From Marinobacter sp. (GTDB lineage Bacteria; Pseudomonadota; Gammaproteobacteria; Pseudomonadales; Oleiphilaceae), in assembly GCF_014359475.1 (NCBI RefSeq), contig NZ_JACIZI010000022.1: DNA of 64,000 nucleotides; one strand, 5' to 3'. This document shows, one piece after another, positions 1-64,000 of this stretch. The notes beneath the pieces are model-generated. The model had not been told where the DNA came from. It saw only the letters and a program-made list of their open reading frames with translations, and made no database searches. The translations under genes and the position numbers were made by a program. Every line of letters starts with the position of its first letter. Position 1 is the first letter of the stretch.

Positions 1-471
<471 letters not shown>

Positions 472-477
472 TCAGGG

Positions 478-2628
478 TTAGCCAAAGAATTTTTCGCCAT
501 TCTTGGCCATTTCACGCAGCTTCTCGGTCGGCTGGTACAGCGGGCCAAGATCTGCGTATTTTTCTGTCAGTTCAACGAACGTGTCGACACCCATGTCGTC
601 AATGTAACGCAGGGCACCGCCACGGAACGGCGGGAAGCCGATACCGAAGATCAGACCCATGTCTGCATCCGCCGGATCCTCGACGATGCCGTCTTCCAGG
701 CAACGAACAGTTTCCAGGCACAGCGGGATCATCATACGGGCGATAATCTCATCTTCATCGAAATCTTTCTTGCCCTGAACGACCGGCTCAAGCAGCTTGT
801 AGCTCTCTTCGTCCACCACTTTCTTCTGCTTGCCCTTCTTGTCGGTTTCATACTTGTAGAAACCCTTGTCGTTCTTCTGGCCGTAACGCTCGTTCTCGAA
901 CATTACTTCCACGGCAGACTTGAAGTCGGCCTTCATACGCTCGGGGAAGCCTTCCGCCATTACTTCGTTGGCGTGCTTGGCGGTGTCCATTCCGACGACG
1001 TCCAGCAGATAGGCCGGGCCCATCGGCCAGCCGAACTTTTCCATGACTTTGTCGACTTTCTGGAAGTCGGCACCGTCACGGATCAGACCAGAGAAGCCGC
1101 CAAAGTACGGGAACAGCACCCGGTTAACCAGGAAGCCCGGGCAGTCGTTAACCACGATCGGTGTCTTGCCCATGGCCTTGGCGTAGGCAACGGTGGTGGC
1201 AATGGCGCGGTCAGACGTCTTCTCGCCACGGATAACCTCAACCAGCGGCATCATGTGGACCGGGTTGAAGAAGTGCATGCCACAGAAGTTTTCGGGACGC
1301 TTCAGATTGGCCGCCAGCTTGTTGATCGAGATGGTGGAAGTGTTGGACGTCAGAATGGTGTCTTCGCGAACCGCATCTTCGGTCTCACGCAGCACCGCGT
1401 CCTTCACCTTCGGGTTCTCGACAACCGCCTCAACCACCAGGTCGACGTTCTTGAAGTCGCCGTAGTTCAGGGTCGGGGTGATACTGTTGAGAACATCGGC
1501 CATTTTGCCGGCATCCATCTTGCCTTTGTCTACACGCTTGGACAGAAGCTTCTTGGCTTCCTTCAGGCCCAGGTTGATGCCTTCCTGAGCAATGTCCTTC
1601 ATAAGGATCGGCGTGCCTTTCAGCGCAGACTGGTAAGCCACACCGCCACCCATGATACCGGCACCCAGAACGGCAGCCAGTTTCACATCACTGGCTTCCT
1701 TTTCCCAGGCGCTGGACTTCTTCTTCAGAGCCTGATCGTTCAGGAACAGACCCACCAGACACGCTGCGGTGTTGGTCTTGGCCATCCTGGCAAAGCCTTT
1801 GGCTTCAACCTCGATCGCCTTGTCACGGGTCATGCCAGCGTGCTTCTGCATCACCTTGATGGCTTCCACCGGCGCAGGATAGTTCTTGCCGGCCTTACCA
1901 GCAACAAAGCCCTTGGAGATCTCGAACGCCATCATGCTTTCCATGGCATTCAGTTTGATCTTGCCTTTTTTCTCTTCCCGGCGGGCCAGATTGTCCAGCT
2001 TGCCTTCATTAACCTGGTGGATAATGCCAATGGCCGCATCCAGCAGCTGATCGGCTTCAACCACAGCGTCCACAGCACCCACTTTCAAGGCTGCATCAGC
2101 GCGGTTTTCAGTGCCGCCAGAGATCCATTCTACAGCGTAATCAACGCCTATCAGACGCGACAGACGCACAGTACCGCCAAAGCCGGGGAAAATACCGAGC
2201 TTGACTTCCGGCAGGCCGACCTTCGCCCTGGAGTTCATTACCCGGTAGTCGGTGGCCAGGCACATCTCGAAACCACCGCCCAACGCGATACCGTTGATGC
2301 AGGTAACGGTCGGGAACGGCAGGTCTTCAATCGTGTTGAACACCTCGTTGGCCTTGAGATTGTTCGCAACCAGATCTTCTTCGGATCCGGCGAACAGGTC
2401 GGTAAACTCGGTGATATCGGCACCGACAATGAAGCTGTCCTTGGAGCTGGTAACCACCAGACCCTTCAGGTTCTTCTGTTTGTCGAGTGCGTCAGCTGCG
2501 GCGCCCAGCTCTTCGATGGTGAGACGGTTGAACTTGTTGACGGACTCGCCCTGCAAGTCGAAGTCCAACTGAGCGATCCCGCCGTCGATCTCTTTAACCG
2601 TGATGGCTTTACCTTCGTAAATCATCAA
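478..2628 (-). CDS. fadB: Fatty acid oxidation complex alpha subunit (enoyl-CoA hydratase / 3-hydroxyacyl-CoA dehydrogenase)
   Basis: 716 aa; crotonase motifs (ALGGGFE, LPEVKLG), Rossmann [13 protein letters not shown]; upstream of fadA. Confidence 0.97.
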
Positions 2629-2734
2629 CTGATCTCCAGTCTGTGTTTATAACTGCCTGCCAGTGCGATTGCGGTAGCCTTCGGCACCAGCCTGTGCAGT
2701 AAGATTTCGGTCACTGCCCGATCAACCGATTCAA

Positions 2735-2754
2735 ATTCATACAGTCGTTTGAAT
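2735..2754. promoter_or_regulatory. PsrA-type operator upstream of fadBA
   Basis: ATTCATACAGTCGTTTGAAT closely matches the palindromic PsrA consensus ATTCAAAC-N4-GTTTGAAT; a TTGACA lies at 2795-2790 on the minus strand. Confidence 0.7.
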
Positions 2755-3144
2755 CGAGAGGAGCACACGATGAAAAAAAACAGCGCATTTGTCAATTTGT
2801 TTCTGAACGCAACGCAGCCACTAGCACCACGGCTGCACTGAGCGAAACATAAAAATATCCATAAAATATTTTAAATAGAGTATGTTAAAGACACTTCTTA
2901 AGAAGACTTGGGAGCAACGCTCTCTAAAAATACATTTCTGAGGCATTTGGGAAGCTACAGAGTGTTACCAAAACCGCTTGATCGGCTTCAGGAGTTACTT
3001 TACCTTCACCGAACGACCAACGTCTACAGGGCTGTGTCGTGATTTACGGCAGCATCACAAGCTGCTTACCCGTCACCGGATGACAAACTCTGAACTTGAG
3101 TCACAGGAATAAAAAACGTTGTACAACGACGGAGATACCACCCG

Positions 3145-3981
3145 ATGAAAGAAGCGCCATCCCGGGTTCGCTCGCTGGTCACCATCCTGGCCATGACTTT
3201 TCTGTTCGCCTTCCAGGCCCAGGCCCAGCAAGAACCTGCCAGGCAAGATTCCGGTGCCAATTATCTGGCAGAACTGCATGACTTTCGGCTAAACAACTAT
3301 CAGTCTCTGGATGCCTATTATCGCTTCAGCGCCAGCACCGATCCGGCTGCGCTGAACGAGATTGTGGCCGGCGTTAACGATGCCAACGATTCCATGGAAG
3401 TGATCGTTTCCAGTGAATTGGCGGTACTCAGCCCGGAGCAGTTGGACCAGCTGAACGCGGAATTTGACAGCTTCAAGGATCTGATGAAGGAAAACATCAC
3501 CGTCGTGCGCAATACCGGTTACCCGGATTTACGACTCTCGGCGGAACTGGCGGAGCAGGCGGTGGTGCTGAACAACCTCGCCAGTGAGCTTTATCAGGTG
3601 GCACAGGAAAGTGGCGAGACCGATCCGGACGAGCGGGTCGAGACGGCCCGCTCCGCGGCCGTCACCATAGCCCGGATGATGACAAAGTACTCTGCTCGCA
3701 GTAACTCCTCTGTATCACAGGCATTTCAGGGTTCATCATCCGAAGTCGCCCTTGATGAGCAGGCGCGCCAGTTCGATGCCATGCTGAATAAAGTAAAGGC
3801 CGGCAGTGCAGAAGGCGAACTCAAGCAACTGCTTGATGAAATAAGCTCAAAGTGGCTTTTCATCAAGGGTTCTTACATCAACTTCAATGAGCACAACGTT
3901 TCCTTCGTTATCGGCCGCTATTCCCAGGGCATTATTGAGAGACTGGACCGTGTGATCACCCTGCTGGAAAACCAGGGATAA
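3145..3981 (+). CDS. Secreted/periplasmic hypothetical protein, predominantly helical
   Basis: 278 aa; GGAG RBS; signal-peptide-like N-terminus ending AQA; followed by an intrinsic terminator. Confidence 0.85.
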   Translation: MKEAPSRVRSLVTILAMTFLFAFQAQAQQEPARQDSGANYLAELHDFRLNNYQSLDAYYRFSASTDPAALNEIVAGVNDANDSMEVIVSSELAVLSPEQLDQLNAEFDSFKDLMKENITVVRNTGYPDLRLSAELAEQAVVLNNLASELYQVAQESGETDPDERVETARSAAVTIARMMTKYSARSNSSVSQAFQGSSSEVALDEQARQFDAMLNKVKAGSAEGELKQLLDEISSKWLFIKGSYINFNEHNVSFVIGRYSQGIIERLDRVITLLENQG

Positions 3982-4023
3982 CCAACCAGATACCCGGTCA
4001 GACGGCCGCAAATGCCGCTCCAG

Positions 4024-4048
4024 AAAGCCGGGGACTCCCCGGTTTTTT
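4024..4048 (+). terminator. Rho-independent terminator
   Basis: GCCGGGG-act-CCCCGGT stem-loop followed by a T run. Confidence 0.8.
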
Positions 4049-4163
4049 GTATCCGGGACACTGGCTAATTTCCACTACTTCCCCCCTGGGCTTTTACCCC
4101 TATCGCCAATAGCATAAAGTGTTTATTGAAGTTGATCCCATCTTGCCGCAAAGGAGCATTGCA

Positions 4164-4604
4164 ATGTCCGCATACAGCAACATCATGGTGGCCATCGATC
4201 TGACCGAGGAGGCGCCGCAGGTTCTTGAAAAGGCCAAGGCCATGTCACAGGCTCACGGAGCAGCCCTCACCCTGGTTCATGTCGTGGAGCCGGTCGGTTA
4301 CGCCTACGGAGGCGATATCCCCATGGATCTGACAGAGTTGCAGGATCAGCTGGACCAGGCGGCCCGTGAACAACTGGCCAAATACGGCGACCAGTATGGT
4401 GTCAGCAAGGAAAACCAGATTGTCACCGTCGGCCGTCCGGAGTCCGAAATCCACCGACTGGCCGAAGAGCGCTCAACCGATCTGGTCATTGTCGGGAGCC
4501 ATGGCCGCAAGGGTTTCCAGTTACTGCTGGGCTCAACCGCCAACGGCGTATTGCACGGCACTGTATGTGACGTTCTTGCGGTGCGAATCAAAGACAGGGG
4601 ATAA
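4164..4604 (+). CDS. Universal stress protein (UspA family)
   Basis: ATG at 4164 after AAGGAG; MVAIDL and VGSHGRKGFQLLLGSTANGVLH motifs. Confidence 0.93.
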   Translation: MSAYSNIMVAIDLTEEAPQVLEKAKAMSQAHGAALTLVHVVEPVGYAYGGDIPMDLTELQDQLDQAAREQLAKYGDQYGVSKENQIVTVGRPESEIHRLAEERSTDLVIVGSHGRKGFQLLLGSTANGVLHGTVCDVLAVRIKDRG

Positions 4605-4608
4605 CGCA

Positions 4609-4639
4609 GAGGGCCGGCGGCACGGACGCGCCGGCCCTC
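4609..4639. terminator. Hairpin between convergent usp and uup
   Basis: Perfect 11-bp stem GAGGGCCGGCG/CGCCGGCCCTC; no U tract. Confidence 0.6.
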
Positions 4640-4643
4640 CGTG

Positions 4644-6611
4644 TTATCCGGCGCCCATTTCCTCAAGCTCCATCCATCGCTCGAGGGTCTGCTCCAGCTC
4701 CGCCTCTGCAGCCGCCATCGCCTCCAGCGTGGCAGTGACCTCACCCTGATCTCCGGCATAGAAGTCGGAATCGGACACTTTCTCCTGCAATTCAGCCAGA
4801 CGATTTTCCAGGCTTTCAATCATGCCCGGGAGCTGCTCAAGCTCGAGTTTTAGCTTGTAACTGAGCTTCGCTTTACCCTGCTTTTTTTCCGGCGAGCCAG
4901 CAGCCTTATCACCGGCATCGGTTTTATCGGCCGCAGGCTTCATTTGGCCAGAGTCAGCAGGCATACTCCCGGAGGGTGCCCCACGGTTTCCCGCCTTGCG
5001 AATACCGCCGGTTTCTGCGGGGAACCGGCCACCCTGCCGCCGCCAGTCAGAATAACCGCCCACGTATTCCCGGACCTTGCCGGTGCCGTCCAGGAAAATG
5101 GTGTCCGTGACCACGTTATCCAGAAACTCCCGGTCGTGACTGATCAGAATCACTGTGCCGGAGAACTCCACCAACCGGGCTTCCAGCAACTCCAGCGTCT
5201 CGACATCAAGATCATTGGTAGGTTCGTCCAACACCAGGATATTGGCGGGCTTGCTGAAGAGTTTGGCCAGCAGCAGACGCGCTCGTTCACCACCGGAAAA
5301 CACACTTACCGGCGACCGGGCTCTTTGCGGGCTGAACAGGAATTCCTGCAGATAACCCATGACATGCTTCTGCTGACCATTGATATCAATATACTCCCGG
5401 CCCTCAGCTATGTTGTCGAGCGCGGTACGTTCAAGGTCCAGCTCGCCCCGCAGCTGATCGAAATAGGCCACCTGCAGATTGGTACCAAGCCGCAGGCTAC
5501 CTTCGGTGGGTTCGAGATCCCCCAGAAGCAGCCTTACCAAGGTCGTTTTGCCGGTACCGTTCTCACCCACCAGGCCGATCTTGTCACCCCGCAGTACGGT
5601 CAGATTCATATCCCGGATAATCGAGGTCCCATCGCCATAGGCGAAACCGGCATGGACCGCCTCCGCCACCAGCTTACCTGAACGGGCGGCATCCTCGATC
5701 GCGAAGCTGGCCGTGCCACCCCGCTCTCTGCGCTGCCGATGCTCTTCACGCATGGCTTTGAGTGCCCTTACACGGCCCATATTGCGGGTGCGGCGAGCCT
5801 TGATGCCCTGGCGTATCCAGGCCTCTTCCTGCTTGAGCCTCTTGTCAAACAGGGCGTTCTGGCGCTCCTCTTCCTCCAGCGCTTTATCCTTCAGCGCCAG
5901 ATAACGATCGTAATTGGCAGCAAAACTGACCAGCTTGCCACGATCCAGCTCGACGATGCGGGTCGCGGTGCGGCGGATAAACGCCCGGTCGTGACTGACA
6001 AACAGAATGGCACCACGGAACTGGCCCAATGCCTGCTCCATCCAGGCAATGGCCGGCACGTCCAGATGGTTGGTGGGCTCGTCCAGTAACAATATGTCCG
6101 GTTCGCCTACCAAAGCCTTTGCCAGCAGCACCCGACGCTGCCAGCCACCAGAGAGGGTATTCAGGCGTTGCTCAGGATCGATTCCGTAATTCTCCAGAAT
6201 AGCTCCCACCCGCTGGTCCAGGTTCCAGCCATCCAGCACCTCGATGCGCTCCTGGACCTTCATCATGCGATTGAGACTGGCCTCGTCGGCACTCTGGGTC
6301 AGTCGATGAAACTCCGCCAGTAATTCGCCGGTTTCCGGAAAAGCCCCGGAGACCACTTCATAGGCAGTGCGGGAGTCATCACTGGGGAGTGTCTGGGGCA
6401 ACACCGCCAGCCGTGCACCTTCTTCCAGGCGTATATGGCCGCCGTCCGGTACCACGTCGCCGGCGAGAATCTTGAGCAGGGTAGACTTGCCCTCCCCGTT
6501 ACGCCCCAGCAGGCAAACCCGCTCCCCCCGGTCGATCGTCAGGGATGCATGATCCAATAGCGGATGCATGCCGAAGGCAAGGGATATATCGTCAAGGGTC
6601 AATACAGGCAC
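4644..6611 (-). CDS. uup: ABC-F family ATPase Uup
   Basis: 655 aa; two ABC domains (GRNGEGKS, LSGGW, DEPTN; GENGTGKT, SGGE); no TM segments; C-terminal coiled coil KLSYKL. Confidence 0.92.
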   Translation of the reverse strand: MPVLTLDDISLAFGMHPLLDHASLTIDRGERVCLLGRNGEGKSTLLKILAGDVVPDGGHIRLEEGARLAVLPQTLPSDDSRTAYEVVSGAFPETGELLAEFHRLTQSADEASLNRMMKVQERIEVLDGWNLDQRVGAILENYGIDPEQRLNTLSGGWQRRVLLAKALVGEPDILLLDEPTNHLDVPAIAWMEQALGQFRGAILFVSHDRAFIRRTATRIVELDRGKLVSFAANYDRYLALKDKALEEEERQNALFDKRLKQEEAWIRQGIKARRTRNMGRVRALKAMREEHRQRRERGGTASFAIEDAARSGKLVAEAVHAGFAYGDGTSIIRDMNLTVLRGDKIGLVGENGTGKTTLVRLLLGDLEPTEGSLRLGTNLQVAYFDQLRGELDLERTALDNIAEGREYIDINGQQKHVMGYLQEFLFSPQRARSPVSVFSGGERARLLLAKLFSKPANILVLDEPTNDLDVETLELLEARLVEFSGTVILISHDREFLDNVVTDTIFLDGTGKVREYVGGYSDWRRQGGRFPAETGGIRKAGNRGAPSGSMPADSGQMKPAADKTDAGDKAAGSPEKKQGKAKLSYKLKLELEQLPGMIESLENRLAELQEKVSDSDFYAGDQGEVTATLEAMAAAEAELEQTLERWMELEEMGAG

Positions 6612-6618
6612 AGTCTCT

Positions 6619-7413
6619 TTACTCCGGTTGCTGAACAGTCACGGGATCACCCACCCGAATGGTCGAATGGCTGGTGTGAATACCATTCATACCGAATATC
6701 ACACCATCATCGGTACGACGAAAACCTGCCAGGGTGCGCAAAGGTTCCCGCAGGTCGGAGGCTTCTCCGGTCTCAGGATCCACCGTGGTCATTATGCAAC
6801 GGGCACAGGGCTTCACCAGACGCATCTCCCCCTGCCCGACCGCCAGGGTCCGCCATTGATCCTCTTCCCACGGCAGGTTCCCGTCCACGACAATATTGGG
6901 ACGAAATCGATTCATGGTGACCGGTTCTGCCAGACGGCGGTTGAGATCCTCCAGCGAACGGGTATTGGTGACCAGCAAAGGGAATCCGTCTGCAAAGCTG
7001 ACCCGCCGGGATTCCTGCACCCGTTCCGGATCCACGCGGCGGAAGCTGGAATCCGGCATATACACCAGCCGCAGGGTACGACCGCAAAAGTCCGATAATG
7101 CCCGGGACACCCGTCCCGCCTCGGCCTGGGCCATGGCCCGGTCCCGCCAGACTCCAACGGTCAGTTGCTGTTCGGTCATCTCCAGAGGCAAACCACACTG
7201 CCCCGGAACCTCCACCCGCACCTGCCCATGTTCCAGCCGGGTTTTCACCAACGCCAGTCGGGGGAGCCCGCGCTGGGTTACGAACTCTCCGGCTTCGTCC
7301 ACGATCATCCAGCGCCGATCAGCCACTGGTCCGAAATCGTCAAATTCGATTTGCTGCACCGGGATTCCCGCCAGGGATTTTACCGGGTATATAAACAGCG
7401 AATGCACCTGCAT
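6619..7413 (-). CDS. MOSC domain protein (YcbX/mARC-like)
   Basis: LFIYPVKS, DRRWM, FADGFP, RFRPNIVV and KPCARC motifs. Confidence 0.92.
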   Translation of the reverse strand: MQVHSLFIYPVKSLAGIPVQQIEFDDFGPVADRRWMIVDEAGEFVTQRGLPRLALVKTRLEHGQVRVEVPGQCGLPLEMTEQQLTVGVWRDRAMAQAEAGRVSRALSDFCGRTLRLVYMPDSSFRRVDPERVQESRRVSFADGFPLLVTNTRSLEDLNRRLAEPVTMNRFRPNIVVDGNLPWEEDQWRTLAVGQGEMRLVKPCARCIMTTVDPETGEASDLREPLRTLAGFRRTDDGVIFGMNGIHTSHSTIRVGDPVTVQQPE

Positions 7414-7498
7414 GGGTAATCGACCACCAGCTTGCTATCAGATCCGGGAAGAGTATAACCGAACGGGCCTGCGGATAAATTTCCGGGCACACAAAACG

Positions 7499-7526
7499 AA
7501 AAAACCCGGCCACACGGGCCGGGTTT
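7499..7526 (-). terminator. Terminator downstream of tRNA-Gly
   Basis: AAACCCGGCC/GGCCGGGTTT stem with a U tract on the minus strand. Confidence 0.8.
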
Positions 7527-7533
7527 CGGAATC

Positions 7534-7609
7534 TGGAGCGGGAAACGAGATTCGAACTCGCGACCCCAACCTTGGCAAGGTTGTGCTCTACCAACTGAGC
7601 TATTCCCGC
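7534..7609 (-). tRNA. tRNA-Gly(GCC)
   Basis: 76 nt cloverleaf GCGGGAATAGCTCAGTTGGTAGAGC...TTGCCAA...GTTCGAATC...CCA. Confidence 0.98.
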
Positions 7610-7644
7610 AATGTCTGTGGGGCTTGGCCTCACGACGGGTGGCT

Positions 7645-7672
7645 ATTCTACGGATTCCGCCTTCGCCGTCAA
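7645..7672 (-). promoter_or_regulatory. Sigma70 promoter of tRNA-Gly
   Basis: TTGACG-16-TAGAAT followed by a GC-rich discriminator. Confidence 0.75.
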
Positions 7673-7853
7673 TACTTTTTTCAGGTTTTTGTTTTAAAGG
7701 GCTTTATTCCCGGTGCCTCCGTGTTCAGCTGTGTTTTACAACCCGTCAAAAGCGCGGGCGCCGATGTCCGGATTGAGTCCCTGCGGAAGAAAGCCGCGGC
7801 CCATGGCCATATACCGTAATATGCCTTGCCCCGGTCGTTATCTCACTGGCATG

Positions 7854-8465
7854 TTACTGACCAAAGGTCCGCCCCTTGTTCAACCAGTCTTTCTCAGATT
7901 CCGTACTGGCCCGCTTGAGCACCCGGTTACGATGGGGGAAGCGACCAAATCGCTCAATAATGGCGTAGTGATCCTTTGCCGAATTCAGGAATCCTGCCAT
8001 CAGCCCGGCCACCTTGCCCTGCGTGGATGCCGCCAGTTGTTCATAGCACTCCACAGCCAGCGCCTGATCCTCAATACGTTCGGAGTGCCCCAGTGGCATA
8101 TACAGAAACGCGCGCTGTACCGGCGGCAGAGACATATCCTGGCCACGGCCCATGGCCTGCCGTGCGCGCTTTCTCGCCAGCCGGTCATTGTCGAACGCCA
8201 TGTTGGTGCCACGGTAGATATTACGGGTGAACTGATCCAGCAGTATGACCTCGGCCAGAGCGCCACCGGCTTCTTCCCGCCATACTTCCAGCCCGTCTTC
8301 CGAGGCGAACAGCACCAGCGAGAGAAAGCGGCGGCGGATTTCCTGGTCAAACTTCCTGGTCGAGCGAAACCAGCGATTGCGGTGCTCCTCATCTGGCAAC
8401 CCGTCACTATCGAGTTCCCCGAACCAGAAATCCAGAACGTGTTTCCATTCGAACATAACAGGCAC
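7854..8465 (-). CDS. DUF924 family protein
   Basis: VLDFWFGE, ILLDQFTRNIYRG, FLYMPLGHSE and RFGRFPHRN motifs. Confidence 0.92.
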   Translation of the reverse strand: MPVMFEWKHVLDFWFGELDSDGLPDEEHRNRWFRSTRKFDQEIRRRFLSLVLFASEDGLEVWREEAGGALAEVILLDQFTRNIYRGTNMAFDNDRLARKRARQAMGRGQDMSLPPVQRAFLYMPLGHSERIEDQALAVECYEQLAASTQGKVAGLMAGFLNSAKDHYAIIERFGRFPHRNRVLKRASTESEKDWLNKGRTFGQ

Positions 8466-8544
8466 ATCTCCCTTCCCGACTGACTGCTACACTCTACGGC
8501 AGGCAGTCCAAATCCGTTCTCAGGCTCCGGAGCCAAGAGTACCC

Positions 8545-8916
8545 ATGAGCACAAGGCAGCAAATCATACTACTCGCCCACGGCAGCAGCGACCAACGCTG
8601 GTGCGATACTTTTGAAAAACTGGCGGCACCCACCCTGGCCTCGGTACCGGATTCCCGGGTGGCCTATATGGAACTCAGTTCTCCTTCCCTGCAGGATGCC
8701 ATTGCCGAGGGCGTGGTGCAGGAAATCCACCATTTCACTGTGGTCCCACTGTTTCTCGCAGCCGGCCGCCACCTGCGCAAAGATGTGCCAGAGATGCTGA
8801 AGGAGCTCGAAAGCAAGCATGGGGTGTCCATAACACTGCAACCACCGGTGGGCGAAAACCCGGAGCTCGGGCGGGCCATCCGTGACGTTGTCCAAAAGAC
8901 TCTCGCGGAGGTGTGA
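8545..8916 (+). CDS. Short CbiX/SirB-type sirohydrochlorin chelatase
   Basis: ATG at 8545; LLAHGS, AYMEL and VPLFLAAGRHLRKD motifs. Confidence 0.88.
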   Translation: MSTRQQIILLAHGSSDQRWCDTFEKLAAPTLASVPDSRVAYMELSSPSLQDAIAEGVVQEIHHFTVVPLFLAAGRHLRKDVPEMLKELESKHGVSITLQPPVGENPELGRAIRDVVQKTLAEV

Positions 8917-8917
8917 G

Positions 8918-9823
8918 ATGGGCAAACGCATCCTGATAACCGGCGGCACGGGATTTATCGGACAACGACTCTGCCAGGCACTACTGGCCGGGGAGTCCCG
9001 GTTGACGGTGCTCAGCCGGCAGGATCCGGTCACCGTCAGAAGTCTTTGCGGGCGGGTAGAAGCCGCCAACTCCCTGGATACTCTGCACGGCCATCCCGGT
9101 TTTGATGCCGTCATTAACCTGGCCGGCGAAGGTATTGCAGAAAAGCGCTGGAGCCAGGCCCGCAAACAGCAGCTCGTGGACAGCCGGGTAGCCCTCACTC
9201 GCACACTTGCCGAGGTCATCTGTAGCTGGGAACAGAAGCCGGAGGTGCTGGTGTCCGGTTCCGCCGTCGGCTTCTATGGCGATCAGGGGCATGCCCGGGT
9301 TAACGAAAGCACCACCCCCAAGGACGAATTCACCCACCGCATGTGCGCGGACTGGGAGAAGGAAGCGCTGGCTCTGGAGGAGCATGGCGTGCGGGTCTGC
9401 CTGTCCCGCACCGGCCTGGTGGTAGGGCCCGACGGGGGGTTTCTGCAGAAGATGTTGCTGCCTTTCCGACTGGGCCTGGGTGGTCGCCTTGGTAACGGAC
9501 AACAGTACATGCCCTGGATTCACCGGGACGATGTGGTAGATGCCCTGTTGTGGATGCTGAAAACACCCCGGGCTTGCGGCCCTTACAATGTGGTCAGTCC
9601 CAACCCGGCCACTAACCGCGAGTTCACACGCACCCTGGCAGGCGTGTTACACAGGCCCGCCCTGCTTCCGGCACCGCCCTTCGCATTAAAGCTCGCCCTG
9701 GGGGAAATGAGCCGGCTATTGCTCACTGGACAGAAGGCTGTGCCCGATCGACTGACAGACGCAGGTTTCAGTTTCCTGTTTCCTGAACTGGGACCAGCGC
9801 TGCGAGATGCCCTTGGAAGCTGA
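8918..9823 (+). CDS. TIGR01777 family NAD-dependent epimerase/oxidoreductase (YfcH-like)
   Basis: ILITGGTGFIG, INLAGEGI, SGSAVGFYG and PWIH motifs; starts 2 nt after the chelatase stop. Confidence 0.92.
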   Translation: MGKRILITGGTGFIGQRLCQALLAGESRLTVLSRQDPVTVRSLCGRVEAANSLDTLHGHPGFDAVINLAGEGIAEKRWSQARKQQLVDSRVALTRTLAEVICSWEQKPEVLVSGSAVGFYGDQGHARVNESTTPKDEFTHRMCADWEKEALALEEHGVRVCLSRTGLVVGPDGGFLQKMLLPFRLGLGGRLGNGQQYMPWIHRDDVVDALLWMLKTPRACGPYNVVSPNPATNREFTRTLAGVLHRPALLPAPPFALKLALGEMSRLLLTGQKAVPDRLTDAGFSFLFPELGPALRDALGS

Positions 9824-9860
9824 CATGGCAGGGTCATCAGGAAGTTTTAATGGAAAAAAT

Positions 9861-9889
9861 TTGACAGCCCCCGGAGGCTTACTTATTAT
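9861..9889 (+). promoter_or_regulatory. Sigma70 promoter of tRNA-Glu
   Basis: TTGACA-17-TATTAT plus GC-rich discriminator. Confidence 0.8.
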
Positions 9890-9928
9890 ACGCGCCACCT
9901 CGACGAGGCAAGGCAAAAAAGCCGATGC

Positions 9929-10004
9929 GTCCCCTTCGTCTAGTGGCCCAGGACTCCGCCCTTTCACGGCGGCAACAGGGGTTCGAACCCCCTAGGGGAC
10001 GCCA
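9929..10004 (+). tRNA. tRNA-Glu(TTC)
   Basis: 76 nt; anticodon arm CCGCC-CTTTCAC-GGCGG; GGTTCGAA T-loop; CCA end. Confidence 0.98.
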
Positions 10005-10018
10005 CTTTTTCCAGCGCC

Positions 10019-10150
10019 TCAACGCCCGTGCCGACCCTCATCGTGGTGATGTCTGGCATCCCTGGCAACGAAAACTCCCACACCAACAAAAAAGCCAACC
10101 ATCAGAACTACGGTTCCGATACCTGCGATAACAACTGCATCCATATACAT
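10019..10150 (-). CDS. ccoM: Small membrane protein resembling cbb3 cytochrome c oxidase subunit CcoM
   Basis: Not in ORF track. 43 aa MYMDAVVIAGIGTVVLMVGFFVGVGVFVARDARHHHDEGRHGR; GGAGG RBS 8 nt upstream; pattern D-x-VVIAG-x2-TV-x-LM...RD matches Pseudomonas CcoM as I recall it; ANR box upstream. Confidence 0.8.
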   Translation of the reverse strand: MYMDAVVIAGIGTVVLMVGFFVGVGVFVARDARHHHDEGRHGR

Positions 10151-10215
10151 GGTCATGCCCTCCGGCGCTGAATGATCTCTACGGTTTCAGGCTACGCCTT
10201 CTGCCCGTCCTCGTA

Positions 10216-10229
10216 TTGACCCAAATCAA
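10216..10229. promoter_or_regulatory. ANR/FNR box, class II position for the ccoM-like gene
   Basis: TTGAC-CCAA-ATCAA vs consensus TTGAT-N4-ATCAA; minus-strand -10 TAGCCT at 10194-10189 places the box centre about 41 bp from a plausible start site. Confidence 0.8.
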
Positions 10230-10375
10230 TTCCGAAACTCACCTTTCAGCGGTTTTCTGTGGCCCGAAACGGGCCATTCATCCGGAATTCAACTGCTTTT
10301 CAGTGCACCAATTCGGGACTCTGCTATAGTCCACATGAGTGTCACAAGGAATGTTTGATACAGAGGTAAGGGAGC

Positions 10376-12847
10376 GTGCCAGAAAATTTCATGATCAGAT
10401 CACCCGGAGCAAGTGAAGAAAAAGGCATGCCAAGACTGTCCGAGCGCCTGCAGCAGTTTCGTTCCGGGTCCCCCCTGTCCTTCCGGCTACTGGCTTATAT
10501 CCTGATATTCAGCTCCCTTTTCACCCTGGTGGCCTCGGCCATACAGATTTACAGCGATTTCCGCCGCGACCTGACGGCCGTTGAAAACCGCATGAAAGTG
10601 GTAGAGACCGGTTACGCTGCCAGCCTGGCTCGAAGTCTCTGGGCGCTGGACCAGCACCTGTTGCAAACCCAGATGGAGGGTATCCTCAGCCTGCCGGATA
10701 TTGTGCACCTGCGCCTGCGCATTCTGCCGGACTCGGAACTGGTCATGGGCAGCATCGAGAGGGGCATCCCGACACGCTCCCACTCCTTTGACCTGACCTA
10801 CAGCAGCAATCGCACTACCTCGAAACTGGGCACCATGACGATCACCACCAGCCTTGAACGGGTTTACAGTGACCTGGAGGATCGGGTGCTCATGGTGCTG
10901 ACGACCCAGTTTCTCAAGACCTTCTTCATTTCCATCCTGATTATCATGATCTTCCAGCACTTTGTAGCCAGGCACCTGACCACCATGGCCAACTATGCGC
11001 GGGAGCTGTCGATCCGCAATCTTTCGCGCCCACTGGTGCTTGACCGGCCAGACAACCAGATCAATCGCACCGACGAGCTGGCCAAAGTCACCGAGGCCAT
11101 CAATCAGATGCGGGAGCGGCTGAATGAAGACATTGTGCGCCAGGAACATGATGCGGAGGAAATCCGTAAGCTGTCCAAAGCCGTTGAGCAGAGTCCGTCC
11201 TCGGTGATGATCTGCGATCGCCAGTGGCGCATTGAGTTCGTCAATCATAAGTTTACGCAGCTAACCGGGTATCACACGGACGATATCACCGGAAAACACC
11301 CCGGAGCCCTCTCCAATGAACAGATCCAGAGCCGGGACAACAATCAGCTGTGGCAGGCCATCCGGCTGCAGGTGCAACGTGTCGGGGTCTGGCAGGGGGA
11401 GATCAACAGCATTCGCAAGAACGGCGAACGGTTCTGGGAACAGCTGATTGTCACACCCATCAGGAACAGCGCCGGCCGGGTTACCAACTATCTGATCCTG
11501 GGCGAGGATATCAGTATCCGTAAACGGTACGAGCAGCAGTTGCTGCGCCAGGCCAACTACGATGTGCTTACCGGCCTGCCGAACCGCATGCTGGCACTGG
11601 ATCGTCTCAAGCTGGCCCTGGCCCAGGCCCGCCGCGAGCGCAGCCTGGTGGGGGTAATGTTCCTCGACCTGGACAACTTCAAGCACATCAATGACACCAT
11701 GGGTCATGATGCCGGAGATGCCCTGCTCACAGAAGCTGCCCGCCGTATTTCCAGCTGCTTGCGGGGAACCAGTACCGTAGCCAGGTTGGGCGGGGACGAA
11801 TTCCTGGTGATTCTGCCCGGCCTGAGCAGCCCTGAAGCCGCCAGTCAGGTGGCCGAACGGATACTGCAGACCTTTGCACCACCTCACCGGCTGAATGACC
11901 AGGAGGTGTTCGTCACGACCAGCATCGGTATTGCCATCTTCCCCACCGACTCGGATAACAGTGGCAACCTGTTGCAGCATGCGGATGCGGCCATGTACCA
12001 GGCCAAGAACAAGGGCAAGAGCGCCTACGAACGATTCACCCCGGAAATGACCGAGGTATCCCATGAGCGCCTGCAGATGGAAACCCGCATGCGACGGGCG
12101 CTGGAGCTGGAAGAGTTTGAGCTGAACTTTCAGCCCATTGTCGACACTGCTACCGGCAAAATCCGCCTGGCGGAAGTATTGCTGCGCTGGAATAACCCCT
12201 CCATGGGTCGGATCATGCCGGACCGCTTCATTCCCCTCGCGGAGGAAACCGGCCTGATCATCCCGATCGGTGCCTGGGTGCTCCAGGAGGCCTGCAAGGC
12301 TGCGATTCACTGGGAGCAGAACCTCGGTGTGGCGCTGAATATTGCTGTCAATGTATCTCCCCGACAGTTCCGTGACCCAGGCTTTATCGAGGTGGTAATG
12401 GGTGCCCTGGAGCAGGCCGGACTCAAAGCAGACCGGCTGGAGCTGGAGATTACCGAGCGGCTGATCCTGGATAATTCCATTGAGACGGCCGACATTCTTA
12501 CCCAGTTGGACGCAGCCGGCATCCGCCTTTCCGTGGATGACTTCGGCACCGGTTATTCAGCCCTGAGCTACCTCAAGAGCTATCCGTTTGATACCCTGAA
12601 GATCGACAAGTCATTTATCGGAGATGTAGTTGAAAAACAGGACGATGCTGCTCTGGTCAGGGCAATCATCAACATGGCCCACAGCCTTGGTCTGACGGTG
12701 GTTGCCGAAGGTGTAGAAACGGAACCTCAAACCCAGTTCCTGGTGCGTCATGGATGTGACTATTCCCAGGGTTATTTCTACGCCCGGCCGGCTCCGGCTT
12801 TGGAATTCGAGCAGTGGCTCAAAACCAACGAACGGGCAACTCCCTGA
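10376..12847 (+). CDS. Membrane-anchored HAMP-PAS-GGDEF-EAL diguanylate cyclase/phosphodiesterase
   Basis: Two TM segments, HAMP-like region, PAS, RLGGDEF, EVLLRW and DDFGTGYS; start codon uncertain (GTG 10376 has an RBS). Confidence 0.92.
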   Translation: MPENFMIRSPGASEEKGMPRLSERLQQFRSGSPLSFRLLAYILIFSSLFTLVASAIQIYSDFRRDLTAVENRMKVVETGYAASLARSLWALDQHLLQTQMEGILSLPDIVHLRLRILPDSELVMGSIERGIPTRSHSFDLTYSSNRTTSKLGTMTITTSLERVYSDLEDRVLMVLTTQFLKTFFISILIIMIFQHFVARHLTTMANYARELSIRNLSRPLVLDRPDNQINRTDELAKVTEAINQMRERLNEDIVRQEHDAEEIRKLSKAVEQSPSSVMICDRQWRIEFVNHKFTQLTGYHTDDITGKHPGALSNEQIQSRDNNQLWQAIRLQVQRVGVWQGEINSIRKNGERFWEQLIVTPIRNSAGRVTNYLILGEDISIRKRYEQQLLRQANYDVLTGLPNRMLALDRLKLALAQARRERSLVGVMFLDLDNFKHINDTMGHDAGDALLTEAARRISSCLRGTSTVARLGGDEFLVILPGLSSPEAASQVAERILQTFAPPHRLNDQEVFVTTSIGIAIFPTDSDNSGNLLQHADAAMYQAKNKGKSAYERFTPEMTEVSHERLQMETRMRRALELEEFELNFQPIVDTATGKIRLAEVLLRWNNPSMGRIMPDRFIPLAEETGLIIPIGAWVLQEACKAAIHWEQNLGVALNIAVNVSPRQFRDPGFIEVVMGALEQAGLKADRLELEITERLILDNSIETADILTQLDAAGIRLSVDDFGTGYSALSYLKSYPFDTLKIDKSFIGDVVEKQDDAALVRAIINMAHSLGLTVVAEGVETEPQTQFLVRHGCDYSQGYFYARPAPALEFEQWLKTNERATP

Positions 12848-12885
12848 ATTGCCCGGTTACCCTACGCACCGGACAATTGACATTT

Positions 12886-14064
12886 ATGATACTGGTAATC
12901 AATTGCGGCAGCTCCTCCCTCAAACTGGCAGTATTCAATGAGCAACTTGAGAACACCGCCAGCGGGCTTGCCGAACGGCTCGGGCAGACAGACGCCACTG
13001 CCCGCTTCAAGGAACCGGATACGGAGGTAGCCCTGCCCGCCAGCGCTGATCACCAGCAGGCACTGGAAGCTATGGTGAACACCCTCAAATCGAGGGGCCT
13101 GCTGGATGGGACACCTCTGGCCATCGGACACCGTGTAGTGCACGGCGGAGAAACCTTTCGGGAGGCGGCGCTGATTAACGATGAGGTTCTGCGGGCCATT
13201 GAGGACTGCGCCAGCCTGGCCCCCCTTCACAATCCGGTGAACCTGACCGGCATACGGGCCACACGTGCCCTCTTTCCGGATGTTCCCCAGGTGGCGGTAT
13301 TCGACACCGCCTTTCATCATACGCTTCCGGAACAGGCCTACCGATATGCGCTTCCTGATCGTTTCTATCAGGAATGGGGGGTGCGTCGTTACGGTTTCCA
13401 CGGCACCAGCCACTATTTCATGCTGAATGAAACCGCGCGACTTCTGGGCCGGCCCCCGTCGACCATATCACTGATCTCGGCCCATCTGGGCAACGGCTGC
13501 AGCGTCACAGCAATCCGTGATGGCGAGAGTGTCGACACCAGCATGGGGCTCACCCCTCTGGAAGGACTGGTAATGGGCACCCGCAGTGGTGATGTGGACC
13601 CGGGGCTGTTCGACTTCCTGAGAAACAAGGGGGTTTCCGGAGAGGAAGTCCACCGCATACTCAACAACGAGAGCGGACTGCTGGGGCTCTCCGGAGAGTC
13701 CAACGACATGCGTATCCTGGAGAAACTGGCGGCTTCCGGTAACTCGCAGGCAGCACTGGCCATTGAGGTGTTCTGCTTCCGCCTGGCCCGCTATATCGGT
13801 GCCATGTGCGCCTCCCTCGACCGCCTGGATGCACTGGTATTTACCGGCGGCATTGGCGAGAACAGCACGCACGTGCGGGCCAGAACCCTCTCCCACCTGA
13901 AGCTGCTGGGCTTTACTCTGGACGATGCCCGCAACCGGGAGCATGGCCGCAACAGCCGTAACGAGATCAACCATAGCCACAGCCGCTTCCCGGTACTGGT
14001 GATTCCCACCAACGAAGAACGTGTCATCGCCGGTGAAGCCCTGAAAACCGCCAACTCCCAATGA
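12886..14064 (+). CDS. ackA: Acetate kinase
   Basis: MILVINCGSSSLK, GHRVVHGG, APLHNP, RRYGFHGTSH, DTSMGLTPLEG and PTNEE motifs. Confidence 0.96.
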   Translation: MILVINCGSSSLKLAVFNEQLENTASGLAERLGQTDATARFKEPDTEVALPASADHQQALEAMVNTLKSRGLLDGTPLAIGHRVVHGGETFREAALINDEVLRAIEDCASLAPLHNPVNLTGIRATRALFPDVPQVAVFDTAFHHTLPEQAYRYALPDRFYQEWGVRRYGFHGTSHYFMLNETARLLGRPPSTISLISAHLGNGCSVTAIRDGESVDTSMGLTPLEGLVMGTRSGDVDPGLFDFLRNKGVSGEEVHRILNNESGLLGLSGESNDMRILEKLAASGNSQAALAIEVFCFRLARYIGAMCASLDRLDALVFTGGIGENSTHVRARTLSHLKLLGFTLDDARNREHGRNSRNEINHSHSRFPVLVIPTNEERVIAGEALKTANSQ

Positions 14065-14086
14065 ACCGACTGATCAAGGATCTTAC

Positions 14087-16240
14087 ATGGCCAAGAGCCT
14101 GTTTATAGCCCCCACTGCTATTAACTCCGGCCTGACCAGCGTCTGCCTGGGCCTGCTGCGGGCACTGGAAACCGAAGGTATCAGTGTCGGATTCTACAAG
14201 CCCTTCTGCCAGTCCGCTCACCAGGGGGGAAAACAGCATATTGATAACCGTGACACATCGGTGGCATTTCTGCGCGCCCGCAGCCACCTGGAACCACCCG
14301 AGCCCATGCCCCTGCGGGAGGCCCAGCATCTGCTCAACAAGGGCAAGGCCGGCGAACTGATGGAGACAGTGGTAGGGGAATACCAGAAGGTAGCCAACAC
14401 CGTCGATGTGGTGATTATCGAGGGGCTTGTACCGGATCAGAGCGAAACCTATATCGGCCGCCTGAATGTGGAGGTCGCCCGCAATCTGGGATCTGAAGTG
14501 ATACTGGTCAGCACCCCCCAGGGCCGCAGCGCCGAGGCCCTGGATGAGGAGCTGGACTTTGTCGCCCGGCTGTTCCAGAGTTCTCTCGACCCGGATGTGA
14601 CCGGGGTGATCCTCAACAAGGTAGGCGAGCCCCCCCATTCCGGGTTGTCACCCCGGGTCAACGCCGAGACGGAAGAGCCTGAGGAAGCTTACGCGACCGC
14701 CTGCAAGGTATTTGCGGAACAACGCTTTCGGCTACTGGGCATGGTGCCCTGGCAACCGGAACTGCTGGCACCCAGGGTGTCCGACATTGCCCGGGAACTG
14801 GACACCAGAGTTCTCAACGAAGGCAATATGAAAGAACGCCGGGTTCACAAAGTCACGGTCAGTGCCAGAACCCTTCGCAATATGGTCCATACCCTGCGGC
14901 CCGGCAGCCTGATCGTAACCCCCGGAGACCGGGAAGATATCATGGTGGCGACCGCCGTGGCGGCCCTCAACAGTGTCCCCCTGGCAGGCCTGATGCTGAC
15001 CGGCGGCCTGATGCCGGATCAGAACGTAGTGCAACTGTGCAGCCGCGCTCTGGCCACCGGCCTGCCGGTTCTCAGTACCGATACCAATACCTATGAAACC
15101 GCCCATCGGCTGGCCAACCTGTCAACGGCTATTCCCATAGATGATCCCGATCGCATTGAAAAAGCCATGGAGTCAGTGGCAAACAACCTGGACACCACCT
15201 GGCTTCGCAAACACCTCAGTGTGGACCGCCAGAGCCGGCTTTCGCCGCCGGCCTTCCGCTATCAGCTTTCCGAAAGAGCCCGGGCGGCCAACAAACGGAT
15301 TGTACTTCCGGAAGGTAACGAGCCCCGCACGGTGCATGCCGCTATTATCTGCCACAATCGCAAACTTGCTCGTTGCGTACTGCTGGGCAACCGGGAAGAG
15401 ATCGCGGATGTGGCCGCCTCCCAGGGGCAACAGCTTCCGGATGACCTGGAGATTGTCGACCCCGCAGAGGTTCGGGAACGCTATATCCAGCCCATGGTGG
15501 AGCTTCGCAAACACAAGGGGCTGGCACCGGACATGGCCGCAGCCATGCTCGAAGACAATGTGGTGCTGGGTACCATGATGGTGGCCCTGGACGAGGCGGA
15601 TGGGCTGGTATCCGGTGCCGTGCACACTACCGCCAATACCGTGCGCCCAGCGCTGCAACTGATCAAGACTCACGACGAGGCAAAAGTCGTTTCCTCTGTG
15701 TTTTTCATGTTGCTGCCCCAACAGGTACTGGTCTACGGCGATTGCGCTATCAACCCTGACCCCGATGCCGAAGAGCTCGCGGATATTGCCATCCAGAGTG
15801 CAGACTCCGCAGCCGCCTTCGGTGTGGAGCCGGTGGTGGCCATGATCAGTTACAGCACCGGTGAATCCGGCAGCGGACAGGATGTTGACAAGGTAAGGGA
15901 AGCGACCCGCATTGCCCGGGAACGCCGACCGGACCTGGCCATCGACGGACCCCTGCAATACGATGCGGCAGCCATCGAGAGCGTGGCAAAAAGCAAGGCA
16001 CCGGACAGCAAGGTGGCCGGTCGGGCCACGGTGTTTATCTTCCCGGATCTGAATACCGGCAATACCACCTACAAGGCGGTACAGCGCAGCGCCAACGTAG
16101 TGAGCATTGGCCCCATGCTGCAGGGACTGCGTAAGCCGGTGAACGACCTGTCTCGCGGGGCCCTGGTGGAAGACATCGTCTTCACCATTGCCCTGACCGC
16201 GGTACAGGCAAAACAGGTGGAGGACGCTGGCCTGACCTGA
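14087..16240 (+). CDS. pta: Phosphate acetyltransferase (long form with AAA_26/DRTGG domains)
   Basis: 717 aa; TPGDREDI, DCAINP, FPDLNTGNTTYKAVQR and DLSRG motifs. Confidence 0.96.
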   Translation: MAKSLFIAPTAINSGLTSVCLGLLRALETEGISVGFYKPFCQSAHQGGKQHIDNRDTSVAFLRARSHLEPPEPMPLREAQHLLNKGKAGELMETVVGEYQKVANTVDVVIIEGLVPDQSETYIGRLNVEVARNLGSEVILVSTPQGRSAEALDEELDFVARLFQSSLDPDVTGVILNKVGEPPHSGLSPRVNAETEEPEEAYATACKVFAEQRFRLLGMVPWQPELLAPRVSDIARELDTRVLNEGNMKERRVHKVTVSARTLRNMVHTLRPGSLIVTPGDREDIMVATAVAALNSVPLAGLMLTGGLMPDQNVVQLCSRALATGLPVLSTDTNTYETAHRLANLSTAIPIDDPDRIEKAMESVANNLDTTWLRKHLSVDRQSRLSPPAFRYQLSERARAANKRIVLPEGNEPRTVHAAIICHNRKLARCVLLGNREEIADVAASQGQQLPDDLEIVDPAEVRERYIQPMVELRKHKGLAPDMAAAMLEDNVVLGTMMVALDEADGLVSGAVHTTANTVRPALQLIKTHDEAKVVSSVFFMLLPQQVLVYGDCAINPDPDAEELADIAIQSADSAAAFGVEPVVAMISYSTGESGSGQDVDKVREATRIARERRPDLAIDGPLQYDAAAIESVAKSKAPDSKVAGRATVFIFPDLNTGNTTYKAVQRSANVVSIGPMLQGLRKPVNDLSRGALVEDIVFTIALTAVQAKQVEDAGLT

Positions 16241-16247
16241 AAGCTGC

Positions 16248-17678
16248 TCAGCGTTTGGTGCTTTTCTGGCGGGTTTTCTTCACCCGCCGGCCTTTCTTGA
16301 GGTCATCGTCCTTCTTGACCTTCTGGCGGGGAGTCAACCGGGGACCCGCCTTCGCACGCTCTGCAAACGGGTTCTCGCCGGAACGGAACTCGAAGCGGAT
16401 CGGTGAGCCGTTCACCTGAAGCACCTTGCGAAACGTGTTTTCCAGATAGCGCTTATAAGCTCCCGGCAGCGCATCGGTCTGGTTGCCGTGCACCACAATG
16501 ACCGGTGGATTGGAGCCGCCCTGGTGCGCATAGCGCAGCTTTATGCGCCGGCCCTGCACCAGCGGCGGTTGATGCTGAACCACCGCATCCTGCAGAATGG
16601 CGGTCAGGCGATTGGTGGGCCACTTGGCCATCGCCGACTCATAACAGTCCCGGATGGATTCATACAGAACCCCGACTCCGGAACCATGCAGCGCCGAGAT
16701 GTAGTGTTTGTCGGCGTAGTCCAGGAAATCCAGCCGGCGGTAGACCTGTTCTTTCACCCGGGCCTTGTCTTCGGGGTCCATGCCATCCCATTTGTTGACC
16801 GCAATCACCAGTGACCGACCGGCATCCAATACGAAGCCGATCAGGTGCAGATCCTGGTCCACCAGGCCTTCCCGGGCATCAATCACCAATATCACCACAT
16901 GAGCATCGTCAACGGCCTGCAGCGTCTTGATGATGGAGAACTTCTCAACCACTTCCCGGACGTTCTTGCGGCGGCGCACACCCGCAGTATCGATCAGGGT
17001 GTACTGCTCTCCCTGTCGCTCATAGGGAATGTACACCGAATCACGGGTGGTACCTGGCATATCGTAGACCACCACCCGGTCCTCTCCGAGCAAGCGGTTC
17101 ACCAGGGTGGATTTGCCCACATTGGGCCTGCCAACCACGCTGATACGGATGCCGGGATAGCGGTCTGCCTTATCTTCCTCACTCTCCTCGCCGGCCTCCG
17201 GCAACAGCAGCTCCAGCATGGAACGGATGCCCCGGTTGTGGGCTGCCGCTATCTGGAAAGGCGCCTCGAACCCCAGGGAATGGAAGTCCGCCGCCGCCAC
17301 ATCCGGATCCTGTCCATCGGTCTTGTTGACCACCAGATGAGCGCGCTTGCCGGTGCGACGCAGGTGATCGGCTATCACCTCGTCCCCTGCGGTAAGACCG
17401 GCCCTGCCATCCACCAGGAACAGTACGATGTCCGCCTCTTCCACCGCCTGCCGGGAGTGGCGGGCCATTTCCGCGTCCAGGCCCTCCTCGTCACCGGTCA
17501 GGCCACCGGTATCAATGACAATAAAGCGCTGGCCTTCATACCGGCCCTCACCATACTTACGGTCTCGGGTCAGACCGGGAAAATCGGCCACCAGCGCGTC
17601 CCGGCTGCGGGTCATCTGGTTGAACAGCGTGGATTTGCCGACGTTAGGCCGGCCGACAAGGGCAATTACAGGGATCAT
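16248..17678 (-). CDS. der: Ribosome biogenesis GTPase Der
   Basis: Two GRPNVGKS P-loops and C-terminal KH-like domain. Confidence 0.97.
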
Positions 17679-17683
17679 ATAGG

Positions 17684-18841
17684 TCAGTCGCGTTGCCTGA
17701 GTTCATAGGCCGCCATGCGACCACCGTTTCCGAATACCAGAATACTGCCGTCCTGCAGGCGCTGAAAAGGCACCCGCAGGCCCTCATCATCAAAGTGAAG
17801 CTGGCCCTGCAAAGCCCCATCCTGCTGGGACAGGATATGGATATAACCTTCAAAGTCACCCACCAGCAAATAATCATCCACCGCCATGGGTGCGGTTGGC
17901 TGGCGCCAGGCGAGCGCATCCTGCCTCCAGAGCTCCCGACGGTCCTGCCCCCGATAGGCACGAATTTCTCCATTGAAGCGTGCAATATAGATATTCCCCT
18001 GACCCAGGGCCGGAGGATGAAGACTGGAAACACCTGGCCGGTTCCAGATTTCCTGCCCGTTACGCAGATCCACCATCGCCAGCTTGCCCTGATAACCAAC
18101 CACCAGTGCCGCCGTATCCAGTACCAGTGGTTCGGCTGCCACGTCCACCAACCGCTCCAGTTCCGTGCGCCCCTCGGGGACACCAACCTGATACTGCCAT
18201 ACAGGCAGCCCTGTCACCGCACTGAGGGCAATTACCCGTCCGCTGGCCAGACTGACCAGCACCGCATCAGAGGCAACCAACGGGGGGGCTGCTGCGCGCA
18301 GCGTCAACACCGGCACCGAACCGTCATATTGCCACACCTTTTTGCCCGTCTTCGCATCGAAGGCCAGCACCGTGCCGGCAATGGTCTGGGCAACCACCAA
18401 TTCACCGTTAGTGCCCGGGCGTGCAATCACTTCGTTGGGCAACACCGTTTCCCAGAGCTTCTCTCCGTTGTCGCGGCTATAGGCCTGTAAACGGGCGTTG
18501 CGGGTCACCAGATACAAATGCCTGGAATCACCGGCAAGCCCCGCCATTACATTGACATCAAGAGCTCTTTTCCAGCGGGCCTTGCCGTTTGTCGCATTAA
18601 CCGCGACCATTCTGCCGTTCGCGGACACCGCATAAATCGTCTCGCTGGTGCTCAGCGGCTGCAGGTACAGTAACTGATCGTCGTGCCCGTCACCTACTCT
18701 GATCTTCCAGCGCTCTTTGAGATCCACCGTCGAAACCACTTTCGGCACCGGTGCCGGCTCTTCAAACGGCTCGTTGGAACTGCAGCCAGCCAGCAGCGCA
18801 ACCAGCGGCAATGCTGCAAGCAGCGCACGAATCGGTCCCAT
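17684..18841 (-). CDS. bamB: Outer membrane assembly lipoprotein BamB
   Basis: Lipobox LAGC; PQQ-like propeller repeats; located between yfgM and der. Confidence 0.93.
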
Positions 18842-19500
18842 CAGGCCTCCTCTCCGACACCGAGGTCTGCAAGTTTGAGCTCAAGGATACCCACACGCTG
18901 ATCCAGCCCGGTGGCCGCACGGGCCGCCAGATAGGCTTCGCGGGCACCGTCTGTATCACCATTGGCGAGCAGGATATCACCACGCAGTTCCTGGAAGATT
19001 GCAGTGAAACTGCCGGTCTCACCCGCCTGGTCCAGAGTTGCCAGTGCACTTGCATAGTCTTCTGCGGCGAACTGTGCGCGGGCCAACCGGCTCAATACGA
19101 TCAGGCGCAGTGGATGTTCCCTGGCGGTCTTTTTCAGTGCCCATTTCAGGCTGTCTGACGCGGCCGCTGCATCCTGTTGCTCCATCAGCTGATAACGGGC
19201 AAGAATCAGGGTTCCGTAGATCGCATAGGCACTGTCACCAAATTCCTCGCGCAACTGAGTAGCAAGGAAGTTGATGGTTTCGCCTTTGTCTTTGGCATCT
19301 TCCGAGGTAAACGTATTCAGCAGATTACCGAACTGGTTGGCAGCCTCGGTGCGCTGCTGCGCCTGATGGTTCTGCCAGGCCTGCCAGCCGAACACGATGG
19401 CCAGAGCAACGGCAATGCCGGTCAACAGCGAGCCCCCGTTCTTTTTCCACCAGTTCTTGATCGCCTCGACCTGTTCCTCTTCGGTACGCATTTCCGCCAT
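18841..19500 (-). CDS. yfgM: YfgM family TPR membrane protein
   Basis: TEEEQVEAIKNWWKKNG, one TM segment, TPR helices. Confidence 0.93.
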   Translation of the reverse strand: MAEMRTEEEQVEAIKNWWKKNGGSLLTGIAVALAIVFGWQAWQNHQAQQRTEAANQFGNLLNTFTSEDAKDKGETINFLATQLREEFGDSAYAIYGTLILARYQLMEQQDAAAASDSLKWALKKTAREHPLRLIVLSRLARAQFAAEDYASALATLDQAGETGSFTAIFQELRGDILLANGDTDGAREAYLAARAATGLDQRVGILELKLADLGVGEEA

Positions 19501-19547
19501 GGATGACTCCTGAAATTCGTTATTGTGGGATTATTCAATCTGTCGTG

Positions 19548-20831
19548 TTATTCGTTGCCGAAACGGCTGCGCAGAAGTGCCGGCAGCTCCCGCCAGGCCA
19601 CTTCCTGCTGGTCTTCACCGGAACGCAGGGGCTTGAGGGACACAGTACCACTGGCCACCTCGTTTTCACCGAGGATCAGCGCATATTCTGCACCACTGCG
19701 GTCGGCTTTTTTCATCTGGCTCTTGAAACTGCCGCCGCCACAGTGGGTTATCACAACCCGTCCCGGTAATGCCTCACGAAGCATTTCCGCCAGCCGGAAC
19801 GCGGACGCGGCGGTGCCCTCACCCATGGCCGCAACGTAGATATGCGCATTGCCATTAACGGATTCCGGTACCAGGTCCAGGGTTTCCAGCAGCAGGATCA
19901 ACCGCTCAAGCCCCATGGCAAAGCCCACGGCAAACGTTGGTTTGCCTCCAAGCTGTTCGACCAGTCCGTCGTAACGGCCACCGGCACAGACGGTGCCCTG
20001 GGCTCCCAGACTGTCCGTTACCCATTCGAAAACCGTTTTGCCATAGTAATCCAGTCCCCGCACCAGCCGCGGATTAACCGTATAGTCAATACCCGCCGCA
20101 TCCAGCAGGCTGCGCAGCTGGGTGAAGTGCTGAATGGATTCCTCATCGAGGTAGTCCGCCAGCGAAGGTGCACCTTCCAGTACCTTGCGGGTGCTTTCTG
20201 CCTTGCTGTCCAGAATACGCAAAGGATTAGTCTCAAGGCGGCGCAGGCTGTCCTTGTCGAGTTGGTCGCGGTAGCCGGAAAGGTAACTGACGAGCGCATC
20301 CCGGTACTGTTTTCGGGCGGTCGAAGTACCAATGGAATTGAGCTCCAGGCGGGTGTGCCCTTCGAGCCCGAGTTCCTTCCATAACCGGGCAGTGAGCATC
20401 AGCAGTTCCGCATCAATATCCGGCCCCGCCATTCCGAAACATTCCACGCCAATCTGGTGGAATTGCCGGTAACGCCCCTTCTGGGGCCGCTCGTGGCGGA
20501 ACATCGGGCCGCTGTACCACAGGCGGCGGGTCTGGTTAAACAGCAGACCATGCTCCTCTGCTGCGCGCACGCAGCCGGCGGTGCCCTCTGGCCGCAGGGT
20601 CAGGCTGTCACCATTGCGGTCTTCGAAGGTGTACATCTCCTTCTCGACAATATCGGTGACTTCACCAATAGAACGTTTGAACAGGTCGGTCTGCTCTACC
20701 ACCGGCATGCGGATTTCCTGGTAACCGTAGCTGCCGAGAATCCGGCGCGCTGCACCTTCTACATACTGCCAAACGGGCGTTTGCTCGGGCAGGATGTCAT
20801 TCATCCCGCGAATCGCCTGAATCTTAGCCAA
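19548..20831 (-). CDS. hisS: Histidine--tRNA ligase
   Basis: TTG start; [22 protein letters not shown] and GGRYD motifs. Confidence 0.97.
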
Positions 20832-20883
20832 GTTGAATCCTTACTGTACTGTCTGGTTTGCGAAGCGGTGCCGGCCCTCGAGG

Positions 20884-22002
20884 TCATTCCTCTGAACGGG
20901 CAATAATACTTTCTTCGCGCTCCCGGCGCCTTGCCGCTTCCTCGCGAATCAGGCGTTCCAGGTTATCGGTGAGATTTTCCTGCTCCAGTTTCTGACTGGG
21001 CTTGCCATTCATATAGAACAGGTTTTTCGGGGTACCACCGGTCAGCCCCAGATCCGCGACCTTGGCTTCGCCGGGACCGTTGACAATACAGCCGATAATG
21101 GCCACATCCATATCGGTGTTGACATCCTCGAGTCGTGCCTCGAGGTCGTTCATGGTCTGTATGACATCAAAGTTCTGACGGGAGCAGCTCGGACAGGCAA
21201 CGAAGTTGATTCCCCGGCTGCGCAGACGCAGGCTCTTGAGGATGTCGAACCCTACCTTGATCTCCTGCACAGGGTCTGCGGCCAGGGAGACCCGGATCGT
21301 GTCGCCGATACCGTCCATCAGTAACATGCCAAGGCCAATAGAGGACTTCACGGTACCGGACCGGAAGCCACCGGCTTCAGTGATACCCAGATGCAGGGGC
21401 TGCTCGATCTGCGAGGCAATGCTGCGGTACGCATCAACCGTCATAAAGACTTCGGAAGCCTTGAGGCTGACCTTGAAATCCCGGAAATCATGACGGTCCA
21501 GAATATCGATGTGGCGCATGGCGGACTCCACCAGGGCTTCCGCTGTCGGCTCGCCGTACTTGCGCTGCAGACTCTTTTCCAGCGAGCCGGCGTTCACCCC
21601 GATGCGAATGGGGATATTGCCGTCCCGGGCCGCACTGATCACGGCGTTCACCCGATCATCACGGCCAATATTCCCCGGGTTGATGCGCAGGCAATCCACA
21701 CCGAGTTCTGCCACCCTCAAAGCAATCTTGTAATCGAAATGAATATCCGCCACCAGCGGCACATCTACCCTGGAGCGGATTCGCCCAAAGGCATCGGCCG
21801 CTTCCATACTGGGTACCGAGACACGTACGATATCCGCGCCTGCCTGTTCCAGTGCACGGATCTGCCCTACCGTGGCTTCCACATCACAGGTGTTGGTATT
21901 GGTCATACTCTGCACCGCAATGGGGGCATCGCCACCCACCGGCACCTTGCCTACCATTATCTGGCGGGACTTGCGTCTTTTGATCGGTGATTCGTGTTTC
22001 AT
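20884..22002 (-). CDS. ispG: 4-hydroxy-3-methylbut-2-enyl diphosphate synthase
   Basis: ATG at 22002; VQSMTNT, ADIHF, RINPGN, CPSCSR and GCIVNGPGE motifs. Confidence 0.97.
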
Positions 22003-22039
22003 GGTTTTTAGCCGGTATCTCGTTGGCTCGGAAAAACGA

Positions 22040-23038
22040 TCAAAGTTCGAGAGTGAACTCTGCACGGTTGTTGTAAATCCGGAAACCTTTCATATTCACG
22101 GGTTTATTGTCAAAACGAATGGCACTGACGGCATCTACCGCGCCGACCACAACCGTCAGCGGAGGCACTCCTTCCACTATCAGCCGGTCTCCACTGCGCT
22201 TGAGGGCGGCGACCAACTGGTCACCATTGGCATCTGTGATCTGAACCCAGCAGTCGCCGGTAAAGCTCATTTCCAGCGGAACCGGTGGTGCGACGGGCTC
22301 TTCCATCGGACCGGACGCAAGTACCCCTTCAGGCTGCTGATCCGGCACCATGGACGGCGTTGCTGAAGTCGTTTCGCCGGCAGACCTGCCTGGGCTGTCG
22401 TCCGTGGCCTCCTCACTCCGGAAAACGTCTTCGGCTTCGGGAGGACTTGCAACCGGGACCTGAGCCTGCGCTACTTCCTCCGGCAACGGTTCAGCGGTGT
22501 CATCAAGCGGCTCATCCATGCTGTTGTCCGCTCCGGCTTCCGCCTCCCCGGGGGAAACCATGTCTTTCCCGGAGGAATCTTCTGATTCTTCTGCCGGGAG
22601 CGACGGAGCCACGGTTTGCCGGGAATCCAGATAAGCCATCACACCCACAATGACCACCCCGAGTATTACGATCCAGGCCAGCATCTTGGCAATACGGCGT
22701 TTCTGGCGCTTTTTCCGCTCAATGGAGACCAGCGGATTGGCTTCCGCCTCTCTGGCCCTTTCCTCTCGCAGCGGTTCCAGCTCCTGTTCCAGCGTCGCCA
22801 GCAGGGATTCGGCGTTCAGGTTGACCTGTTTGGCATAGGCGCGAACATACCCTTTGAGGAACAATTCGCTGTCGATGCGTTCATAGCGGCCTTGTTCAAT
22901 GTCCTGAATAACTGAGGGACGCAGGTGTTGTGCATCAGCAACCTGCTCCACACTCAGCCCCAATGCCTCCCTGGCCCTGCGTAATTGCTGCCCGGCAGAA
23001 TCCTGAACCGCTGGTGTTGGCTGATCTTCACTGGTCAT
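22040..23038 (-). CDS. rodZ: Cytoskeleton protein RodZ
   Basis: N-terminal HTH ([10 protein letters not shown]), TM segment, acidic linker, DUF4115 (DCWVQITD). Confidence 0.9.
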
Positions 23039-23855
23039 TATTCGTCATTGCCCTGTATTGTTGATATTCCAGCGAATCCGGGAACCGGTTTTTCAGCAGC
23101 AACGCAAAGCTGGATTCCCGGTCACGCTCATCGAAATACCGCGAGATGCGAATTCCGGTCACCAGACTTTGTGGCGAATGGGTGAGACGCGGATCCCGCT
23201 CCATGACGTTCAGCAATCGGCTGTAATAACGAGAGGCGGCAGAATAGTCACCGGTTTTCACCAGACTTCTGGAGAGCGCCAGCAGGGCCTCCGCACTACC
23301 CCTGGAAAGCTCGACGGCCCGCCGGTATGACGTAACCGCCCCGGGGAAGTTCTCCAGGCGTTCCTGGGTGGTACCCAGATTATAAAAAGCAGCCGCACGC
23401 TTCTCGAAAGCGGTGTCCTCACTGGCCGCCAGAAACTGGTCCCGGGCCTCGGCGTAACGCCCTCGGGAAAACAGAAAACTGCCGTAATACATGCGGGCCT
23501 GGCTGTAGGATGGATCGTTTTTTACTGCCTTGCGAAATGCCTCTTCCGCCAGTTGGTCGTCGCCCTCTGCCTGGTAGATAAGCGCTTTTGCCGCATTGGC
23601 TGGTGCATCTTCCGGGCTCAGCTTCAGAGCCCGGTTGAGATGTTTGCGGGCCCGCTCAAGCTTCCCCTTGTCGATGTAGGCAAAGCCGAGTTCCACGTAA
23701 TTAGCGACCACCGTTTCCTTATTGGCTTCCTGCTTGAAGCGGCTGTCCGTGACTGTCACGCACCCCGCAGGCAACAACAGCACCAGGAGCGCTATTGCCA
23801 GGAATAACCGGGAATCCATCTTGCATTTCACGGACGCATTCATCTCATTTGTCAT
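23028..23855 (-). CDS. pilW: Type IV pilus biogenesis/stability lipoprotein PilW (PilF)
   Basis: Lipobox PAGC and TPR repeats; located between rlmN and rodZ; exact start uncertain. Confidence 0.9.
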   Translation of the reverse strand: MTNEMNASVKCKMDSRLFLAIALLVLLLPAGCVTVTDSRFKQEANKETVVANYVELGFAYIDKGKLERARKHLNRALKLSPEDAPANAAKALIYQAEGDDQLAEEAFRKAVKNDPSYSQARMYYGSFLFSRGRYAEARDQFLAASEDTAFEKRAAAFYNLGTTQERLENFPGAVTSYRRAVELSRGSAEALLALSRSLVKTGDYSAASRYYSRLLNVMERDPRLTHSPQSLVTGIRISRYFDERDRESSFALLLKNRFPDSLEYQQYRAMTNNDQ

Positions 23856-23872
23856 CCCTCGATGATCAGGGT

Positions 23873-24985
23873 TCAGGATGCCACATTACGCGCTTCGATA
23901 TATCGGGCACTGCGGCGGGTCCGATCTTCGAACCGCCCGACCAGCTGGCCACAGGCCGCATCAATATCGTCACCCCGGGTAGTTCTGATAGTAGCAATAT
24001 AGCCTGCCTCGTTCAGTATCTTCTGGAAACGCCGCGTAGCGTTCATGCTGGGCCGCCGGAAATCACTCTCCGGAAATGGATTAAAAGGAATCAGATTGAT
24101 TTTGCATGGCAGGCCCCTGAGCAACTCCGCCAGTTGCCGGGCATGCTCCGGCTGGTCATTGATCCCTTCAATCACGGTGTACTCAATCGTTGCCTTGCGT
24201 TTATCCGGCAGGCCGGCCAGGTAACGGCGGGTCGCTGCCAGCAACTCGGCAATCGGATACTTCCTGTTGAGCGGCACCAGCTGATTGCGCAGCTCATCAT
24301 TGGGGGCATGCAGGGAGATGGCCAGAGATACATCGCTGACTTCACCCAGGCGATCCAGGGCAGGCACCACCCCGGACGTGCTGACGGTAACCCGACGCTT
24401 GGAAATCCCGTAAGCCAGGTCCTCCATCATCAGGTTCATGGCATCCACCACGTTATCGAAGTTGAGCAGCGGCTCGCCCATACCCATCATCACCACGTTG
24501 GTGATCGGACGATCAGGGCCGGGCTCGAACGGCATGAATGCCTTGCGGGCCACCCAGACCTGGCCAATAATCTCGGCGGCCGTGAGATTACGATTAAACC
24601 CCCGCTTGCCAGTGGAGCAGAAGGTGCAGTCCAGGCTGCAGCCGATCTGGGAGGACACACACAGAGTGCCGCGCTCGCCATCGGGGATCAGCACCGTTTC
24701 CACGCTGTTGCCGTTGTCCATCCGCATGACCCATTTACGGGTGCCATCTCTGGAGGTTTCATCCTGCACCACCTCCGGGCCACGCACTTCCGCCACTTCC
24801 CTGAGTTTTTCCCGCAATGCCTTGCTCATATTGGTCATCTGATCGAAGTCATCCGCACCCCGCTGGTGAATCCACTGCAACACCTGGGTGGCGCGAAAAC
24901 GCTTCTCCCCCAGAGATTCGAAGAACGCCTCAAGCTTGTCTTTGGGCATTCCCAGCAGATTGGTTTTTTCAGCAGGCGCTGTCAT
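23873..24985 (-). CDS. rlmN: 23S rRNA/tRNA m2A methyltransferase RlmN
   Basis: Radical [11 protein letters not shown]; MGMGEP; DIDAACGQL. Confidence 0.97.
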
Positions 24986-25012
24986 TTCATAACCTCGATC
25001 GGATAACCAATA

Positions 25013-25032
25013 CGGGCCGGTGAGCCGGCCCG
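25013..25032. terminator. Hairpin downstream of ndk
   Basis: CGGGCCGG-tgag-CCGGCCCG perfect stem; no clear U tract. Confidence 0.5.
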
Positions 25033-25042
25033 CAGGACGGGA

Positions 25043-25471
25043 TCAGCCGCGCGGGCAGATCTCGTTGTCATTGAAAAAGTACGCGATTTCGCGCTCGGCA
25101 GACGCCGCAGAGTCAGAACCGTGAACGGCGTTAGCATCGATGGAAGATGCGAAGTCCGCGCGGATAGTGCCCGGTTCGGCTTCCTTCGGGTTGGTAGCAC
25201 CCATCAGGTCACGGTTTTTCAGAATGGCACCTTCGCCTTCCAGAACCTGAACCACAACCGGACCGGAGGTCATAAAGGCAACCAGATCGTTGAAGAACGG
25301 GCGTTCCTTGTGTTCGGCGTAAAACCCTTCAGCCTGCTCCTGGGTCAGGTGCATCATCTTGGCGGCAACGATTTTCAGGTCGGCCTTTTCAAAACGGCTG
25401 TAGATTTCACCGATGACGTTCTTTGCAACCGCGTCCGGCTTGATGATAGAGAGCGTGCGCTCGTTTGCCAT
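25043..25471 (-). CDS. ndk: Nucleoside diphosphate kinase
   Basis: IIKPDAV, GTIRADF and NAVHGSDS motifs. Confidence 0.98.
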
Positions 25472-25540
25472 GTTCTTTCTCCGTTATGGGTTCAGGTTGA
25501 AATTCAGTGGTGGGATTATACGCAGGTCTGAGGCGACTGC

Positions 25541-26692
25541 CTACCGGACTCCGCGAAGGCGGGTTACCACCTCGTTAATCCGGTCCGCTGCAAATACCAC
25601 TTCGTCCTCCGTGGTGAACCGGCCCATGGAAAACCTCAGTGCCCGGTGAGCCTGCTCGTCGCTCAGGCCGATACCTCGGAGCACATAGGAGGGTTCCATC
25701 GTCGCGGAGGCACAGGCTGAGCCGGAGGAAACCGCTACGTCCCGGAGCCCCAGCATCAGGGACTCCGCCTCAACACCGCGGAAGGACAGGTTAATAATCC
25801 CCGGCACCCGGCAGGTCTCGCTGCCATTCAGGGTAACCCCTTCGAGCTCTGCAAGGCTCTCCAGAAACAGTGCGCGGAGACTTTCCAGGCGCTGGCACTC
25901 TTCATCGAGTGACTGTGACGCGATGGCAAATGCTTTGCCCATACCGGCGATCTGGTGCGTAGCCAGGGTGCCCGAGCGCATACCCCGTTCATGACCACCG
26001 CCGTGAATACAGGCTTCAATACGCACGTCAGGGGCGCGGCGCACATACAGCGCCCCGATGCCCTTGGGACCGTATACCTTATGGCCGGACAGGGACAGCA
26101 GATCCACCGGCATGGTCCGCACATCCACCGGCATCTTGCCGGCGGCCTGGGCCGCATCCACATGGAACAGCACACCACGGCTGCGCAGTCGCTCGCCAAT
26201 CGCCGCCACATCCGTGCAGGTACCCAACTCGTTATTGACCATCATCAGGGAAACCAGCACGGTGTTATCCTGCAAGGCCTCTTCAACGGCATCAGGACGG
26301 ATGCGGCCGTCCGGTTCCGGCTTCAGCCAGGTAACGGATGCCATGCCCTGCGCTTCCAGCCAGCGCACACTGTCCACAACGGCTTTGTGCTCGATGATGG
26401 AGGTTACAATATGCGGGTTATCCCGGCCGGACACCGCCCCCTTGATCGCGAGATTGTCCGATTCGGTCGCACCGGAGGTCCAGACAATCTCCCGGGGATC
26501 GGCATTGATCAGATCCGCCACCTGCTTGCGCGCATTTTCGACAGCGGCTTCGGCCTGCCAGCCAAACCCGTGGGAGCGGGATGCAGGGTTTCCGAAAACG
26601 CCGTCGATGGTGAGATAACGGCACATTTCTTCAGCAACAACCGGGTCAACGGGGGTTGTTGCCGCATAATCCATGTATACGGGCTTTTTCAT
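25541..26692 (-). CDS. iscS: Cysteine desulfurase IscS
   Basis: [19 protein letters not shown] (PLP Lys), [11 protein letters not shown] and SSGSAC (catalytic Cys). Confidence 0.94.
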
Positions 26693-26717
26693 AGGCTTTT
26701 GGGAATTTTAATCTGGT

Positions 26718-27224
26718 TCAGGCCGGGGTCTGGTCGCCCAGGAGCCCGGTGTTGATCGTCTGCTTGTCATTGCCGCCGCCCTTCGCCTGGCGGAGATTCT
26801 GCCGTGCGGCAACGACCTGTATTTCGCGCTTCTTCATCAGATCAGCCAGACTGATCTGGCTCAGAAACTGGTGAATCTGATCACTCAGATCAGACCAGAG
26901 GTGGTGGGTCAGGCACATCTCTCCATTCTGGCAGTCACCCCGGTTTTTGCAGCGGGTAGTATCCAGTGACTCATTTACCGCATCAACGACGTCGGAGACA
27001 AAAACCGCTTCCGCCCCCCTTCCCAGACGGTAGCCGCCGCCGGGGCCTCTGACACTGACCACAAGGTTTCTGCGACGCAAGCGGGCGAACAATTGTTCAA
27101 GGTATGACAGGGAAATCTCCTGGCGCGAGGAGATTTCAGCCAGACTGACCGGCCCCACATCTGTATGCAGCGCAAGATCCAGCATGGCAGTCACCGCATA
27201 TCGTCCTTTGGTGGTCAGTTTCAT
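26718..27224 (-). CDS. iscR: Fe-S cluster assembly transcriptional regulator IscR
   Basis: MKLTTKGRYAVTAMLDLA, SLSYLEQLF, GPGGGY and three Cys (C-x5-C-x5-C-LTH). Confidence 0.96.
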   Translation of the reverse strand: MKLTTKGRYAVTAMLDLALHTDVGPVSLAEISSRQEISLSYLEQLFARLRRRNLVVSVRGPGGGYRLGRGAEAVFVSDVVDAVNESLDTTRCKNRGDCQNGEMCLTHHLWSDLSDQIHQFLSQISLADLMKKREIQVVAARQNLRQAKGGGNDKQTINTGLLGDQTPA

Positions 27225-27263
27225 GGCGTACCCGTCCGTAAAATGGTGGATGTACCTTGGGCG

Positions 27264-27296
27264 AGTATGAATTGACCAACCAAATCAGTCAAGTAT
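27264..27296 (-). promoter_or_regulatory. iscR promoter with overlapping type-1 IscR site
   Basis: TTGACT-17-CATACT; ATACTTGACTGATTTGGTTGGTCAA resembles the IscR type-1 consensus. Confidence 0.72.
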
Positions 27297-28070
27297 TCAC
27301 CGCCCCGGCTGATCCTCGTCCCTCATGCAATCGAAGTCCTCCTCCGGCAAGGGCGGGAGGTCTCCATTGCTGTACTCACTGTTGAGTTTATGCAGCGCTT
27401 TACACATGTTCTCGATACGATCGTCCACCGCATGCATATGATCCAACAGGCTGCGCATAGCCCGGGCCACCGGGTCCGGCATTTCTTCGGTCACGCCATA
27501 GGCGTCGAACCCCATGCGCTCTTCCATCTCCTTGCGCCGGCCCTGGTCTTCCTCCCTGCGCTTTACAATCACACGGCCGGGAATCCCTACCACGGTGGCA
27601 CCTTCGGGCACAGCCTTGGTTACCACCGAGTTGGAACCAATCTTGGCCCCTTCCCCCACCTCGAAAGGACCCAGGATTTTGGCGCCGGCACCAACCACCA
27701 CATTATTACCCAGGGTCGGATGACGCTTGCCTTTTTTCCAGCTCGTACCACCCAGGGTCACACCCTGGTAAAGAGTGACATCGTCACCGATCACCGTGGT
27801 CTCGCCGATCACCACACCCATGCCATGGTCGATAAAGAAACGCCGGCCGATGGTGGCACCCGGATGGATCTCGATGCCGGTCAGCCAGCGGGCCAGGGTA
27901 GATATGGTGCGTGCCAGCCATTTCATGTCACCGTTCCAGAGGCGGTGAGCCAGCCGGTGAAACAACAGCGCGTGCAGGCCAGGATAGTTGGTCAGCACCT
28001 CAAACGTATTCCGGGCCGCGGGATCACGATGAAATACACTGTTGATATCTTCTTTCAGCCCCTCAAACAT
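27297..28070 (-). CDS. cysE: Serine O-acetyltransferase
   Basis: [24 protein letters not shown] and KRHPT hexapeptide repeats. Confidence 0.96.
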
Positions 28071-28929
28071 GGTCCTGCTCCTGTCCGCTATTGTGCTCTG
28101 TCGTTTCCCCGGAAGCGATCTTCCCCGGAAGTGTGCCCGCCGCCTTCTGGACCGATGTAAGAATGCCCCGCAGGATATTGATTTCCATCTGATCCATGCC
28201 CGCTCGCTGAAACAGTCGACGCAAACGGGTCATCAACTGGCGTGGCTTGTCCCGGCGGTGAAACTCCACATCCACCAGCACCTGCTCAAGATGTGCAAAA
28301 AAGCCCTCCACATCACTGACCGGTGCCAGCGGCACATCCCAGCCCTCGTCACCGGGACGGGTCATGGCTCTGAGTTGGGGGGCCGCACTGCCCTCTTCAA
28401 GCCCTTTGAGATAAAGCATCCGCACTTCATAGCAGATCACCTGTACTGCCATGGCCAGGTTCAGGGAACTGTAGTCCGGATCAGAGGGAATATGGATGTG
28501 GTAATGGCAGCGTTGCAACTCCTCGTTGGTCAGACCGGAATTCTCCCGCCCGAAGACCAGTGCCACCTGCCCCTGCTGCGCATGACCGAGCGCCTGTGCG
28601 GCAGCATCCGGCGGCCCGATTACCGGCCAGGGCACCTTGCGCCCCCGGGCACTGGTACCCATTACCAGCACGCAATCCGCAATGGCCTCGTCCAGGCTGG
28701 GCACCACCCGGGCTTCGTCCAGCACGTCGGAAGCCCCGGATGAGCGGGCATAGGAAGCCTCATCCGGAAACGAGGCGGGATTGACCAGCCAGAGATTACT
28801 CAGCCCCATATTCTTCATGGCCCGGGCAACAGCACCAATATTGCCGGAATGGGAGGTCTCCACCAGCACAATGCGGATACTGTGCCGGACCTCGCCGGCG
28901 CTTTCGGTGGGCAGTGCGGGTTTGTGCAT
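28063..28929 (-). CDS. trmJ: tRNA (C32/U32) 2'-O-methyltransferase TrmJ
   Basis: ATG at 28929; [27 protein letters not shown] and SLNLAMAV motifs. Confidence 0.94.
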
Positions 28930-29129
28930 AAGCGTGTGAGTCCGTGACCAGTATCGATAAAGGCTGCACATGATACCAGATGCCGCACCAGGATTGCCCT
29001 TCGGATACCCGTAATCCGACCCCACCGGTGGGGATAAGTGCGGACCTCCATGCAGGCAAAAAGCATACAAGGCCGGTCCGGATTTGCTATGATACCCGCC
29101 CTTCACACATCCGGATAACGATCACACAG

Positions 29130-29930
29130 ATGGAACCAGCAATTAAAATGGCCCTGCGCATTGCACGTCAGGGTTCTGATTACCTGAAAGCCCATTTTGA
29201 GCGCCAGGAGCCGAACAGTGGTGACCGGGACAGTCAGCGTAAGCAACTGGAGCGGGTAGAGCAGTCAATCTATGACAACTTCCAGGAACAGCTTGAGAAG
29301 GCCTACAAAGACCATCAGATTGCCCCACTCGGCCAGGCCGATGCCGGTGATGGTGAGCGAAGCTGGCATATCTTCCCGTTGCTGGGCGGCGAAAACTTCC
29401 TGCGCGGTATCCCCGAGTTTGCCGTTGCGCTGATGCAGAAGCGCAACAACCGCACCGAGAACCTGCTGCTGATCAACCCGGTCACCGGCGAAGAGTACTC
29501 GGCCAGTCGCGGCCATGGCGCGGCCCTGAACAGCCGGCGCATCCGCACCAGCGAAATCCGTCATACCGCGGATGCCGCACTGGTCAGCAACCTGCTGGCC
29601 CAGAGCAAAGACAGCGAGAATGCATTGCTGTGGGGAGAGATGGCTGCCGTGCTGTCTTCCGAGACCGAACAGTTCCGCACCTCCGGCTGCACCGCCCTGG
29701 ATATTGCCCGGGTAGCAGCCGGCCATCTCGACGCCGCGGTTATCTTCCGGCCTACGCCTGAAGACCTGGCCCTGGGAGTCACCCTTGCCATGGAATCCGG
29801 TGCACTGACCGGCGACTTCTCCGGAAACCCCCACACCGGTGGCAGCAAGCAACTGGTAGTGGCCAACCCGAAGCTGTTCCGGGAGCTGCTGAAAACACTG
29901 CACCCTTTCCGCGCTCGCCTGCCACGGTAA
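29130..29930 (+). CDS. suhB: SuhB/inositol monophosphatase family protein with degenerate active site
   Basis: ATG at 29130; divergent from trmJ (canonical suhB position); SGCTALDIARVAAG and GALTGDFSG conserved; catalytic motif altered (see findings). Confidence 0.88.
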   Translation: MEPAIKMALRIARQGSDYLKAHFERQEPNSGDRDSQRKQLERVEQSIYDNFQEQLEKAYKDHQIAPLGQADAGDGERSWHIFPLLGGENFLRGIPEFAVALMQKRNNRTENLLLINPVTGEEYSASRGHGAALNSRRIRTSEIRHTADAALVSNLLAQSKDSENALLWGEMAAVLSSETEQFRTSGCTALDIARVAAGHLDAAVIFRPTPEDLALGVTLAMESGALTGDFSGNPHTGGSKQLVVANPKLFRELLKTLHPFRARLPR

Positions 29931-29976
29931 ACCTCCGCCTCTCTCTGACTGGCTCAGAGGCCTGGCGGACACCCAC

Positions 29977-30014
29977 AAAAAAGCCGCGCACCTGAATCAG
30001 GCCGCGGCTTTTTT
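29977..30014. terminator. Bidirectional terminator between suhB and secF
   Basis: AAAAAAGCCGCG...CGCGGCTTTTTT. Confidence 0.85.
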
Positions 30015-30034
30015 GTTGCCCGGGACCGGCCCAC

Positions 30035-30985
30035 TTACATCCGGTTGAGCCACTCGGGCGGCTCCTCATCTTTCTGATCTTCCGCACCTTCCTTGGGAGG
30101 TACGTAGAGATCATCACGGGTCACATTAAAGGCCACCAACAGGTTGGCGGAAACATAGATGGAGGAGTAGGTACCCACCACCACACCGATGATCAGTGCC
30201 AGGGCGAAGTTGTTGATCGCCTCACCACCCAGAAAATACAGGGCAAGGAGCACCACAAGTGTGGTACCGGAGGTGTTGATGGTGCGACTGATGGTCTGAT
30301 GGATGGACTCGTTGATCACCCGTTCGGGATCATCCACCCGCATTTTCCGGAAGTTTTCCCGGATACGGTCCGCCACAACGATGGTGTCGTTCAGGGAATA
30401 ACCGATGACCGCCAGCAGTGCCGCAAGCACGGTCAGGTCAAAGGTCCACTGGAACAGTGCGAATACACCCAGCACGATGATCACATCATGGGCCAGCGGC
30501 ACGACCGCGGCAATTCCGAACTTGAACTGGAAGCGCATGCCCACGTAGATCAACACGACTGCCAGCGCGATCAGCAGCCCAAGCCCACTGTCTTCCTTGA
30601 GCTCATCTCCGACCTGGGATCCGACAAACTCTGAACTGACCAGTTCAAGGGCATCGCCGTCCGCTGCAAGGGCATCAACAATAGTGTCAGCGAGGCTGTC
30701 ATCATCTGCCTGGGCAAGGCGTACAAGCACCGTGGTATCGGAACCAAAATTCTGCACTACAAACTGCTCGTAGCCGGCCGCCTCAAGGGTCCTGCGAACC
30801 TCATCCAACGCCGGTGGCTGCTCATACTCGAGCTCCACCGAGGTACCGCCGGTAAAGTCCAGCCCCAAGTTCAGCCCGTTAATGGCCAGCAATGCAATGG
30901 ATGCGATGACCAGGGCAATGGAGAACACGGAAGCCGCCTTCCGAAACCCCATAAAATCAATTGGTTTCTTGTCGACTTCAGACAT
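30035..30985 (-). CDS. secF: Protein translocase subunit SecF
   Basis: GLDFTGG and IGYSLNDTIVVADRIRE motifs. Confidence 0.97.
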   Translation of the reverse strand: MSEVDKKPIDFMGFRKAASVFSIALVIASIALLAINGLNLGLDFTGGTSVELEYEQPPALDEVRRTLEAAGYEQFVVQNFGSDTTVLVRLAQADDDSLADTIVDALAADGDALELVSSEFVGSQVGDELKEDSGLGLLIALAVVLIYVGMRFQFKFGIAAVVPLAHDVIIVLGVFALFQWTFDLTVLAALLAVIGYSLNDTIVVADRIRENFRKMRVDDPERVINESIHQTISRTINTSGTTLVVLLALYFLGGEAINNFALALIIGVVVGTYSSIYVSANLLVAFNVTRDDLYVPPKEGAEDQKDEEPPEWLNRM

Positions 30986-32855
30986 TGGCTTGCTTCCCTC
31001 CGATGGACAGTTTCCGGACCTTGCGGCCGCCGTAGATAAAGTTGACGATGCTGCGGCTGACCATCAGGCCGGAGAACATGGACGTCAGGATACCCAGCGA
31101 CAGGGTCACCGCGAAGCCTTTCACCGGCCCGCTACCCATGGCGAACAGAATGACCGCCACCAGCAGGGTCGTGATGTTGGCATCGAAGATGGAAACGAAG
31201 GCCCGGGAATAACCGGCATTGATCGCCAGCTGCGGTGCCACGCCGGCCCTGAGTTCTTCCTTTATCCGCTCGAAGATCAGCACATTGGCATCCACCGCCA
31301 TACCGACTGTCAGTACAATACCGGCGATACCCGGCAGGGTCAGGGTCGCCGAAAGGATAGACATGCAGGCGATCAGCAGCATCAGGTTCAGTGACAACGC
31401 AATGTTGGCCACAATACCGAACATCCGGTAATAAAGCGCCATGTAGATCAGCACCAGCGCAAAACCGAGCGCCACCGACATCATGCCCGCATCAATATTG
31501 GCCTGGCCGAGGCTCGGGCCTATGGTCCGCTCCTGCACAAAGTACATGGGCGCGGCCAGGGCACCGGCTCGCAGCAGCAGGGCCAGTTCCGCCGCTTCCG
31601 GGATCGAGTCCAGACCGGTGATCCGGAAGCTGGCTCCCAGCATGGACTGAATGGTTGCCAGGCTGATAATGCCTTTCTCCACCACCCGTTCCTCGGTGGT
31701 GATGACCTCGCCATTCACCACTTTCTGGTCAGTCTCAGTCTTGTATTCAATGAACACCACCGCCATACGACGACCTACCGCCGTGCGGGTCGCCCGTGAC
31801 ATCAGATCGCCACCCACCGAATCCATGGTGATATTAACCTGGGGCTGGCCATTCTGGTCGAAGGCCTGCTGTGCGTTGGCGACGTTGTCGCCGGTAGCAA
31901 TCACATCCCGCTGCAGTCGCGCGGTACGGTTCGGGTTATCCCGGAACGAGAAGGTCTCAACATCGCCACTGGCCGCATCCTGGCGGGCCTCCAGGCGGAA
32001 CTCCAGATTAGCTGTGGCACCCAGTACCCGCTTTGCCTGGGCGGTATCCTGCACACCCGGGAGCTCCACGATGATGCGATTGCCGCCCTGGCGCTGCACC
32101 AGAGGTTCCGCCACACCCAATTCGTTGACCCGGTTACGGATCGTGGTCAGGTTCTGCTCAATGGCATAGTCGCGGATCGACTGGATCTCCGCTTCCGACA
32201 TGGTCAGAATCAGTTCGAAGGTCTCGCCGTCCGTCGTTTCCTCAAGCAGGAACTGGTTGTAATTATCGCGAATCAGGTCGAATGCCTTATCACGGTCTTC
32301 CTCACTCCGGAAGGTCAGGTCAATCTTCGGCTCACCTTCGATCACATCGCCGCCACGGTAGCGGATGCGCTGTTCCCGAAGTTCCCGCTTGATCTGGCCG
32401 GACATGGCTTCCAGGCGCTGCTGTACCGCGGTTTCCATATCCACTTCCAGCAGGAAGTGAACACCACCACGCAAATCCAGACCCAGTTTCATGGGGCCGG
32501 CACCCAGACTGCGCAGCCAGCCCGGAGTGGAGGCCGCCATGTTCAGGGCCACCAGGTAATCGCTGCCCAATGCATTCTGAACAATGGGACGGGCCCGCAC
32601 CTGGGCCTCCGAAGACCGGAGCCGGATCAGCGCATCACGACCCTGGAGCGAGCTTTGTTTCACTTCGATACCGGCGGCTTCCAGGGCTCCGACGGCGCGT
32701 TCAAGAATGCGCTCGCTCACATCGGTCGAACTGCGGGCACCGGTAATCTGGATGGCATAGTCGTCGGGAAACAGGTTGGGTAAGGCGTAGACAAACCCGA
32801 TCGCCAGGGCGACCAGGATGACCAGATTCTTCCAGAGTGGGTACTTGTTGAGCAT
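30978..32855 (-). CDS. secD: Protein translocase subunit SecD
   Basis: LGLDLRGGVHF, RNRVNELGVAEP and GMAVDANVLIFERI motifs. Confidence 0.97.
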   Translation of the reverse strand: MLNKYPLWKNLVILVALAIGFVYALPNLFPDDYAIQITGARSSTDVSERILERAVGALEAAGIEVKQSSLQGRDALIRLRSSEAQVRARPIVQNALGSDYLVALNMAASTPGWLRSLGAGPMKLGLDLRGGVHFLLEVDMETAVQQRLEAMSGQIKRELREQRIRYRGGDVIEGEPKIDLTFRSEEDRDKAFDLIRDNYNQFLLEETTDGETFELILTMSEAEIQSIRDYAIEQNLTTIRNRVNELGVAEPLVQRQGGNRIIVELPGVQDTAQAKRVLGATANLEFRLEARQDAASGDVETFSFRDNPNRTARLQRDVIATGDNVANAQQAFDQNGQPQVNITMDSVGGDLMSRATRTAVGRRMAVVFIEYKTETDQKVVNGEVITTEERVVEKGIISLATIQSMLGASFRITGLDSIPEAAELALLLRAGALAAPMYFVQERTIGPSLGQANIDAGMMSVALGFALVLIYMALYYRMFGIVANIALSLNLMLLIACMSILSATLTLPGIAGIVLTVGMAVDANVLIFERIKEELRAGVAPQLAINAGYSRAFVSIFDANITTLLVAVILFAMGSGPVKGFAVTLSLGILTSMFSGLMVSRSIVNFIYGGRKVRKLSIGGKQANV

Positions 32856-32924
32856 GGGGTCCCTTTCCGGCCGGCTGACCCGCCGGCCCTTGTTTCAGCG
32901 TGACAGGCCTGCGGCCTTCGACAA

Positions 32925-33290
32925 TCAGATGTCTTTCAGGGTTCCTTTCGGCAAGGCTGCCGCAATCGCCACTTTCTGAACCTTGACTTCGACGTTGTCA
33001 GCTATTTCCAACACAATGAAGTCGTCTGCCACCTTGACGATCCGACCGGCCATACCGCCGGAGGTGACCACTTCATCACCCTTGTTCAGGCCGGACATCA
33101 GTTCCTTGTGCTCTTTGGCGCGCTTGGACTGGGGACGCCAGATCAGAAAATAGAAAATCAGGATAAAGCCGGCGAAAAAGATCACCTGCCCCATGACGCC
33201 CATGCCACCCTGGGGCGCGCCTTGCTGGGCAAGGGCCATTCCTGGCAGCAACGCAGCGAGGGAGGCAATCAACAGCTTGATGGATTTCAT
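32925..33290 (-). CDS. yajC: Preprotein translocase subunit YajC
   Basis: ATG at 33290; FYFLIWRPQSKR and KGDEVVTSGG motifs. Confidence 0.95.
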   Translation of the reverse strand: MKSIKLLIASLAALLPGMALAQQGAPQGGMGVMGQVIFFAGFILIFYFLIWRPQSKRAKEHKELMSGLNKGDEVVTSGGMAGRIVKVADDFIVLEIADNVEVKVQKVAIAAALPKGTLKDI

Positions 33291-33340
33291 TTGGTTACTC
33301 CGTTTCAGACAGTGTTTTCCGCCCGGACCGGCTGGCCGGC

Positions 33341-35549
<2,209 letters not shown>

Positions 35550-35568
35550 GGGATCGGGATATCTGAAA

Positions 35569-35655
35569 TGGTGCCGGGGGTGGGACTTGAACCCACACGC
35601 TGTTGCCAGCACAAGATTTTGAGTCTCGCGTGTCTACCAATTTCACCACCCCGGC
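35569..35655 (-). tRNA. tRNA-Leu(CAA)
   Basis: 87 nt with long variable arm; anticodon arm CGAGA-CTCAAAA-TCTTG; CCA end. Confidence 0.96.
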
Positions 35656-35673
35656 ATGGGCAGGTGCGGGAGG

Positions 35674-35701
35674 ATTATACTGACGTTACCGTTGAAAGCA
35701 A
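35674..35701 (-). promoter_or_regulatory. Sigma70 promoter of tRNA-Leu(-queA-tgt)
   Basis: TTGCTT-16-TATAAT plus C/G-rich discriminator. Confidence 0.75.
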
Positions 35702-35704
35702 CCA

Positions 35705-35729
35705 GCCGGCAGCCACAAAGACTGCCGGC
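35705..35729 (-). terminator. Hairpin after flgL
   Basis: GCCGGCAG/CTGCCGGC stem. Confidence 0.55.
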
Positions 35730-35737
35730 CGGGCGAA

Positions 35738-36976
35738 TTACAGGCGATCGAACAGTGACAACCTGGACACCTGGGCAAACGACTGCTGGGCAGCCTGCAA
35801 CACAAAGCTCTGAAAGCTCAGATTACTGATGGCCTCGGCGTAATCGAGATCCTCCAGTTCAGAGCGGATCTTCTTGCTATAGAGCCCGGAGTCCTCCAGG
35901 AACTGCTGGGTGGATTCCACCGCGTTCATGCGCCCGCCCAGATCCGTCTGCGTCAGCAGGATGCTTTCCTGGGCGTTATCCAGGTTGGTCAGGGAGTTGG
36001 CAATCATTTCCTGATACGTCTGAGCATCCGGTCCACGCAGATCATTCTCCAGCCCGTAAATAATCTTCTCGATGGTATTGAACACCGACTGTTTCTCGGC
36101 GGTCTGCAGGTTGAAGCGGTCGCCTTCCTGTGGGTCACCGATCACTTCAAAGCGGGCGCCCTGGAAAACAATCGGATCACCGCTGTTGAAAGTACCGGTA
36201 TCCAGCCAGGTAGTGGAGTCTGTCGTGTCCAGCGCAACACCCCTTTCCCGGACGTAGTAATTGCCACCCTGAAACTCCACCACCAGATCCTTCTTGTTTC
36301 CGGCATAGAAGTCATTGAACAGGGCCTGATCTTCAACCGCACCGGTAGTGATCTGCGCACCGGATGCATTGGCAGGATCCGCGCTGGTTATGAACGTCGG
36401 TTCTGCGCTGGCCACGTCTGAGAAAATGCCCTTGCCATGGTCACTGATGGCAACCGTCACACCGTCATCAATTTCCAGCTGGCGCTGGCCTTCATCCCCC
36501 TGATACACCCAGCTTCCGGATACGTTCTTGCCAAATGCTGCGGTTTCACCCTGATACCCACTGAAGATGTGCTCGCCGGAAGCATCCTTCGTATTGGCAA
36601 CATCCGCCAGCTGATCCAGCCGCTGGCGCAGTTCCGCCGCCAGGGAGGCGCGGTCATTATTGCTGAGGGCACCATTGCCCGCCTGTACCGTCAGCTCCCG
36701 TACCCGCTGCAGAATATCCGTCGCACTGCTCAGGGCTCCCTCTTCCAGCTCCAGCCGGTTGGTGGCCAGGGTTGCATTGCGTTTATAGGTCTCTATGCGC
36801 TGCACTTCCTGATCCAGCTTGAGGATGCGGGCCGCCGCGACCGGATCATCCGACGGCTTGTTTACTTTCTTGCCGGTGGAAATCTGCTCCTGGGTATTGT
36901 TTATCTGACTGTTCAGATTCTGCAGCCGGTTAATGCCACCGTTGAAGATCTGTTGAGAGGATATTCTGATCATCAC
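35738..36976 (-). CDS. flgL: Flagellar hook-associated protein FlgL
   Basis: MIRISSQQIF, STGKKVNKPSDDP and LDYAEAIS motifs. Confidence 0.96.
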   Translation of the reverse strand: MMIRISSQQIFNGGINRLQNLNSQINNTQEQISTGKKVNKPSDDPVAAARILKLDQEVQRIETYKRNATLATNRLELEEGALSSATDILQRVRELTVQAGNGALSNNDRASLAAELRQRLDQLADVANTKDASGEHIFSGYQGETAAFGKNVSGSWVYQGDEGQRQLEIDDGVTVAISDHGKGIFSDVASAEPTFITSADPANASGAQITTGAVEDQALFNDFYAGNKKDLVVEFQGGNYYVRERGVALDTTDSTTWLDTGTFNSGDPIVFQGARFEVIGDPQEGDRFNLQTAEKQSVFNTIEKIIYGLENDLRGPDAQTYQEMIANSLTNLDNAQESILLTQTDLGGRMNAVESTQQFLEDSGLYSKKIRSELEDLDYAEAISNLSFQSFVLQAAQQSFAQVSRLSLFDRL

Positions 36977-36989
36977 TCACCCCCTGCCA

Positions 36990-39035
36990 TTACCGGAAAC
37001 TCTGTAACAGCGTATTAAAAAGATCCTGCGCCACACTCATTACCTGGGCAGACGCATTGTAGGCCGCCTGGTACTGGATCAGCTTGCCCGCCTCCTCATC
37101 CAGGTTGACCCCGGATACCGACTCCCGCTGATTGGTGGACTGGTTCAGCAGTGTCTGACCAGCCTCCTTGTCGAGCTGACTCTGGCGGGTTTTGACACCG
37201 ATATCCTCAACCAGCCCGGCATAGCCCTCGGTAAAATTCTGGGTACCGTTGTTCAGTGTGTTGGCGGTGCCCAGCGCTGCCAGCAATCCGGCATTACGGT
37301 TATCCGAGGTGCCATTGGTGTTGTAGCCGATGGTGAATACATCACCATCCGCCGGCTTGCCGGAGATACTGAACTGGTAGCCACGGTACTCCGGAGAGGC
37401 CGGATCCTCGGTAAACAGCTTGTTGGACAGGCCGTCCTGATAGACATTGCGGGGCACGGCAGTGTTGCCATCTTCTATCAGCGCGCCAGTCTCGGCATTA
37501 TACAGGTCATACACCGTCTCACCGCTGCCCAGCGCCCGGAAACGGATTTCCAGGGGCGGGCTCAACTGGCCTTTTTGCCGGAAATCCGGCAGCAGGCTGT
37601 TGGTGAACGGGTTGCGCACATCCAGCATCCGCCCCTGATCAATCTTTGCATTGCCGGTATTACCCAGACTGCCTTCGGCCCGCACCGGGCTGGCAAATGC
37701 CAGGTCCTCTTCCCGCTCCACTTCCAGGGCGATGTTGCTGGCCCCCAGGCGAGTGGGCTGGATACTGAATTTGTCATCCGGTGAGAAGCTGCCGGATTCC
37801 ACCCGGATATTGAAACCGGGCATGGTGATTTCGGAGATTACCGGGTCCGGAAGCCGGCCGCGATTCACGACCTTTCCGCTACTGTCATCCACAAGCTCAT
37901 AATCCCGGCCATCACCGGTGAATTGCAGGGTCCAGGAGCCCGCCGGCAGATTCTGACTGTCGGTGATCTCCACCGCCAACCGCGCATCCCGGGGCTCGGA
38001 ATTGTTTTCACTGGCCACCACCCGCCCCCGCTGATAGGCATCGCGGTTTACATCCGAGAAGAACAGTCCGCCCAGATCCCCCTCCAGATCCATACCGATT
38101 TCATGCTGGTGGTTCATGGTTTCCTGCAGGCCGATCGCCACCCGGCCAAGCTGATCCCGGGCCGGATTCAGGGCCTCGGTTTCAAACCGACGCAGGCCGC
38201 CGAGCCTGCCACCGGTAATCTGTTCATCCACGGCAAGGGTGCGGCCACCGGCCGTCAGGGTGAACTGCAGGCGCACCGGGTCTTCGGGGCTGGTCCGGGT
38301 GCCCAGTTGCGAGGCATTGGCGCCCACCACCAGAGCCTGGCCGTTAGCAAGACTGACGTTTACCTGACTTCCCTCGGCAGGTATCACGCGAACATTGACC
38401 AGCTCTGAGAGTTTGCGCAATGCCTCATCGCGCTTGTCCAGCAACTCATTCGGCATGCGCCCCTGGGCCAGGCCCGGGGACTCGCTGATGGCCAGGTTCA
38501 GCTCTGCGATCGACTTGAGCAGGGTATTGGCATCGGCGGCACCCTGCTGCATCTGGGTCTTGACTGACTCCCGCTGCTGGATCAGCTCCTGGTTGATCGC
38601 CTCAAACCGGTTCACTACCTGCTGAGCCTCGCTCAGAACCAGTTGGCGCTGCGGCAAGGAAGCAGGATCCTCGGCAGCGTTCTGCAGGCTGGCGAAGAAA
38701 TTGTTCAATGCAGTGTTGAGACCGGTAGATTCGCCGCCCAGCAGGTTATCCAGCCGGCTCAGTTCGGCGTTAAGGGCGTTCTGCTCTCCGAACAGGGAAC
38801 TGTCTTCCCGCACCTGCTGCACCAGATACTGGTCCGCCAGCCGGCGGATATTGACCACATTGACACCGGTACCGATAGAACCTGCCCCGGTACGGCGCGC
38901 ATCCTGGGTTTCGAACACGGCTTCCTGCCGGCTGTAACCCGGGGTGTTGGCGTTGGTAATGTTATTACCGGTGGTATTCAGTGCCGCCTGGTGGCTCAGG
39001 ATGCCTGACAGCCCGGTTCCGATAAGACCTGCCAT
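36990..39035 (-). CDS. flgK: Flagellar hook-associated protein FlgK
   Basis: NNITNANTPGYSRQ and SGVNLDEEA...YQAAYNASA motifs. Confidence 0.96.
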   Translation of the reverse strand: MAGLIGTGLSGILSHQAALNTTGNNITNANTPGYSRQEAVFETQDARRTGAGSIGTGVNVVNIRRLADQYLVQQVREDSSLFGEQNALNAELSRLDNLLGGESTGLNTALNNFFASLQNAAEDPASLPQRQLVLSEAQQVVNRFEAINQELIQQRESVKTQMQQGAADANTLLKSIAELNLAISESPGLAQGRMPNELLDKRDEALRKLSELVNVRVIPAEGSQVNVSLANGQALVVGANASQLGTRTSPEDPVRLQFTLTAGGRTLAVDEQITGGRLGGLRRFETEALNPARDQLGRVAIGLQETMNHQHEIGMDLEGDLGGLFFSDVNRDAYQRGRVVASENNSEPRDARLAVEITDSQNLPAGSWTLQFTGDGRDYELVDDSSGKVVNRGRLPDPVISEITMPGFNIRVESGSFSPDDKFSIQPTRLGASNIALEVEREEDLAFASPVRAEGSLGNTGNAKIDQGRMLDVRNPFTNSLLPDFRQKGQLSPPLEIRFRALGSGETVYDLYNAETGALIEDGNTAVPRNVYQDGLSNKLFTEDPASPEYRGYQFSISGKPADGDVFTIGYNTNGTSDNRNAGLLAALGTANTLNNGTQNFTEGYAGLVEDIGVKTRQSQLDKEAGQTLLNQSTNQRESVSGVNLDEEAGKLIQYQAAYNASAQVMSVAQDLFNTLLQSFR

Positions 39036-39040
39036 AACCT

Positions 39041-40033
39041 TTACTCCTCAGCCTCCGACCGTCCGCTCACAGAAAGCGTCAGCATGGAGTCACCATTCAT
39101 GATGCGGCGAATCTTCGCCGCGTAATCCGGATCGGTGGCGTAGCCGGCTTTCTGCAACTGCTCGGCAAACTGATCCGGGTTATCCGCCGATTCGAGGGCA
39201 GCCCGGTAGCGGGGGTTCGATTCCAGGAAATCCACGTAATCCCGGAAGCTGGACTGGTAATCCGGATAAGCCCGGAACGCTGCCCGCTCGCTCATCGGAA
39301 TCCCTTCGCGATATTCAGTGGTGGCAATGTTTACCGAATCCCCCTGCCAGCGATGATCCGCCTTGATACCAAACAGATTGTGGCTGGGCTGACCACCATC
39401 GCCCTCAATCATGTGCCGGCCCCAGCCGGTTTCCAGCGCTGCCTGGGCCACCAGCAGGCGTGGACTGACCCCGCTCTCCCCGGCGATCTGACGGGCCACC
39501 GGCATCAGGCTGCTGACAAATTGCGCCGGCGATTCGAAGCGGCGCGGCAGGGCGCCGGCGGGTTCAGCCTGTACCGCAACAGACTTACTCACTTCATCCA
39601 CCTCGTGCAGCCGCACCGGCAACTGCGGAGAAAGATCCGGCAGGCTGCGATCGTAATCCGCCAGCGACGTCTTGTGGGATGCCAGACGCCCCCCCTGGTC
39701 GTCCATACCCGGAATCTGTCGGGACAGCTGCCTTACCAGGGCCTCGCTCAAACCAACCCCCGCATTGCGGGTCATGGACAGGCTGAGCTGGTTGTCAAAC
39801 ATATCCCGGTAGGACTCCGATTCATTGCTGTTGAGGTAATTGCCCTCGGCAAACACGTCACCGGCCTTGCGCATGGACTTCAGCATCTCCGACAGAAACA
39901 GGCTCTCGAACTGGCGCGCGACTTCTTCCAGCGCTGACTTTTTGTCGGTGCGGGCCTGGGCCTTCAGTGCGTTCAGGCCACCGAAGTCGGTATAGATCCC
40001 TGCCTTGTCAACGCTGTAGCTCTGCATACTCAC
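39041..40033 (-). CDS. flgJ: Flagellar rod assembly protein/muramidase FlgJ
   Basis: ARQFESLF rod-binding domain; AQAALETGWG, NLFGIKA and GYATDP glucosaminidase motifs. Confidence 0.95.
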   Translation of the reverse strand: MSMQSYSVDKAGIYTDFGGLNALKAQARTDKKSALEEVARQFESLFLSEMLKSMRKAGDVFAEGNYLNSNESESYRDMFDNQLSLSMTRNAGVGLSEALVRQLSRQIPGMDDQGGRLASHKTSLADYDRSLPDLSPQLPVRLHEVDEVSKSVAVQAEPAGALPRRFESPAQFVSSLMPVARQIAGESGVSPRLLVAQAALETGWGRHMIEGDGGQPSHNLFGIKADHRWQGDSVNIATTEYREGIPMSERAAFRAYPDYQSSFRDYVDFLESNPRYRAALESADNPDQFAEQLQKAGYATDPDYAAKIRRIMNGDSMLTLSVSGRSEAEE

Positions 40034-40035
40034 AC

Positions 40036-41133
40036 CTAGATAACAATCAGCTCGGCCCGCAGCGCGCCGGCCTGTTTCAGCGCTTCCAGTACCGCCATCA
40101 CATCACCGGGGGCCGCGCCTACCTGGTTAACCGCCTGCACAATCTCATTCAGGGTCACCGCCGGGCCGAACTGGAACATTCTGGCCGGCTCCTGGGTTAC
40201 CGCAATCTGCGTATTCTGCTCCACGGCCACCTCACCTCCCGCGAAGGGCCCCGGCTGCTCAACATTGGGGTTCTCTTCGATGGTGACCGTCAGATTGCCG
40301 TGGGTAACCGCTGCTGCACTTACCTGCACATTCTTGCCCACCACGATGGTGCCGGTACGGCTGTTGATCACCACCTTGGCGGCTTCCTCTGCGGGTTCGA
40401 TATCGATGTTCTCCAGAATCGACAGGAAACTGACACGCTGGGAGGGGTCCCGGGGCGCCCGCACTGATACCGACGTGGCATCATGGGCATAGGCCATATC
40501 GGGCCCAAGACGACCATTAATGGCCTCCACAACCCGTCGTGCCGTCGTGAAATCCGGATTCAGCAGATTGAAGGTGATGGTATCGCCCTTGGAAAATGGC
40601 GATGCCACTTCCCGCTCAATCGTGGCACCGTTGGGAATCCGTCCGGCACTGGGAATGTTAACCGTGATGCGGGAGCCGTCCGCGCCACCAGCACCGAACC
40701 CGCCCACCACCAGGTTGCCCTGGGCCATGGCATAGATCTGCTCATCCGCGCCACGCAGCGGAGTCATCAGCAGGGTACCGCCCCGCAGGCTGTCCGCGTT
40801 GCCGATGGAGGAAACGGTCACATCCATCTCCTGACCGGGCTTCGCAAAGGGAGGCAAGCTGGCACTGACCATCACCGCCGCGACGTTATCCGGGTCCGGG
40901 TCCACGCCTTCCGGCAAGGTGATGCCAAACTGGTTCAGCAGGTTCCTGAAAGACTGACTGGTGAACGCAGTGTTGTCACCGCTCCCATCCAGGCCAACGA
41001 CCAGGCCGTAACCGATCAACTGGTTATTACGCACACCCTTGAGCCGCGCCATATCCTTAAGCCGGTCCGCCAGCACCGGCGCTGCAACGACGCTCAGGCA
41101 CAGTGCCGCCACCCACAACCGCAGACATCTCAT
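40036..41133 (-). CDS. flgI: Flagellar P-ring protein FlgI
   Basis: ATG at 41133; [14 protein letters not shown] and [12 protein letters not shown] motifs. Confidence 0.96.
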
Positions 41134-41834
41134 AAGGGCCACCACTCACTGTTGAAGAACCGCGCCAGCCAGCCCATCTGGTTTGCCTGGTCGAAGTCAC
41201 CGGTACCACCGTAGGCAATGCGGGCATCCGCTATCCGGTTGGAGGGAACGCGGTTATCGGGAGATATATCCTGCGGACGCACCAGCCCGGTCAGGCGGAT
41301 ATACTCATCGCCATTCGTCAGGGACAGCCACTTCTCACCGCGAATTCTCAGTACGCCATTGGGCAGGATCTCCGTAACCGTCACGGTAATGCTGCCGTTC
41401 AGGCTGTTGCTCTGGTCGGCTTCCGCCTGCCCCTCGAAGTCCCTCTCGGAAATCACTGAGGTATCCAGGCCGATATTGGCCTTGCCAAACAGGGTTGGCT
41501 CCGGCAGCGACACTTCCTGGTCCTTGGTGATACTGCTCTCGGCATTCTTGGAAGCCTGCGTGGACTCCCGCAGGTTCACCGTCAGAATGTCGCCGACATT
41601 CAACGCGATCCGATCACCGTAGGGGTTGTAGTTCCGGGACCTCTGGAAAATCGAGCCGGATTCCGCATCCCGCTGGTCCATGATCTGGGGCCGCACCGGG
41701 GCGAACATCGGGTCATCCGGCTGGGGACGGGGGCGGCTCATGGCGGTACAGCCCTGCAATACCATCAGCGCGGCAACCAGCACCAGGGTGCCGGCTCCGT
41801 GTTTTGCTGGGGGGTATCCTCTGAACAATCTCAT
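41130..41834 (-). CDS. flgH: Flagellar L-ring lipoprotein FlgH
   Basis: ATG at 41834 with GGAG RBS; lipobox LQGC; GEKWL and RIADARIAY motifs. Confidence 0.95.
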
Positions 41835-41869
41835 GACCTGTCTCCCGTCATTCACTCTGCCTTTGTCCG

Positions 41870-42658
41870 TTAACCGATGTTGTTGGTCACGAACTGCAGC
41901 ATCTGGTCGGTTGCGGACACCACTTTGGAGTTCATTTCATAGGCCCGCTGGGTGGTGATCATGCCCACCAGCTCCTCCACCACTTTCACGTTGGAAGCCT
42001 CGGTCATACCCTGCTCAATGGTGCCCAGCCCGGCAATACCCGGCTCGCCTTCCACCGGATCACCACTGGCATTGGTGGCCCGGTACAGGTTGTCGCCCAT
42101 GGCCTGCAGCCCCTGGGGGTTGATGAAGTCCACCAGGGTCACTTCACCGAGGTTGACCGGGTCCGCTTCATTCTCCACCACGGCGGTCACGGTGCCATCA
42201 CGGCCGATGGTGATATTGGTGGCGTTCTCGGGCACAGTGATATTCGGCTCCAGCAGGAAACCGTCCGGAGTCACCACATCACCATCGGAGTTGAGCTGGA
42301 ACTGACCGTCCCGGGTGTAGGCGATGTCGCCGTCCGGCATCTGCACCTGGAAGAAACCACGTCCGTTGACCGCCATATCCAGCGGCTGCTCGGTCACTTC
42401 CAGGTTGCCCTGTGTAAACTGCTTGGCGGTGCCGGCCACCCGCACACCGGTACCCAGCTGAAGGCCTGAAGGCAACTCGGAATTCTGGGTATTCATACCT
42501 CCCGGCTGCCGGTTGATCTGGTAAAGCAAATCCTGGAACACCGCACGATCCCGCTTGAAGCCTGTGGTGTTCACGTTCGCCAGGTTGTTCGAGATGGTGG
42601 CCATCTTGGTATCCTGAGCGCTGAGACCGGTTTTACTGACCCAAAGTGCTGGATGCAT
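41870..42658 (-). CDS. flgG: Flagellar basal-body rod protein FlgG
   Basis: MHPALWVSKTGL, NNLANVNTTGFK, YTRDG and QRAYEMNSK motifs. Confidence 0.97.
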   Translation of the reverse strand: MHPALWVSKTGLSAQDTKMATISNNLANVNTTGFKRDRAVFQDLLYQINRQPGGMNTQNSELPSGLQLGTGVRVAGTAKQFTQGNLEVTEQPLDMAVNGRGFFQVQMPDGDIAYTRDGQFQLNSDGDVVTPDGFLLEPNITVPENATNITIGRDGTVTAVVENEADPVNLGEVTLVDFINPQGLQAMGDNLYRATNASGDPVEGEPGIAGLGTIEQGMTEASNVKVVEELVGMITTQRAYEMNSKVVSATDQMLQFVTNNIG

Positions 42659-42733
42659 GGTTTTACTCCTCGCCGGCTGACCGGCCAAAGTTTGCCGCCC
42701 GACCCGGATTAATCACCCGGAATGGGCGCGTTA

Positions 42734-43486
42734 TCAGAGATTCTGCAACAGCCGTGCCGCAGATTCGGAATTCTGTTTTGCGGTCTGCATGATCTTTATC
42801 TGCATCTCGAACTGCCTGGAAAGCTGCAGGTTGGAGATCATCTCCTCCACCGCATTCACATTGGAACTTTCCAGAAAACCGGAAGCCACCCGCAGGTTCG
42901 CATCCACCGGCTCCATACCACCGATGGCGGCATCCGGCTTGCGCCGCATATAACCATCCGGACCCTTTTCAATGTCCCGGGCCGGCGGATTCACCAGTTT
43001 CAGCCGGTCCACTTCCACCAGCTGGTCCGGCGGACCGCCCACCGGCACCACGGAGATGGACCCATCCTCGCCAACCTGGACATTCTCGAACGGCGGGAGA
43101 GCCACGGGGCCGCCATTTCCCATCACCATTTCACCACCGGACAGACGCAGCATGCCGTTGGCATCAATCTGCAGGCTGCCGGTGCGGGTGAACACTTCTT
43201 CCCCCTGGGCATTCTGGATGGCCAGCCAGCCTTCGCCTTTCATGGCCACGTCCAGCTTGCGGCCGGTCTCCTGCAAGGCACCGGCGGAGAGATCCGTACC
43301 GGGCCTTTCGGACATGGCATAGGCCCGGGTCGGGTGGCCTGCGCCGAATACCGACATACTGCGGGCCTGAGCGAAGTCCTTCTTGAACCCCGTGGTATTC
43401 ACGTTGGCCAGGTTGTTGGCGTGGGCGCGCTGGGAAAGCATGTTCTGCTTGGCACCCGACATACCGATATAAAGGGCTTTGTCCAT
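42734..43486 (-). CDS. flgF: Flagellar basal-body rod protein FlgF
   Basis: MDKALYIGMSGA, NNLANVNTTGFK and LESSNVN motifs. Confidence 0.96.
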   Translation of the reverse strand: MDKALYIGMSGAKQNMLSQRAHANNLANVNTTGFKKDFAQARSMSVFGAGHPTRAYAMSERPGTDLSAGALQETGRKLDVAMKGEGWLAIQNAQGEEVFTRTGSLQIDANGMLRLSGGEMVMGNGGPVALPPFENVQVGEDGSISVVPVGGPPDQLVEVDRLKLVNPPARDIEKGPDGYMRRKPDAAIGGMEPVDANLRVASGFLESSNVNAVEEMISNLQLSRQFEMQIKIMQTAKQNSESAARLLQNL

Positions 43487-43537
43487 GGGCAAACTCCTGC
43501 CGGAAATTTGACTGTTACCAGTGCTTTTCCGTAATGC

Positions 43538-43553
43538 AGCAGGAACTGTGCCA
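43538..43553 (-). promoter_or_regulatory. Sigma54 (-24/-12) promoter for flgFGHIJKL
   Basis: TGGCACAGTTCCTGCT with GG-N10-GC spacing. Confidence 0.78.
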
Positions 43554-43576
43554 AAAGTGTCTGGCAGGCATCAGAA

Positions 43577-43606
43577 GGCCCGCACCCCCGATAAGGGGCG
43601 CGGGCC
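43577..43606 (-). terminator. Hairpin after flgE
   Basis: GGCCCGCACCCC/GGGGCGCGGGCC stem. Confidence 0.55.
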
Positions 43607-43627
43607 GGGAGGGTCTACGGAACGCTG

Positions 43628-45496
43628 TTACCGCAGGTTGATGATGGTCTGGGTGACCGCATCGGAGGTTTCAATGGTCTTGGCGTTGGCCTGGTAGTTG
43701 CGCTGGGCAATGATCAGGTTCACCAGTTCCGCCGAAAGATCGATATTGGACTCTTCCACCGAACTGGCCTTGATGGAGCCCAGAGTGCCGGTGTCCGGTG
43801 CACCGATGATTGGCTGGCCGGATTCGAAGGTTTCCACCCAGGTGGTCTCGCCTACCGGAGACAGGCCATTGGTGTTCTGGAATCCCGCCAGCGCCACCTG
43901 CCCCAGCCCCTGAGACTGGCCATTCGTGTAGCGGGCAAACAATACCCCCTGGTCGGAAACATCGAGCCCACTCAGCCGTCCGGTGGTGTAACCGTTCTGC
44001 TGCTGATCATTTACCCCGAACGAGCTTCCGTACTGGGTGGTGTCACCCAGGTCCAACACAAAAGCCGAGGAGGTGGGCGGATCCGGAATCGGGCTCACTA
44101 CCGAGGTGGGGTCAGCCGGGGGACCATCGGCACCGTTGGGCTCACCGGCCGAATCCTTGGGTGTCCAGTCGGTCACCAGGATCTCACCGTTGGCATCCCC
44201 GTTGATGGAGGTCAGGGAGCCGTCCGCGTTGAATCGTGCGGTGTACGGATTGATATCGGTATTGCCGACATACTCACCGTCGATCTGCAGATAGATGGAC
44301 CATTCACTCTGGCCCACGCCGTTACCCGGAGACGGTTCCTTCACATAAAACTGGGTCATCTCATGGGAGTTACCCAGGCTGTCGTAGACCGTCGTGGAGG
44401 TGGCGTGGTTATAGGTACGCTGATCAATCGGGTTGAACGCATTGGTCACCTGGATATTGCCGCCGTTGAAAGCCACCTCGAAGTCGTTTCCGCCACCATC
44501 AACTGAATCCACTATACGATCCGCAATCGGTATTACGGTGCCCCGCACCTCGACTGGACCCCCTAGCCCGGTATAGTTATAGGAGATATCCTCACCCTGG
44601 TTCTGAGTAATTTGTAGCTCGCCGGCATTGTTGAAACTGGCCAGAATAGTGTTCTCGTCAGAGGCATTGATCCGGTCTCGCAGCCCTGCAAGGGAATCAA
44701 TACCACTGGTGTCCACCTGAATCTGGCCGGTACCGATACTGAGCTCGAAATTGAAGCCCGGAGTAGCGACATCCGCATCCGTCAAAGCAGCCAACGTTGC
44801 TGTTGTTGTGGCGCTGGCGCTGAAACCGGTGGCTCCACTGATCTCGGCAGCCGCCTGCCGGGCTGTGGCACCTGTAGGAATGCTGACCGTCTCATCCGGA
44901 GAGCCATCGTTATAGCTGATGGTAAACGTTTCCGAATCAATGCCGTTGGCGCCTCCCACCTGCAGCTCACCCAGGTTACGTACCCGGCGCTCCAGCACTT
45001 CTTCCCGGGAATCCAGGTTTACATCGGTCTGCAGCAAGGTAGTGCGGCGCGGTGCCAGATTATCGGTTTCTATCTGCAAATCACCCCGAATACCGGAAAG
45101 GTTACCATCTTCATCCGCCGTGAAACCCTGCACCCGCATATTCTGGTTATTGACCACATAACCTTCCTTGTCAATCTGGAACTGGCCGGCACGGGAGTAA
45201 CGGATCTCACCACCGTTGTTAAGAATAAAGAAGCCATCGCCGTTGATCGCCAAGTCCAGGCCGTTATCGGTAAAACTGATGTTGCCCTGAGCGAACGACT
45301 GCTTTACGTCCTGCACCCGCACACCGTCCCCGATCGGGTTGGTGCCGGCACTCAGGAAACCGGAGGCATAGAGGTCACCGAACTGTGCCTTGCTGCCCTT
45401 GAAACCAACCGTGCTTGCGTTGGCAATGTTATTGCCGGTCACATCCAGGTCGACCGACGCTGCCCGAAGGCCACTGAGTCCTGTATTAAACGCCAT
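43628..45496 (-). CDS. flgE: Flagellar hook protein FlgE (long form)
   Basis: GNNIANASTVGFK, YSRAG, YDSLG and IIAQRNYQANAKTI motifs; 622 aa with a central insertion. Confidence 0.96.
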   Translation of the reverse strand: MAFNTGLSGLRAASVDLDVTGNNIANASTVGFKGSKAQFGDLYASGFLSAGTNPIGDGVRVQDVKQSFAQGNISFTDNGLDLAINGDGFFILNNGGEIRYSRAGQFQIDKEGYVVNNQNMRVQGFTADEDGNLSGIRGDLQIETDNLAPRRTTLLQTDVNLDSREEVLERRVRNLGELQVGGANGIDSETFTISYNDGSPDETVSIPTGATARQAAAEISGATGFSASATTTATLAALTDADVATPGFNFELSIGTGQIQVDTSGIDSLAGLRDRINASDENTILASFNNAGELQITQNQGEDISYNYTGLGGPVEVRGTVIPIADRIVDSVDGGGNDFEVAFNGGNIQVTNAFNPIDQRTYNHATSTTVYDSLGNSHEMTQFYVKEPSPGNGVGQSEWSIYLQIDGEYVGNTDINPYTARFNADGSLTSINGDANGEILVTDWTPKDSAGEPNGADGPPADPTSVVSPIPDPPTSSAFVLDLGDTTQYGSSFGVNDQQQNGYTTGRLSGLDVSDQGVLFARYTNGQSQGLGQVALAGFQNTNGLSPVGETTWVETFESGQPIIGAPDTGTLGSIKASSVEESNIDLSAELVNLIIAQRNYQANAKTIETSDAVTQTIINLR

Positions 45497-45521
45497 ACTT
45501 CACCTCTTGATGTTACCGGTA

Positions 45522-46196
45522 TCAGTTAATCTGCCGCACTTCGGACAGGTCGATGGAACCCATGCCTGCCAGGTTCAGCGTCACCCGGCCGTTCTGGCCC
45601 AGGGACACGCTGTCAACATTGGCATTCACCATGGTGCCCAGCTGCTGGGGGCCACCCGGGTAGCTGCCTTCGGCGATAATCTTGTAGCTGCCCGGCGGCA
45701 ATTCATTGCCGTTGCCGTCGGTGCCGTCCCAGTGGAAGGATTTCACACCCTGCCCCGCGGAACCGAGATCCAGCTGCCGGATGCGCTCCCCACTGGCATT
45801 CTCAATGGACACCTTCAGGCTCCCGGTGGAAGCGGGCACTTCGATGGTGCCTTTGATGCTGCCCTCAGCACCCAGGATACCCACTGATGAGGGCGCCAGC
45901 ACTGAGCGCCCGACCATGGCGGAAGCCTGCAATGCCTGGGTAGAGCGGAACTGCCCCGCCACATCGTCCACCGTGCCGGAAAGCTTCTGCATTTCTTCCA
46001 GGGACGAGAACTGGGCCAGCTGGGCAATAAACGCACCGTTTTCCTGGGGTTCCAGGGGATTCTGGTTCTTCAACTGTGCCAGCATCAGCTCCATGAACTC
46101 ACCACGGCCCAGCTCACTGGTGCCGGTACCGTTGCCGCTCTGCTGCGCCCGGTACTGGGCGAGGGGGTCATTGCCTGTTATCTGATCAATACTCAT
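45522..46196 (-). CDS. flgD: Flagellar hook cap protein FlgD
   Basis: FMELMLAQLKNQNPLEP and QLAQFS motifs. Confidence 0.96.
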   Translation of the reverse strand: MSIDQITGNDPLAQYRAQQSGNGTGTSELGRGEFMELMLAQLKNQNPLEPQENGAFIAQLAQFSSLEEMQKLSGTVDDVAGQFRSTQALQASAMVGRSVLAPSSVGILGAEGSIKGTIEVPASTGSLKVSIENASGERIRQLDLGSAGQGVKSFHWDGTDGNGNELPPGSYKIIAEGSYPGGPQQLGTMVNANVDSVSLGQNGRVTLNLAGMGSIDLSEVRQIN

Positions 46197-46211
46197 TGTC
46201 CGGCCCTCTCC

Positions 46212-46664
46212 TTATTGCTGTCCGAGCGTCAGAATGCGCTGCATCATGGATTTGGCGGTGTTCATCACATCCACATTCATCTGGAAACTGCGGGAAGACG
46301 ACATCATGTCCGCCATTTCCTCCACCACATTCACGTTCGGGTAATACACATACCCTTCCTCGTTTGCAGCGGGGTGGTCCGGCTCATAGCGCATCTGCAA
46401 TTCCGCATCGCTTTCCACAATGCCTTCCACCCGCACACCGGCAGAGGCCTGCCCTTCCTCGCTCAGCAGTGGCAGGTGCCGCTGGTCCGGATTCAGCATC
46501 TGCTGCTGTATGGCAGCAAACACCGGCTTGCGGGCGCGGTAAGTGGTGTCAATACTGGAACTGGCGGTTTCCGCGTTGGCAATGTTGGATGCGGTAGTGT
46601 TCAACCGCAGTGACTGAGCCGTCATGCCGGAACCGGCGATATCAAAAATGCTGCCCAGGGACAT
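46212..46664 (-). CDS. flgC: Flagellar basal-body rod protein FlgC
   Basis: SNIANAET and YEPDHPAAN...YPNVNVVEEM motifs. Confidence 0.97.
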   Translation of the reverse strand: MSLGSIFDIAGSGMTAQSLRLNTTASNIANAETASSSIDTTYRARKPVFAAIQQQMLNPDQRHLPLLSEEGQASAGVRVEGIVESDAELQMRYEPDHPAANEEGYVYYPNVNVVEEMADMMSSSRSFQMNVDVMNTAKSMMQRILTLGQQ

Positions 46665-46690
46665 GGTCTATTTCCTCTGCGAATCCGGTG

Positions 46691-47089
46691 TTACTGATTG
46701 CTCAGTGCTTTTTTCATGCCGTCGAACCTGCCCTTCAGGAACTGGAAGCTGGCCTGGTAGTCCATGGCATTGCGCATGAACCGGGCCTGCTCCTGCTGGG
46801 GCTCCACGGTATTGCCATCGATCGAAGGCTGCTGGGGAATGCGGTAAAGGTATTCGTTGTGGGACTGACCACTGCCGGCATCCATGTGCGCCGCGTGGGT
46901 CCGTTCCATACCGAAGCCCGACATCTGCCCCTGAGCCTTCTCCATCATGGCCCTGAAATCGATATCCCGGGCCTTGTAGCCGGGGGTATCTGCGTTGGCA
47001 AGATTGTTGGCCAGCACTTCGGCACGCTGAATACGCGCCTGCAGCGCGTGCTGGTGGATACCCAGTGCCTTGTCGAGAGAAATTGCCAT
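46691..47089 (-). CDS. flgB: Flagellar basal-body rod protein FlgB
   Basis: NNLANADTPGYKARDI and DGNTV motifs. Confidence 0.97.
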   Translation of the reverse strand: MAISLDKALGIHQHALQARIQRAEVLANNLANADTPGYKARDIDFRAMMEKAQGQMSGFGMERTHAAHMDAGSGQSHNEYLYRIPQQPSIDGNTVEPQQEQARFMRNAMDYQASFQFLKGRFDGMKKALSNQ

Positions 47090-47156
47090 AACGCCTCCAA
47101 AAACGGGTCAACCGGCCTGTGCACTGACTTGCCGGAATGTGCTTTAAGAGAGGTTA

Positions 47157-47172
47157 AGCAAGGCGAATGCCA
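47157..47172 (-). promoter_or_regulatory. Sigma54 promoter for flgBCDE
   Basis: TGGCATTCGCCTTGCT with GG-N10-GC spacing. Confidence 0.78.
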
Positions 47173-47289
47173 AAAAAGCGAAAGGTGCCAGAAACCGGCA
47201 TTGAGCGGGGCTGAAGGCGGTACGGCAAGGCAAGGAGCTCCGCCGCGGGTGGCAAAAGCGGCAAAGCCTTTCCCCGCCCTCTCGCCGGC

Positions 47290-47841
47290 TCAGGGCCAGC
47301 GGCGCACAAAATCAGCCGGGGCCGGTCGGGACACTTCCGGTTTTGGCTGGGACACGGTGCCCACATAAAGAAAACCGGTAATGAACTCATGATCCGCGAG
47401 CCCGAGTCCACGCCGGACACGCTCGTCATAGGCCAGAGCCCCCGTCCGCCACATGGCCCCATAGCCGGCGGATTGCAGGGCCAGTAACAAATACCCCATG
47501 CCGGCAGCCGCCGACATGGTCTGCTCCACCTCCGGTACCTTGGGGTGGGGTTTATGGCAGGCGATACCCACAATCACCATGGGTGCCCGCCGGGGCGTAT
47601 CGCGCAGTTTGTCCAGCTTTTTCGGGGGCGCGTTCGCGGGTGCGGTAGACACAAATAATTCTGCAAGCTTCCCGAGTCCGTCTCCTTCAATCACCAGATA
47701 CCGCCAGGGACGTAACAACGCATGGTCAGGCGCCCTTGCGGCAGCAGCAAAGGCTTTCTCAAGGCTTGCCGCATCGGGAGCCGGGGCACAGAGCCGGGGT
47801 TCCGAGCGGCGTTCAAGCAACGCATTCAGCACATCTGTCAT
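47290..47841 (-). CDS. Nitroreductase family protein (YdjA-like)
   Basis: ERRSEPRL, APDHALLRPW, MWRTG and GFLYVGT motifs. Confidence 0.92.
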   Translation of the reverse strand: MTDVLNALLERRSEPRLCAPAPDAASLEKAFAAAARAPDHALLRPWRYLVIEGDGLGKLAELFVSTAPANAPPKKLDKLRDTPRRAPMVIVGIACHKPHPKVPEVEQTMSAAAGMGYLLLALQSAGYGAMWRTGALAYDERVRRGLGLADHEFITGFLYVGTVSQPKPEVSRPAPADFVRRWP

Positions 47842-47974
47842 TCGTAATCCCTGTGATTTTGCCTATACTTTCCGGGCCGGGAGGGCAGTCAGAGTTGTGA
47901 CTTTTTACCAATACGGTTACACTTTAACCAAGTGCCGGTCTGCCCTAAAACAACGATTCCAACGGTAGCAGCCA

Positions 47975-48295
47975 ATGAGTAGCGAGCCAACCGAACAATC
48001 TTTCCGTACATTTTCCGAGTTCTACCCGTATTATCTGGAAGAACACCGCAACCGCAACTGTCGTCGACTGCATTTCGTCGGGAGCCTGCTGGTGCTTTTG
48101 GTGCTGGCCTGGTCGGTGATCAGCGGCAATCTGCTTTATCTGCTTTTGCTACCCGTCATCGGTTATGGCTTTGCCTGGGTCGGCCACTTTGTGTTTGAAA
48201 AGAACCGCCCCGCCACCTTCAGATATCCCCTTTACAGCCTGATGGGCGACTGGGTGATGTTCCGGGACATGCTGACCGGGCGGATACGATTCTGA
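47975..48295 (+). CDS. DUF962 / Mpo1-like membrane protein
   Basis: FYPYYLEEH...RRLHFVG and AWVGHFVFEKNRPATF motifs. Confidence 0.9.
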   Translation: MSSEPTEQSFRTFSEFYPYYLEEHRNRNCRRLHFVGSLLVLLVLAWSVISGNLLYLLLLPVIGYGFAWVGHFVFEKNRPATFRYPLYSLMGDWVMFRDMLTGRIRF

Positions 48296-48299
48296 GCCG

Positions 48300-49793
48300 A
48301 TGATGAGCGCCCCTCTGGATCTCCACGATGCCGGCACCACCCTCAGCCAGTCGGTGATAACCGACAGCCATAACCAGCCTATTGCCATTCCCCCCATGCC
48401 GGATTACCAGGCCCGGCTACTGGCTTACTCTGCCACCATTGCCATCATCATCACCGGCATTGTGGAGTCTGTGTTTTCCTCCGACATGCTGTGGGCTCTT
48501 GGGGTGGCAGCTAGCTGGCCCCACCTCTCGTTCTTTCTTTCCCGCCGCACCCGACTGAAGCATTCGTCACGCATCCGCCAGAAAATGCTGTTGGTTGATT
48601 GTGTGCTCGGGGGGCTGTTCATCGGCGGAATTGGCCTTCTGGCGATCCCCTCCAGCGCGATGCTGATGATGGTGATGTTCAGCTGCCTGATTGTTGGCGG
48701 CCTGCGGCAATGGACCCAGGGCTCCGCACTCCTGATCATCGGCATGATACCAACTGCCTATTACTCCGGTGTCACCAACCTGTTCAATGCACCACCGCTG
48801 ACCAGCATTGTCGCAGTCCTCGCCACTACCCTGTATGTCTCGGTTGTGGGCTTCTATGCACACCAGCAGGCACGCACACTGATGCAGGTGAAAACCCAGA
48901 TCCAGAACCAGCGGGAACAGTCCATCGCCCTGTCGCACAAGCTGTCCAAGTATCTGTCACCCCAGGTCTGGCAGTCAATCTTCACCGGTGAGCGCGATGT
49001 CCGGCTGGAAACCCAGCGCAAGAAGCTTGCAATCTTCTTCTCCGACATCAAGGGCTTTACCGAGCTGTCTGAAGAAATGGAACCGGAAGCACTCACCGAG
49101 CTGCTGAACAACTATTTCAACGAGATGTCCGAGCTGGCACTGCGCTATGGCGGCACCATCGACAAATTCGTCGGCGACTCCATCATGATCTTCTTTGGCG
49201 ACCCCACCAGCCGGGGCCAGAAGGAAGATGCCTTTGCCTGCGTCTCCATGGCCATTGAGATGCGCAAGCACATGAAAATCCTGCGCCAGAAATGGCGCAG
49301 CCAGGGTATCAAGACCCCCCTGGAAATCCGCATGGGACTGAGCACCGGCTACACCACCGTCGGTAACTTCGGTGCAGAAAATCGCATGGACTACACCATT
49401 ATCGGCAAGGAAGTGAACCTCGCCAGCCGACTGGAGTCACTGGCTGAGCCTGGGGAAATTCTGGTGTCCTACGAAATGTTCTCGCTCATCAAGGATCGCA
49501 TCATGTGCCGGGACAAAGGCGAGATTACCGTGAAGGGCTTCGCCAAACCGGTGCCCATCTACGAGGTGGTGGATTTCCGCCGGGACATGGGCCCCAACCG
49601 CAGTTTCATGGAGCATGAGCACAACGGCTTTGCCATGTACCTGGACTCAGAGAAAATCATCGAAAAAGAACGCAAAGCGATTTTGCAGGCTCTGGAGGAT
49701 GCCGCCGACCGTCTGCGTCACGAAGACGACGAGTCAGCCGGCATACAGCGCGAGCAGGAAGAGGACCCCGCCACTCAGACACCTACTGTCTGA
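48300..49793 (+). CDS. cyaB: Class III adenylate cyclase with MASE2-like membrane domain (CyaB-like)
   Basis: About 5-6 TM segments, then FSDIKGFT, DKFVGD and YTIIGKEVNLASRLE. Confidence 0.88.
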   Translation: MMSAPLDLHDAGTTLSQSVITDSHNQPIAIPPMPDYQARLLAYSATIAIIITGIVESVFSSDMLWALGVAASWPHLSFFLSRRTRLKHSSRIRQKMLLVDCVLGGLFIGGIGLLAIPSSAMLMMVMFSCLIVGGLRQWTQGSALLIIGMIPTAYYSGVTNLFNAPPLTSIVAVLATTLYVSVVGFYAHQQARTLMQVKTQIQNQREQSIALSHKLSKYLSPQVWQSIFTGERDVRLETQRKKLAIFFSDIKGFTELSEEMEPEALTELLNNYFNEMSELALRYGGTIDKFVGDSIMIFFGDPTSRGQKEDAFACVSMAIEMRKHMKILRQKWRSQGIKTPLEIRMGLSTGYTTVGNFGAENRMDYTIIGKEVNLASRLESLAEPGEILVSYEMFSLIKDRIMCRDKGEITVKGFAKPVPIYEVVDFRRDMGPNRSFMEHEHNGFAMYLDSEKIIEKERKAILQALEDAADRLRHEDDESAGIQREQEEDPATQTPTV

Positions 49794-50604
49794 CGGTCCG
49801 CCATCCGGGACCGGCTTTGGCAGAGGTGCTGCGCCAGGGATTGATATCCAGCCCGCCGCGCCGGGTGTAGCGCGCCACCACCGTCAACGCCTCCGGCCGG
49901 CAATACTCAAGCAGGTCGGTAAACACCGTTTCCACACAATGCTCATGAAAATCCTGCTTGTTGCGGAAACCCACCACGTACTCGAGCAGGCCGGCATGGT
50001 CAATCGCCGGGCCGGAGTAGTCCACCAGCAGGGTCGCCCAGTCCGGCTGCCCGGTAACCGGGCAATTGCTCTTGAGAAGATGTGAACAAAGACGCTCACT
50101 GACCACCTCATCACCGGCGTTCAGACAATCCGCGTGATAGTCAAATCGGGGCTGGCGCAATGGCTGGTTGTCGATCAGGCAATAGTCCTTCGGGCGGCCA
50201 CAGATGCCGCCAGCGGCATCCTCCACATCGTAAAGCCGCACCGTCACAGCAGCACCACAGGCACTGGAGAGATCCCGCACCATCACTTCCCGCACCTGCT
50301 CCGGCGACGAGAACACCGTCTGGTTGAAGGAGTTCAGGTAAAGCTTGAGTGACTTGGATTCGATGATCGCCGGTGACGCACAGGGAAACTCGATTTCCCC
50401 CCAGGCGACCCGGGGCAGCCCGTCATGGTTCAGCCAGGAAATTTCCCAGGCCTGCCACAAATCGCCACCGAACCAGGGCCAGCGGCCGTCCGCGAGCCCC
50501 AGGGAGCGTCTCTTTTCATCCCGGGGCACGGGAAACAGCAAATCCGGTGCGTAGTGTTCGGGGTATTTACTGGTTTTGCCCAGCGGAGCTTTATCAAGTG
50601 CCAT
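49783..50604 (-). CDS. queF: NADPH-dependent preQ0 reductase QueF (bimodular)
   Basis: WQAWEISWL, IESKSLKLYLNS, KSNCPVTGQPDW, FHEHCVE and RRGGLDINP motifs. Confidence 0.96.
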   Translation of the reverse strand: MALDKAPLGKTSKYPEHYAPDLLFPVPRDEKRRSLGLADGRWPWFGGDLWQAWEISWLNHDGLPRVAWGEIEFPCASPAIIESKSLKLYLNSFNQTVFSSPEQVREVMVRDLSSACGAAVTVRLYDVEDAAGGICGRPKDYCLIDNQPLRQPRFDYHADCLNAGDEVVSERLCSHLLKSNCPVTGQPDWATLLVDYSGPAIDHAGLLEYVVGFRNKQDFHEHCVETVFTDLLEYCRPEALTVVARYTRRGGLDINPWRSTSAKAGPGWRTVRQ

Positions 50605-50607
50605 AAC

Positions 50608-51381
50608 TCAGTGCCTTATCCCCTTGCCACGGGCCAGCATACGCAGGCAAGCCACTGACAAAACCACGATAAACACCAGTATCATGCCCAGGGCCGCGTA
50701 CACGTTCACATCAGACACCCCGAGAAAACCGTAACGGAATGCGTTGATCATATACAGAATCGGGTTGGCCATGGACACGCCCTGCCAGAACTCGGGCAAC
50801 AGGTCGATGGAGTAGAAAACCCCGCCCAGATAGGTCAGTGGTGTCAGCACAAAGGTCGGCACGATGGAAATATCGTCAAACTTGGTGGCCAGCATGGCAT
50901 TGATAAAGCCACCAAGGGAAAACAGCGCCGAGGTCAGCACCACGGTAACCGCCACCAGTGCCAGACTGTGAATCTGAAAATCAGTGAACACCTGGGAAAC
51001 CAGGGTAACAATCACCCCGATGCTCAGCCCCCGGGCCATACCCCCGGCCACATAGCCTGCCAGAATCACGCCGTTGGGTACCGGAGAGACCAGCAGCTCC
51101 TCAATGCTGCGCTGAAACTTCATGGAAAAGAATGACGATACCACATTGGCGTAGGAACTGGTGATCACCGACATCATGATCAGTCCCGGCACGATGAACG
51201 CCATATAATCGAAGCCACCCATCTGGCCGATACGAGAGCCAATCAGGTTGCCGAATATGATGAAATACAGGGTCATGGTGACCGCTGGCGGCAGCATGGT
51301 CTGGGGCCAGATGCGGGTAAAGCGCCGCACCTCCCGGATCACGATGGTCAGAAACGCCGTCAAAATGGCGTGCGGACTCAT
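50608..51381 (-). CDS. yadH: ABC-2 transporter permease (YadH-like)
   Basis: RIWPQTMLPP, YMAFIVPGL and PLTYLGGVFYS motifs. Confidence 0.9.
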   Translation of the reverse strand: MSPHAILTAFLTIVIREVRRFTRIWPQTMLPPAVTMTLYFIIFGNLIGSRIGQMGGFDYMAFIVPGLIMMSVITSSYANVVSSFFSMKFQRSIEELLVSPVPNGVILAGYVAGGMARGLSIGVIVTLVSQVFTDFQIHSLALVAVTVVLTSALFSLGGFINAMLATKFDDISIVPTFVLTPLTYLGGVFYSIDLLPEFWQGVSMANPILYMINAFRYGFLGVSDVNVYAALGMILVFIVVLSVACLRMLARGKGIRH

Positions 51382-52325
51382 TGGTTCACCTCCTTGAGCC
51401 CCTGCCCTTCTGCATTTTCCTCAACCATGCGCACAAATAACTCCTCCAGCCGGTTCGCCTTGGTGCGCATACTCAGCACCCGGATACCCTGGCGGTCGAG
51501 CTGTGCGAACACCTCGTTCAGGCCATTACCTTTCTCCACGTCCACTTCCAGCGCGCCCTCCCCGTCCAGGCGGGTGTGATAGCCATTCAGCGCCGGTGCA
51601 GAATCCATTGCCTTCTCGGTATCCAGAACAAATGTCTCCACATGCAGCTGCTGCAGCAGTTCCCGCTTGCTGGTGTTGCGCAGAATCCTGCCATGATCGA
51701 TGATGGCAATGTTGCGGCAGAGGGCCTCTGCTTCTTCCAGGTAATGGGTGGTCAGGATAATCGTGGTGCCCTGCCGGTTCATTTCCTCCAGGAAGGTCCA
51801 CATGGAACGGCGCAGTTCGATATCCACACCGGCCGTCGGCTCATCCAGAATCAGCAACCGGGGCTCATGCACCAGGGCCCGGGCGATCATCAGCCGCCGC
51901 TTCATCCCACCGGAGAGCATTCTTGCCGGGGAATCCCGCTTGCTCCAGAGGCCAAGCTTGCGCAGGTACTTCTCAGCCGATTCCCGCGCTTTTTTCAGCG
52001 GAATACCATAGTAGCCCGCCTGCGTGGTAACAATATCGAAAACCTTTTCGAACTGATTGAAATTAAACTCCTGGGGCACCACGCCCAGGTTCATTTTGGC
52101 CCGCGCCAGCTCCCGGTCGATATCATGCCCGAACACCTCCACCTTGCCGGCGGTCTTGTTGACCAGGGAACAAACAATGCCGAGCGTGGTGGATTTGCCC
52201 GCGCCGTTGGGCCCCAACAGAGCGAAAAAATCCCCCTGGGGCACCTTGAGATCAATGCCCTTGAGCGCCTCAAAACCATCACCATAGGACTTGGTGAGGC
52301 CGCTGATTAGCAACGCATCTGTCAT
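51378..52325 (-). CDS. yadG: ABC transporter ATP-binding protein (YadG-like)
   Basis: ATG at 52325; GPNGAGKST, LSGGMKRR, LDEPTAGVD and NRLEELF motifs. Confidence 0.9.
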   Translation of the reverse strand: MTDALLISGLTKSYGDGFEALKGIDLKVPQGDFFALLGPNGAGKSTTLGIVCSLVNKTAGKVEVFGHDIDRELARAKMNLGVVPQEFNFNQFEKVFDIVTTQAGYYGIPLKKARESAEKYLRKLGLWSKRDSPARMLSGGMKRRLMIARALVHEPRLLILDEPTAGVDIELRRSMWTFLEEMNRQGTTIILTTHYLEEAEALCRNIAIIDHGRILRNTSKRELLQQLHVETFVLDTEKAMDSAPALNGYHTRLDGEGALEVDVEKGNGLNEVFAQLDRQGIRVLSMRTKANRLEELFVRMVEENAEGQGLKEVNQ

Positions 52326-52525
52326 GTATACACCATTACCTCTCAAAATTTTCCCGCCATTTGGGGGCTGGGCCGGCAAGGATACAGGATTGCCTATAAC
52401 TTGTGGCGCAGGGCAGGAAATCAAGTGCGATCACGGTCGGGCGCGACCGCAGAGGACACGATGGTGTGTCTGAAGGGGGAAGATTGGATTTTTTGTTACC
52501 GGAGAAGCGGGTCAGGGAGCCGTCA

Positions 52526-53827
52526 TCAGCCCCCGATCAGGCGCTTCAGTTGCCAGCGGGACTCTGTACCGGTCACATCGAAATGCGCGGGGTTCAGCCC
52601 TTCGGTACCATGGGGCAGGCACCCGGCAATGGTCAGAGTCTCACTGGCTGCCCGGTTCTCGTTATAACGGGCCAGATCAATCACCCTGGCTGACTTGAGG
52701 GGCTGTTGGTTCCTGTCTGTCATCACCATCACCCGCGGCCACAAGCGACGCTCGGCCACATGGGAGAGCACCACACCCCGCTGGCCATCACTAAGCTCCA
52801 CCAGACTGCCGGTAGGATAGATGCCAATGGCCTGGATAAAGATTTCCACCAGGTCTTCCTGAAATTCAATATTGCGAAGCTTGAACAACTGACGCACCGC
52901 ATCGGCGGGAGGCATCGGCAACCCGGATTCCCGCGGGGCGATCAGTGACTCGTAATATTCGGCAAGCCCCGCCACCTTGGCCAGCAACGGAATCTTGTCC
53001 CCTTTGACACCGCGCGGGAAACCGGAACCGTTGTGGCGCTCACGGTGGTAGCGGGCCACGCCGATCACCGCCCGGGATGCATTGCACTGCTCCAGGATGC
53101 GCACACTCTCTTCCACATAGCCCCGAAATTGCTCCAGCTCGTCACTGGAAAGACAGTATTCGTTACGCAACAGCGAAGCGGGTAACAGAGTTTTTCCCAC
53201 CTGGGACATTAATACGCCGAAGCCCAGATGGTTTAACAAACCTTCGTTCAGCCCCAGCTCACGGCCGCACACGAGTGCCCAGACCGCAGAATTCAGCCCG
53301 TGCTGATAAGTGTAATCGTCGTGCTGGCGAATCCGGCTCAGCCACAGTAACGCATCCGGATTGCGGGCCACACTACCCACCATCTTGCGCACCACTTCCG
53401 CAACCGGTCGCAAATCCGGCTGGTGTCCCTCACGGATGGCCTCACAGGTTTTTGTAATGGCGGCTTCCGCATCCTTGAGCAAACGGCCGGAGGAACGGGC
53501 TTCCTTCCTGAGGGTTGCGGTGACGTGGTAGGTAACCGGCTCACGCACCCGCAACGGCGGCAACTGCACCACGTCCACGTCTTGCTGGCCGCGCCTGTGA
53601 CGAAGCGCTGAGCCGCTGCTCCCGCGGACGGCCGCAGACTCCCTTTTTTCCTCAACATCAACGATCACCCATTTACAATGACGAACCAGATCACGGATGT
53701 CCGACTCGGACCGGATATGGAAACCCTGAATGGGGAAAGGGGTCTGGTGCCACGGTCGATCCAGGGTGGAAACAAACATTCCCACCTCAAGATCGTGTAC
53801 GGCGACTTTCTGTTGAGCGACACCCAC
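52526..53827 (-). CDS. DUF3391 + degenerate HD-GYP domain protein
   Basis: N-terminal L-x-VGMFV...RPW...PF (DUF3391); HD-GYP fold with SQ in place of HD and HRERHNGSGFP. Confidence 0.88.
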   Translation of the reverse strand: MGVAQQKVAVHDLEVGMFVSTLDRPWHQTPFPIQGFHIRSESDIRDLVRHCKWVIVDVEEKRESAAVRGSSGSALRHRRGQQDVDVVQLPPLRVREPVTYHVTATLRKEARSSGRLLKDAEAAITKTCEAIREGHQPDLRPVAEVVRKMVGSVARNPDALLWLSRIRQHDDYTYQHGLNSAVWALVCGRELGLNEGLLNHLGFGVLMSQVGKTLLPASLLRNEYCLSSDELEQFRGYVEESVRILEQCNASRAVIGVARYHRERHNGSGFPRGVKGDKIPLLAKVAGLAEYYESLIAPRESGLPMPPADAVRQLFKLRNIEFQEDLVEIFIQAIGIYPTGSLVELSDGQRGVVLSHVAERRLWPRVMVMTDRNQQPLKSARVIDLARYNENRAASETLTIAGCLPHGTEGLNPAHFDVTGTESRWQLKRLIGG

Positions 53828-53966
53828 GGCTGCACCTCAAGAATAAACTGGCAGATGGGTAGCATTGTCCGCTATTGGAGGGAAGAATCCATTACTGTTT
53901 CGTAGTGGATAGTAAACATCCGATAACATCAGGTTACCAGGCGCAACCCGGAGCAACGCTTTGTAG

Positions 53967-53988
53967 TATCGTGACGGATTTCACATTT
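53967..53988. promoter_or_regulatory. CRP/Vfr-type binding site
   Basis: TATCGTGA-CGGATT-TCACATTT vs consensus AAATGTGA-N6-TCACATTT. Confidence 0.7.
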
Positions 53989-54061
53989 TTTGACAGATCG
54001 CCAGACGGCACTTTAACGAGCAGCCATTTTTTAACAAACTGCCCTCACTTGTTCCTGCTAT

Positions 54062-54346
54062 TCACTCATCGTCACCCAGGTCTGCAAACTGCAGACCGAA
54101 ACCATCATTACTTTTGCGAACCACCACCATATCGAGTACCGGCGCGGGAATAGGCAGGCCCTGGACCTGAACCTGCACCTTATCGCCAATTTCCGGCTCA
54201 AAGGGCTCCCCCTCTACCACAACAAACACACCGCCATCGGAGATGTCGCGTGTGGAAAACTGGAAGGTACCAAATGTGTCATGCACCAACTTGACCTTGG
54301 CACTCATTGCTGTGCGGAGGTGGCCCCGCCGATCACTGTCTACCAT
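54062..54346 (-). CDS. Stand-alone PilZ domain protein
   Basis: Intact RxxxR (RRGHLR) and DxSxxG (DISDGG) c-di-GMP-binding motifs. Confidence 0.9.
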   Translation of the reverse strand: MVDSDRRGHLRTAMSAKVKLVHDTFGTFQFSTRDISDGGVFVVVEGEPFEPEIGDKVQVQVQGLPIPAPVLDMVVVRKSNDGFGLQFADLGDDE

Positions 54347-54433
54347 CTACAAACACCTGAACAAACGGTCTTATTTCTTACTGGGGTCTCAAGCATAGCA
54401 CTGTTTTTCCCATCATTACTGCAATTTCTGACC

Positions 54434-54472
54434 TTGACACCTGTCGATTACTGAATGAGAATAATTTTGTTT
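54434..54472 (+). promoter_or_regulatory. Sigma70 promoter with overlapping Fur box
   Basis: TTGACA-17-GAGAAT; AATGAGAATAATTTTGTTT at 54454-54472 resembles a Fur box; upstream of an Fe(III)-binding protein gene. Confidence 0.7.
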
Positions 54473-54516
54473 TAAAATACGCTTAAAGTTAATTCCACAA
54501 CCCAAGGATACGTTGC

Positions 54517-55533
54517 ATGCGAATGAAACTGGCCACCAGTGCCGCCCTGGCAATCTCTTTGTCCCCCGTCGCCGCTTTCGCCGACGGCGAAGTCAACATC
54601 TATTCCTACCGCCAGGCATTTCTGCTGAACCCGCTGCTGGAAGCTTTCACCAAGGAAACCGGCATTGAAACCAATGTTGTATTCGCCAAGAAAGGCCTGG
54701 CAGAACGCCTTGAGCGGGAGGGCCGTAACAGCCCGGCAGACGTAGTAATGACTGTCGACATCTCACGCCTCAGCGAGCTGGTGGAACGGGACCTGGCCGC
54801 TTCTCTGGACAATGAAACCCTGGAAGAAAATATCCCGGAGAACCTGCGCCACCCGGACGGCAAGTGGTTTGCCCTCACCACCCGCGCTCGCATCATCTAT
54901 GCCTCCAGGGAACGGGTCGAGGAGGGTGAGATCACCACTTACGAAGAGCTGGCAGATCCCAAGTGGGAAGACCGCATCTGTACCCGCAGCGGTAAACACC
55001 CCTACAACATCGCCCTGTTCTCCTCCATGATCGCCCACCATGGCGAAGAGAAGGCCGAAGAGTGGCTGGAAGGCCTCAAGAACAACCTGGCCCGCAAGCC
55101 CCAGGGTGGCGACCGCGACCAGATAAAGGCCATTGCTGAAGGCGTGTGTGACCTGTCTATCGGCAACAGCTACTACTACGGCGCCATGCTGGAAGACGAG
55201 AACCAGCGCGACGCTGCCGCACAGGTGCGGCTGGTATTCCCCAATGCCGAAGGCCGTGGCACCCACATCAACATCAGTGGTATCGCCCTGACCAAGAGCG
55301 CCCCCAACCGGGATAATGCCATCAAGCTGATGGAGTTCCTGTCACGGGAGGAAGCCCAGCGCATTTACGCAGAAGCCAACACCGAATACCCGGCCAACCC
55401 GGACATCAAGCCGACCGGTATCGTCGCTGAATGGGGCGAGATCAACCCGGACAGCCTCTCCCTGCAGGAGATTGCTGACAACGCCAGCGCCGCCGTGCGT
55501 ATGGTGGACCGCGTCGACTACGACAACCCCTGA
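54517..55533 (+). CDS. fbpA: Fe(III) ABC transporter substrate-binding protein (FbpA/FutA family)
   Basis: Signal peptide; VNIYSYRQ, TTRAR, GGDRDQI and GNSYYYG (Tyr iron ligands). Confidence 0.92.
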   Translation: MRMKLATSAALAISLSPVAAFADGEVNIYSYRQAFLLNPLLEAFTKETGIETNVVFAKKGLAERLEREGRNSPADVVMTVDISRLSELVERDLAASLDNETLEENIPENLRHPDGKWFALTTRARIIYASRERVEEGEITTYEELADPKWEDRICTRSGKHPYNIALFSSMIAHHGEEKAEEWLEGLKNNLARKPQGGDRDQIKAIAEGVCDLSIGNSYYYGAMLEDENQRDAAAQVRLVFPNAEGRGTHINISGIALTKSAPNRDNAIKLMEFLSREEAQRIYAEANTEYPANPDIKPTGIVAEWGEINPDSLSLQEIADNASAAVRMVDRVDYDNP

Positions 55534-55554
55534 AGCCTGACCGGCCCACACCTG

Positions 55555-55590
55555 CAAAGTCCCCGCTGTTTCGGAGCAGCGGGGACTTTG
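55555..55590 (+). terminator. Strong terminator after the Fe(III)-binding protein gene
   Basis: 14-bp perfect stem CAAAGTCCCCGCTG/CAGCGGGGACTTTG with a TTCG-containing loop. Confidence 0.8.
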
Positions 55591-55687
55591 TGTGTAAATG
55601 ACTGATCTCGATCATTGCGGGTACAACCCCCGCTGACTAGAATCACCCTCTTTCCACCAATACTCAGACCAATACTCCGGGAACCCT

Positions 55688-57373
55688 ATGACCGAGGCAG
55701 TTGCCAGCCAGGAACCGGCACCACAACCACTGGTCGCCCGACGCAGCCCGCGCAAATGGCTGACCGCCGCAATGGTGATTACCGCCATTGTCGCCCTGCC
55801 GGTGTTCTCGGTGCTGTACCTGGCCCTGTTCCCGGACGAGAACATCTGGCCGCACCTGATTGACACTACCCTGCCCCGTTACCTGGTGACCACTTTCCAG
55901 CTCATGTTCGGGGTGGGCATCATCACCCTGGTGATCGGCCTGGCCACCGCCTGGACGGTGACCATGTGCGAGTTTCCGGGACGGCGTTTTTTTGAATGGG
56001 CACTGTTGCTGCCCTTTGCCGTGCCGGCCTATGTGATCGCCTATGTGTACACCAGCCTGCTGGATTACGCCGGGCCGGTGCAGAAGACCCTGCGGGACTG
56101 GTTCGGCTGGGAAAGCGCCCGGGACTACTGGTTCCCGGAAATCCGCACCCTTGAGGGAGCCACCCTGATGATCGGACTGGTACTCTACCCTTATGTATAC
56201 CTGCTGGCGCGGGCGGCGTTCCTGGAACAGAGCCCGTCACTTTTTGCAGTCAGCCGCAGCCTGGGCCATAGCGCCCTGAGCACTTTCTTCCACGTGGTAT
56301 TGCCCATCGCCCGTCCGGCCGTGGCCGTGGGGCTGTCACTGGTTCTGATGGAGACCCTGAACGACTTCGGTACCGTGGATTTCTTCGCGGTACAGACCCT
56401 CACCGCCGGCCTGTTCGACACCTGGATGAACCTCGGCAACCTGGGCGGTGCGGCGCAGATCGCCACCACCATGCTGGCCTTCGTGGTGATCCTGGTTACC
56501 CTGGAGCGCTACTCCCGGCGCCGTCAATCCCAGTACGCCGCCCGCGACAACCGGGAGCCCATCCAGCGCTTTACCATGCCCATGTCCCGGCAGCTGATCT
56601 GCCTCGCCGTTTGCGCCCTGCCGGTGATTTTCGGCTTCCTGCTGCCAGCCATCACCCTGGCCCAGTTTGCCTGGACGTATTTCGACCAAAGCTGGAACAG
56701 CGACTTTATCCGCAACAGCCTGAACAGCCTGTTCCTCTCCGGTGCCGCCGCCCTGACCACCCTGCTGCTGGGCGTAACACTGGCCTACAGCCGCCGGCTG
56801 CATAACACCCGGGGCATGCAGGTGATGCTGCGCCTCTCCAGCCTTGGCTATGCCATGCCGGGCGCGGTACTGGCCGTGGGCGTGATTGTGCCGCTGGCAG
56901 GCTTCGACAACTGGTTCGATGGCTTGATGCGGGACTGGTTTGGGGTCAGCACCGGCCTGCTCCTCAGTGGGTCAGCATTCGCCCTGGTGTTTGCCTACAC
57001 CGTGCGCTTCCTGGCAGTCTCCGCTGGCAGCGTGGAAAGCGCCCTGCAGAAAGTCACCCCCAGCATGGACATGGCCTCTCGCTCCCTGGGTCACAGTCCG
57101 GGACAGACCCTGGTCAGGGTTCACCTGCCCATCCTGCGCGGAACCCTGATGACCGCCGCCCTGGTGGTCTTTGTGGACGTTATGAAAGAACTGCCCGCGA
57201 CACTGATCCTGCGGCCCTTCAACTTCGATACCCTGGCCACCTACGTCTACCAGTTTGCTTCCGACGAAATGCTGGCCCACAGCGCTCTGCCCGCCCTGGT
57301 CATCGTGCTTGCGGGCATTATCCCCATCATCCTGATGAGCCGCTCCATCGCCAACACCCGCTCCATCGGCTGA
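55688..57373 (+). CDS. fbpB: Fe(III) ABC transporter permease (FbpB/FutB family)
   Basis: Duplicated permease; PFAVPAYVIAY, METLNDFGTV and KELPATLILRPFNFDTLA motifs. Confidence 0.92.
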   Translation: MTEAVASQEPAPQPLVARRSPRKWLTAAMVITAIVALPVFSVLYLALFPDENIWPHLIDTTLPRYLVTTFQLMFGVGIITLVIGLATAWTVTMCEFPGRRFFEWALLLPFAVPAYVIAYVYTSLLDYAGPVQKTLRDWFGWESARDYWFPEIRTLEGATLMIGLVLYPYVYLLARAAFLEQSPSLFAVSRSLGHSALSTFFHVVLPIARPAVAVGLSLVLMETLNDFGTVDFFAVQTLTAGLFDTWMNLGNLGGAAQIATTMLAFVVILVTLERYSRRRQSQYAARDNREPIQRFTMPMSRQLICLAVCALPVIFGFLLPAITLAQFAWTYFDQSWNSDFIRNSLNSLFLSGAAALTTLLLGVTLAYSRRLHNTRGMQVMLRLSSLGYAMPGAVLAVGVIVPLAGFDNWFDGLMRDWFGVSTGLLLSGSAFALVFAYTVRFLAVSAGSVESALQKVTPSMDMASRSLGHSPGQTLVRVHLPILRGTLMTAALVVFVDVMKELPATLILRPFNFDTLATYVYQFASDEMLAHSALPALVIVLAGIIPIILMSRSIANTRSIG

Positions 57374-57392
57374 GTCTCGTTTTTCCCTTCCC

Positions 57393-57424
57393 GGGCCGGG
57401 ATGGTATTTTCGCTATCCCGGCCC
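57393..57424. terminator. Hairpin between convergent permease and acyl-CoA synthetase genes
   Basis: GGGCCGGGATGG/CTATCCCGGCCC stem. Confidence 0.6.
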
Positions 57425-57433
57425 GCTTCCAGA

Positions 57434-59098
57434 TCACCAGATCACCGGTTCACGGCGGGCGTACCACTCATCCACTTGCGGCGCGTAGGCGTCCTCCACC
57501 ATATTGCGTTTGAGTTTCAGGGTGGGTGTAAGAAAGTCGTTTTCAATACTCCAGTCGTCGCTCACCACCTTGATAAACGCCAGCTGCTCGTGTGGGTCCA
57601 CGGTCTTGTTTACTTCCGCTATCAGCTCCCGGAAGCTCTTCTCCAGGTCCGCGCGGATGGCACTGTCTGCCAGCCTGGACGACGTTTCCTCGTCCAACAT
57701 CACCAGTGCATGGGGCTGAGTCTGGTTGGCTCCGGACACACACACCATCTCGATGGCGCTGTGGGACATGAGCCTGTTCTCGATTGGGGCAGGGGCAATA
57801 TATTTACCCTTGCTGGTCTTGAAAATCTCCTTCAGGCGGCCAGTCAGGCGCAGGCGGCCCAGCTCGTCCAGCTCCCCCTTGTCGCCGGTACGCAGATAGC
57901 CGTCTTCGGTGAAAGCCTCTCTGGTTTTCTCTTCGTCCTTGTAGTAACCCAGCATGGAGCCCGGGCTTTTGACCAGCACTTCGCCGTGTTCGCCAATCTT
58001 CACCTCTACCCCCGGCAGTGGCTCACCCACATAACCGGTGCGGGCGCGGCCCGGTCTGGACATATGGGAGTAAGCAAAGTTTTCAGACATGCCATAGCCT
58101 TCCAGCAGTTCCAGGCCAAGGCTGCGGTACCACTCCAGCACATCGCCGGCCAGGGGTGCCGAACCACTGGCGGCCAGCCTGACCTTGTCCAGGCCAAGCT
58201 GTTGCAGGATCTTTTTCTTGATCACCCCCCGCAGCACCGGGAGTTTCAGCAGCATGTCGAGCTTCTTCCGGGGCATTTTCTGCAACACACCGTGCTGGAA
58301 CTTCACCCACAGACGTGGCACGGACACGAACAGGGTCGGCCGGGCCCGGCGCAGATCCTCCACAAAGGTGTCCAGTGAATCCGCAAAATAAATGTGGAAG
58401 CCACAGTATATGGAGCCCAGTTCCACAAAGGTTCGTTCAAACACATGGGCCAGCGGCAGGTACGACAGAACCCGTTCATTGGAACTCACATTCATGAACT
58501 CGGTGCCACCCCTGGCCGCGTAAGCCATGGCACCGAAACTCAGCATCACGCCCTTCGGGCGGCCCGTACTGCCGGAGGTATAAACAATCGTGGCCAAATC
58601 GTCCGCGGAGCGCCGGGTATTCTGCTCCAGGGGCGGGTGCTTGCTGACAATATCATCCCAGGTTTCAAAATCATTGGGCGGGCTCAGCGGGTAGGAAATA
58701 CAGCGCACAGAATCCGGCACGCCCGGCTTCATGGTATCCCAGTCATCCAGTTTACCCACAAACAGCACCTCACAGCCGGCATGATCCAGCACATACTCAA
58801 CCGTGTCGGCATTGAGAGTCGGGTACAGCGGCACGGAAACATGGCCGGCCATCCAGATCGCCCAGTCAGTCATGATCCAGTGAGCGCAGTTCTTGGAAAG
58901 TATGGCGATGCGACTGCCCTCCGGCAGACCCAGGGACTTCAGGTACGCAGCCATGCGGCGGGCCTCGCCCACAGCGCGCCGCCAGGTGTAGTCCACCACC
59001 TTGCCGTCACCCATGGGCTGTGTCATATAAATCAGTTCTGCACGGGCAGTCTCCCAGTGATAGACCATATCAAGCGGGAGTTTATTATTAATATCCAT
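57434..59098 (-). CDS. Long-chain fatty acyl-CoA synthetase (AMP-binding)
   Basis: ATG at 59098; YTSGSTGRPKG, YLPLAH, EGYGMSE, TGDKG and TPTLKLKR motifs. Confidence 0.92.
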   Translation of the reverse strand: MDINNKLPLDMVYHWETARAELIYMTQPMGDGKVVDYTWRRAVGEARRMAAYLKSLGLPEGSRIAILSKNCAHWIMTDWAIWMAGHVSVPLYPTLNADTVEYVLDHAGCEVLFVGKLDDWDTMKPGVPDSVRCISYPLSPPNDFETWDDIVSKHPPLEQNTRRSADDLATIVYTSGSTGRPKGVMLSFGAMAYAARGGTEFMNVSSNERVLSYLPLAHVFERTFVELGSIYCGFHIYFADSLDTFVEDLRRARPTLFVSVPRLWVKFQHGVLQKMPRKKLDMLLKLPVLRGVIKKKILQQLGLDKVRLAASGSAPLAGDVLEWYRSLGLELLEGYGMSENFAYSHMSRPGRARTGYVGEPLPGVEVKIGEHGEVLVKSPGSMLGYYKDEEKTREAFTEDGYLRTGDKGELDELGRLRLTGRLKEIFKTSKGKYIAPAPIENRLMSHSAIEMVCVSGANQTQPHALVMLDEETSSRLADSAIRADLEKSFRELIAEVNKTVDPHEQLAFIKVVSDDWSIENDFLTPTLKLKRNMVEDAYAPQVDEWYARREPVIW

Positions 59099-59384
59099 GA
59101 AACTGTCCTTACGTTGTGCGTGTGTTTTGTTGTAGTTATTGACGATACAGGATAATGCGACTGGTCTGACTTTGGTAGTACCCCTCCCCTGGCACTTCCC
59201 CCGAACCCCGGCCAGCCCCACTCTGTAAATAATCGTATTCTGCCCCAACCCAATGTCACATCGCTGTGGTAGACTTTGCAGCCCGGAATTCACCTGCAGA
59301 GAGCCCATGGTTCACTCCGCAGAAGCCAGTACGGAGTGAACCAGGGGCTCCTCAACCCAAACCCATCAGCGGGAGACTCGGCTT

Positions 59385-60362
59385 ATGGCCAGGCAGATTT
59401 TTCGCACTCTTGCCGGGGTAATAATGCTGGCAGCAGCAACCCTGACCCAGGCAGACGATCACCAGACTGTGGTAGCCATTACCCAGATCGTGGAACACCC
59501 GGCTCTGGATGCCGTGTATCAAGGCGTAAAGGACGAACTCGCCGAACAGGGATACACCGAAGGCGAAAACCTGAAAATGATGCATGAAAGCGCCCAGGGC
59601 AACCAGGCCATTGCCGCCCAGATCGCCCGCAAGTTTGTTGGTGAGCATCCGGATGTCATTGTGGCCATCGCCACCCCCTCCGCCCAGACAGTAGCCGCCG
59701 CCGCCCGCAACATTCCCGTTGTCTTCTCCGCCGTGACCGACCCGGTCGCTGCCAGACTGGTGCAAAGCTGGGAAAAGCCCGGGGCCAACATTACCGGTGT
59801 CAGCGACATGCTGCCGATCGACAAACACCTGGACATGCTGCTGCGCGTCATGCCGGATGCCAGGCGCATCGGCACCGTATACAACCCGGGCGAGGCCAAC
59901 GCAGTGGCACTGGTTGAAATGATCGAAGAACGACTGGAAGAGCGCGGGCTGGAACTGGTCAGGGGGGCTGCCACCAAAACCTCCGAAGTGCTGGGCGCCG
60001 CCCGCTCACTGGTCGGCAAGGTGGATGCCATCTATCTGACCACAGACAACACGGTGATCAGCGCGGCCGAAGCCGTGATATCCGTTGGCGAGCGGGCCGA
60101 CATCCCGGTATTCGCCGCAGACACCGCCACCGTGGAGCGCGGTGCAGTGGCAGCCCTGGGCTTTGACTATTACAGGCACGGCCGCCAGACCGGCAAAATG
60201 GTCACCCGCATTCTCGATGGTGCGGACACCGCCACCATGCCCGTTGAAACCATGGAAGAGCTGGACCTGTTCGTGAACCCCGGTGCCGCCGAGCGTATGG
60301 GCATCACCCTGACCGACGACCTGATCCAGAAAGCCAAAAAAGTCGTCAAAAGCGACAACTAA
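59385..60362 (+). CDS. ABC transporter substrate-binding protein (TrpX / ABC_sub_bind family; likely aromatic amino acid)
   Basis: QIVEHPALDA, IATPSAQ, AVTDPV, NITGVSD, YNPGEAN and TDNTV motifs. Confidence 0.9.
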   Translation: MARQIFRTLAGVIMLAAATLTQADDHQTVVAITQIVEHPALDAVYQGVKDELAEQGYTEGENLKMMHESAQGNQAIAAQIARKFVGEHPDVIVAIATPSAQTVAAAARNIPVVFSAVTDPVAARLVQSWEKPGANITGVSDMLPIDKHLDMLLRVMPDARRIGTVYNPGEANAVALVEMIEERLEERGLELVRGAATKTSEVLGAARSLVGKVDAIYLTTDNTVISAAEAVISVGERADIPVFAADTATVERGAVAALGFDYYRHGRQTGKMVTRILDGADTATMPVETMEELDLFVNPGAAERMGITLTDDLIQKAKKVVKSDN

Positions 60363-60426
60363 CGCCTGACCCGCGGGTGGATCCCACAAGGGCCCGCCCG
60401 CTTTCTTGCACGGTGAACCCATACCC

Positions 60427-61329
60427 ATGCTCAGCAATATTGCATTCTACGGAGCGCTGGAGACAGGCCTGATCTATGGCCTGGTTGCCTTCGGTATCTA
60501 CCTTTCATTTCGCGTACTCGACTTCCCGGATCTGACCGTTGATGGCAGCTTCCCGCTGGGGGCCGCCGTTGCCGCCGTGTTGATTCTGGATGGCTGGAAC
60601 CCCTGGCTGGCCACCGGCTGCGCCGCTCTGGCGGGCATGGGTGCCGGCGCGGTTACGGCTCTGCTGAACGTAAAACTCAACATCCTCAACCTGCTCGCCT
60701 CCATTCTCACCATGATTGCGCTCTACTCGGTCAACCTGCGCATCATGGGCCGGCCCAATCTGGCCCTGCTGCAGGAAGAAACCGTACTCACCCCCTGGTA
60801 TGACCTGGGGCTGCAATTCCATCAGGTACCCGTGTTGCTGTTCAGCATCGTTGCACTGGTCAGCCTGGTGCTGCTGTGGCGCTTCATGAAATCCGAAACC
60901 GGCCTGGCGATGCGCGCCACCGGTGCCAACCCGCGCATGGCCCGGGCCCAGGGCATCGCCACCGGCGGCATGATTGTATTGGGCGTGGCCCTGTCCAACG
61001 GCCTGGTCGGTCTGGCCGGTGCCCTGTTCGCCCAGAGCCAGGGCGCCGCGGATGTCACCATGGGCGTAGGCGTGATCGTGATCGGCCTGGCCTCACTGAT
61101 TGGCGGCGAAGCCGTGGTGACACCCTCAACTGTGCTGCGGGCGTTGATTGCCTGCGTGGTGGGCGCCATTATTTACCGGCTGGCCATCGCCCTTGCCCTG
61201 AACGCCGACTTCCTCGGCCTCAAGGCCCAGGACCTGAACCTGATTACCGCCGTACTGGTCACCCTGGCGATCGTACTGCCCGGTGTGCGCACCAAAGTGG
61301 CGGGCAGACTGACCCGTAACAAAGCCTGA
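60427..61329 (+). CDS. ABC transporter permease (TrpY-like)
   Basis: LSFRVLDFPDLTVDGSFPLG, GLAMRATG and GVIVIGLASLI motifs. Confidence 0.9.
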   Translation: MLSNIAFYGALETGLIYGLVAFGIYLSFRVLDFPDLTVDGSFPLGAAVAAVLILDGWNPWLATGCAALAGMGAGAVTALLNVKLNILNLLASILTMIALYSVNLRIMGRPNLALLQEETVLTPWYDLGLQFHQVPVLLFSIVALVSLVLLWRFMKSETGLAMRATGANPRMARAQGIATGGMIVLGVALSNGLVGLAGALFAQSQGAADVTMGVGVIVIGLASLIGGEAVVTPSTVLRALIACVVGAIIYRLAIALALNADFLGLKAQDLNLITAVLVTLAIVLPGVRTKVAGRLTRNKA

Positions 61330-61339
61330 GGAGTTATTG

Positions 61340-62134
61340 ATGATTTCCGCAACCGACCTCAAGCTGACCTTTGGCAAGGGCACCCCGCTGGAAAACCCGG
61401 CCCTGCGCGGCATGAGCCTGACCGTGAATCAGGGTGAATTTGTCACCGTGATCGGCAGCAATGGCGCCGGTAAATCCACCTTCCTGAACGCCCTGGCCGG
61501 CGAAGTGATGGTGGACAGCGGCAAGATCGTGGTGGACAACCAGGATGTCACCAAACTGCCGACCCACAAACGCGCTTCCCGGGTGGCCCGGGTGTTCCAG
61601 GACCCGCTGGCGGGCACCTGCGAAGGCCTCACCATCGAGGAAAACCTCGCCCTGGCCATCAAACGTGGCCAGCGCCGGGGCCTGACCGCTGCTGTTAAAA
61701 AACAGTACCTGGACACGTTCCGCAACAGCCTGTCCTCCCTCAACCTGGGCCTGGAAGACCGCCTGGGTGACAAAATGGGCCTGCTCTCCGGGGGCCAGCG
61801 CCAGGCCGTCAGCCTGCTGATGGCCAGCCTGACTCCATCGGCGATTCTGCTGCTGGACGAACACACCGCCGCCCTCGACCCGAAAACCGCCCGCTTTGTG
61901 CTGGAACTGACCGAAAAAATCATCGCGGAACAGAAGCTCACCGCCCTGATGGTCACCCACAGCATGAAGCAGGCCCTGGAAGTGGGAAGCCGCACCGTCA
62001 TGCTGCACCAGGGACAAGTGGTGTTCGATATCGCCGGCGCAGACCGGCAAGGCCTGGAGGTGAAGGACCTGCTGGGCCTGTTCGAGAAACAGCGCGGCCT
62101 GACCGTGGACGACGACAGCCTGCTGCTGGGCTGA
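61340..62134 (+). CDS. ABC transporter ATP-binding protein (TrpZ-like)
   Basis: GSNGAGKST, LSGGQRQ and LLDEHTAALDP motifs. Confidence 0.92.
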   Translation: MISATDLKLTFGKGTPLENPALRGMSLTVNQGEFVTVIGSNGAGKSTFLNALAGEVMVDSGKIVVDNQDVTKLPTHKRASRVARVFQDPLAGTCEGLTIEENLALAIKRGQRRGLTAAVKKQYLDTFRNSLSSLNLGLEDRLGDKMGLLSGGQRQAVSLLMASLTPSAILLLDEHTAALDPKTARFVLELTEKIIAEQKLTALMVTHSMKQALEVGSRTVMLHQGQVVFDIAGADRQGLEVKDLLGLFEKQRGLTVDDDSLLLG

Positions 62135-62145
62135 CCATTTTCTGA

Positions 62146-62450
62146 CCACAACATCTAGTGGTCAGCCCTTGGCAAAGGCCGGCCACTGCGTAGCCGCGAT
62201 TTTCAGCATTTTCAAGCTTTCTTTCATTGAATTTCTTGTGGGGAGTCCTCTTTGTAATAGTTCCGCTCTAGTTCACACACCACAATATCCTGTTATACTT
62301 CGTTCAGTCGCACCTATATATAGGGTTACCGGAAACCGACCTCCCGGAGAACCTGCGCACCATGACGGCGCATGGCAGCTACCGCGGAAGCGCACCATAA
62401 AGCCTATTTCCGACACCCTGGCGACACATACAAGACACCAAATGTAGTGG
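62146..62450. promoter_or_regulatory. NrdR boxes upstream of nrdJ
   Basis: Cores CAACATCTAG (62149), CAATATCCTG (62283), CTATATATAG (62314) and CCAAATGTAG (62438); the middle pair is 31 bp apart, the usual NrdR tandem spacing. Confidence 0.75.
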
Positions 62451-62554
62451 TTAGATTCACAACATCACCACATCACCACATCAAGCACCAGTAGGATGGC
62501 CGGCAGTATCCAAACCGGCCTTAAACCTGAATTACCGGACAATCGAGGGTGGCA

Positions 62555-64000
62555 ATGAACGTTAAGGCACAGGCTGTGGTAACAACAATACCCATGCAGG
62601 AAGCGTCGCTGGATATCTGGAGCAGCAAGTACCAGCTGAAAACCAAAACCGGCGAAGCGGTCGACAAAGACATCGACGCAACCTATGAGCGCGTTGCCAG
62701 AGCGCTGGCCGAGGTAGAAAACAAGTCCGTACGCACCAGGCATATGAAGGACTTCATCTGGGCACTGCAGAACGGCGCCATTCCCGCCGGCCGGATCACC
62801 TCCAACGCCGGTGCCGAAGCCCACAAGCCGGCCACCTCCACCATCAACTGCACCGTGTCCGGCACCGTGCAGGACTCCATGAACGACATCCTGGAGAAAA
62901 ACCACGAAGCCGGCCTGACCCTCAAGGCCGGCTGCGGCATCGGTTATGAGTTCTCCACCCTGCGCCCGCGCGGTGCCTACGTGGCCGGAGCCGGCGCCAC
63001 CACCTCCGGCCCGCTGTCCTTCATGGATATCTTCGACCGCATGTGCTTCACCGTGTCCTCCGCCGGTGGCCGCCGTGGTGCCCAGATGGCCACCTTCGAC
63101 GTACACCATCCGGACGTACTGGAATTCATCCAGGCCAAGCGTGAGGACGGCCGCCTGCGCCAGTTCAACCTGTCCCTGCTGATCACCGAAGACTTCATCG
63201 AAGCGGTGCGCAACGATGCCGACTGGCACCTGTCCTTCCCGGTGACCCGCAAAGAAGCAGAAGACGAAGGCCTGGACCTGGAGGATGCAAGCCAGTTCGT
63301 CTACCGTGACTTCCCGGTGCTGGACGGCTACGTGGTCAACGACGAAGGCAAGGTCGCCTGCCGTATTTACCAGACGGTGAAAGCCCAGTTCATCTGGGAC
63401 AGCATCATGACCAGCACCTACGATTACGCAGAGCCCGGCTTCATCCTGATCGACAAGGTCAACCAGATGAACAACAACTGGTTCTGCGAAGACATCCGCG
63501 CCACCAACCCCTGCGGCGAACAACCCCTGCCCCCGTACGGCAGCTGCCTGCTGGGTTCCGTGAACCTGACCAAGTTCGTGGACTACCCCTTCACCGACAA
63601 AGCCAGCTTCAACTACGAGAAATACCGCAAGGTGGTGGGCATCTTCACCCGCATGCTGGATAACGTAGTGGAAATCAACGGCCTGCCCCTGGAACAGCAG
63701 CGCCACGAGATCACCTACAAGCGCCGCCACGGCATGGGCATCCTGGGCCTGGGTTCCACCCTCACCATGCTGCGCATGGCCTACGGCTCTGAAGAGTCCG
63801 TCCGGTTTACCGAAGAAGTCGTACGCGAAATGGCCGTGGAAGGCTGGCGCCAGTCCCTGACCCTGGCCGAAGAAAAGGGCCCGGCACCGATCATGGAAGA
63901 CGACTTCGAAATCACCCCGAAGATGCTTGGCAAATGCCCCAGGCTCGCCGAAGAAGGCTACAAGGTGGGTGACAAGCTCAAGGGTAAGGTACTGCACGCC
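62555..64000 (+). CDS. nrdJ: Class II (adenosylcobalamin-dependent) ribonucleotide reductase, NrdJ/NrdJa type (runs off window end)
   Basis: Not in ORF track. MNVKAQAVVTTIPMQEASLDIW...PAGRITSNAG...TINCTVS...GGRRGAQM...ATNPCGEQPLPPYGSCLLGS; no ATP-cone; NrdR boxes upstream. Confidence 0.93.
   Translation, partial: MNVKAQAVVTTIPMQEASLDIWSSKYQLKTKTGEAVDKDIDATYERVARALAEVENKSVRTRHMKDFIWALQNGAIPAGRITSNAGAEAHKPATSTINCTVSGTVQDSMNDILEKNHEAGLTLKAGCGIGYEFSTLRPRGAYVAGAGATTSGPLSFMDIFDRMCFTVSSAGGRRGAQMATFDVHHPDVLEFIQAKREDGRLRQFNLSLLITEDFIEAVRNDADWHLSFPVTRKEAEDEGLDLEDASQFVYRDFPVLDGYVVNDEGKVACRIYQTVKAQFIWDSIMTSTYDYAEPGFILIDKVNQMNNNWFCEDIRATNPCGEQPLPPYGSCLLGSVNLTKFVDYPFTDKASFNYEKYRKVVGIFTRMLDNVVEINGLPLEQQRHEITYKRRHGMGILGLGSTLTMLRMAYGSEESVRFTEEVVREMAVEGWRQSLTLAEEKGPAPIMEDDFEITPKMLGKCPRLAEEGYKVGDKLKGKVLHA

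Follow-up and report, generated by a model that had tools for sequence, protein, structure and literature searches.

The 64-kb window (the whole stretch of 64,000 nucleotides of Marinobacter DNA analysed here) appears to hold an empty spacer between a tRNA-Glu gene and a gene for a GGDEF-EAL protein, and a 43-residue protein resembling CcoM, a small subunit of cbb3-type cytochrome c oxidases, had been proposed to be encoded in it. The locus therefore raises the question whether this short frame is a genuine ccoM gene, from which promoter it would be read, what can be said about its histidine-rich tail, and how it relates to the low-oxygen RNA PhrS of Pseudomonas, the covariance model of which matches the same nucleotides.

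The reading frame and its promoter

The 43-aa frame was present on the minus strand, with the start codon chosen in the original prediction, and its product reads MYMDAVVIAGIGTVVLMVGFFVGVGVFVARDARHHHDEGRHGR. The GGAGG ribosome binding site at 8 nt and the -10 hexamer TAGCCT were likewise found where the original prediction had placed them (Table 1), and a GGAG-type Shine-Dalgarno sequence stands at the equal position in all Marinobacter ccoM loci. The in-frame ATG 10156, which is the JGI call (45 aa), was considered as an alternative start. Its distance to the Shine-Dalgarno sequence is a mere 2 nt and the codon is TTG in the closest relatives, and 10150 is therefore the likely start; both the CcoM HMM and the homologous PDB chain begin at MYMD/MFVD. 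The description of the gene as hidden did not hold. The 43-aa protein is already in NCBI nr and Marinobacter orthologues have already been named CcoM by NCBI, and the gene is hidden only from an ORF-length filter. UniRef entries still carry the misnomer "ATP-dependent helicase" for Marinobacter orthologues, which was already mentioned in the 2016 CcoM paper (PMC4742706). No canonical terminator was found after the ccoM stop codon, and the sole terminator-like hairpin is located within the CDS and does not exceed chance expectation. We propose that ccoM is a small monocistronic gene.

In gene orientation the palindrome upstream of the frame reads TTGAT-TTGG-GTCAA; it is the same site that had been described as TTGAC-N4-ATCAA, read on the plus strand. 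Its spacing to the -10 hexamer is 21 nt and its centre falls at about -40.5/-41.5 from a transcription start inferred near 10182. The pattern TTGAY-N4-RTCAA has this single match in the 64-kb window as compared to a mean of 0.23 in shuffles, and the box is therefore more than a chance occurrence. Its half-sites are those of the published P. stutzeri ccoM box, TTGAT-N4-gTCAA (PMC4742706), in agreement with the ANR box of P. stutzeri ccoM to which the original prediction had referred. Of 23 ccoM loci, 22 had a box ahead of the gene. In most of the 18 Marinobacter loci (the window's own included) the box begins 79-80 nt before the ATG, and three loci have it at -81 to -89; a conserved GCGTAA(C/T)CTGA block followed 21-22 nt after it. 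The box was also considered as a promoter element of the divergent GGDEF-EAL gene, and this assignment was rejected: it lies about 114 nt from the conserved TATAGT of that gene, and the plus strand has no -10 at the spacing of a class II site. Given its place in a divergent intergenic region, it could nonetheless also serve the GGDEF-EAL gene.

The genome (3.69 Mb in 85 contigs, 58% GC) encodes one Fnr-family regulator (NF008365, 247.6 bits, cutoff 228), which carries the CX2CX5C cluster and an ETVSR recognition helix. Strict FNR-type boxes occur 15 times genome-wide, as compared to about 6 expected. Strict boxes were also observed in this genome at C9:41232 and C5:14232, 19 nt before the Fnr/ANR-like gene and 72 nt before a norC-like cytochrome gene, respectively, which points to an autoregulated regulator and to a regulon with a denitrification branch.

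Some further observations concern the flanking genes. A near-consensus sigma-70 promoter (TTGACA-17-TATTAT, 11/12; 9861-9889, plus strand) precedes tRNA-Glu by 40 nt, and CTTTTTCC follows directly after the tRNA gene. The region downstream of tRNA-Glu is antisense to the tail codons of ccoM, and the two convergent units would therefore overlap or abut. On the other side, the GGDEF-EAL ORF is listed from GTG 10376; its orthologues begin with MQKL(L/S)TRLQRFR..., equivalent to MPRLSERLQQFR, at residues corresponding to MPRLSERLQQF, and the true start is probably ATG 10427. Upstream of this gene there is a conserved CTGCTATAGTC block, and the TATAGT at 10325-10330 (plus strand) looks like its -10.

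Table 1. Features of the ccoM locus and of related loci.
Feature	Position	Strand	Remarks
tRNA-Glu(UUC)	9929..10004	plus	Convergent; 3' end 14 nt from ccoM stop; ARAGORN and Rfam tRNA
ccoM CDS	10019..10150	minus	43 codons and TGA; ATG at 10150, TGA at 10021-10019; ORF listing and translation
Codons 30-43, basic His-rich tail RDARHHHDEGRHGR	10022..10063	minus	Predicted cytosolic
Codons 1-29, acidic MYMD N-terminus and one hydrophobic TM helix	10064..10150	minus	5DJQ_N alignment
Rfam RF01673 (PhrS) match	10066..10185	minus	62.1 bits, gathering cutoff 37; E 1e-14
Shine-Dalgarno GGAGG	10159..10163	minus	8 nt before ATG 10150; read from sequence
-10 hexamer TAGCCT	10189..10194	minus	Genus consensus GTAAYCT
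FNR/ANR-type palindrome TTGATTTGGGTCAA	10216..10229	minus	Class II position, centre about -40.5
PAS-GGDEF-EAL gene	10376..12847	plus	Divergent; NCBIfam GGDEF, PAS and phosphodiesterase matches
ccoM-loss sites	L038 (G004), L039 (G010), L040 (G005), L041 (G008)		Gap between tRNA-Glu and GGDEF-EAL gene
PhrS/CcoM coincidence	Window 10066-10185 (-); L153:1107-1319 (-); L144:623-823 (+)		18 further Pseudomonas/Stutzerimonas loci

Membership in the CcoM family and conservation in Marinobacter

The product matched NF041600, the NCBIfam equivalog model of CcoM, with 57.5 bits (cutoff 40; E 1.4e-15), with model positions 1-34 aligned to residues 3-36 of the 45-aa form, and a six-frame search with the same model resulted in a single CcoM match in the genome (56.5 bits). 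The only PDB match was 5DJQ_N, the CcoM chain of the P. stutzeri Cbb3-1 structure, which aligned without gaps over residues 1-33 (E 3.3e-6). Both matches bear out the proposed identity. Among the entries retrieved by the PDB search, the newer cbb3 structures 9G6B, 8SMR/8SNH, 9G83 and 6XKW contain close CcoN homologues; a CcoM-matching chain was not found in any of them, and 5DJQ is the only entry with a modelled CcoM.

CcoM of P. stutzeri ZoBell is the fourth subunit of Cbb3-1 (5DJQ chain N; Kohlstaedt et al., 2016, PMC4742706). The Marinobacter protein shares with it the single helix (mean hydropathy of residues 5-29, 2.54), the M-[FY]-x-D start, G10, T13 and the R/K30-D31 boundary, which is R30-D31 here, and the two have in common a score above the NF041600 cutoff, a gene located away from ccoNOQP and an upstream TTGAT-N4-GTCAA. 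In the structure a ladder of M17, F20 and F24 contacts CcoN helices VIII/IX, and F24 is replaceable by V or L (PMC4742706). In the alignment to 5DJQ_N, M17 and F20 are kept and the F24 of P. stutzeri is replaced by the allowed V24, while W29 is replaced by Ala; the CcoN of this genome keeps the helix VIII motif W-x2-M-x3-M as SWGGMINGM. The P. stutzeri protein is oriented N-out/C-in with its basic C-terminus in the cytosol (PMC4742706), and the same topology is predicted for Marinobacter CcoM, the sequence of which fits the positive-inside rule. A P. stutzeri ccoM knockout implicated CcoM in assembly or stabilisation of the complex and in anaerobic growth.

The two systems differ in their genomic setting. 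The genome has one ccoN (758 bits), on contig C17, which is followed there by ccoO, ccoQ, ccoP, ccoG and ccoH (Pfam), and ccoM is on contig C15, an orphan location as in P. stutzeri and as originally predicted. Marinobacter thus has one cbb3 operon, with ccoQ, whereas P. stutzeri has two and CcoM was seen in one without ccoQ; the genomic neighbours also differ, being tRNA-Glu and the GGDEF-EAL gene in Marinobacter. An imperfect box, TTGACCTGAGTCAT, precedes ccoN by about 108 nt, and its position is conserved in three other Marinobacter genomes.

Above the model cutoff, ccoM was detected in 17 of 24 same-genus species genomes, with the same box, -10 and synteny, and every one of these of at least 89% completeness has ccoN. 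The order yfcH, tRNA-Glu, ccoM, GGDEF-EAL was constant in the 18 Marinobacter loci, and the GGDEF-EAL gene is thus a conserved neighbour throughout. The core (codons 1-31) had a pairwise dN/dS of about 0.07 across Marinobacter and differed from the nearest relative by 8 synonymous and 1 non-synonymous differences. This strong purifying selection on the core is good, if indirect, evidence of translation. Similarity to CcoM and retention of the ORF in relatives, the two examined points at which the original prediction could have failed, both came out in its favour.

Two other readings of the frame were weighed. A paralogue of CcoQ/FixQ would also be a small, one-helix subunit of the cbb3 oxidase, with a polar tail in the cytosol and some residues in common; the CcoM paper itself notes residues shared by CcoQ and CcoM (PMC4742706), and Pfam FixQ (PF05545) matched the product weakly (16.1 bits, E 0.011). 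This score is below the 29-bit Pfam gathering cutoff, however, the true ccoQ is present separately in the operon with 40.3 bits, and the CcoM model is well above its own cutoff, so that we consider a CcoQ paralogue highly improbable. Even less credible is a fortuitous ORF in the spacer downstream of tRNA-Glu, with a palindrome that serves only the divergent GGDEF-EAL gene; the conservation data in effect refute this reading. The shortness of the ORF, the position of the box in a shared intergenic region and the intact box retained in one Marinobacter genome without ccoM would agree with it, but the low dN/dS of the core, the significant HMM and PDB matches and the fixed box-to-ATG and box-to-(-10) distances speak against it, as do the boxes that precede ccoM in other families with different neighbours.

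Four near-complete Marinobacter genomes with a cbb3 oxidase have lost ccoM: the syntenic site is intact, the CDS is deleted, and a profile search at E up to 10 for a divergent ccoM in these four genomes returned nothing. In one of them (G004) the box, TTGACCTGGATCAA, is intact and no ORF follows it, and another (G005) has a degenerate box and a GGAGGAG Shine-Dalgarno sequence followed by a 5-codon remnant. As these four genomes have kept the oxidase without it, CcoM appears to be accessory or dispensable.

Very probably, then, the locus is the Marinobacter ccoM gene, which gives rise to an Fnr/ANR-activated mRNA for a one-helix, CcoN-bound subunit of the cbb3 oxidase. The points that weigh against this reading are the Ala in place of W29, the length of 43 aa, the loss of the gene from four genomes with a cbb3 oxidase, the divergent setting of the box and the lack of a canonical terminator. 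By homology, the single Fnr/ANR-type regulator would bind the palindrome at about -40.5 when O2 is low and activate the weak sigma-70 promoter of ccoM in the class II manner, and a short leadered mRNA (about 32-nt 5' UTR, strong Shine-Dalgarno sequence) would be translated into the 43-aa protein. CcoM would insert N-out/C-in as one transmembrane helix, pack on CcoN helices VIII/IX through the conserved M17/F20/position-24 ladder, and stabilise the cbb3-type cytochrome c oxidase or help to assemble it, with the basic Lys/Gly/His-rich tail staying in the cytosol. The family to which the locus belongs, ccoM, has been catalogued before, and the tail of this member is specific to its lineage. For the window, the outcome is a correct annotation of a respiratory subunit gene that is easily missed, and of its low-oxygen promoter, which is useful and ordinary.

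The histidine-rich tail

CcoM proteins were published with a length range of 35-39 aa (PMC4742706) and a short basic C-terminus. With 43 aa, as compared to 36 in P. stutzeri, the window's protein falls outside this range, which is a descriptive one from a single paper and no part of the HMM definition; its tail is RDARHHHDEGRHGR, while that of P. stutzeri is RDAHKKS. The tail had been described as longer than is usual for the family, which applies with respect to the Pseudomonas proteins but not within the genus, where most CcoM proteins are longer still (total length 42-53 aa). The segment after D31 had a median of 19 residues in 74 non-chimeric Marinobacter sequences. Contrary to the first description, CcoM is neither "almost exclusively Pseudomonas" nor limited to 35-39 aa; in Marinobacter it carries a 13-24-residue Lys/Gly/His-rich extension that is predicted to be cytosolic, and several lineages have deleted the gene.

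In the window's protein, 4 of the 12 residues after D31 are His (binomial p 4e-4 against the genome background). Across Marinobacter, the 1,329 tail residues comprised 18% Lys, 18% Gly and 16% His, the latter about 5-fold over background, and individual tails contained 0 to 6 His (median 3). Tails in the window's clade are the shortest of all and have the highest density of His; in its closest relatives they end in ...HHHHDGGHGH or ...HHHNDSQHGH. A profile search of 1.84 billion representatives placed the CcoM family in 84 clusters, most of which have short Lys/Arg stubs with 0-2 His as tails; one other clade (MYWDD...) also has His-rich tails. Compared to the nearest relative, the tail showed 4 synonymous and 5 non-synonymous differences, and all three HHH codons were kept through synonymous changes. 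The tail dN/dS within clades was about 0.1-0.2. Judged from these alignments, the tail is a genus-wide, Lys/Gly/His-rich extension of constrained composition that evolves fast. It should be cytosolic, since CcoM would be oriented N-out/C-in by homology to the P. stutzeri protein.

Copper for cbb3 oxidases reaches CuB from the periplasmic side via CcoI, SenC and PccA. This route bears on the suggestion that the His-rich tail serves as a module for binding Cu, Ni or Zn in cbb3 maturation or metal sensing, as a tail predicted to be cytosolic does not fit it. The His enrichment across the genus, the HHH run, which persists in the four closest sequences while the residues around it have turned over, the tail dN/dS below 1 and the His-rich tails of the second, unrelated clade would all agree with metal binding. 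Against it, some Marinobacter tails have no His, no fixed His spacing is conserved, and Lys and Gly show the same enrichment, which points to a disordered anchor of the positive-inside kind; the short tail of P. stutzeri is, moreover, invisible in the crystal (PMC4742706). A module that binds a metal, or a partner, is therefore unlikely in our view, and the originally suggested role in providing copper for oxidase assembly is speculative and somewhat disfavoured.

Relation to the PhrS RNA of Pseudomonas

The Rfam model of PhrS matched the window over its positions 1-109, i.e. the 5' UTR, the Shine-Dalgarno sequence and about the first 25 codons only, and positions 110-203 were skipped. All 18 Marinobacter loci were matched by the model, with 45-105 bits. 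Conversely, the CcoM HMM matched the ORF in the consensus of the PhrS model, MFIDDVVIAGMVTVGLMVVFFAGFG, with 43.2 bits. When species genomes were scanned for the start pattern, at least 120 loci were obtained, and among the matches listed nearly all were from Pseudomonas or Stutzerimonas. In 20 of 20 Pseudomonas/Stutzerimonas loci tested, the full-length PhrS match (146-204 bits) enclosed a CcoM ORF of 36-41 aa at about nt 31-160 of the RNA, and in the tested loci the ANR box started 37-53 nt before the PhrS 5' end. P. aeruginosa was not among the matches listed, and P. paraeruginosa ATCC 9027 and Stutzerimonas stutzeri CLN100 were examined in its place. In P. paraeruginosa ATCC 9027 a 213-nt PhrS (204 bits) holds the 37-aa ORF MFIDEVVLAGILTVGLMVAFFGGVGYFIWKDSHSRKG, which reached 77.6 bits on NF041600 and an E of 3.5e-14 against 5DJQ_N, and the TAATCT-N6 geometry likewise precedes the Rfam-defined PhrS 5' end. 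The ORF of S. stutzeri CLN100 is identical to the crystallised CcoM chain at 34 of 36 residues. By sequence equivalence it is close to certain that Rfam PhrS and NCBIfam CcoM denote one gene.

In P. aeruginosa, PhrS (RF01673) is a 212-nt, ANR-dependent RNA with a translated 37-aa ORF and with pqsR/uof as its target in that species. In reviews the function of the peptide was referred to as "elusive" or "not characterized" (2021, PMC8395346; 2025, PMC12612679). As PhrS is described as ANR-dependent and translated, ANR control and translation of Marinobacter ccoM are strengthened by homology. PhrS is not mentioned in the CcoM paper (PMC4742706), and a statement linking PhrS and CcoM was not found in the literature searched, which did not include subscription journals; the equivalence seems to be no more than implicit, in database annotations that overlap. 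It is about an even call whether PhrS is at root the ccoM messenger, with CcoM as its 37-aa peptide and the 3' riboregulatory part as a Pseudomonas add-on, and whether this is at the same time unrecognised in the literature.

The Marinobacter locus has the promoter type and geometry, the leader, the Shine-Dalgarno sequence and the ORF in common with P. aeruginosa PhrS, but lacks the 3' third, i.e. the GAGCACGCAAGGCA block and the terminator hairpin. No copy of the conserved Pseudomonas block was found in the genome with up to 1 mismatch or in loci L001-L023 with up to 2 mismatches, and the PhrS terminator is likewise missing from the entire genome and from every Marinobacter locus. From these comparisons, the gene with its ANR-type promoter is conserved from Pseudomonas to Marinobacter, with only promoter, leader and coding part as the shared portion. 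The Marinobacter transcript might still be taken for a dual-function RNA like P. aeruginosa PhrS, both a CcoM mRNA and a base-pairing low-oxygen riboregulator, in view of the Rfam scores and of the ANR-type promoter geometry, which is as in Pseudomonas. The match is confined to leader and coding part, however, the 3' block and terminator are missing, the ccoM stop lies 14 nt from the convergent tRNA and leaves no 3' UTR, and third-codon positions vary freely (dS about 1.6), as expected for a purely coding constraint. A riboregulatory function of the Marinobacter transcript is thus very unlikely, and a plain ccoM mRNA remains the preferred reading.

The identity of PhrS and CcoM is the part of this analysis worth passing on, the locus itself being of low interest. 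It provides the peptide of this well-known candidate for a dual-function RNA with a concrete, structurally documented role, and suggests that phrS phenotypes in Pseudomonas be re-examined with the functions of the RNA and of the oxidase subunit separated. Rfam-based pipelines will mislabel the plain ccoM mRNAs of other genera as a regulatory sRNA.

Among the matches listed, three records titled Pantoea sp. (L057), Janthinobacterium sp. (L120) and Leclercia tamurae (L145) contained the Pseudomonas-type ccoM/phrS start pattern. The Leclercia tamurae record is a 7.1-Mb "chromosome", and all three are probably mislabelled or contaminated assemblies and not cases of horizontal transfer. In several Pseudomonas genomes (L117, L119, L081 and L046) the Pseudomonas sRNA P18 (RF01671) was located about 2.3 kb from PhrS/ccoM.
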